Shown: positions 1 through 25,903 of the stretch, piece by piece
Layout of the letters: each line of letters begins with the position of its first letter
Numbering within the stretch: position 1 is the first letter of the stretch
Assembly (NCBI GenBank): GCA_037443265.1
Contig: JBBIOR010000008.1
Span: 47,196-73,098 of the forward strand
Reading direction: 5' to 3'
From: Candidatus Fraserbacteria bacterium
GTDB taxonomy: Bacteria; Bipolaricaulota; Bipolaricaulia; RBG-16-55-9
DNA: 25,903 nt
Position numbers and translations under genes: made by a program
Notes under the pieces: generated by a model
What the model was told of the DNA's origin: nothing
The model's input: the letters and a program-made list of their open reading frames with translations, nothing else
Databases searched by the model: none

Positions 1-86
1 AGGGCTTGGCCCGGGCAGGGTGTGATTTGAGGACGCGGTTCGAGGCTGCAGGCCAAGCCCCCCCCCTTATGAGAACCCGGAGACTC

Positions 87-115
87 ATCTTAGCTTAGAA
101 AGGCGCCTTTGTCAA
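87..115 (-). promoter_or_regulatory. sigma70-type promoter TTGACA-N17-TAAGAT firing leftwards out of the window
   Basis: Reverse strand reads TTGACA (115-110), 17 nt, then TAAGAT (92-87); an A/T-rich tract lies upstream at ~139-148. Confidence 0.65.
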
Positions 116-166
116 TCCCCACCTTGGGGAAAGGCCTCTTTATTTTAAGCCTCGCGAGCCACAGCG

Positions 167-1186
167 CTACTCTCTCTCTTCTATAGCCTTGGTAGAGTCG
201 AAGGAGCCGGAAGCGCGATACCATTCCAGGGCCAGCTTAAGCCCCCGCTCCAAGGGCATTTGGGGCCGGTAGCCAAGCTCACGGGCGGCCTTGGAGATAT
301 CAAAGTGACGGTGATGTCCCATGGCTTTGATCACTTCCCAGCGCAAGATGGGGGAAGCAGGCAGCTTGAGCCAAGAGTTCAGGCCGCTGACCAGTACGGC
401 CATCCCATACGCCAGGGAGTAAGGCACACTCAGATACTGAGGGCTCCTCCCCAGAAGGCCGGCCAAGGCATCAATGATCTCATAGAGAGTGCGCCGAGTC
501 CCGTCCGTGATGTTATAGGCCTGGCCGATCGCTTCCGGCTTCGCGGCCGCCAGACAGAGGGCTTCAGCCACGTCCCCTGCATAGACCAGATCTAAAAGCA
601 CTTGGCCTCCACAGATCAGCGGGGGTCGCCTAAGTGAGAGGAGTTGGAGCACCGTCGGCATAAGATGTCGATCCCGCTCTCCATAGATGAGACAGGGCCT
701 GAGGATCACAACGGGCAGGCGATGTCTTTCATAATAGCGCATGACCACCCGCTCGGCCTCGATCTTGGACCACGAATAGAGGCCATCGGCTCTAAGCGGA
801 GTAGATTCATCGGCCGCATCGTAGTGATCGTAGCCGTAGACGTCCACCGTGCTCACGTGGACGAATCGTTCAATCTCAGCGGCTAGAGCGGCTTGCAGCA
901 ATCTTTCGGTGCCCTCAACGTTATCGCGGTAGAACTCTTTCAGGGTGCCGCCCAGAGGGGGCCGGGCCGCACAGTGATAGACGATCTCGATCCCCAAGGC
1001 AGCCCTCTTAAGACTCGCCAGATCACTCAGATCGCCATAGAAGATCTCAACGCCCTGTTCCTTGAGAAACGCCGCTTGACTGCGGGGACGAACGAGCACA
1101 CGGACCCTATCGCCTCGGGCGTGGAGTTTCTCCACCAAATGACTGCCGACTAGGCCCGTCGCCCCCGTCACCAACGCTCTTCTCAT
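167..1186 (-). CDS. NAD-dependent epimerase/dehydratase (extended SDR, 3-beta-HSD-like)
   Basis: ALVTGATGLVG Rossmann motif, HVST, catalytic YSWSK (YxxxK), LRPCLIYG. Start set at ATG 1186 (MRRALV); the ORF track extends to 1234. Confidence 0.9.
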   Translation of the reverse strand: MRRALVTGATGLVGSHLVEKLHARGDRVRVLVRPRSQAAFLKEQGVEIFYGDLSDLASLKRAALGIEIVYHCAARPPLGGTLKEFYRDNVEGTERLLQAALAAEIERFVHVSTVDVYGYDHYDAADESTPLRADGLYSWSKIEAERVVMRYYERHRLPVVILRPCLIYGERDRHLMPTVLQLLSLRRPPLICGGQVLLDLVYAGDVAEALCLAAAKPEAIGQAYNITDGTRRTLYEIIDALAGLLGRSPQYLSVPYSLAYGMAVLVSGLNSWLKLPASPILRWEVIKAMGHHRHFDISKAARELGYRPQMPLERGLKLALEWYRASGSFDSTKAIEERE

Positions 1187-1238
1187 GGCAGGCACCGGTC
1201 GAAGAGTAGCATCCCATGAGCCTCCGACGCACATTCTC

Positions 1239-2606
1239 TTAGCGGGCTTGGAGGGCTCTCATGGCGATCTTCGCAAGCAGCCTGACGCCCAGCTCCAGGC
1301 TCTCCACATCAATGCGCTCGTTGTCGTTGTGAATGAGCTTACTACGCTCAGATAGACTCATCTTCGTGGAGAGCGGCTGGAACCCATAGGCGAGCGCGCC
1401 CAGCTCGCGGAGGAAGCGCGAATCCGTAGCGCCGGTCATGAGATACGGCACGGCGTCCACGCCCGGCAGTTCCTCTTGCACCGTCTGCTCGATGATCCTG
1501 TAAAATTCTGTATCGTAAGGCGACTCTGACACCTCGTGGAATTGCAGCGTCTCGATCTCGATACTCATACTCAGATCTTGGGCGATGGACTCTAAAAGCT
1601 TCTGGATTTGTGCGCGGGAGAAGCCGGGCACGAAGCGAAAATCCAGCACAAGATCACAGGAGTCTGGAATCACGTTCTCCTTGAGCCCGGCTTGAATCAT
1701 CGTCGGCGAGCAGGTCGTGCGAATGAACGCATTGACCAGGTAGGGATGGATGGGCGTGCCTGCCAGAAGCCCTTTCAGATCCACATCGGTGCCCTCTGCG
1801 CAGATGGCCTGGGCGATCTCACGGCCCTTGTTCCCCAGCGCGTCAGCGATCTTCTCGAAGAATGTGCGTACAGCGGGGGAGATGATCTTTGGAAATTTAT
1901 GCCGGGCGATGCGATCAATGAGGCGCGCGCCCTTGACTAGAGCGTTATCGTCGTGGGGCATGGAGCCGTGGCCGGCGGTCCCCCTTACGCGCACTCTCAC
2001 CCACCAGAGGCCCTTCTCGATCGCCTCAATCGTGTAGAAGACTCTTCGATTGATCTCTAGAGGCATGCCGCCGCCTTCGTTGATGATGAAGTCCGCACAG
2101 ACCTTCTCTCTATGAGCTTGAGCCAGCCAGGCCGCGCCGTATGTGCCGCCCTTCTCTTCATCGGCCACGGCGAGAAGGATCAATTCGCCGGCGAAATCTA
2201 AATTCATGCGCTTAAAGAGGGCGAAAGCGACGGCCTCCACGGCCGTCATGGATTTCATGTCGAGCGCGCCTCTGCCCCAGACATAGCCCTCTTGGATCGC
2301 CCCACTGAACGGTGGATACTTCCAATGGTGGGGATGGGCGACGGGCACGACGTCCGTGTGCGAAAGCAGCATCAATTTCGGGCCGGGCTTTGAGCCCTTA
2401 AGCCGGGCCAGCAGATTACTCCGGCCCGGCTCCTTCTCTAGAATTTCAGACGAGATGCCCTCTTTCCTGAAGAATTTCTGGAGATATTCGGCGGCCGCCC
2501 GCTCATGGCCCGGCGGGTTTGTCGTGTCGATCTGGAGAAGCTCCGATAGGATTTGAACGGCTTCCTGGCCGCACTCCTGCCAATTCACATCTGCCACCTT
2601 GGACAT
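1239..2606 (-). CDS. M20/M25/M40 family metallo-hydrolase (ArgE/DapE-like peptidase)
   Basis: SHTDVVP, GRGALDMK, DEEKGG, NEGG, GHGSMP, GATD and HNDNER motifs; SD AAGGAGG precedes ATG 2606. Confidence 0.92.
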   Translation of the reverse strand: MSKVADVNWQECGQEAVQILSELLQIDTTNPPGHERAAAEYLQKFFRKEGISSEILEKEPGRSNLLARLKGSKPGPKLMLLSHTDVVPVAHPHHWKYPPFSGAIQEGYVWGRGALDMKSMTAVEAVAFALFKRMNLDFAGELILLAVADEEKGGTYGAAWLAQAHREKVCADFIINEGGGMPLEINRRVFYTIEAIEKGLWWVRVRVRGTAGHGSMPHDDNALVKGARLIDRIARHKFPKIISPAVRTFFEKIADALGNKGREIAQAICAEGTDVDLKGLLAGTPIHPYLVNAFIRTTCSPTMIQAGLKENVIPDSCDLVLDFRFVPGFSRAQIQKLLESIAQDLSMSIEIETLQFHEVSESPYDTEFYRIIEQTVQEELPGVDAVPYLMTGATDSRFLRELGALAYGFQPLSTKMSLSERSKLIHNDNERIDVESLELGVRLLAKIAMRALQAR

Positions 2607-2644
2607 AGGGGACCTCCTTGGGATCACGGGGTACCAAACGAACT

Positions 2645-2673
2645 ATTGTAATCTAAAGAGGATTGTCCACCAA
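2645..2673 (-). promoter_or_regulatory. putative sigma70 promoter of the M20 peptidase-epimerase pair (TTGGTG-N17-TACAAT)
   Basis: Hexamers read on the reverse strand with 17-nt spacing, ~40 nt upstream of the start codon. Confidence 0.4.
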
Positions 2674-2725
2674 GGGTCCCCTTGTGGCTTGCGCTCGTTG
2701 CGGGAGTTTTCGTACCATCCCGCTG

Positions 2726-3469
2726 ATGAACGCGCAGAGGAGAATTGCTTTAGTCACCGGAGCCAGCCGCGGCATTGGCGCGGCTACGGCCATAGAACTG
2801 GCCCATCACGGCTGCGACGTGGCCGTCAATTGTCTCTCTCAAGCAGAGCGGGCCCATCAAGTCGTCGAGCAGATTGAAGCTCTCGGCCGAAGAGCAATCA
2901 TCCTCCAAGCCGACGTCTCCGACTACGAGCAAGCCCAGCGCATGGTGTGCGAGACGGTTGAAAGACTCGGTGGGCTGCACATCCTCGTCAATAACGCGGG
3001 CTACACGTCCCACGCGACGCTCGATCAGCTCTCTGTTGCTGACTGGCGCCGGATGCTGGCCGTTGTGCTCGACGGGGCGTTCTATTGCGCTCAGGCCGCC
3101 ACGCCCCACATGAAACAAGCGGGCTGGGGTCGAATTGTGAACGTCTGCTCGTTGCGCGCGCTTACGGGCTCCGACCACGGAGCCCATTATGCCTCGGCCA
3201 AGGCCGGCCTCATCGGCCTCACCAAATCGCTGGCCCTGGAGTTGGCCCCTGAGATCACCGTCAACGCTGTCGCCCCTGGCTATACAGATACAGAAATGAA
3301 TCGCAAAGCACTGGCCGAAAGGGGCGAGCAGATCCGCGCGCAGATCCCCCTAAGGCGCATCGCCCGCCCGGAGGAGATCGCCGCGGTCATCGCGTTTCTC
3401 TGTTCAGAGGAGGCCGGCTACATCACCGGCGAGACGATCAACGTCAATGGCGGCCTCTACATGCGTTAA
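2726..3469 (+). CDS. Short-chain dehydrogenase/reductase, FabG-like
   Basis: TGASRGIG, NNAG, YASAK and NAVAPG motifs; start set at ATG 2726 (MNAQRRIALV). Confidence 0.92.
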   Translation: MNAQRRIALVTGASRGIGAATAIELAHHGCDVAVNCLSQAERAHQVVEQIEALGRRAIILQADVSDYEQAQRMVCETVERLGGLHILVNNAGYTSHATLDQLSVADWRRMLAVVLDGAFYCAQAATPHMKQAGWGRIVNVCSLRALTGSDHGAHYASAKAGLIGLTKSLALELAPEITVNAVAPGYTDTEMNRKALAERGEQIRAQIPLRRIARPEEIAAVIAFLCSEEAGYITGETINVNGGLYMR

Positions 3470-3472
3470 GCT

Positions 3473-4093
3473 ATGAACGACTGGATGATCCCCTGGGCCT
3501 TTGCGGCCCCCTTTGTCACCCTCGGAGCGCAGCCCTGTGGGCGGATCGTAGTGCTTGCGCTGGCCGCATACGGCTTGGCTTTTCTGGCAACCCGCGTCCG
3601 TAGCTGCTGGGAGTGGGGCTTCGCTGTGAACGCTGGACTGCTCATCTTGCTGGCCGGCTTCAGCGTACAGACGATCTTTGTGGAACCCGTCGCTCCTGAG
3701 CAGCTCCGGACAGCCCAGAAGCTCGCTGCGGTGGGATTCCTCACTCTGGCCCTCTTGCCTTGGCTGCTAGGGGGAATCTCCTCGCTCCAGCGTCCGCTTC
3801 TCGGGGTTTGGGACGTGCTCTTTGGGCTGGCATACGCGCTGGGATTCATAAGTTGTGGACCCTACTTGGCCACCCTGAGCACCGGTGTTTCCGCCCGAGG
3901 CTGGCCGGGACTTGTCCCGCTCGCTGCCTATACACTGGGATTGCTGATCTTGACAAGTGTTCTTATGCTCCCCATCGCTCTGACTCATCATTTCCTATGG
4001 AGACGCACGCAACGCGCACGTTCATTTCAGCGTCTACAGATTCTTGGTCTTTCCGGGCTCGTCGCGGCCGGAATCCTTGGGCTCTGGAGATGA
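3473..4093 (+). CDS. Polytopic membrane protein, divergent CcdA/DsbD-transmembrane-like
   Basis: About 6 hydrophobic segments; N-terminal QPC and later FGLAYALGFISCGPYL...LAAYTLGL resemble the two Cys-bearing motifs of CcdA. Starts 3 nt after the SDR stop. Confidence 0.55.
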   Translation: MNDWMIPWAFAAPFVTLGAQPCGRIVVLALAAYGLAFLATRVRSCWEWGFAVNAGLLILLAGFSVQTIFVEPVAPEQLRTAQKLAAVGFLTLALLPWLLGGISSLQRPLLGVWDVLFGLAYALGFISCGPYLATLSTGVSARGWPGLVPLAAYTLGLLILTSVLMLPIALTHHFLWRRTQRARSFQRLQILGLSGLVAAGILGLWR

Positions 4094-4102
4094 TCATCAC
4101 GG

Positions 4103-5461
4103 CTACTTTCGCTCGCGGCTACCCGCCGGCTGCACGTTCGTCCCCAGCGAAGTGAGCTGAGCGAGGCCTGTGCCATCTGTCTTGACCTTCCAGATCTGGA
4201 AGGTCACGCCCCCGCTGGGGCGGTTGTTCACAAACGCGATCCATTCGCCGCTCGAATCCGCAAACCAGTGGGGATCGAACTCTCGAAAGCCCGAATCCGA
4301 GGCGTTGGGCAAGGGAGAGTTAGTGGTGCAGCTGTGGGTGACCAGATTCAAGCTACAGATGAAAATGTCCTCCGTGGCTCCGGGACTGGCCGCGAAGGCG
4401 ATCTTCGCGCCATCGGGCGACCAGGAAGGCCGCGAGACCCCAAAGCCAAGATCTGCTCCGGTGACTGCTAGGCCTGAGGGCCCTAGATCTAGCCCCACGG
4501 CCACATCATTGAACGTATTGCTCGTCAGCTTGGAGGCGGCCGCCACGTCGTTGTTCGCATCGAGCACCATCAGGAAGAGTTCAAAGTCGTTGCCACAATC
4601 GCTCAAGGAGGCTTTTCCGCCAGCGACGGCGATGGAATTGCAGTCGGCCGCGAAGGCAATGTGCGTTCCATCTGGCGAGATGGCCGGAGCCACGCTCTTT
4701 CCTCCGGAGGTGAGGGTGAGATTCTTCCTCCCCGTGCCGTCGGAGTTCATGAGGTAGATCTCCCAGCTCCCCGTCTGATTGGAGGCAAAGGCGATGAACG
4801 CGCCGTCCGGCGACCACGAGGGCTGGATCTCGTGGCTCATCGTCTGAGTCACGGTCAAGTTCGAGAGCAACGTCCCCTGGGAGCTCGAGGTGAAGATATC
4901 CATGGTTCCAGGGCTATCTCGATCTGAAGAGAAGGCCAGCCTGTCACGGGTGTTGGGGACTAAGCTGGGGAGCACGTCGTCCCGAGGAGCGGATGTGGTG
5001 GTGATTTGAGTGGGATTGTTGCCATCGGTGTCGATTCTGAAGATCTCGAAGCTGCTGCCGGTGCGGCGGTTAGACGAAAAATAGAGGCGGGAGCGCCCCA
5101 CGGTGATGAACACTTTGTCGCTGTCTTGGTTGCCGCGGTCGTCTGTCACCGTGAGCACGACTTTGAAGACCCCTTCCCTCTGGAATTTATGAGAGGCGGT
5201 CTGGCCACTGGCTGTGGGGCTCCCATCGTTGAAATTCCAACTGTATGTGACGATGGTGCCATCGGGATCGAAGGACTGAGAGCCATCAAATATCACCACA
5301 AGGGGAGCTTCGCCTGCCAGGGGCGAGGCATCGACGATGGCCACCGGAGGCTTGCCCAGCAAGGCACAGCTCGCGATCACCAGAGGAATCCCGACCACGA
5401 AGCATATCACAACGCGCCCACTCCTTGGATGCGGACGCCGAATCTTCAGCTCACCCTTCAT
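4103..5461 (-). CDS. Putative lipoprotein with PKD domain and TolB-like (PD40) beta-propeller
   Basis: Basic N-terminus, hydrophobic stretch, LVIASC lipobox-like motif; PKD (FDGSQSFDPDGTIVTYSWNFNDG...LTVTDDRG); repeated PSWSPDG..IAF; SD GAGGAGG. Confidence 0.85.
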   Translation of the reverse strand: MKGELKIRRPHPRSGRVVICFVVGIPLVIASCALLGKPPVAIVDASPLAGEAPLVVIFDGSQSFDPDGTIVTYSWNFNDGSPTASGQTASHKFQREGVFKVVLTVTDDRGNQDSDKVFITVGRSRLYFSSNRRTGSSFEIFRIDTDGNNPTQITTTSAPRDDVLPSLVPNTRDRLAFSSDRDSPGTMDIFTSSSQGTLLSNLTVTQTMSHEIQPSWSPDGAFIAFASNQTGSWEIYLMNSDGTGRKNLTLTSGGKSVAPAISPDGTHIAFAADCNSIAVAGGKASLSDCGNDFELFLMVLDANNDVAAASKLTSNTFNDVAVGLDLGPSGLAVTGADLGFGVSRPSWSPDGAKIAFAASPGATEDIFICSLNLVTHSCTTNSPLPNASDSGFREFDPHWFADSSGEWIAFVNNRPSGGVTFQIWKVKTDGTGLAQLTSLGTNVQPAGSRERK

Positions 5462-5605
5462 GAGGCCTCCTCGGTCGAATCATGGCATCTTATACTGCTT
5501 ACGCTAGGGGAAGACGGCCCGGTTCCCAAGGACCCCCGTACGACCCCTCCCTCCGTTTTGTCTGACTTAGGGGTGATGAGTGTCGAGGGGTGGTAGACTC
5601 AGGCG

Positions 5606-5631
5606 TGAAACTTTCCTCTGAGGTGAGTGTA
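5606..5631 (+). promoter_or_regulatory. ECF (SigW-like) promoter TGAAAC-N16-TGTA upstream of the ECF sigma gene
   Basis: One mismatch to the B. subtilis SigW consensus TGAAAC-N16-CGTA, 20 nt before the start codon; ECF sigmas are commonly autoregulated. Confidence 0.6.
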
Positions 5632-5651
5632 CATGGAGCGCGAAAGGACCC

Positions 5652-6206
5652 ATGATGGGTGAGGGAGAGCTAGAGCTCATTCAACAGGCGCTACAGGGAG
5701 ATATGGAAGCTTGGGGTGAGATCGTGCGCCGGTACAAAGAGGCCGTCTTCGGGGTCGCGCTGGGGATTATGGGCAACGCCGCCGATGCCGAAGATGTCGC
5801 TCAGGATGCGTTCATCCGCGCTTATGAGAACCTCCGCCGCTATGATCTTACGCGCAAATTTTCCACGTGGATCTTCACGATCGCGGCCAATATCTGCAAG
5901 AACAAGCTGCGGCGGGAGCGCTTCTTTGCCCCGCTTAAAGACGTCTCGCGCCTCGCCGGGGCCGGGGGAGATCCTGCCACTCAGGTTGCGCGCGAGCAGC
6001 GCCAGATGCTCGTGCAACAGGCACTGGCCGCCCTCGATGAGAAATACCGCGCGCCTTTGGTGCTCTACTACTACGCGGATCTCGAATACCAAGAGATCGC
6101 CCAGGCGCTGGGACTTCCGGAAGGCACGGTCAAGACCCGCATTCATCGAGCGAAACTGGCCCTGAAAGAGTGGTTGGCAGCGAAAGGAGTGAAAGGCAAT
6201 GCGTGA
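5652..6206 (+). CDS. ECF RNA polymerase sigma factor (RpoE/SigW-like)
   Basis: Region 2 (DAEDVAQDAFIRAY...FSTWIFTIAANIC) and region 4 HTH (YQEIAQALGLPEGTVKTRIHRAK). Confidence 0.95.
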   Translation: MMGEGELELIQQALQGDMEAWGEIVRRYKEAVFGVALGIMGNAADAEDVAQDAFIRAYENLRRYDLTRKFSTWIFTIAANICKNKLRRERFFAPLKDVSRLAGAGGDPATQVAREQRQMLVQQALAALDEKYRAPLVLYYYADLEYQEIAQALGLPEGTVKTRIHRAKLALKEWLAAKGVKGNA

Positions 6207-6756
6207 GAGCTTCTCCACTGAGGATGAGATCAGCCAGTTTCTTCGAGAAGGTCTCTCTCAGGCAGTCTCTGAGGAGCAGGAGCGCCTGGAGGGCCTGGAG
6301 CTTCGGGTGCTCCAAGCGCTCGAGAAGAGGCCGAGAGGAGCGGGTCGGTGGTTCTCCCCTCTGAGCTCGCTCACTCTTCGGCCAGCCCTGGCTCTGGCCA
6401 CAGCCGCCGCCATCTTCGCGCTGGGATTCCTGGTCGGCAACTGGATCGCCAACCCCCTCAAAGCCCAAGGTGTGGCCTTTGTGGTCTTCGAGCCCGCGGC
6501 CAAAGAAGTAGCTCTGCAGATCAGCTACCCGGTGGGAAAATACAAGGAATGGCAGGACATCCCGCTCCAGAACAGAAGCGGCCTCTGGTACATCCATCTG
6601 GAGCTGCCGCCGGGGACGTATGAGTATCGCTTCAAGATCGACGGAGCGTGGTGGGCCTATGATCCCGCCGCCAACTACTTCGTCAAGAGCGTAGACGACA
6701 CCATCAATGCCGTCCGAGAAGTGGGCCAGACGAAAGAGAAGAGGGATCACACATGA
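6199..6756 (+). CDS. Putative anti-sigma factor: cytoplasmic N-terminus, one TM helix, C-terminal CBM48/AMPK-beta-like glycogen-binding domain
   Basis: Overlaps the sigma stop; TM ALALATAAAIFALGFLVG; GLWYIHLELPPGTYEYRFKIDGAWWAYDP is the CBM48/E-set signature. Confidence 0.8.
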   Translation: MRESFSTEDEISQFLREGLSQAVSEEQERLEGLELRVLQALEKRPRGAGRWFSPLSSLTLRPALALATAAAIFALGFLVGNWIANPLKAQGVAFVVFEPAAKEVALQISYPVGKYKEWQDIPLQNRSGLWYIHLELPPGTYEYRFKIDGAWWAYDPAANYFVKSVDDTINAVREVGQTKEKRDHT

Positions 6757-7517
6757 TTCGTGCCCCCGTCGGTCTGGCTCTACTCTGGATGCTTTGGGTT
6801 GGGGTCCCTACGGGCGCTCAGTCCGCTCAGGACGTCTGTTCTTTCATCAACGAAGAGCTGAGTGTCTCGGAGGGACTGAAGAACACCCTGTGTCAGGATT
6901 TTCAAGCGGGAATCGAGCGAGGCCACATTCAGCCCGCGCGGGCCCTGGATCTCTTAAAGGCCGTCGACGAGCGCCTGAGCGAGAGTACCCGGGCCTCCGC
7001 GGAGAACATCCTCGGCACCATCGGGTTTACCATCAACCCGGCCAAGGGGGATCTTTCGGCTGAGCTTCTGATCCGTCGCGTCTTAGAACTCTTCAGCCGG
7101 GAGCAGAGCAAGGGCGAGCTGATGAATCTGGTCGCCCAAGAGGTCCGCACCCTCAGTCAGACGCTCCAAAGCGTGGCTCAGGTCTACCGCGGACTGGGAA
7201 TCTCCCTGGAGCCAAACGTCTCGAAGAAGAACCTCCAGACGGATTTTGGAGAGATTGAACTCACCGTCGGTCGAGTCGACACGGTCATTACAGCCACGGC
7301 CATTGCCCTCGATCGCTTCGAACGCAAGCTCGATCGTCAACTGGATGATTCTGCGGGCATGAAGAGCGAGGTGCTCAAGGAGCTGCGCGCGCCCTCGTTC
7401 AGCGGGGCCGTGGCACTCCCCAATGAGCTCATTCAGTACATCGAGGCCCACACCAGTGGAGCGGAGTGGGTCCCCATCGTCCGTCAACTGGCCGCAGGGC
7501 GCGGCCGAAGCTCATGA
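6753..7517 (+). CDS. Secreted hypothetical protein, predicted alpha-helical
   Basis: ATGA overlap with the previous gene, signal peptide (…VPTGA-Q), N-terminal Cys pair; no family recognised. Confidence 0.75.
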   Translation: MIRAPVGLALLWMLWVGVPTGAQSAQDVCSFINEELSVSEGLKNTLCQDFQAGIERGHIQPARALDLLKAVDERLSESTRASAENILGTIGFTINPAKGDLSAELLIRRVLELFSREQSKGELMNLVAQEVRTLSQTLQSVAQVYRGLGISLEPNVSKKNLQTDFGEIELTVGRVDTVITATAIALDRFERKLDRQLDDSAGMKSEVLKELRAPSFSGAVALPNELIQYIEAHTSGAEWVPIVRQLAAGRGRSS

Positions 7518-7539
7518 TCCGCAACAGGAGGGATCTATA

Positions 7540-8892
7540 ATGAAGAGATTGAGTCTGTTCGTCGCCCTGCTGATCATCGCTGTGGGAGCGGGCCAGATCG
7601 CGCTCCCCCAGGCCCAGCAGGGCATCATCGTCGTGCCGCCTTCGAGTGACATTCAAGTGAGCATCAACGTAGATCGAGCCGATCGGATCTATCAAGTGGG
7701 GCAGGAGATCCGCCTCTTCATCCAGACCACAGCCCCCAGTGCCAGCCAAGTCTTTCTCAACGTGGTCGACATCGACGCCAGCGGAAGATGCACGCTCATC
7801 TTCCCCAATGCCTTTTCGCCTAGCCCGCAAGTGCCCGTGGGGACCTTCGTCCTGCCCGATCGCGCGACGTATCGCTTCGTGGTCACGCCTCCCGTCGGGA
7901 CGGAGTTCGTCCAGGTCTTTGCCAGCCTGCAGCCCCTGGATCTTAGGCAGATCTTCAACACCCCGGTCAATCCCGGAGATCCTTTTCCCACGCTCTGCAC
8001 CAACCCCCAGCAATTTGCTCAGCAAGTCCAAAGCGCCGTCCAGGGGATCATCGCCGTGGGGCAGTTGGCCACGGCCTTCACCAGCTTCCAAGTAGTCAGT
8101 CAGCTGCCGCCTTTCAACCGGCCCCCGGTCGCCCAGTTCACCCTGAGCACCAACACGGCTCTCGTGGGCCAGACCGTCCAATTCGTCTCCACCTCCTTTG
8201 ATCCCGATCTGGGGGACTTCATCGTCCAGCACTTCTGGACCTTTGGAGACGGCTTCACGGCTACAGGCCAGACGGCCTTCCACTCCTACACGAGCCCGGG
8301 CACCTTCCCCATAACCCTCACGGTGACAGACAGCCGTGGTGCCTCCTCTTCCACCACCCAGTTCCTCACGGTCTTGCCGGTCCCGGTCCCGCTGCCCAGC
8401 ACGCAGGCCGGCTTCTTCATCGATGCCATAGACAACACTCACATTCGCATCTCCGTCCGAGGGCGAGCCGATTGGTTCACGGATCACCCCTTCCGCCTGA
8501 TCCTCGAAACTGACGGGGTCTTCACCAGCGTGGACCAGCAAGCCTCGGGGAATGTGGCCCCTCAGGGGATTGTGCCCGTCCCGGCAGGCAACCGCCTGGA
8601 GATCAGTGGGGCCGTCCGAAGCGGCCGGATCGACTTCACTATCGGAGTTTCTCCTACGGCTACCAAGATCAAGTTCGATCTTAGGCTCGATCTCGACGGC
8701 GACGGCACACTGGAGCGACAGAGAAACTTCGTCTTCCTGGGAAGCTCACTGAAGAACCCACCTTCGAATCCCTTTGTGATCAGCTTCCCGGCCGGAAGAC
8801 TGCTGCCCTTCGTGCAGATCCAGATCTGTCTTGTGCTCGTAGATGTGCCGGGCTTCCAGTTCGTCATCTGCTTCCGCTTTGACCAGCTGTGA
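7540..8892 (+). CDS. Secreted DUF4384-like + PKD domain protein with unnamed C-terminal domain
   Basis: SD AGGAGG, signal peptide MKRLSLFVALLII; YQVGQEIRL...LIFPN...PPVGTEFVQVFASLQPL (DUF4384-like); NRPPVAQF...WTFGDG...LTVTDSRG (PKD); Pro linker. Confidence 0.85.
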   Translation: MKRLSLFVALLIIAVGAGQIALPQAQQGIIVVPPSSDIQVSINVDRADRIYQVGQEIRLFIQTTAPSASQVFLNVVDIDASGRCTLIFPNAFSPSPQVPVGTFVLPDRATYRFVVTPPVGTEFVQVFASLQPLDLRQIFNTPVNPGDPFPTLCTNPQQFAQQVQSAVQGIIAVGQLATAFTSFQVVSQLPPFNRPPVAQFTLSTNTALVGQTVQFVSTSFDPDLGDFIVQHFWTFGDGFTATGQTAFHSYTSPGTFPITLTVTDSRGASSSTTQFLTVLPVPVPLPSTQAGFFIDAIDNTHIRISVRGRADWFTDHPFRLILETDGVFTSVDQQASGNVAPQGIVPVPAGNRLEISGAVRSGRIDFTIGVSPTATKIKFDLRLDLDGDGTLERQRNFVFLGSSLKNPPSNPFVISFPAGRLLPFVQIQICLVLVDVPGFQFVICFRFDQL

Positions 8893-8899
8893 CGCAACC

Positions 8900-8932
8900 T
8901 GCAGGGGGAGCTCGCTTCCGGGCTCCCCTGCA
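8900..8932 (+). other. GC-rich intergenic stem-loop without U-tract
   Basis: TGCAGGGG(G)AGC ... GCTCCCCTGCA inverted repeat between two co-oriented genes. Confidence 0.5.
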
Positions 8933-8955
8933 CCCCGTAAGAGAGGAGAGAGCAT

Positions 8956-9786
8956 ATGAGAATCAATCTGGCCTTATGGCTTGGAATGGTACTCCTCGCC
9001 CTGGGCTCATGGGCGGCCCAGTGGGCGCCTACAGCAAGTAGCGCGGGAGCGGCCATCATCGAGGCCCAGCGCCACTTTCGGGCTCTATTGCCCCCCCAGC
9101 CGGTAGATATTCTCAACGTCATTTGGGCCGCGCAAAGCCTGGATTACTGGATTCGCATCCAAACTGGACTGAATGTGGTCTACTTGAAGGGCCAAAGACC
9201 CTGCACGGCCTGTGACCCCCTTCAGGAAGCGCAGTTCTTTGTGCCCCCTCAGCTCTACGTCGATGGTCAGCACTTCTGGATTCGCTTAGATGAAGAGAGC
9301 TGGCAGCTGGCCCTGCGCCCGGCGCGCGAGCTGCCCACGAGGTACGAGTTGATCGTCTCGCCCAAGCTGCCCAAGACGACCCTCAATCCAGAAGACGTAA
9401 GCGCGATCGTCGCAACGTTGCGTCCCTTCGGGGTGATACCCTCACAGACCGAATCGTTCAGCCTTGAGCCTTTGATCCCGCCCGCCAAGCCTGAGCCGCC
9501 GGAGGGCGTACGAATCGACTCCGTGCTCTATGGGCTCATCACTGCCCCAGACTGGAAGGCGTATGCTCTCCAGAACGGGATCGAGCTCTCCGGGCTGAGA
9601 GCCCGCGTGCTCGTCGAATTGGAGGCAGGGGCCAGCCTGCCGGAGGGACTGGATCTGGTCGTGGAAGAGAGGGCAGCCGAGCGCGTCCGGGTCCAGGCGC
9701 TCATTCATAGACTCGAAGAACTGGCCAAAGATCCGGCCGTGGCCTTCGTGCGGCTGCCCAGCCGTCCTCAGTCGCCGAGCCCCTGA
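8956..9786 (+). CDS. Secreted protein with C-terminal subtilase-propeptide-like domain
   Basis: Signal peptide, CTAC motif, Pro linker; C-terminus RIDSVL...VAFVRLP aligns by eye with the propeptide KIDSVL...IAYIRPP of the next gene. Confidence 0.75.
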   Translation: MRINLALWLGMVLLALGSWAAQWAPTASSAGAAIIEAQRHFRALLPPQPVDILNVIWAAQSLDYWIRIQTGLNVVYLKGQRPCTACDPLQEAQFFVPPQLYVDGQHFWIRLDEESWQLALRPARELPTRYELIVSPKLPKTTLNPEDVSAIVATLRPFGVIPSQTESFSLEPLIPPAKPEPPEGVRIDSVLYGLITAPDWKAYALQNGIELSGLRARVLVELEAGASLPEGLDLVVEERAAERVRVQALIHRLEELAKDPAVAFVRLPSRPQSPSP

Positions 9787-9831
9787 GGGCAAAATGATCC
9801 TAAACACGAATGAAATGAGAGGAAGATGCCT

Positions 9832-12800
9832 ATGAAAACCCACATCATGCGCATCGCAATCTTGATCTTGCTGATCGGAGCTGTGCTCGGCCTTTCCAGT
9901 CACATGGATCTGGCCGGCGCACAAACCGGCTCACAGAAGAGCACTCCCAATCCCAAAATCGACAGCGTGCTGGCACAGTTGCTCCAGATGCTGGCGAGCA
10001 GCGTGAGCAGCCAGGCCGTGCAGCAGGCGGCCAGCCGGGCCGGAGTCCCTATCCAGGACAATGCTATCACCGTCGTGGCGGAGGTCTCCGGCCCTACGGC
10101 GGGCCTGGTGAGCGCGATCGCTGCACTTTTGGGCGGCGGCACCGTCAAAGCCCAATCCAGAAATTTCCTTGAGCTAAAGATCCCGCTCAGCTCCAACGCT
10201 CTTACGGCCCTGCTGCAACTGGTGACCCTGAGCGGCATTGCTTATATTCGTCCGCCGCTGGTCCCGCAGGCTCTGGTCTTAAGCGAGGGCGTTTCCGTCA
10301 CGGGAGCTTCGTCGTTTCACAGCAGCGGCCTGCGCGGCCAGGGCACCAAGATCGCGGTCATAGATCTGGGATTCATCGGCCTCTCCTCGGCCCAGACACA
10401 GGGAGAGCTGCCCATGAATCTGAGCACGCGCGACTTCAGCGGCACGGGCCTTGAGACCACCACATCACACGGCACGGCCGTGGCCGAGATCATCTACGAC
10501 ATGGCCCCGGCCGCCCAGCTCTATCTCCTCAAGATCGCCGATGAAGTCGATCTGGAGAACGCCATAGACTACGCCATCGGCCAGGGCGTGGACATCATCA
10601 ATCACTCCGTGGCCTGGTTCAACACGAGCTTTTATGATGGGACTGGCCCCATTGCGGCCGCCGTCCAGCGCGCTCGGGCCGCGGATATTCTCTGGGTGAA
10701 CGCCGCGGGCAACTACGCCCGCCGCCACTGGCAGGGCTTCGCCCAAGACACCAACGGCAACGGCTTTGTGGAATTTGCCCCCGGACGCGAAGGGCTCCAG
10801 TTTACGGCCCAAGCCGGCGAGGCGATCAGCATCTATCTCAGCTGGCAGGACTGGCCGCGCTCCGCCCAAGATTATGACCTGTTCCTTACCACAAGCAGCG
10901 GGGTCCTCCTCGCCTCCTCGGAACGCCTCCAGAACGGCTCCCAACCCCCCGCAGAAAATCTCTTCTTCCGCCCCACCAGTGGCGGCACCTTCGAGATCCG
11001 CGTGAGAGCGGCCAACGTCACCTCTGCCAGACAGCTGGCGATCTTCAATCTCAATCAAGACATCACTCCCAGCGTGGCTCAGGGGAGCATCGTGACGCCG
11101 GCGGATTCTTCGGCCGCCATGGCCGTCGGAGCGATCCATTATCTCAATTGGACGACGGGCCCCATTCAGCCCTTCAGCTCTCAGGGTCCAACCACAGACG
11201 GCCGAACCAAGCCGGACATCAGTGGGCCGGATAGCGTGACGACTACAACCGCCGGCTTCAGTCCTTTCATTGGGACTTCGGCCTCCGCCCCACATGTGGC
11301 CGGAGCCGCGGCCCTCCTACTCTCGGAAAATCCCACGCTCACCGCCAGCGGCCTGGAGACCCGACTTAAGGGGAGCGCCGTACCCATGGGCTCGCCCACC
11401 CAATTTGGCACCGGAAGACTCAATCTCTCCCCGACGCAACCCACCCGCCGACCCGACCTTATCGTCCTAAGCCCGAGCTTCTTCCCCGTCAACCCGCGCC
11501 TAGGCGACACCATCACCCTAACAGCCCAAGTCCGCAATCAAGGGGACGCCGACGCCGGGCCCTTTGCCGTCGAGCTGCGCGATAGCTTCGGCAACCTCAC
11601 CCAGAACGTCCCCGGCCTGGCCGCCGGAGCCTCCACCGCCATAAGCTTCAATCGCCCACTGCTCTCCTCCAGCATGACCTTCACCATCACCGCCGATGTC
11701 TTCAACCAAGTGAGCGAGTCGAACGAGACAAACAACAGCACCTCTCTCAGCGTCACAGCTCAGAGCCAGCCGTCGCTTGGCATCGACGTCCGCACGGATC
11801 GCACGAGCTACCTCGTGGGCGATCCCATCCGCGTGCAATTCACTACCAACGCCGACGGCTCCGTCTATCTCTACGACGTGGACGCCCAAGGGCTGGCGAC
11901 CATTCTCTATCCCACGTCGGAGTCGGCCAACGCCTTCCTGAGGGCCGGAAGCTATGACTTGGCGACTCTTCTAGGGGTCTCCCAGCTGCGCGTGACGGAC
12001 CCCACGGGCCTGGAGAGCATCCACGGGCTTATCGTCTCCAGCCCCGTGAATTTAGGGCTGAGCGGCCAGAGGAATCTCTCGTTTACGGACCCTAACACCT
12101 TCCGTGCCGTGCTGGGCCAGAGAATTCAAGCGATCAACCCCTCACTCAGCTGGGCTTGGGACGTGGCCTCCTTCCAGGTGCTGGCGGCCCAGCCGACGAA
12201 TCAGCCTCCAGTGGCCCAGTTTGTCTTCAATCCCACTCAGCCCTTGGTGAACGATAGCGTGACGTTCGACGGCTCAAGCTCCTTCGATCCCGACGGCTCC
12301 ATTGTCGATTGGCGCTGGATCTTCGAAGGGACGACGCGCGTGGAGGCCAGCGGCGTGCGCGTGACGGTGCGCTTCGTCACCGCCAGGGCGTATCGCGTAA
12401 CGCTCATCGTGACAGACAATCGGGGCGCGACCGGCTCCACCAGCCAGCTCATCGAGGTCCTGGCGCGGCCGAGCAATCAGCCTCCCGTGGCACGCTTCAC
12501 CTTCAGCCCCTCCAACCCTCAAGTGGGCCAGATCGTCACCTTTGACGGCCAAGCCTCTTCCGACCCTGACGGAGCGATCACCAGCTACCGCTGGGATCTC
12601 AACGGCGACGGCATCACAGATGCCACAGGGGCTATAGTGCAGGCCAGCTACTCGCAGCCTGGCACCTTCACCGTCACGCTCACGGTGATTGACAACGCGG
12701 GGCTCTCCGGCTCGACTTCTCAGACCCTTCAGGTGAGTTCGGTTCCGCTGCCTCCGCCTCCACCCACACCTCAAGGCTTGGGCTTCTTCATCAAGGGAGA

Positions 12801-13311
12801 CTGGCCCAATCAGTTCCAGCTCATCGTCCAGGGCGATCCCAGCTGGACGAGCGATCATGAATTTCGCGTCCTCTTGGCCATGGTCAGCACCAGCTTGCAA
12901 CTCAGCGGCTTTACTTCCATCGACGTTCAAGTGATCGGTAACGCGACCCCCGGGCAGACGGAGAAGGATCGCCTGTCTGAGAACACTGCGCCTCGCTTCC
13001 AGCAGCCGCTTCTGACAGGCCGCGTCCGAGATGGGAAGATCCTCTACACCATCGGCGTGGCCAATCCCACCATCTTGCGCTTCAGCTTGCAGCTAGATAT
13101 CGATGGAGACGGCGATCTGGAAGGCGGGCTGCGACAGATCCCGACGTTCGTCCTGGTCGGTGGTGAGGCTATTAAGCTGGAGCCACGGAGCAATCAGCTC
13201 GAATTTACCATCCGCGCGGACCCCGAGGGCACCGGGCCCTTGCTGCCTTTCCAATTGGGCCGCCTCTACCTGTGCAACGAAGACACCGCGAACTGCGTGC
13301 CAATTCGCTGA
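9832..13311 (+). CDS. Secreted S8 (subtilisin-family) serine protease with CARDB, DUF4384-like, two PKD and an unnamed C-terminal domain
   Basis: Catalytic D (IAVIDLG), H (HGTAVA), oxyanion N (AAGN), S (GTSASAPHVAG); CARDB (PDLIV...VRNQGDADAGPF...ESNETNN); two NQPPVA.F PKD repeats. Alternative start at 9826. Confidence 0.93.
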   Translation: MKTHIMRIAILILLIGAVLGLSSHMDLAGAQTGSQKSTPNPKIDSVLAQLLQMLASSVSSQAVQQAASRAGVPIQDNAITVVAEVSGPTAGLVSAIAALLGGGTVKAQSRNFLELKIPLSSNALTALLQLVTLSGIAYIRPPLVPQALVLSEGVSVTGASSFHSSGLRGQGTKIAVIDLGFIGLSSAQTQGELPMNLSTRDFSGTGLETTTSHGTAVAEIIYDMAPAAQLYLLKIADEVDLENAIDYAIGQGVDIINHSVAWFNTSFYDGTGPIAAAVQRARAADILWVNAAGNYARRHWQGFAQDTNGNGFVEFAPGREGLQFTAQAGEAISIYLSWQDWPRSAQDYDLFLTTSSGVLLASSERLQNGSQPPAENLFFRPTSGGTFEIRVRAANVTSARQLAIFNLNQDITPSVAQGSIVTPADSSAAMAVGAIHYLNWTTGPIQPFSSQGPTTDGRTKPDISGPDSVTTTTAGFSPFIGTSASAPHVAGAAALLLSENPTLTASGLETRLKGSAVPMGSPTQFGTGRLNLSPTQPTRRPDLIVLSPSFFPVNPRLGDTITLTAQVRNQGDADAGPFAVELRDSFGNLTQNVPGLAAGASTAISFNRPLLSSSMTFTITADVFNQVSESNETNNSTSLSVTAQSQPSLGIDVRTDRTSYLVGDPIRVQFTTNADGSVYLYDVDAQGLATILYPTSESANAFLRAGSYDLATLLGVSQLRVTDPTGLESIHGLIVSSPVNLGLSGQRNLSFTDPNTFRAVLGQRIQAINPSLSWAWDVASFQVLAAQPTNQPPVAQFVFNPTQPLVNDSVTFDGSSSFDPDGSIVDWRWIFEGTTRVEASGVRVTVRFVTARAYRVTLIVTDNRGATGSTSQLIEVLARPSNQPPVARFTFSPSNPQVGQIVTFDGQASSDPDGAITSYRWDLNGDGITDATGAIVQASYSQPGTFTVTLTVIDNAGLSGSTSQTLQVSSVPLPPPPPTPQGLGFFIKGDWPNQFQLIVQGDPSWTSDHEFRVLLAMVSTSLQLSGFTSIDVQVIGNATPGQTEKDRLSENTAPRFQQPLLTGRVRDGKILYTIGVANPTILRFSLQLDIDGDGDLEGGLRQIPTFVLVGGEAIKLEPRSNQLEFTIRADPEGTGPLLPFQLGRLYLCNEDTANCVPIR

Positions 13312-13343
13312 TCCTAGCCCGCGCTACGCATCAGGGAGGGGCG

Positions 13344-13547
13344 CTACTCTTTGAAGCGCTCCTCCATGCGCTCCAAAAGGCGTGCCAAGCGCAGAAATAC
13401 AATCAGAGCGCCCACGGCCACCAGCAGGGCCGCAATGGAGATGAGCAGCGAGGCTGAAGCGCTCATCAAGTCCGTCTGCGCATACGCTGGGACGACTAAG
13501 AGGGTCAGCCAGAAGGCCACCGAGAGCATCACCGCCATCGCTTTCAT
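13344..13547 (-). CDS. Small membrane protein (67 aa), signal peptide plus one TM helix and charged tail; weakly CcmD-like
   Basis: SD GGGAGG before ATG 13547; AYA-Q cleavage site; hydrophobic helix followed by RLARLLERMEERFKE. Confidence 0.65.
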   Translation of the reverse strand: MKAMAVMLSVAFWLTLLVVPAYAQTDLMSASASLLISIAALLVAVGALIVFLRLARLLERMEERFKE

Positions 13548-13606
13548 TGGAAAACCTCCCAACTGCCGAGGACTGGGAGGATTATGGCTGATTCTCACAA
13601 GCTAAG

Positions 13607-15082
13607 TCAACGCCTAGCTTCCTTGAGCTCCGAGTCTTTCGGGTAAGAGGCGGCGCGGTCATGGCGCATGGCCCGCAACGTCTCGAAGAAGGCCTGCTTG
13701 ATCCTCTCCAGATCGCGCAGGGTAAGCGGACTGTCTCTGAGTTGCCCGTCTTTAAGAGGGCCGTTCATCGCCTCCTCGATGATCTCTTTCAGATGGGCAA
13801 GATCTTTGGCGCTCCGAGAGGCCGCTTCCACCCCATCGGCCAGCATGACGATGGCCGTCTCCCGACTCTGAGGGAGCTCCGCCCCGTAGCGATAGTCGTC
13901 TATAGAGGGCACGCCGGCCTTCCCCTCTCGCAAGGCCTTCAGATAAAAATAGCGAATCACGGAAGTACCGTGATGCTGTCGAATGAAGGCGATCACATCC
14001 TCGCGGAGACCGTACTCCTGAGCCAATTCCACGCCCTCTTTGATATGTGAGGTGAGGATTACTCGGCTCATGCTGGGTGAGATCTCATCATGGGGGTTGC
14101 GGCCATTCTGTTGATTTTCAGCAAAGAACTGAGGCCGCTTGATCTTGCCAATGTCGTGATAGTAGCCGCCGACTTTGGCCAAAAGAGGATCCGCCCCGAT
14201 CGCTTGAGCGGCGCTCTCAGCCAGATCGGCCACACTGAAGCTATGATGGTACGTTCCCGGAGCTTTCTCGCGCAGCATAATCAGCAAGGGATGCGAAGGA
14301 TTGAGCAATTCCACCAGCCCTAAGGGGCTGGTCCTTTGAGTGACGTACTCGGCCAGTGGGAGCCCCCCGAAGATGAGCAGTACGCTGAAGAGGCCATTTA
14401 AGCCGGACCAGAGCAGGGCGATGCCGCCCATCCCCTCGCTGCCGTGATAGAGCGCCATGCCGGCGTGCAAGAGAGCTCCGACGATCCCAATCTCCAAGCC
14501 CGTGAGCGGCAGATCAGAGAATTTGCGCAGCCTGGCACAGCGGAAGACAGCCACCGTCCCGCTCCCGAAGGCCGCCAGCATCGCAGGAGTGGGAGTGAGA
14601 GCGCTCCCAAGCCCCACCCACAAGGAGAGGAGCACCGTCAGCGATAGGCCCACCTCGGCGGTGGTGAAGATCGTCGCCAGCCCTGCTCCAAAGGCCACCG
14701 GGATGAGATACGCCCCCATCGGCTCCGGCACCAGATACGGCGCCAGAAGATCCGTAGCCCGGCCGATCAGCGCCACAGCGGCCAGAAGCCCTACCAGAAA
14801 GACTCGCATCCGGGTCCGGGACAGAAGCTCCGGCTGGCGAAGCTTTAGATATCCCGCCCATAGGATCACCAGAAGCGTGATGACCAGGGTGTTGCCCAGC
14901 ACTTGGTTCCAGCTGAATAGCTTCACCATCGCAGACCCTGACAGATCCACTCGGAAGGCCGCTAGCCCCGCTAAGAGGAGCGCAGCCACCACGGCATAGA
15001 GCCATGCCCGCGCCCTGGGAATCCCACTCTGAAGCACCGCAGACAGCTCACGCTTTCTTCTGCTCCATCTTCTCGTAAGCAT
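13607..15082 (-). CDS. 7TM-HD (HDIG) phosphohydrolase, PgpH/YqfF-like
   Basis: Multiple TM helices then LLIMLREKAPGTYHHS, YYHDIGK, QHHGTS, MLADGVEAA; lies downstream of phoH as is typical. Start uncertain (GTG 15037 is an alternative). Confidence 0.9.
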   Translation of the reverse strand: MLTRRWSRRKRELSAVLQSGIPRARAWLYAVVAALLLAGLAAFRVDLSGSAMVKLFSWNQVLGNTLVITLLVILWAGYLKLRQPELLSRTRMRVFLVGLLAAVALIGRATDLLAPYLVPEPMGAYLIPVAFGAGLATIFTTAEVGLSLTVLLSLWVGLGSALTPTPAMLAAFGSGTVAVFRCARLRKFSDLPLTGLEIGIVGALLHAGMALYHGSEGMGGIALLWSGLNGLFSVLLIFGGLPLAEYVTQRTSPLGLVELLNPSHPLLIMLREKAPGTYHHSFSVADLAESAAQAIGADPLLAKVGGYYHDIGKIKRPQFFAENQQNGRNPHDEISPSMSRVILTSHIKEGVELAQEYGLREDVIAFIRQHHGTSVIRYFYLKALREGKAGVPSIDDYRYGAELPQSRETAIVMLADGVEAASRSAKDLAHLKEIIEEAMNGPLKDGQLRDSPLTLRDLERIKQAFFETLRAMRHDRAASYPKDSELKEARR

Positions 15083-16031
15083 CGATGATCCTCTTCACCA
15101 AGGGATGGCGCACCACATCGCTCTTCTCCAGATACACAAACGAGATTTCATCAACCCCGGAGAGAATTCGCTGGACTTCCACCAGACCCGAGACGCCTCG
15201 CTCAAGGTCAATCTGAGTCACGTCTCCTGTGATCACCGCCCGAGAGTGGAGCCCCAAGCGGGTTAAAAACATCTTCATCTGCCCGGAGGTAGTGTTCTGG
15301 GCTTCGTCTAAAATAATGAAGCTGTTGTTGAGCGTGCGCCCGCGCATGTAGGCCAGCGGCGCGATCTCAATTCGTCCGGTCTCCAGATAGCGCTTCACCT
15401 CATCGGCCGGCAGCATGTCGTAGAGGGCGTCATAGAGCGGCCTCAGATACGGGCTGACTTTCGCCACGATATCTCCGGGCAGAAAGCCCAGCTCCTCCCC
15501 CGCCTCGACCGCCGGCCGGGTAAGAATCAGCCGACCCACCCGGCCTTTCTTCAAAGACTGAACCGCCATCGCCACAGCCAGATACGTCTTGCCCGTGCCC
15601 GAGGGCCCGATGGCAAAGACGATCTCATGTTTTTCCATCGCTTGGACATAGCGGGCTTGGCCCTTCGTCTTGGGCCGAATCTCCTCGCCCCAGTGGGTGT
15701 GCTGCACCACCCCGCTGAGCACGGACTCTATGTCCTCATCCGCCTGGATCTGCTCAGCCAGATACTCCACGTCCCGGACCTCCGGCACATGCCCATGTGC
15801 GATGAGCCCCTTGAGCTTCTCTAGGAGCTGGATGACCTGAGAGACTTCTTGCTCCTCGCCCTCGACCAGGAGGGTATCGCCGCGCATCTTGATCCGAACA
15901 GGGAATCGCTCTTGGATGACCGCCAGATGCTTGTTGAATGGACCCAGCAGCGCCGTCGCTTCGGCCACGTCTGAGAGCGGGATCTCCCGCTGCGCCTTCG
16001 CTCGCTCTCTCAGTCTCTTCACCCCCACCAC
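15048..16031 (-). CDS. phoH: PhoH family ATPase (YbeZ-like)
   Basis: GPSGTGKTYLA, RPAVEAGEELGFLPGD, LAYMRGRTL, DEAQN, GDVTQIDL and VVRHPLV motifs. Confidence 0.96.
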   Translation of the reverse strand: MVGVKRLRERAKAQREIPLSDVAEATALLGPFNKHLAVIQERFPVRIKMRGDTLLVEGEEQEVSQVIQLLEKLKGLIAHGHVPEVRDVEYLAEQIQADEDIESVLSGVVQHTHWGEEIRPKTKGQARYVQAMEKHEIVFAIGPSGTGKTYLAVAMAVQSLKKGRVGRLILTRPAVEAGEELGFLPGDIVAKVSPYLRPLYDALYDMLPADEVKRYLETGRIEIAPLAYMRGRTLNNSFIILDEAQNTTSGQMKMFLTRLGLHSRAVITGDVTQIDLERGVSGLVEVQRILSGVDEISFVYLEKSDVVRHPLVKRIIDAYEKMEQKKA

Positions 16032-16042
16032 GGATGTCTCAG

Positions 16043-16071
16043 ATGGTAATGGAAGGAGTCGAGTTTTTCAA
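16043..16071 (-). promoter_or_regulatory. sigma70-type promoter of phoH (TTGAAA-N17-TACCAT)
   Basis: Fits within the 49-nt spoVR-phoH gap with 17-nt spacing. Confidence 0.55.
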
Positions 16072-16080
16072 TGGATGGCG

Positions 16081-17715
16081 TCAGCCGATCCACTCTTTGG
16101 GCGTGGTGTGATAATCCACCTCGTCCACGCGGATGTCGGCCACCTCCTCCGGGCTGAGTGCGATCTCCCGGAAGGCTTCCCCGTCGTAGCGGAGCAACAC
16201 GCCCTGCTCTTCGGTCACGGCCGTAAGCGGCCGCTCGGGATGGATGCGATTGCGGGTGGGATCGGGATCTCTTACCTTGCGGCGGACGATCGTTTTAAGA
16301 TTGACCGGCCGGCCCCACATGGCGTATATGTTTTTAAGAACAGACTTGGCATCCTCCCAGTGGAGCCCGATGCCGTTCCACTCATGGATTAAGAGCAATT
16401 CGCCTTTGTTATCGAAGTTGCCCGTGACGACTTTGATCGTGGGCTTACCCAAATTCGTGTATTTGAGCAGGAGTTTCTTCTTGACATCCGCGAAGTCCCG
16501 CGACGTGATGTGATACGCGCCCGTCTCGGGAATGTACTCGAAGGCGAAGAGATTCAATTTCTCAAATAAATCTTCCGTGAAAAACTCGTCGATGAAGGTG
16601 ATGTCATTGTAGGTGCGCTGGACCTCGAAGATCTTCTGGGTGCCCAGGCCCACTTGGGTGTCCCACTGCTCCTTCTTTTCTCGATCTTTACAGAGCTCCC
16701 ACGCGCGGCCGAATCGACCCTTGTCCCAGCGCTCTTTGATGTTCTCCCAGATGAGCCTTCCCAGGCGATAGGGGTTCAGCGGACTGCCGCTGAGCACCTT
16801 GCTCATCATGTCCGCATGGTCGAGAAATTCATTGGGGCTGGCAAACTCAGCCATGATCTTCGACTCCCAGAACGAGGCCCAGCCTTCGTTCATGACCTTC
16901 GTCTGGAGCTGTGGCACAAAGTAATATGATTCCTCGCGGATCATCGCGAGAATGTCCTTCTGCCAATCCTCCAGACGGCCAAATCTCATCAGAAACTGGA
17001 GGAGATCTTTCTGAGGCCGATCCAGTTCGCAGGCCTCCCGGAGCTTGGTACGTTCCAGTTCCTCCAACAGTCGCCTGCGGCGCTCTTCGACCCACTCCGG
17101 CGGATTCAGAAACCGATCCATGTAGTCCCGTTTGACGGGGATGCGTGCGACGTCTCCCAAGCGCTCCTCCTCACTCTCCTTGCGCTCTCTCTGCCAGCGG
17201 CGCTTGATGAACGGCGCGTGGGAGTCGATGTTGTATTGAAGGCTCAACGCCTTGTCGATGAACGACTCGACCTTCTCGACGCCGTGCCGGTCCATGTAGC
17301 ACTCGACCCGCTCGGCGTGGTTTTGCATCACTTTGATCATGTCTCGATTGGTCTTGCTGAACCAGCGATTGTGCTTGAAGAAATCGACGTGCGCGTAGAC
17401 GTGGATCATCACGGCTTTTGTCTCTACCACCGTGTTGCTGGCCCTCAGATACGCGATCGCAGGCTGAGTATTGAGCACCAGCTCATACGTCCACCAGCCG
17501 GAGTAGGCGCTCCTTTTGCGAAAATAATCATAGGCCATGCCGAACTGCCAGTGGGGGTAGCGCGCGGGGAAGCCATCATACGCCGAGAGCTCATTGAGTT
17601 GATCGTAATCGACCACTCCAAAGACGACTTCCCACGGGTCAAGACCCGCCGCCTCGGCCAAGCGCCTGGCCTCACGTCTTATTTCTTCCAGCTCCGTAAC
17701 ACTGAGGGGGTTCAT
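16081..17715 (-). CDS. spoVR: SpoVR/YcgB family protein
   Basis: GFPARYPHWQFG, YELVLN, HVYAHVDFFKHN, YYFVPQLQTKVMNEGWASFW and NPYRLG motifs; third gene of the prkA triad. Confidence 0.93.
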   Translation of the reverse strand: MNPLSVTELEEIRREARRLAEAAGLDPWEVVFGVVDYDQLNELSAYDGFPARYPHWQFGMAYDYFRKRSAYSGWWTYELVLNTQPAIAYLRASNTVVETKAVMIHVYAHVDFFKHNRWFSKTNRDMIKVMQNHAERVECYMDRHGVEKVESFIDKALSLQYNIDSHAPFIKRRWQRERKESEEERLGDVARIPVKRDYMDRFLNPPEWVEERRRRLLEELERTKLREACELDRPQKDLLQFLMRFGRLEDWQKDILAMIREESYYFVPQLQTKVMNEGWASFWESKIMAEFASPNEFLDHADMMSKVLSGSPLNPYRLGRLIWENIKERWDKGRFGRAWELCKDREKKEQWDTQVGLGTQKIFEVQRTYNDITFIDEFFTEDLFEKLNLFAFEYIPETGAYHITSRDFADVKKKLLLKYTNLGKPTIKVVTGNFDNKGELLLIHEWNGIGLHWEDAKSVLKNIYAMWGRPVNLKTIVRRKVRDPDPTRNRIHPERPLTAVTEEQGVLLRYDGEAFREIALSPEEVADIRVDEVDYHTTPKEWIG

Positions 17716-18866
17716 CAGCGCCCCTTCCCCAGGAAATCTTTGATGGATCTAAGAATATCTTCCCGTCCGGCGATGATCGAGTAGACGAGGCGATCATCCT
17801 CGCTCAGGTGCTCTTGGAGCTTGACCAGGTGCAGTCCCGGCGAGCGGCGGCCCAGCGTCACCTGCCCATAGCAGAAGACATTGCACTTGGGCAAGAGCCT
17901 CTCTTTTAAGAGCGGCACGCAGAAGTTTTCCGAATCCCCAATCCAGTTTTCGCCATCGGAGAAGTGGAACGGGTAGATATTCCAGTGCTGGGGCGGGTAG
18001 CGGCGCTCTATGATCTTATCACAGAGCTCATAGGCGCTGGAGATGCGCGTGCCGCCGCCCGTAGAAAGCTCATAGAACTCGCGCTCGTCCACTTCCTGAG
18101 CCTCGTAGTCGTGCAAGATATACACCCGCTCGACGTTGTCGTAGTGGGTGCGCAGCCAAAGATCAATCCAGTAGTTCTCTTGGCGGATGATCTCCGTCTT
18201 CTCTCCCGACATGGAGCCCGAGGCATCGCGCATAAAGATGATCACGGCGTTTGTCTGGGGCTCCGGTTCAGGTTCGCTGTAGAGATAGCGCTTGTCCTCC
18301 TTGACAGGGGTCACCCAGAACGGCGGGCGCAGCGACGGCGGGATCTGGGCAGACTCCTGCGGTGCGGCGGATCCCGAGTCCCCGATCCACAGCTGTCTCT
18401 TCAAGCCCTCCCGGTAGGCTCGGCGCTTCATGAGCAGCGATTCTGGGCCGACGACCGAGACGTCGGTGTATCGCTCGCCCGCTTCAGAGAAGCGCCGCTG
18501 GCCCTTGGGCTGAATCCGGGGCAGCTCCAGCTCTTCGCCCAAGATCTCCGCTAGCTCGCGAAGCTCAATCTCGACCTCGGGAAAGTGTGCGCCCGGAAAG
18601 CGGCCGGGCTGGCCCCATTGGCGGCCTTCGGGATCGATCTGGACAGGCTCACCCAGCTCGCCGTCGCCGGAGCCGATGCCTCCGGCATCGTGCGGATCGT
18701 AGCGAAATTCTGGAATGCGAATGCTCTTGATGGGGATCTTTACAATATCTTGGCCGCGCTGGCCTAAAATCTCGCCGCTTTCGATCAGCTCCCGAAGGTT
18801 GCGGCGGATCTCCCCGCGGACGATCCGCTTATAGCGCTCTAAGTCTTTTCGGATGCGCTTGCGCAT
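17715..18866 (-). CDS. yeaH: YeaH/YhbH family protein (DUF444, vWA-like)
   Basis: AVIIFMRDASGSM, GGTRISSAY, WNIYPFHFSDGENW; lies between prkA and spoVR. Confidence 0.92.
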   Translation of the reverse strand: MRKRIRKDLERYKRIVRGEIRRNLRELIESGEILGQRGQDIVKIPIKSIRIPEFRYDPHDAGGIGSGDGELGEPVQIDPEGRQWGQPGRFPGAHFPEVEIELRELAEILGEELELPRIQPKGQRRFSEAGERYTDVSVVGPESLLMKRRAYREGLKRQLWIGDSGSAAPQESAQIPPSLRPPFWVTPVKEDKRYLYSEPEPEPQTNAVIIFMRDASGSMSGEKTEIIRQENYWIDLWLRTHYDNVERVYILHDYEAQEVDEREFYELSTGGGTRISSAYELCDKIIERRYPPQHWNIYPFHFSDGENWIGDSENFCVPLLKERLLPKCNVFCYGQVTLGRRSPGLHLVKLQEHLSEDDRLVYSIIAGREDILRSIKDFLGKGR

Positions 18867-18869
18867 CTT

Positions 18870-20975
18870 CTAAGCTCGCTCTCTCCTCTCGAGCTCCGCG
18901 CGGGCGACCTCGGCCCCGGCGTGATCGATCACGTTCTCCGCACAGACATCACAGTAGCCGAACTCGCTCTTGAGCCGCTCGATCCATTCGGCCTTTCTGC
19001 GCTTGTGCTCCGGATCCGTAGATTTATCAGAGACCATGGCCGAGAAGTTGATGTTGTGCTTCTTGTCCTCCCAGAGCTTCTTCTCAATGGCTCTTCTCAA
19101 GCGATCGTTGTCCTCGGGGTTGAAGGACTCGCCCTTCCGGGCTCGCTCCGAGATCCAGTTGGCGATCTCTTGTCGGAAATCGTCCTTCTGGGCTTCTGTG
19201 ATCCCAATCTGCTTCTCGATGGCCCGCATGAACTCCTCATCGGGCTCCTTCTCCTCGCCTGTGTATTTATCCTCGACCTTCTCGTCGTTAAGATACGCCA
19301 GGACGTGATCGAAGTACTTCTGCCCGACTTCTGTGAGCTCTTCGGGGTCGTGAGAGATGGCCCTTCGGACTTCCTCTTGCGAGATTTCAGAGAGCTCGTC
19401 ACGCACGATCTCGATCAGCTCTTTGTACTCTTCGAGGCGACTTTCGTCGATGGCCGAGTGGTGTCTGAGATTATCTTCGAGCATGGCCAGCACCCTATAA
19501 GGGTTGATGCAGCCCTCCTTGTCGTTGACGAGGGCCTTGGAGATCATGTCGATGACGTAGCGGGGACTCACCCCAAAGAAGCCCTCCTCGCGGGCCTCTT
19601 CTTTTAGCTTCTGAAGATCCACGGTGCGATTGGGGATGGATTCCCCATCGTAGAGCTTGGCCTTCTGCAGGAGAGTCACATCGCCGCTGGGCTCTTCCAG
19701 CCGGGTGAGAATGGCCCAGAGCGCGGCCATATCGAGGGTGTGAGGCGCGATGTGTTTGCCGCCTACCCGCGGCCCCTGGAAGAATTTCTCGTAGATCTTG
19801 ACCTCATCCGACCTGCGCAGCACATAGGGGATGTCGATCTTGCGCGTGCGGTCGTTGAAGGCCTCCATCTTCTCGTTGGCCTTGACCCTCTTGTACTCCG
19901 GGTTGTTCGTCCGGCCCAGAATGACCGTGTCGATGTAGATGCGGGGGTTCTTTTTGGGCTTGATGACGTGCTCCTGGGTGGCGTGCAGGAAGTCATAGAG
20001 AAATTCCTCTTGGAGCTTGAGGAGCTCCTCTCCGTCGAAGAGGCCACGGTTGGCTATGCACAGTTCGCCGTCGTAATTGAAGGCTCTGGGGTCAGAGTCC
20101 GAGCCGTAGACCTGCACCAGACGCCAGTTCATGCCACCCGTCAGTTCTTCTTCGTCCTGGTTCTTCTTGTCCTTGGGCTCGAAGGTAGCGATCCCACGCC
20201 GGTCTTGTTCGCTTAAGATCAAGCGCTTGACGGAGACATGCTTGAGGACAGACTCAAGGTCGTCGTCGTAGAGCTTCATGAAGCGATTGAAGTAGAAGCG
20301 GCATTTCGGGCAGAGATCTCCTTCGACCTCGAGTTCATACGGGCCGCCAAACTTTTCCTTGAAGATCTGGTTGAGCTCTTCCAGCAGCTCGCGCCGCTCC
20401 GGCAGGGGGATGAGCCGGAGCGGCTCTTCAAAGATGGGGCAAGGGACGATGCCCATGGGCTCGTCGTCGAAATTGCTCACATCCCATTCATACGTGTAAA
20501 GCCGGCCGTCTTCCGTCTTGGAGTACTCTTCTAGACCTCGGCGCAAGAGTTTCCCAATCGTCGATTTGGCTGTGGCCACCGGCCCGTGTAAGAGAATAAT
20601 TCGATGATCGGGGCCGAGTCCTTTGGCCGCCGCTTCAAAGATGTCGACGAAATTCTTGAGTGCCTCGTCGATGCCGTAGATGGCGTCCTCACCGCCGCTG
20701 AACGGATCGTCGAAGAAGCGGTAGCGAATGAGTTCCTTGCCGTCCCGCTTATAGACCTCCTTGCCATGGCTGATGATCATGTCGTAGAGTCTCTGGTGGG
20801 CGTTGCGGATCAGCCGGGGGTCTTCACGGACCATCTCCAGATACTCTTCAAACCGGATGGTCTTGTACTTGTCCCGTGCCTGCTCGCGCTTGAGTTTCAG
20901 GGCAATCTCGCGGATGGCCTGATACATCACGCGCTCACCTCCACGTCTGGGCTCCTTCCCTTCTCGGTCGACCAT
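18870..20975 (-). CDS. prkA: PrkA/YeaG family AAA+ serine protein kinase
   Basis: RNAHQRLYDMI, LLHGPVATAKST Walker A, SDPRAFNYDGEL..ANRG, HIAPHTL, GVSPRYV; SD AAGGAGG. Confidence 0.94.
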   Translation of the reverse strand: MVDREGKEPRRGGERVMYQAIREIALKLKREQARDKYKTIRFEEYLEMVREDPRLIRNAHQRLYDMIISHGKEVYKRDGKELIRYRFFDDPFSGGEDAIYGIDEALKNFVDIFEAAAKGLGPDHRIILLHGPVATAKSTIGKLLRRGLEEYSKTEDGRLYTYEWDVSNFDDEPMGIVPCPIFEEPLRLIPLPERRELLEELNQIFKEKFGGPYELEVEGDLCPKCRFYFNRFMKLYDDDLESVLKHVSVKRLILSEQDRRGIATFEPKDKKNQDEEELTGGMNWRLVQVYGSDSDPRAFNYDGELCIANRGLFDGEELLKLQEEFLYDFLHATQEHVIKPKKNPRIYIDTVILGRTNNPEYKRVKANEKMEAFNDRTRKIDIPYVLRRSDEVKIYEKFFQGPRVGGKHIAPHTLDMAALWAILTRLEEPSGDVTLLQKAKLYDGESIPNRTVDLQKLKEEAREEGFFGVSPRYVIDMISKALVNDKEGCINPYRVLAMLEDNLRHHSAIDESRLEEYKELIEIVRDELSEISQEEVRRAISHDPEELTEVGQKYFDHVLAYLNDEKVEDKYTGEEKEPDEEFMRAIEKQIGITEAQKDDFRQEIANWISERARKGESFNPEDNDRLRRAIEKKLWEDKKHNINFSAMVSDKSTDPEHKRRKAEWIERLKSEFGYCDVCAENVIDHAGAEVARAELERRERA

Positions 20976-21013
20976 GCCGCCCTCCTTGCTCTGCTCTGGC
21001 TGTTGACGCGTTT

Positions 21014-21022
21014 ATTATAACA
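21014..21022 (-). promoter_or_regulatory. Extended -10 promoter (TGtTATAAT) of the prkA operon
   Basis: Perfect TGnTATAAT on the reverse strand ~40 nt upstream of the prkA ATG; no clear -35. Confidence 0.55.
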
Positions 21023-21162
21023 TCCCTTGCAAGCCGTCCGTCCGCGACTCCTAGCACCGCCACGCCCTTTCGTTGGCGACCTCGACAGCGGACCCTTGTC
21101 CCCTACCGGAAATCATCTACCCGAAGGGCTAGCGAAAGTTTCCCCGCGGCGGACCGCTGACC

Positions 21163-21190
21163 TTGACTTTCCCTCTCGGAGGACTACCAT
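21163..21190 (+). promoter_or_regulatory. sigma70-type promoter of LCP-rsfS (TTGACT-N16-TACCAT)
   Basis: Hexamers 20 nt upstream of the ATG, followed by SD GGAGG. Confidence 0.5.
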
Positions 21191-21210
21191 GACGTCGAGA
21201 GGGGAGGAGT

Positions 21211-22455
21211 ATGAGGAGCAAGCTCTTTTTGTTCGTGATCTTGGCGGTGCTCGTCCTGGGAGGATGGGCCATCGCCTGGTGGTATCAAGACGGCGCGCGC
21301 ATGCGCGTCCCAGGGGCCGACGAGTACGTGTTGATCTTGGGACTAGATGAGGTCGGGGAGGGCCGCCGCAGCGACACGATTCTCATCGCCAAGCTCGAAG
21401 AAGGGGCCGTGAAAGTCCTCTTCATTCCTCGGGATTTACAAGTGAAATTTCCCGACGGCCAGCTGCGCAAGATCAACGCGGCCTATGGACAGGGCGGAGT
21501 CGAGCTGGCCCGCCGGATGGTCTCGGAGCTTTTGGGCTTGCCCATCTATCGCTACGCGGTCGTGAACTATCAGGGCTTCAGGCAACTCATCGATGCCTTG
21601 GGCGGGGTGATGGTCAACCTCGAAAGACCCCTACGCTATAGCGATACGAAGCAGAATCTCAACATCAATCTCGCCGCCGGGACGCAGACGCTTATGGGCG
21701 CACAGGCTCTCGATTTCTGGCGCTATCGCGATGACGTCACAGGAGATCTGGGGCGCATCGGCCGCCAGAGGGAATTTTTGAGGGCCCTGGCGCAGAAGCT
21801 CACACAAGTCCGCGATCCGGCTCAGATCAAGCAGCTAGTCGAGACGACGCTTAAGAACGTTCAGACGAATCTGGCGGCGGTTGACCTCTATCGCGTCGTG
21901 GATCGCCTTAAGAGCTTGAAGCCGGAGGCCTTGAAGACGGCGGTGCTGCCCGGCCAGACTGTCGCCATCGATGGCATAAGCTACTTCCGCGCCGAGCCTG
22001 TGGAGACGGCGGCTCTTGTGGAAGAATTCTTTCACGGCCGTGAGGTCTTGACCAATCGAGACGTAAGAGTCATCGTGCTCAACGGCTACCCGGATGAAGT
22101 GAAACGACAAGGGCTCGCCCGCCGAGCCAGCGAGCGGCTGTCTGCTCAGGGCTTCCAGATTGTGGCCTATTGGAACGCCGATACGTTCGATTACCCGCAG
22201 AGCTTCCTCATCAACATGAGCGGAGATGCTGGGAAGGCCCAGCGCCTGGCCAACGCGCTCAAGGGCCCTGCCCAGATCATGACGCCGGAGGAATTTGTGG
22301 CCTGGACCCAAGAAAGATTCAAAGAAGACCGCCTCTCGATGATCAAGACCCTGCTGCGCACCACGGCCATTCCCCCCGACAACCGCGGCATAGAGTTGAA
22401 CGAGGCCGACGTAGTGCTTATTCTAGGAGATGGATTTTCCACGGGAGGAGAGTAG
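21211..22455 (+). CDS. LCP (LytR-CpsA-Psr) family protein with C-terminal LytR_C domain
   Basis: N-terminal TM, VLILGLD, RSDTIL, IPRD, KINAAY, GDLGRIGRQ; C-terminal VIVLNG...GLA...ADVVLILGDG. Confidence 0.93.
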   Translation: MRSKLFLFVILAVLVLGGWAIAWWYQDGARMRVPGADEYVLILGLDEVGEGRRSDTILIAKLEEGAVKVLFIPRDLQVKFPDGQLRKINAAYGQGGVELARRMVSELLGLPIYRYAVVNYQGFRQLIDALGGVMVNLERPLRYSDTKQNLNINLAAGTQTLMGAQALDFWRYRDDVTGDLGRIGRQREFLRALAQKLTQVRDPAQIKQLVETTLKNVQTNLAAVDLYRVVDRLKSLKPEALKTAVLPGQTVAIDGISYFRAEPVETAALVEEFFHGREVLTNRDVRVIVLNGYPDEVKRQGLARRASERLSAQGFQIVAYWNADTFDYPQSFLINMSGDAGKAQRLANALKGPAQIMTPEEFVAWTQERFKEDRLSMIKTLLRTTAIPPDNRGIELNEADVVLILGDGFSTGGE

Positions 22456-22819
22456 GCTGGCACTGGCGAAGAGCACCACGCAAACGCACGAGATTCTACA
22501 GAAGATCCTGGAGTTGATCGAGGAGAAGAAGGGCCAGCGGACAGTCATTTTAGATCTCTCTGAGGCCCCCTTGGGGACGGATTTCTTTGTCATCACCGAG
22601 GCGGACAACCCCAAGCAGCTGCGCGCGATTGCCGAGAACATCCAAGAGGGGCTAGACAGCGAGCTGTTGGCCGTGGAAGGACTCGACTCTGCCACGTGGA
22701 TTGCGCTCGATTATGGCAATGTGATCGTGCACGTCTTCGAGCGGCGGGCGCGCAGATTCTATGATCTTGAGGGCCTATGGGGCGAGAAGATCTTATATCC
22801 CCGCCAGGATGAGATCTAA
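22430..22819 (+). CDS. rsfS: Ribosome silencing factor RsfS (Iojap/YbeB)
   Basis: EKKG...ILDL, DFFVI, QLRAIA, WIALDYGNVIVHVF, RRFYDLEGLW. Start uncertain (CTG 22457 possible). Confidence 0.95.
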   Translation: MDFPREESRLALAKSTTQTHEILQKILELIEEKKGQRTVILDLSEAPLGTDFFVITEADNPKQLRAIAENIQEGLDSELLAVEGLDSATWIALDYGNVIVHVFERRARRFYDLEGLWGEKILYPRQDEI

Positions 22820-22880
22820 AAGCTCCCTGCGGGGTGCTCGTTGTCCCTTGGCACAGCGAGAGGGTTCCCTGTAAAATCTC

Positions 22881-22909
22881 TTGACAGCCTCTAGTGAGCG
22901 TGTTATACT
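22881..22909 (+). promoter_or_regulatory. Strong sigma70 rRNA promoter TTGACA-N17-TATACT with extended -10 and GC-rich discriminator
   Basis: TTGACA 22881-22886, TG 22901-22902, TATACT 22904-22909, followed by AGCGGGCTGCC. Confidence 0.85.
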
Positions 22910-22932
22910 AGCGGGCTGCCGGTCATTCTCAT

Positions 22933-22976
22933 ATCCCCTTGGGTAGTGGGGATCGTTTGGTCCTTGAAAAGTGAAT
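22933..22976 (+). promoter_or_regulatory. rRNA leader: boxB-like hairpin plus boxA-like element
   Basis: ATCCCC/GGGGAT hairpin (22933-22953), then GGTCCTTGAAAAGTGAAT resembling the boxA/processing-stem sequence found before 23S genes. Confidence 0.55.
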
Positions 22977-22991
22977 AGAGTGGAGTACATC

Positions 22992-25032
<2,041 letters not shown>

Positions 25033-25702
25033 GGTTCGGCTACCGAACGGCCGTTATAAAATCCGGCTATATGCTGGAACAGCTCGCTGTATCCCATGCT
25101 ACCGAGGAGGTGAGAACGCATGGGTGGAGCCAATCAGCAGGAAAGGCTCTCGATGGCCGAAGCGAAGAAGTGGTTCCTTGCAGGATTCATCGAGGGGGAA
25201 GGCAGCCTTTGCGTCTCGATCAAAGAACATCCGACGAGCAAGTTTGGTTACCTTGTTGATCCGGAGTTCTTCCTGTATCAGCACAGGAGTGGCATCAAAT
25301 TGCTCGAGATGGCCAAAGAGCTCTTTGGCACTGGGCGTATCGCGCCAAAGTCGGGCAGCGAAGGCGTTCTAGTCTTCTCCATCGTGAGTCGCCGCAGTCT
25401 TAAAGAGAGGGTGATCCCTTTCTTTGAAAAGTACATGATCTTCTCCACGAAGCGCGATGTGTTTGAGCGCTTCAAGGAGATCGTAGAGGCCATGGAAGAA
25501 CGCAAGGAGCACTTAACCCCTGAGGGGCTGGCACGCATCGTCGAGAAGGCGTATGCGCTGAACCCGGCCAGCAAGGGGAAGGAGCGCAAAAGAACGCTCC
25601 AGGAGGTAGTCGAGAGAATCCTCAGAGGCCGTACGCCGGACACCCCCAGCCGGGGTGAAGATATGGCCCGATCTTCGCGGCGACGCGAAGCCAACAAGAA
25701 TG
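25033..25702 (+). mobile_element. Group I intron (IB-like) at 23S position L1923, 670 nt
   Basis: Splits AACTATAACGGT|CCTAAGGTAGCGA. P1: exon TATAACGGT pairs IGS GCCGTTATA (25050-58) with U.G at the splice site. P3 TCCGGC 25062-67/GCCGGA 25635-40; P4 TGCTGG/TCAGCA; P6a CTCTCGA/TCGAGAG; P7 G(A)GGCCG/TGGCCC; P8 CACCCC/GGGGTG; P9 CTTCGCG-GCGA-CGCGAAG region; terminal G 25702. Confidence 0.96.
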
Positions 25703-25707
25703 CCTAA
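25120..25707 (+). CDS. Single-motif LAGLIDADG homing endonuclease, I-CeuI-like
   Basis: FLAGFIEGEGSL motif, then TSKFG..VDPEF...QH, TGRI..KSGS and VIPF as I recall from I-CeuI; SD GAGGAGGTGA 25104-13. Alternative ATG at 25153. Confidence 0.92.
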   Translation: MGGANQQERLSMAEAKKWFLAGFIEGEGSLCVSIKEHPTSKFGYLVDPEFFLYQHRSGIKLLEMAKELFGTGRIAPKSGSEGVLVFSIVSRRSLKERVIPFFEKYMIFSTKRDVFERFKEIVEAMEERKEHLTPEGLARIVEKAYALNPASKGKERKRTLQEVVERILRGRTPDTPSRGEDMARSSRRREANKNA

Positions 25708-25903
25708 GGTAGCGAAGTTCCTAGTCGGGTAAGTTCCGACGCGCATGAATGGTATAACGACTTGGGCGCTGTCTTAACGAGAGGCTCGGCGAAATTGAAG
25801 CGTCGGTGAAAACGCCGACGACCCGCGGCAGGACGGAAAGACCCCGTGGAGCTTTACTGGAGCTTGGCATTGGGTCTTGGTGGCCGCTGTGTAGGATAGG
25901 TGG
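25703..25903 (+). rRNA. rrl: 23S rRNA, 3' exon (partial, runs off the window)
   Basis: CCTAAGGTAGCGAA...GTCGGGTAAGTTCCGAC...GACGGAAAGACCCCGTGGAGCTTTACT. Confidence 0.97.

Follow-up and report, generated by a model that had tools for sequence, protein, structure and literature searches.

Near the end of a contig from a Bipolaricaulota-type metagenome-assembled genome (MAG), the 23S rRNA gene is split by an insertion that carries its own open reading frame (ORF). The question is whether this insertion is an intact and mobile group I intron, and how its protein relates to the homing endonuclease I-CeuI. The window, meaning the whole stretch of DNA analyzed, covers 25,903 nucleotides of contig JBBIOR010000008.1 (assembly GCA_037443265.1), and the MAG comprises 1.69 Mb in 44 contigs with 88% completeness. 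We interpret the insertion as a group I intron with a homing endonuclease gene of the I-CeuI lineage, lying after U1923 of the 23S rRNA gene, that would splice and would spread by homing. We give this reading a probability of about 0.86, with splicing and homing judged from anatomy and homology. The main features of the locus are as follows.

22993 to 25032, plus strand: 23S rRNA exon 1, the 5′ part of the gene to U1923 (Rfam LSU_rRNA_bacteria; numbering via Escherichia coli)
25033 to 25702, plus strand: group I intron of 670 nt, no P2, ending in omega-G (G25702) (sequence, Rfam alignment, comparison)
25120 to 25707, plus strand: putative homing endonuclease gene, 195 aa, with one LAGLIDADG motif (LAGFIEGEG, residues 20–28) (Pfam, PDB search, Foldseek)
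25703 to 25903, plus strand: 23S rRNA exon 2, from C1924, truncated by the contig end (Rfam)
25705 to 25707, plus strand: stop codon TAA of the endonuclease ORF, within exon 2

Insertion site and ribozyme core

The Rfam LSU_rRNA_bacteria model matched positions 22993–25903 with 1696.8 bits, so that the 5′ two-thirds of the gene closes the window and the host gene is a bacterial 23S, as had been read from the sequence. Both flanks were aligned to bacterial LSU rRNA, with a 675-nt gap between them. The junctions read ...CTATAACGGT (to 25032) / GGTTCGG...AAGAATG (to 25702) / CCTAAGGTAGCGA (from 25703), and the interval 25033–25702 given in the sequence-only reading is thus the exact intron. The uninterrupted 23-mer was located at 2203 in the E. 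coli 23S locus (L048, gene start 290), which makes its T position 1923 and places the intron between U1923 and C1924. The assignment to L1923 made in the sequence-only reading is now computed on an annotated E. coli 23S and holds. Another near-match to CTATAACGGT, around 19504, lies in coding DNA and was dismissed as chance. We take L1923 to be the I-CeuI target and the site of the Chlamydomonas chloroplast L1923 intron, which reportedly encodes I-CeuI. The I-CeuI target has long been in use for cutting bacterial rrn operons, and L1923 falls within the region of helix 69, at the subunit interface.

About 85 nt ahead of the point where the 23S gene begins, a near-consensus promoter was identified at 22881–22909; its hexamers TTGACA and TATACT are spaced by 17 nt, and the second is preceded by TG. 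The 16S gene was located on another contig (C19:4853–6407). From this arrangement, the 23S gene appears to be unlinked from the 16S gene and transcribed from a promoter of its own. Past the intron, 201 nt of the contig remain, no other 23S piece was identified in the assembly, and the gene lacks its 3′ third; further introns downstream, for example at L2593, may lie in that absent part.

The secondary structure was drawn by eye on the window sequence and scored on an alignment of 26 homologous introns, the window's among those counted. Its elements are listed below.

25024 to 25058, plus strand: P1, the 5′ exon (25024–25032) with the internal guide (25050–25058), and the U25032.G25050 wobble at the splice site (sequence, alignment)
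25034 to 25039 with 25043 to 25048, plus strand: P1 loop extension hairpin, read from the sequence with no alignment count
25062 to 25067, plus strand: P3 5′ strand, pairing with 25635–25640 and forming a pseudoknot with P7 (alignment)
25072 to 25077, plus strand: P4 5′ strand, pairing with 25134–25139 inside the ORF, at the codons for N-Q-Q (alignment)
25082 to 25130, plus strand: P5 and its extension, P5 being 25082–25085 with 25127–25130
25093 to 25099 with 25118 to 25124, plus strand: P5a, with the ATG in its 3′ strand (alignment)
25100 to 25103 with 25109 to 25112, plus strand: P5b, with the GGAGG Shine-Dalgarno sequence (25106–25110) in its loop and 3′ strand (alignment)
25140 to 25621, plus strand: P6, 25140–25142 with 25619–25621, the ORF body in its loop (alignment)
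25625 to 25669, plus strand: P7, 25625 and 25627–25633 with 25662–25669, A25626 bulged (alignment; Rfam R and S consensus)
25635 to 25640, plus strand: P3′, followed by P8 (25641–25646 with 25652–25657) and J8/7 (AAGA), all enclosed by P7
25673 to 25690, plus strand: P9 hairpin, 25673–25679 with 25684–25690, with a GCGA (GNRA-type) loop (alignment)

Across the 26 introns, standard pairs occupied 95.6% of 1555 cells, and 29 of the 60 pairs had changes on both sides. Shuffles reached the observed value in 0 of 500 trials on 4 of 5 measures and in 35 of 500 on the fifth (further pair types). When partner columns were slid by 1–3 positions, pairing fell to 35–47%, a control that is flattered by drawing the structure on a counted sequence, whereas the compensatory changes are independent of that. 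The covariation was carried by P3 (100% of cells paired, 4 of 6 pairs changed on both sides), P5, P5a, P7 (96.2% paired, 3 of 8 pairs compensatory), P8 (6 of 6 compensatory), and P9 (6 of 7 compensatory, 96.7% paired). Compensatory pairs numbered 4 of 4 in P5, 5 of 7 in P5a, and 1 of 4 in P5b, with 93–99% of cells paired in these helices. P4 was 100% paired, with 5 of its 6 pairs never varying and therefore uninformative for or against, and P6 was paired in 26 of 26 introns and invariant, with no covariation either way. In P1, the U.G pair at the 5′ splice site was present in all 26 introns and the inner 5 pairs in 25–26 of 26. The last intron base was G in 24 and A in 2 of the aligned introns, and P10 in the window copy, read from the sequence, has at most 1 bp. 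Compensatory change in the core helices argues for selection for a working ribozyme, and the complete group I core (P1, P3–P9, no P2) proposed in the sequence-only reading is borne out by covariation over the 26 introns.

An Infernal group I model, suggested earlier as a check, agreed in extent but not in score. The match to Rfam Intron_gpI (RF00028) spanned the full model (1–253) and the whole insertion, with the ORF as one long insertion, but reached 16.9 bits (E 0.11) against a gathering cut-off of 50. This fits a long ORF inserted into the model, yet it is still a shortfall. The intron of locus L024 scored 29.7 bits (E 1.4e-5) against the same model, and an ORF-less relative in metagenome locus L060 scored 58.2 bits, above the gathering score; the latter has the same GGA/UCC P6 helix, closed over a short hairpin. 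Rfam's placement of the ORF in the P5 loop was rejected in favor of the P6 loop, where both comparison and the ORF-less relative locate it. We also discarded a placement of the P4 3′ strand at 25568–25573 (CCAGCA), which varies without compensation in the alignment; the true partner is the invariant AATCAGCAGG at 25132–25141. Judged on sequence and comparison, the insertion is a genuine, well-formed group I intron.

In the mechanism that we propose, the pre-rRNA would fold into P1 and P3–P9, an external guanosine would attack at the U25032.G25050 pair, and the omega-G (G25702) would then dock in P7, leading to exon ligation and an intact helix 69/71 region. An endonuclease homodimer, by homology with I-CeuI, would cut the intron-less TAACTATAACGGT/CCTAAGGTAGCGA site, and repair from an intron-bearing copy would spread the intron.

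The endonuclease and its overlap with the ribozyme

The ORF product matched Pfam LAGLIDADG_1 (PF00961) with E 2.2e-17 and 64.2 bits against a cut-off of 23.1. Within the motif, residues G22, E25, G26, E27, and G28 were invariant in 26 relatives, and the metal-binding residue of LAGFIEGEG is assigned here by analogy, as an assumption of ours. In a PDB sequence search, the summed score was led by two-domain enzymes, while the best single stretch was I-CeuI (2ex5), scoring 104.3 bits with the single protein as query (next best single domain, 73.6) and 126.2 bits in one stretch with a profile of 26 family members (next best domain, 86.8). An AlphaFold (AF2) model built from the family alignment had a pLDDT of 84.6 and a pTM of 0.76, and together with Foldseek it predicted the alpha-beta-beta-alpha-beta-beta-alpha fold of solved LAGLIDADG enzymes. 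Foldseek returned 128 PDB chains at E ≤ 0.001, and among the matches listed, ranks 1–50 were all LAGLIDADG enzymes. Rank 1 was I-CeuI, with 40% identity over 158 columns and a TMq of 0.72, followed in identity by I-Vdi141I (35%), I-TnaI (34%, rank 3), and enzymes of the I-CreI type (about 20%). I-CeuI is thus the closest solved relative, both by Foldseek rank and by score per domain, in agreement with the resemblance noted in the sequence-only reading. The resemblance had been thought to run along the whole protein; alignment, model, and Foldseek support it for residues of about 8–160 but not for the tail, residues 175–195, which is an unconserved read-through with pLDDT below 50. On per-domain scores and Foldseek, the protein probably belongs to the I-CeuI lineage, and by analogy with I-CeuI it should act as a homodimer. 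A search of the full protein library returned 2795 representatives at E ≤ 0.001, and matches in the protein atlas fell in generic "homing endonuclease" clusters only. Protein P0205 was considered as a stand-in for I-CeuI and rejected, with I-CeuI missing from its PDB matches at E ≤ 1e-20.

Coding and ribozyme sequences interlock: the ORF begins within the P5 extension, has its body in the P6 loop, and continues through the 3′ strand of P6, P7, and the 3′ strand of P3. Codons 5–9 (N-Q-Q-E-R) form the 3′ strand of P4 and a strand of P6, and codons of about 166–174 (RILRGRTPD) form P6′, J6/7, P7, and P3′, with a conserved C-terminus of RILRG-x-TPD. Identity at the first, second, and third codon positions was 0.77/0.82/0.51 in the P6-loop part, a pattern that, read from the alignment, is that of a protein under purifying selection. 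In the 5′ overlap with the core the values were 0.93/0.84/0.95, where third positions are, by the same reading, frozen by the RNA; they were 0.91/0.89/0.86 in the 3′ overlap and 0.75/0.70/0.71 from P8 to the 3′ splice site, the last without coding signal. With the Shine-Dalgarno sequence and ATG in the P5 extension and codons in core strands, translation and folding should compete.

The ORF stop was located in P8 or the 3′ strand of P7 in 23 of 26 introns and in P9 in L009. The window intron and that of L004 have no in-intron stop, and the ORF crosses the 3′ splice site to the TAA in exon 2. A different P8 loop length in the window copy would have put the frame off register with the usual stop, and the extra 17–20 residues are best read, from the alignment, as a lineage-specific read-through. 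The excised window intron would accordingly carry no stop codon, and the absent in-intron stop could lower expression of the enzyme.

Distribution, mobility, and host

A protein-guided scan limited to 1 genome for each species yielded 35 loci; of these, 28 (L002–L029) encode a protein 51–87% identical to the window's. We identified an insertion of 668–721 nt at the same site in 26 of these 28 genome loci, which places the insertion far beyond chance; of the other 2, L003 has its L1923 intron behind a second intron, and L027 has its intron at L1931. The record titles of the 26 L1923 loci bear the labels of about 16 phyla. All 26 had intact ORFs, a count biased by gathering the loci via the protein. 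A word-indexed protein search returned 931 relatives at E ≤ 0.001, the best 120 of which were all at least 61% identical, and the window element is one among hundreds of near relatives in public bacterial assemblies. Among metagenome contigs, both L1923 exon motifs were present in 19 of the 51 loci examined (of 80 returned), with a gene 35–72% identical to the window's, and all 6 metagenome loci tested had bacterial LSU flanks by Rfam, namely 5 of those 19 (4 of them 35–45% identical) and L060. Because of these loci with both exon motifs and bacterial LSU flanks, bacterial L1923 introns are common and diverse. Closer to the host, copies of 65–86% identity were identified in 4 of 40 relatives, all from other families of the same order, while the 8 genomes of the same family had a copy in none and the exact empty site in 5. 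Most relative MAGs had neither form, probably reflecting a 23S gene that was not assembled.

Several relatives carried more than one element or an unusual record. In the Bipolaricaulota relative G028 (L003:660–1420, also recovered as L041), endonuclease-bearing introns at L1917 and L1923 flank an exon of 6 nt (AACGGT). The final base of the L1917 intron is A instead of G, and a full P1 of the L1923 intron is possible only once the L1917 intron is spliced out. L008 and L019 (about 2100–2800 in each) have a second endonuclease-bearing intron at L1951 beside the L1923 one, and G001 and G020 (L044 and L043) have the L1951 intron alone with the L1923 site empty. Introns at L1931 were located at L027:1351–2118 and L060:1050–1822, with the 5′ exon ...CCTAAGGT and the 3′ exon AGCGAAATTCC; their endonucleases are 51% and 59% identical to the L1923 family, respectively, and they have the same core motifs. 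The ORF-less group I intron at L060:758–983, of about 226 nt, has a guide that fits L1917 and a 5′ flank unlike 23S, where another insertion may lie upstream. L005 (labeled "bacterium") and L006 ("archaeon") have equal intron lengths and the same printed intron ends and are probably one organism, binned twice or mislabeled. Genome G029 has 3 contigs (C22, C39, and C45, corresponding to L039, which is L029, and to L046 and L047) with endonuclease copies 84%, 65%, and 66% identical, 2 of these contigs being shorter than 900 nt, which suggests that this MAG is contaminated or mixes strains.

In a tree of the endonucleases built without I-CeuI and L060, the L1931 enzyme of L027 joined 25 L1923 enzymes in one clade with 100/99 support, apart from the L1931 enzyme of L045, 4 L1951 enzymes, and 1 L1917 enzyme. 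The two L1931 introns, with L027 in this clade though without a firm place inside it, suggest movement between sites 8 bp apart. The tree mixes phyla, grouping Pirellulaceae with Nitrospirota (98/93) and Bacteroidota with Acidobacteriota (99/96), and Anaerolineae were placed in 2 starred clades. The patchy distribution, the empty sites, and this mixing of phyla support mobility of the intron. Intron and exon identity between hosts tracked each other across 253 pairs, with a median difference of −5 points and the intron more alike than the exons in 21 pairs, and this comparison, in a sample picked by intact protein, gave no sign of recent transfer.

Temperature can be estimated from the IVYWREL fraction of a proteome by formula. 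The fraction here, taken over 993 unfiltered ORFs of 250 aa or longer from a genome with 59% G+C, was 0.434, giving an index of about 72 °C, and the host is probably heat-loving, with the index being only a hint. Among public reads, 70% of the window words sampled were present in one subsurface DNA run, which may represent the source sample, and 6–7% in RNA runs from hot springs and mats. At a likeness threshold of 88%, one 1421-nt RNA contig spanned a relative's intron at about 90% identity. Exon–exon forms were present in RNA contigs and are indistinguishable from intron-less rRNA of other organisms. In runs X2, X17, and X19 (one of unknown kind and two RNA), the 5′ core was joined to P6′, skipping the ORF body at 25149–25614; these joints resemble an ORF-less form, with matching sides of 19–25 letters, and are only a lead.

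Alternative readings and known systems

The ribozyme could be intact while the protein is no longer, or no longer mainly, a homing endonuclease, serving as a maturase that steadies the intron fold at high temperature or decaying in the window copy. A Thermotoga neapolitana 23S intron protein with maturase-like activity at high temperature is described in the part of PMC3984707 used here, and I-TnaI stands at Foldseek rank 3. The parallel divergence of intron and host rRNA is what long vertical persistence would give, and the usual in-intron stop is gone from the window copy. Set against this are the invariant residues of the metal-binding motif, the codon-position pattern of purifying selection in the ORF body, and a patchy occurrence among relatives in which empty sites exist. 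The change in the tail falls after the conserved domain, which speaks against decay, and a maturase role would be compatible with cleavage, so that we consider such a loss of the homing function unlikely.

Failure to splice is another possibility, with the insertion kept in the mature 23S or removed without ligation, like an RNase III intervening sequence, to give a fragmented 23S. A reference cited for the Simkania L1931 intron is titled "An unspliced group I intron in 23S rRNA" (known to us by its title), and intervening sequences are common in bacterial 23S according to the sections drawn on from PMC11270868. Nevertheless, the core helices have been kept by compensatory change across phyla, P4 and P6 being invariant, and the U.G pair and omega-G are conserved. 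In addition, a 670-nt insert or a break in the helix 69 region should do harm, and we regard this explanation as very unlikely. Less probable still is an artefact of assembly or binning, in which the 23S fragment with the intron would belong to another organism. Misassembly of rRNA genes is frequent in MAGs, the contig stops soon after the intron with the 3′ third of the 23S absent, and in the relative G029 three contigs each carry a different copy. On the other hand, the 23S piece runs on unbroken into over 70 kb of its contig, G+C content agrees (flank 0.596, exons 0.610, genome 0.591), the closest introns belong to the same GTDB order, and contigs of a DNA run span the intron without error.

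A wider interpretation, which we put forward tentatively and think doubtful as a whole, is that a large bacterial L1923/L1931 intron–endonuclease lineage, seemingly undescribed in print, corresponds to the chloroplast I-CeuI element and may even be its reservoir. Interleaving of gene and ribozyme at both ends might then act as a splicing–translation switch, as folding for splicing and unfolding for translation, being mutually exclusive, would give a built-in switch. The enzyme could be a thermostable I-CeuI isoschizomer, and one specificity might move introns between L1923 and L1931, 8 bp apart. Apart from this wider reading, the I-CeuI target is naturally occupied by a related intron in many bacterial phyla, and I-CeuI relatives, some probably derived from thermophiles, are possible thermostable rare cutters or engineering scaffolds. 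The overlap of coding sequence and catalytic RNA offers a clean system for dual constraint and for competition between translation and splicing. The window intron leaves the known workings of such elements unchanged.

No bacterial L1923 group I intron was named in the open-access texts searched, and the review by Hausner (2014) does not mention 1923. The Chlamydomonas L1923 intron and I-CeuI (PDB 2ex5) share with the window the site, the target, and a single-motif LAGLIDADG enzyme, but their host is a chloroplast and not, as here, a bacterium, and identity is only 40%, with I-Vdi141I (35%) and I-TnaI (34%) not far below. By alignment offsets, I-CeuI has about 35–45 additional N-terminal residues relative to the window protein.

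Bacterial 23S introns are placed at L1917, L1931, L1951, and L2593 in Table 1 of Haugen et al. 2007 (PMC1995217), the part of that work used for this comparison. Those of Thermotoga, Synechococcus C9/C1, Simkania, and Coxiella resemble the window intron in lacking P2, in having a complex P5, and in a length of about 650–775 nt, with single-motif LAGLIDADG ORFs of 143–189 aa that run, like the window's, from a peripheral loop through P7, P3, and P8. An overlap of ORF and core of the same kind is known there for bacterial L1917 introns, and the L1917, L1931, and L1951 introns of the relatives analyzed here share core motifs with the window intron. In contrast, L1923 lies outside the 4 positions of Table 1, and the window ORF begins upstream of P6, in the P5 extension, reading through the 3′ strands of P5 and P4 and through P6.

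In the Candidate Phyla Radiation (CPR), 23S insertions are named at 1917, 1931, 1952, 2593, 2604, and 2657 in the passages drawn on from Tsurumaki et al. 2024 (PMC11270868), and these are also group-I-like with single-domain LAGLIDADG_1 proteins, one of which, I-ShaI, cuts its own site. Unlike those insertions, the window intron lies at 1923, which is not among the positions named, and its host is not a CPR bacterium. On the parts of these sources consulted, L1923 would join L1917, L1931, L1951, and L2593, together with the CPR positions 1952, 2604, and 2657, as a site of bacterial 23S introns. A 2025 paper on the cultured WOR-3 thermophile sy37 (PMC12285271) mentions that its 23S has an intron, as yet unconfirmed, that carries a homing endonuclease. 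The closest precedent for the position is archaeal, as the accessible portion of Nawrocki, Jones, and Eddy 2018 (PMC6125680) describes 9 archaeal IB4 introns at LSU/1923, the position of the window intron. There, the IB4 introns at LSU/1923 and LSU/1931 occur with or without endonuclease genes and several are about 680–760 nt long; their hosts are archaeal, whereas the window flanks score as bacterial LSU. On that portion of the source, the intron type and its site are already known in archaea, and the occurrence of L1923 in bacteria is the addition.

Follow-up and report, generated by a model that had tools for sequence, protein, structure and literature searches.

The window, that is, the whole stretch of 25,903 nucleotides analysed here, carries a 23S rRNA gene whose helix 69 is split by a 670-nt group I intron (25033-25702, plus strand). 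The intron holds a LAGLIDADG homing-endonuclease open reading frame (ORF) with its stop codon in the downstream exon. The main features are as follows:

22993..25032, plus strand: 23S rRNA exon 1, ending ...AACUAUAACGGU, the 5' part of helix 69 (Rfam LSU_rRNA_bacteria, 1696.8 bits, the match covering model positions 1-2150 and then meeting the window end).
25033..25702, plus strand: group I intron, 670 nt, without P2, last base G25702 (omega G).
25120..25707, plus strand: LAGLIDADG homing-endonuclease ORF, 195 codons plus TAA, from the open reading frame list.
25703..25903, plus strand: 23S rRNA exon 2, first bases CCUAAGGUAGCG, with TAA 25705-25707 within.

Rejoining the exons without 25033-25702 yields ...AACUAUAACGGU followed directly by CCUAAGGUAGCG, and the bacterial LSU model aligns both flanks; since the exon sequence is restored, the intron ends are fixed and the splice boundary has no room to slide. 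The insertion position is what we take to be L1923 in the E. coli numbering of helix 69, which presumably puts the ORF stop at nt 1926-1928, and the intron presumably interrupts the I-CeuI recognition site where I-CeuI's own intron does. At the Rfam gathering threshold, LSU rRNA alone is reported. In a permissive search, Intron_gpI is matched over its full length (model 1-253) at 16.9 bits (E 0.099), below the threshold of 50, a low score explained by the ~460-nt ORF insertion and the lack of P2. Despite this sub-threshold score, the predicted intron is filed as group I on the U-G pair of P1, a covarying P3-P9 core and the terminal guanosine (omega G, G25702) present before the 3' splice site. 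Some relatives (L020, L028, L054-56) have A in place of omega G. The genome, a draft in 44 contigs assembled from a metagenome, is 88% complete; a single intron copy was found in it, and the interrupted 23S gene is probably the only one in the genome.

The ribozyme helices were examined in a covariation set of 27 homologous introns, with 59 pairs in 10 helices. Along the intron they are arranged as follows:

25025..25057, plus strand: P1, formed between exon AUAACGGU (25025-32) and the internal guide GCCGUUAU (25050-57), enclosing a hairpin GUUCGG/CCGAAC.
25062..25067, plus strand: P3 5' strand UCCGGC, partner 25635-25640; 100% paired, both-sided changes in 4/6 pairs.
25072..25139, plus strand: P4 (25072-77 / 25134-39) around P5 (25082-85 / 25127-30) and the P5a hairpin.
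25093..25124, plus strand: P5a hairpin CCCAUGC...GCAUGGG; 93% paired, both-sided changes in 5/7 pairs.
25140..25152, plus strand: P6 5' strand GGA (25140-42) and P6a 5' strand CUCUCG (25147-52), coinciding with ORF codons 7-11.
25611..25621, plus strand: P6a' CGAGAG (25611-16) and P6' UCC (25619-21), equal to ORF codons 164-168.
25627..25632, plus strand: P7 5' strand GGCCGU, partner 25663-68, in a pseudoknot with P3; 97.5% paired, both-sided changes in 3/6 pairs.
25635..25640, plus strand: P3' GCCGGA, partner of the P3 5' strand.
25641..25657, plus strand: P8 hairpin CACCCC-CAGCC-GGGGUG, 17 nt; both-sided changes in 6/6 pairs.
25656..25658, plus strand: junction UGA between P8 and J8/7, at which the ORFs of the closest relatives terminate; out of frame in the window.
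25663..25668, plus strand: P7' AUGGCC, partner of the P7 5' strand.
25673..25690, plus strand: P9 hairpin CUUCGCG-GCGA-CGCGAAG; 96.8% paired, both-sided changes in 6/7 pairs, stop-free in the ORF frame.
25691..25702, plus strand: 3' tail CCAACAAGAAUG, the last intron codons, final base omega G25702.

Across the 27 introns, pairing reaches 95.9%, as against 83.1 +/- 0.6% in shuffled controls (0/500 reach the observed value) and 34-44% in slid controls, and both-sided changes occur in 32 of the 59 pairs, versus 20.9 +/- 1.5 in the shuffles (again 0/500). Covariation supports the P3/P7 pseudoknot core from P3 to P9, within which P4 and P6 never vary and are uninformative either way. Specifically, P4 is 100% paired and nearly invariant, P6 is invariant, P5 shows both-sided changes in 4/4 pairs, P6a is 96% paired with both-sided changes in 4/6 pairs, and the U25032-G25050 wobble at the 5' splice site is kept as U-G in 27/27 introns. 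The P5a hairpin has a fold energy of -14.6 kcal/mol (z -2.7). P6a' and P6' lie within or adjoining the block AGAAUCCUCAGAG, nearly constant family-wide, and the block GAAUCCUCAGAG is invariant in 27/27 introns at every codon position, with a nearly invariant A preceding it. L003, L039-41 and L052 have a second intron upstream, in which the conserved P6'/J6/7 block also occurs. The Intron_gpI alignment has another register, with the ORF in the P5 loop and P4'/P5' near 25553-25570; it was rejected on the strength of the covariation, which favours an ORF within the P6a loop, P4' at 25134-39 and P5' at 25127-30.

Both ends of the ORF are built from this core. Its Shine-Dalgarno sequence GGAGGUGA lies in the P5a loop, where an inner UACC/GGUG stem pairs part of it, and the start codon AUG (25120-22) in the P5a 3' strand; codons 3-11 form P5', P4' (codons 5-7, AAU CAG CAG), P6 and P6a, the body (codons ~12-163) sits within the P6a loop, and the last ~30 codons form P6a', P6', J6/7, P7, P3', P8 and beyond. 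ORF and core share ~33 nt at the 5' end; at the 3' end they share 92 nt, and the ORF takes in another 5 nt of exon. The first-pass annotation had described a frame open through P6', P7, P3', P8, P7', P9 and the 3' splice site, with its stop in the rRNA exon, and mapping the frame onto the covariation-supported helices bears this out, with P6a', J6/7 and J8/7 also on its path. The last codons are GCC, read across G25702 and C25703, and then TAA (25705-25707), 2 nt into exon 2; the restored exon sequence allows no shift of the 3' splice site from its place between these two bases, upstream of the TAA. Exon 2 offers a stop in each of the three frames, all within its first 30 nt. What the same annotation had concluded for the free RNA holds too: the excised linear intron would be a non-stop RNA, open to ...AAU G-3' with an in-frame stop only beyond the splice site, and in a full-length circle the computed frame extends to 269 codons in total, 75 of them past codon 194, and ends at TGA 25257-25259.

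The predicted protein is a single-motif LAGLIDADG homing endonuclease of the homodimeric type. Pfam LAGLIDADG_1 matches residues 20-122 at 64.2 bits (cut-off 23.1), and the motif LAGFIEGEG occupies residues 20-28, with A21, G22, E25, G26, E27 and G28 invariant in 56 sequences. In the deduced sequence the acidic residues of the motif are intact, the choice of which motif residue is catalytic being our presumption. PDB sequence matches number 104 at E<=1; the best is 4lq0 (1.5e-42), and I-CeuI (2ex5, 7.2e-29; query 10-125 against chain 45-163) is among them, likewise a homologous single-motif LAGLIDADG protein. The I-CeuI intron resides in the chloroplast LSU rRNA of Chlamydomonas, and unlike the window's enzyme I-CeuI is organellar and has a longer N-terminus. 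The AF2 model has a mean pLDDT of 85.4, with 90-98 for blocks 11-140, 82 for 141-150 and 50-59 for 171-195; together with PDB matches that end at about residue 165, this places the C-terminal tail outside the predicted fold. The 167 codons upstream of the P6'/J6/7 anchor contain no frameshift and no internal stop. Over codons 12-163, dN/dS is 0.075-0.16 against L029, L003, L038 and L039, on long branches (dS 0.7-1.2); L002, L004 and L037 are saturated, and values against L005, L044 and L047 were discarded as ungapped across indels. By these substitution ratios the ORF is intact and under purifying selection, dN/dS being unable to speak for the time since the frame change.

To place the exon stop, the ORF ends of relatives were compared across 116 sources (115 loci plus the window), 24 of which were excluded before counting (anchor or exon-2 motif missing, or contig end reached); the 92 in which the anchor (P6'/J6/7) and the exon-2 motif were both present gave 77 distinct 3' ends. 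Every ORF of the 92 loci passes P7 and P3' into P8. The stops of the 77 distinct ends then fall inside P8 (12), at the P8/J8/7 junction (27, as UGA or UAA), in J8/7-P7' (28), from P9 to the 3' tail (8) or in exon 2 (2), and an in-frame UAG ends the ORF in 24/77, in relatives with UAGUC at P7'. With kinship ignored, the three frames at J8/7 are used by 34, 32 and 11 of the 77 ends, and the window's frame is the rare one. The stop thus lies within the intron in 75 of 77 distinct 3' ends, which argues against a designed feature and answers largely in the negative the first-pass question whether L1923 homologues lack an internal stop as well. The contrary outcome that the first-pass annotation had envisaged, homologues with a stop before P7 or a recent loss of the stop, came out divided: homologues stop after P8, not before P7, which makes overlap with the core, as such, a trait of the family, whereas the exon stop does fit a recent stop loss. 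Its parallel with core creep stands, in that the length of the extension varies (five stop classes among the 77 ends) and the window skips the UGA of its kin to the next in-frame stop.

The step that sets the window apart lies in P8. Its L8 loop has 5 nt, 2 nt above the closest relatives (P8 of 15 nt, or longer than that by a multiple of 3), and the longer loop shifts the frame past the relatives' UGA, 47 nt upstream of the splice site. L029, L002, L003, L037, L038 and L039-41 (80-87% amino-acid identity), with a P8 of 15, 18 or 21 nt versus 17 in the window, all end at this TGA -47, and runs X2 and X12 hold relatives with a P8 2 nt shorter. Forty related genomes gave four close matches, all with the junction UGA stop, three of which repeat already counted 3' sequences letter for letter and therefore add little; eight other genomes of the same family gave no close intron match. 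In genomes of this kind rRNA is often unassembled. The 21 closest database proteins (78-93% identity) have 167-187 aa and lack the window's tail; the nearest relative, at 93% protein identity, entered the comparison as a protein sequence, which makes 'recent' a relative term. A tail-directed search of a 5.8-billion-protein collection returned 12 matches, none covering the window's tail.

Exon stops do occur elsewhere. L004 and P0029, of an unrelated lineage, are identical to each other at 179/195 residues, and each protein ends in ...NTNA, with that same UAA of the exon as its stop; in P0096 the ORF runs 9 codons into the exon in a different frame. L042 was considered as a further case and rejected, being identical to L004 across ORF and flank. 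Because the exon stop was kept in L004/P0029 across 8% protein divergence, it is not strongly selected against, which leaves room for function. Once the UGA is skipped, the chance of 15-16 more stop-free codons is 0.53 by composition and was realized in 0.546 of 20000 shuffles; reaching the exon with the UGA out of frame is about a 50% chance event. Conservation in a clade, which would mark splicing-gated control, is not the pattern found: the exon stop is present at 2/77 ends and is a singleton among the window's kin. As judged from these comparisons, the exon-stop state is derived and rare, and it looks like a recent, rare reading-frame slip in a widespread intron family.

We consider it reasonably probable that the window holds a mobile intron of a large, phylum-hopping family, in which the exon stop represents core creep that has passed the splice site, most likely neutral or mildly deleterious, and not a device. 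This account builds on the observed anatomy and helices, the frame shift relative to kin, its rarity and an intact ORF under purifying selection. Throughout the family, the ORF would occupy the P6a loop with the ribozyme core forming both its ends, and the variable length of the P8 hairpin would decide the reading frame of the conserved J8/7-P7'. In two of the three possible frames, reading would meet a stop built by the ribozyme, either the UGA at the P8/J8/7 junction or the UAG in P7'. In the window's lineage, the 2 nt added to L8 would have moved reading into the third frame, which is stop-free in J8/7, P7', P9 and the 3' tail, so that translation would continue into exon 2 until it met a universally conserved UAA, that of CCUAAGG. 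Production of the enzyme would go on, with unspliced pre-23S rRNA, probably still nascent, as its message; a translating ribosome and a folded core would presumably be mutually exclusive on one RNA. The spliced-out intron, being stop-free, would yield only stalled ribosomes, cleared by tmRNA. The creep into the exon adds 17 low-confidence residues to the protein. Bacterial non-stop mRNAs are rescued by tmRNA, and the genome encodes one (131.7 bits, cut-off 47); like such rescued messages, the linear intron here would end with an open ORF, and it differs from ordinary non-stop mRNAs in that its start site lies within a stable conserved hairpin of the folded ribozyme.

The exon stop could instead be a selected gating device, making the unspliced precursor the sole productive mRNA and splicing the off state, with free-intron products tagged by tmRNA and destroyed. 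The sequence logic of a non-stop free intron holds, tmRNA is encoded, the ORF apart from its end is intact and shows purifying selection, an identical end state has been kept across 8% divergence in the unrelated L004/P0029 lineage, P0096 adds a third variant entering the exon (in another frame), and the start site buried in a conserved hairpin suggests that expression is held low family-wide. We nevertheless find such a device unlikely, given an exon stop in just 2/77 distinct 3' ends, a tail unique to the window in the 5.8-billion-protein collection, close kin that all stop within the intron with P8 lengths varying by multiples of 3 and the UGA staying in frame, and an exon reached by a coin-flip once the UGA is skipped. 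Gating of endonuclease production by splicing state would be a legitimate consequence of the sequence, as distinct from a proven control device. A wider and equally speculative proposal is that the family's endonuclease would be made only in the seconds before the core is transcribed and folded, by ribosomes on nascent pre-23S rRNA; in exon-stop variants, splicing would then act as a hard off-switch, the free intron becoming a non-stop RNA passed to tmRNA and the dose being tied to unspliced precursor. If this were true, sister strains with a 15-nt and a 17-nt P8 would form a natural on/off pair for the competition between translation and self-splicing.

It is also doubtful that the stop loss marks the onset of decay, that is, the first defect of a homing cycle over which selection has lapsed, with the intron fixed in the probably sole 23S gene and empty sites gone. 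The single intron copy in an 88%-complete genome, the singleton state among close kin and the cyclic gain-degeneration-loss model for rRNA-intron endonucleases, as cited in PMC11270868, would all accord with decay. Yet the 167 codons upstream of the anchor are free of frameshifts and internal stops, the catalytic motif is intact, dN/dS is low, and a C-terminal extension modelled with low confidence need not harm the enzyme. Patchy presence (4 close matches in 40 related genomes; 0/8 in the same family) further suggests ongoing mobility, although it is weak evidence because rRNA often remains unassembled in such genomes.

As to whether the extra L8 sequence is real, the Logan contigs of run X1 show 0 differences from the window over 25057-25545 and 0 gaps over 25528-25857, the latter at a word depth of 28, and no difference is listed at 25599-25652, with 11 of the contig's 16 substitutions unlisted; X1 is probably the same read set, and for both reasons the comparison checks the assembler, not the reads. 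Among the sequencing runs listed as containing the stretch, none was an RNA run. A sequencing or assembly error in the two extra bases, with the true ORF ending at the UGA of its kin, is highly improbable: the source is a draft genome in 44 contigs built from a metagenome, the site a G+C-rich hairpin and the exon-stop state a singleton, but an independent assembler's contig spans 25528-25857 without gaps at that depth, a 2-nt insertion outside a homopolymer is atypical of short-read errors, and loop lengths differ naturally between relatives.

Core creep carried across the splice site, the reading that we prefer, can be compared with known systems. In the available text of Haugen et al. 2007 (PMC1995217), the Synechococcus sp. 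C9 L1917 intron is, like ours, a P2-less bacterial group I intron that sits in helix 69 of 23S rRNA and carries a LAGLIDADG gene, at a site 6 nt upstream of the window's intron; its ORF runs from P6 through P7, P3 and P8 to a stop in P9, ending inside the intron, whereas the window's ORF passes the 3' splice site. The bacterial intron table of that paper, in the same text, contains L1917, L1931, L1951 and L2593, and L1923 is absent from it. Core creep is defined in the accessible sections of Edgell, Chalamcharla and Belfort 2011 (PMC3073962) as stop loss followed by extension to the next in-frame stop, and the cases given there, such as the T4 td intron with I-TevI, share with the window the stop-loss extension, ORF ends that are P6/P7 elements and a ribosome-binding site hidden by a hairpin. 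Table 1 of the same source lists an 81-nt overlap with P6/P7/P3/P8/P9.0/P9 for a Synechococcus lividus LSU intron. The overlaps described in those sections end inside the intron, in contrast to the window's, which crosses into the exon. Because its host gene is an rRNA gene, there is no exon translation to interact with, unlike in cases such as T4 td. Literature searches, with most subscription papers outside their reach, found no paper on an L1923 group I intron, no group I homing endonuclease reading into the downstream exon and nothing joining a group I intron endonuclease with non-stop mRNA and tmRNA.

On present evidence, the window carries a rare, derived variant, in which core creep extends into the exon, and no new mechanism. 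It is a known puzzle that ORFs can also serve as ribozyme core, and the question at stake is which RNA is the message for a bacterial rRNA-intron endonuclease and how a single molecule accommodates both ribosomes and the folding of the ribozyme. The family offers an unusually clean handle on it, with core at both ORF ends, a start site in a covarying hairpin and stop codons that are themselves ribozyme nucleotides, and a 2-nt loop change relocates termination from the intron interior to the exon. Should the 195-aa protein be produced in active form, unspliced pre-rRNA must be the template of its productive translation; otherwise, the window would show the first step in the decay of the endonuclease.

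A bacterial 23S rRNA gene, truncated by the contig end, occupies the final 2.9 kb of the window and is split by a 670-nt insert (25033-25702), removal of which restores exactly ...AACUAUAACGGU joined to CCUAAGGUAGCG, with no possible sliding of the boundaries. The insert presumably lies after U1923 (helix 69 numbering), which we take to be the site of the Chlamydomonas chloroplast I-CeuI intron. No 16S rRNA, 5S rRNA or tRNA gene was detected upstream of the 23S gene in positions 1-22992 (Rfam gathering search; ARAGORN), and the 23S gene appears to be unlinked from a 16S gene on that side. The insert carries one homing-endonuclease reading frame:

25120-25707, + strand: LAGLIDADG ORF, 195 codons, good Shine-Dalgarno sequence

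The splice site falls within GCC, the final sense codon, and the stop, TAA 25705-07, is located in exon 2, as the first-pass annotation had claimed. No more than 30 nt beyond the splice site, exon 2 (25703-25735) has closed each of the three frames (UAA at +3, UAG at +8 and UAA at +28), so that an ORF overrunning any L1923 intron would soon be terminated on the precursor.

The Rfam group I model matched the insert along its whole length with a sub-threshold score (16.9 bits, E 0.099), and the structure was therefore tested on homologous introns, using an alignment of 27 introns, each from a different species-level genome and one of them that of the window. Across the 59 pairs of the ten helices listed below, 95.9% of positions were paired, compared with 83.1 ± 0.6% in column shuffles (observed value reached in 0 of 500) and 34-44% when partners were slid along; both sides had changed in 32 of the 59 pairs.

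Helices of the L1923 intron (window coordinates of the two strands)
P1: 25025-32 with 25050-57; U-G at the 5' splice site in 27 of 27 introns
P3: 25062-67 with 25635-40
P4: 25072-77 with 25134-39
P5: 25082-85 with 25127-30
P5a: 25093-99 with 25118-24
P6: 25140-42 with 25619-21
P6a: 25147-52 with 25611-16
P7: 25627-32 with 25663-68
P8: 25641-46 with 25652-57
P9: 25673-79 with 25684-90; GCGA loop

These helices place the ORF body in the P6a loop, as assumed at first pass, and the Rfam register that puts it in the P5 loop was rejected. The omega G, G25702, is the last nucleotide of the intron. The L1923 introns of five homologous loci (L020, L028 and L054-L056) have A rather than G directly before CCUAAGG, and thus have no canonical omega G.

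The ORF is free of internal stops and frameshifts, its LAGLIDADG columns are intact, and its product matches Pfam LAGLIDADG_1 with 64.2 bits (cut-off 23.1) and is akin to LAGLIDADG enzymes of known structure, both single- and double-motif, I-CeuI among them (7.2e-29, PDB search). Values of dN/dS for codons 12-163 range from 0.075 to 0.16 against four relatives (L029, L003, L038 and L039), an estimate over long branches that is uncertain for the time since the loop change described below. The PDB matches stop by about residue 165, and AlphaFold2 models residues 160-169, RILR included, as a confidently predicted helix (pLDDT about 90) and gives a pLDDT of 50-59 for residues 171-195.

Both ends of the ORF double as ribozyme core. 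Specifically, codons 3-11 encompass P5', P4', P6 and P6a, and codons 164-195 encompass P6a', P6', J6/7, P7, P3', P8, J8/7, P7', P9 and the 3' tail. Two blocks, AAUCAGCAGGAAAG (codons 5-9, one near-invariant base excepted) and GAAUCCUCAGAG (within codons 166-170), are unchanged at every codon position in 27 of 27 introns, which points to RNA-level constraint; the conserved peptides NQQER and RILRG would thus owe at least part of their sequence to the ribozyme. The AUG lies within the 3' strand of P5a, and the Shine-Dalgarno sequence is located in the P5a loop, part-paired through an invariant inner UACC/GGUG stem. This hairpin (25093-25124; -14.6 kcal/mol, z -2.7), whose outer stem covaries at five of seven pairs in the 27 introns, resembles the hairpin that hides the ribosome-binding site of I-TevI. 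In some protein relatives (P0025, P0037 and P0047), the upstream AUG in J3/4-P4 is in frame with the endonuclease and yields an N-terminal MLEQL... extension.

Bacterial 23S introns in which a LAGLIDADG ORF overlaps P6-P9 have already been published. In the sister L1917 intron, the ORF overlaps the core, including P7, P3 and P8, and ends in P9 (PMC1995217), whereas that of the window ends in exon 2; an 81-nt overlap of ORF and core is also tabulated elsewhere (Table 1, PMC3073962). L1923 is absent from the 2007 table of bacterial introns (PMC1995217), and the sites given in a survey of rRNA insertions in candidate phyla, published in 2024, are 1917, 1931, 1952, 2593, 2604 and 2657 (PMC11270868). 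We found no description of an intron ORF that stops in the rRNA exon downstream in literature largely outside subscription journals, and novelty is unproven. In some loci (L003, L039-L041 and L052), another group I intron, related to this one and encoding a LAGLIDADG ORF of its own, lies just upstream. That of L003 spans 350-1113 (the same as L128), begins after ...GUAACUAU (L1917), has a last position other than G and is separated from the L1923 intron by a 6-nt micro-exon, AACGGU; the spacing in L052 seems different (12 nt).

The ORF product has 926 database relatives (E<=1e-10), and homologous loci number 35 at one genome per species, 28 of them close relatives, and 80 from metagenomes. Record titles of close relatives point to a wide range of phyla, among them Bipolaricaulota, Melainabacteria, Parachlamydiales, Verrucomicrobiae, Acidobacteriota, Latescibacterota, Chloroflexi-type classes, Nitrospirales and others. 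Both the P6'/J6/7 anchor and the exon-2 motif were present in 92 of 116 sources, window included, and the 24 sources without both were excluded. The 92 comprise 77 distinct 3' ends, in all of which the ORF crosses P6', J6/7, P7 and P3' into P8. The stop lies inside P8 in 12, is a UGA or UAA at the P8/J8/7 junction in 27, lies in J8/7-P7' in 28 (UAG in P7' in 24), in P9 or the 3' tail in 8 and in exon 2 in 2, the window and L004 (to which L042 is identical). The frame in which J8/7 is read is set by P8 length; the 3' ends divide among the three possibilities as 34, 32 and 11, and that of the window is the rare one.

All DNA relatives at 80-87% protein identity (L029, L002, L003, L037, L038 and L039-41) stop at a TGA that lies 47 nt upstream of the splice site and have a P8 of 15, 18 or 21 nt, versus 17 nt in the window (loop CAGCC). 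The same TGA is used by four close matches among 40 same-order and same-class genomes, three of which repeat 3' sequences of the one-genome-per-species set and add little; no close match was seen in the eight further genomes of the family to which the window belongs, a weak result given that such drafts often lack rRNA genes. Relatives whose P8 is two bases shorter are present on contigs of sequencing runs X2 and X12. Among the matches listed, the closest 21 proteins (78-93% identity) have 167-187 aa without the tail, and a tail-only search returned no other protein covering it. On these comparisons, the exon-stop state of the window is derived. Once the UGA is out of frame, a stop-free run to the exon has a probability of about 0.5, so that the long open tail needs no special explanation.

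An assembly artefact would mimic such a change. Run X1, with 96% of sampled words and contigs from a different assembler, shows zero differences across 25057-25545, and its contig over 25528-25857 has no gaps and no difference listed at 25599-25652 (11 of 16 substitutions are unplaced). This agreement excludes an assembler slip but not a read-level problem, since the window may itself derive from the X1 sample.

Exon-coded C-terminal residues occur in 2 of 119 other proteins among the matches listed: P0029, ending ...NTNA as in the window, and P0096, which runs nine codons into the exon in a different frame (...PKVAKFLVG). The latter uses the +28 UAA. In a second lineage, the exon stop is shared by L004 and P0029, which are distinguished by 16 substitutions over 195 residues, indicating that this state can persist with an intact ORF. 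P0032 (187 aa), 92% identical to this second exon-stop lineage (L004 1201-1785), ends after W187 in the P9 region, where it either regained an internal stop or ran into the end of a contig.

The full ORF with its stop is present only on DNA and unspliced RNA: the excised linear intron ends one base into codon 195 without a stop, and the frame computed across the joint of a full-length circle bears out the predicted 75 further codons to TGA 25257-59. An AUG in J3/4-P4 (25071-73) opens a 62-codon frame (25071-25259) that shares the frame and stop of the circle. Because transcription reaches the 3' half of the core only ~480 nt after the start site, ribosomes would most likely engage pre-23S rRNA while it is still nascent. 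Any ribosome within codons 1-11 or 164-195 would have to melt P4-P6a or P6a'-P9, so that translation and splicing would be mutually exclusive on a single molecule at a given time. Burial of the start site may maintain low expression, as described for I-TevI (PMC3073962), and free-intron translation, if any, would finish in ribosome rescue; a tmRNA is encoded in the genome. The initial proposal that splicing state gates endonuclease production is partly supported: its sequence logic is sound, but the function is putative and comparison with homologues favours a slip of the frame that is recent and rare. The exon stop would then be a by-product of a 2-nt loop change, and an instance of the 'core creep' of Edgell et al., in which a stop is lost and the ORF extended to the next in-frame stop (PMC3073962), here carried past the last nucleotide of the intron. 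Its chief value may be as a natural pair, 15-nt versus 17-nt P8, with which to test which RNA is the endonuclease message.
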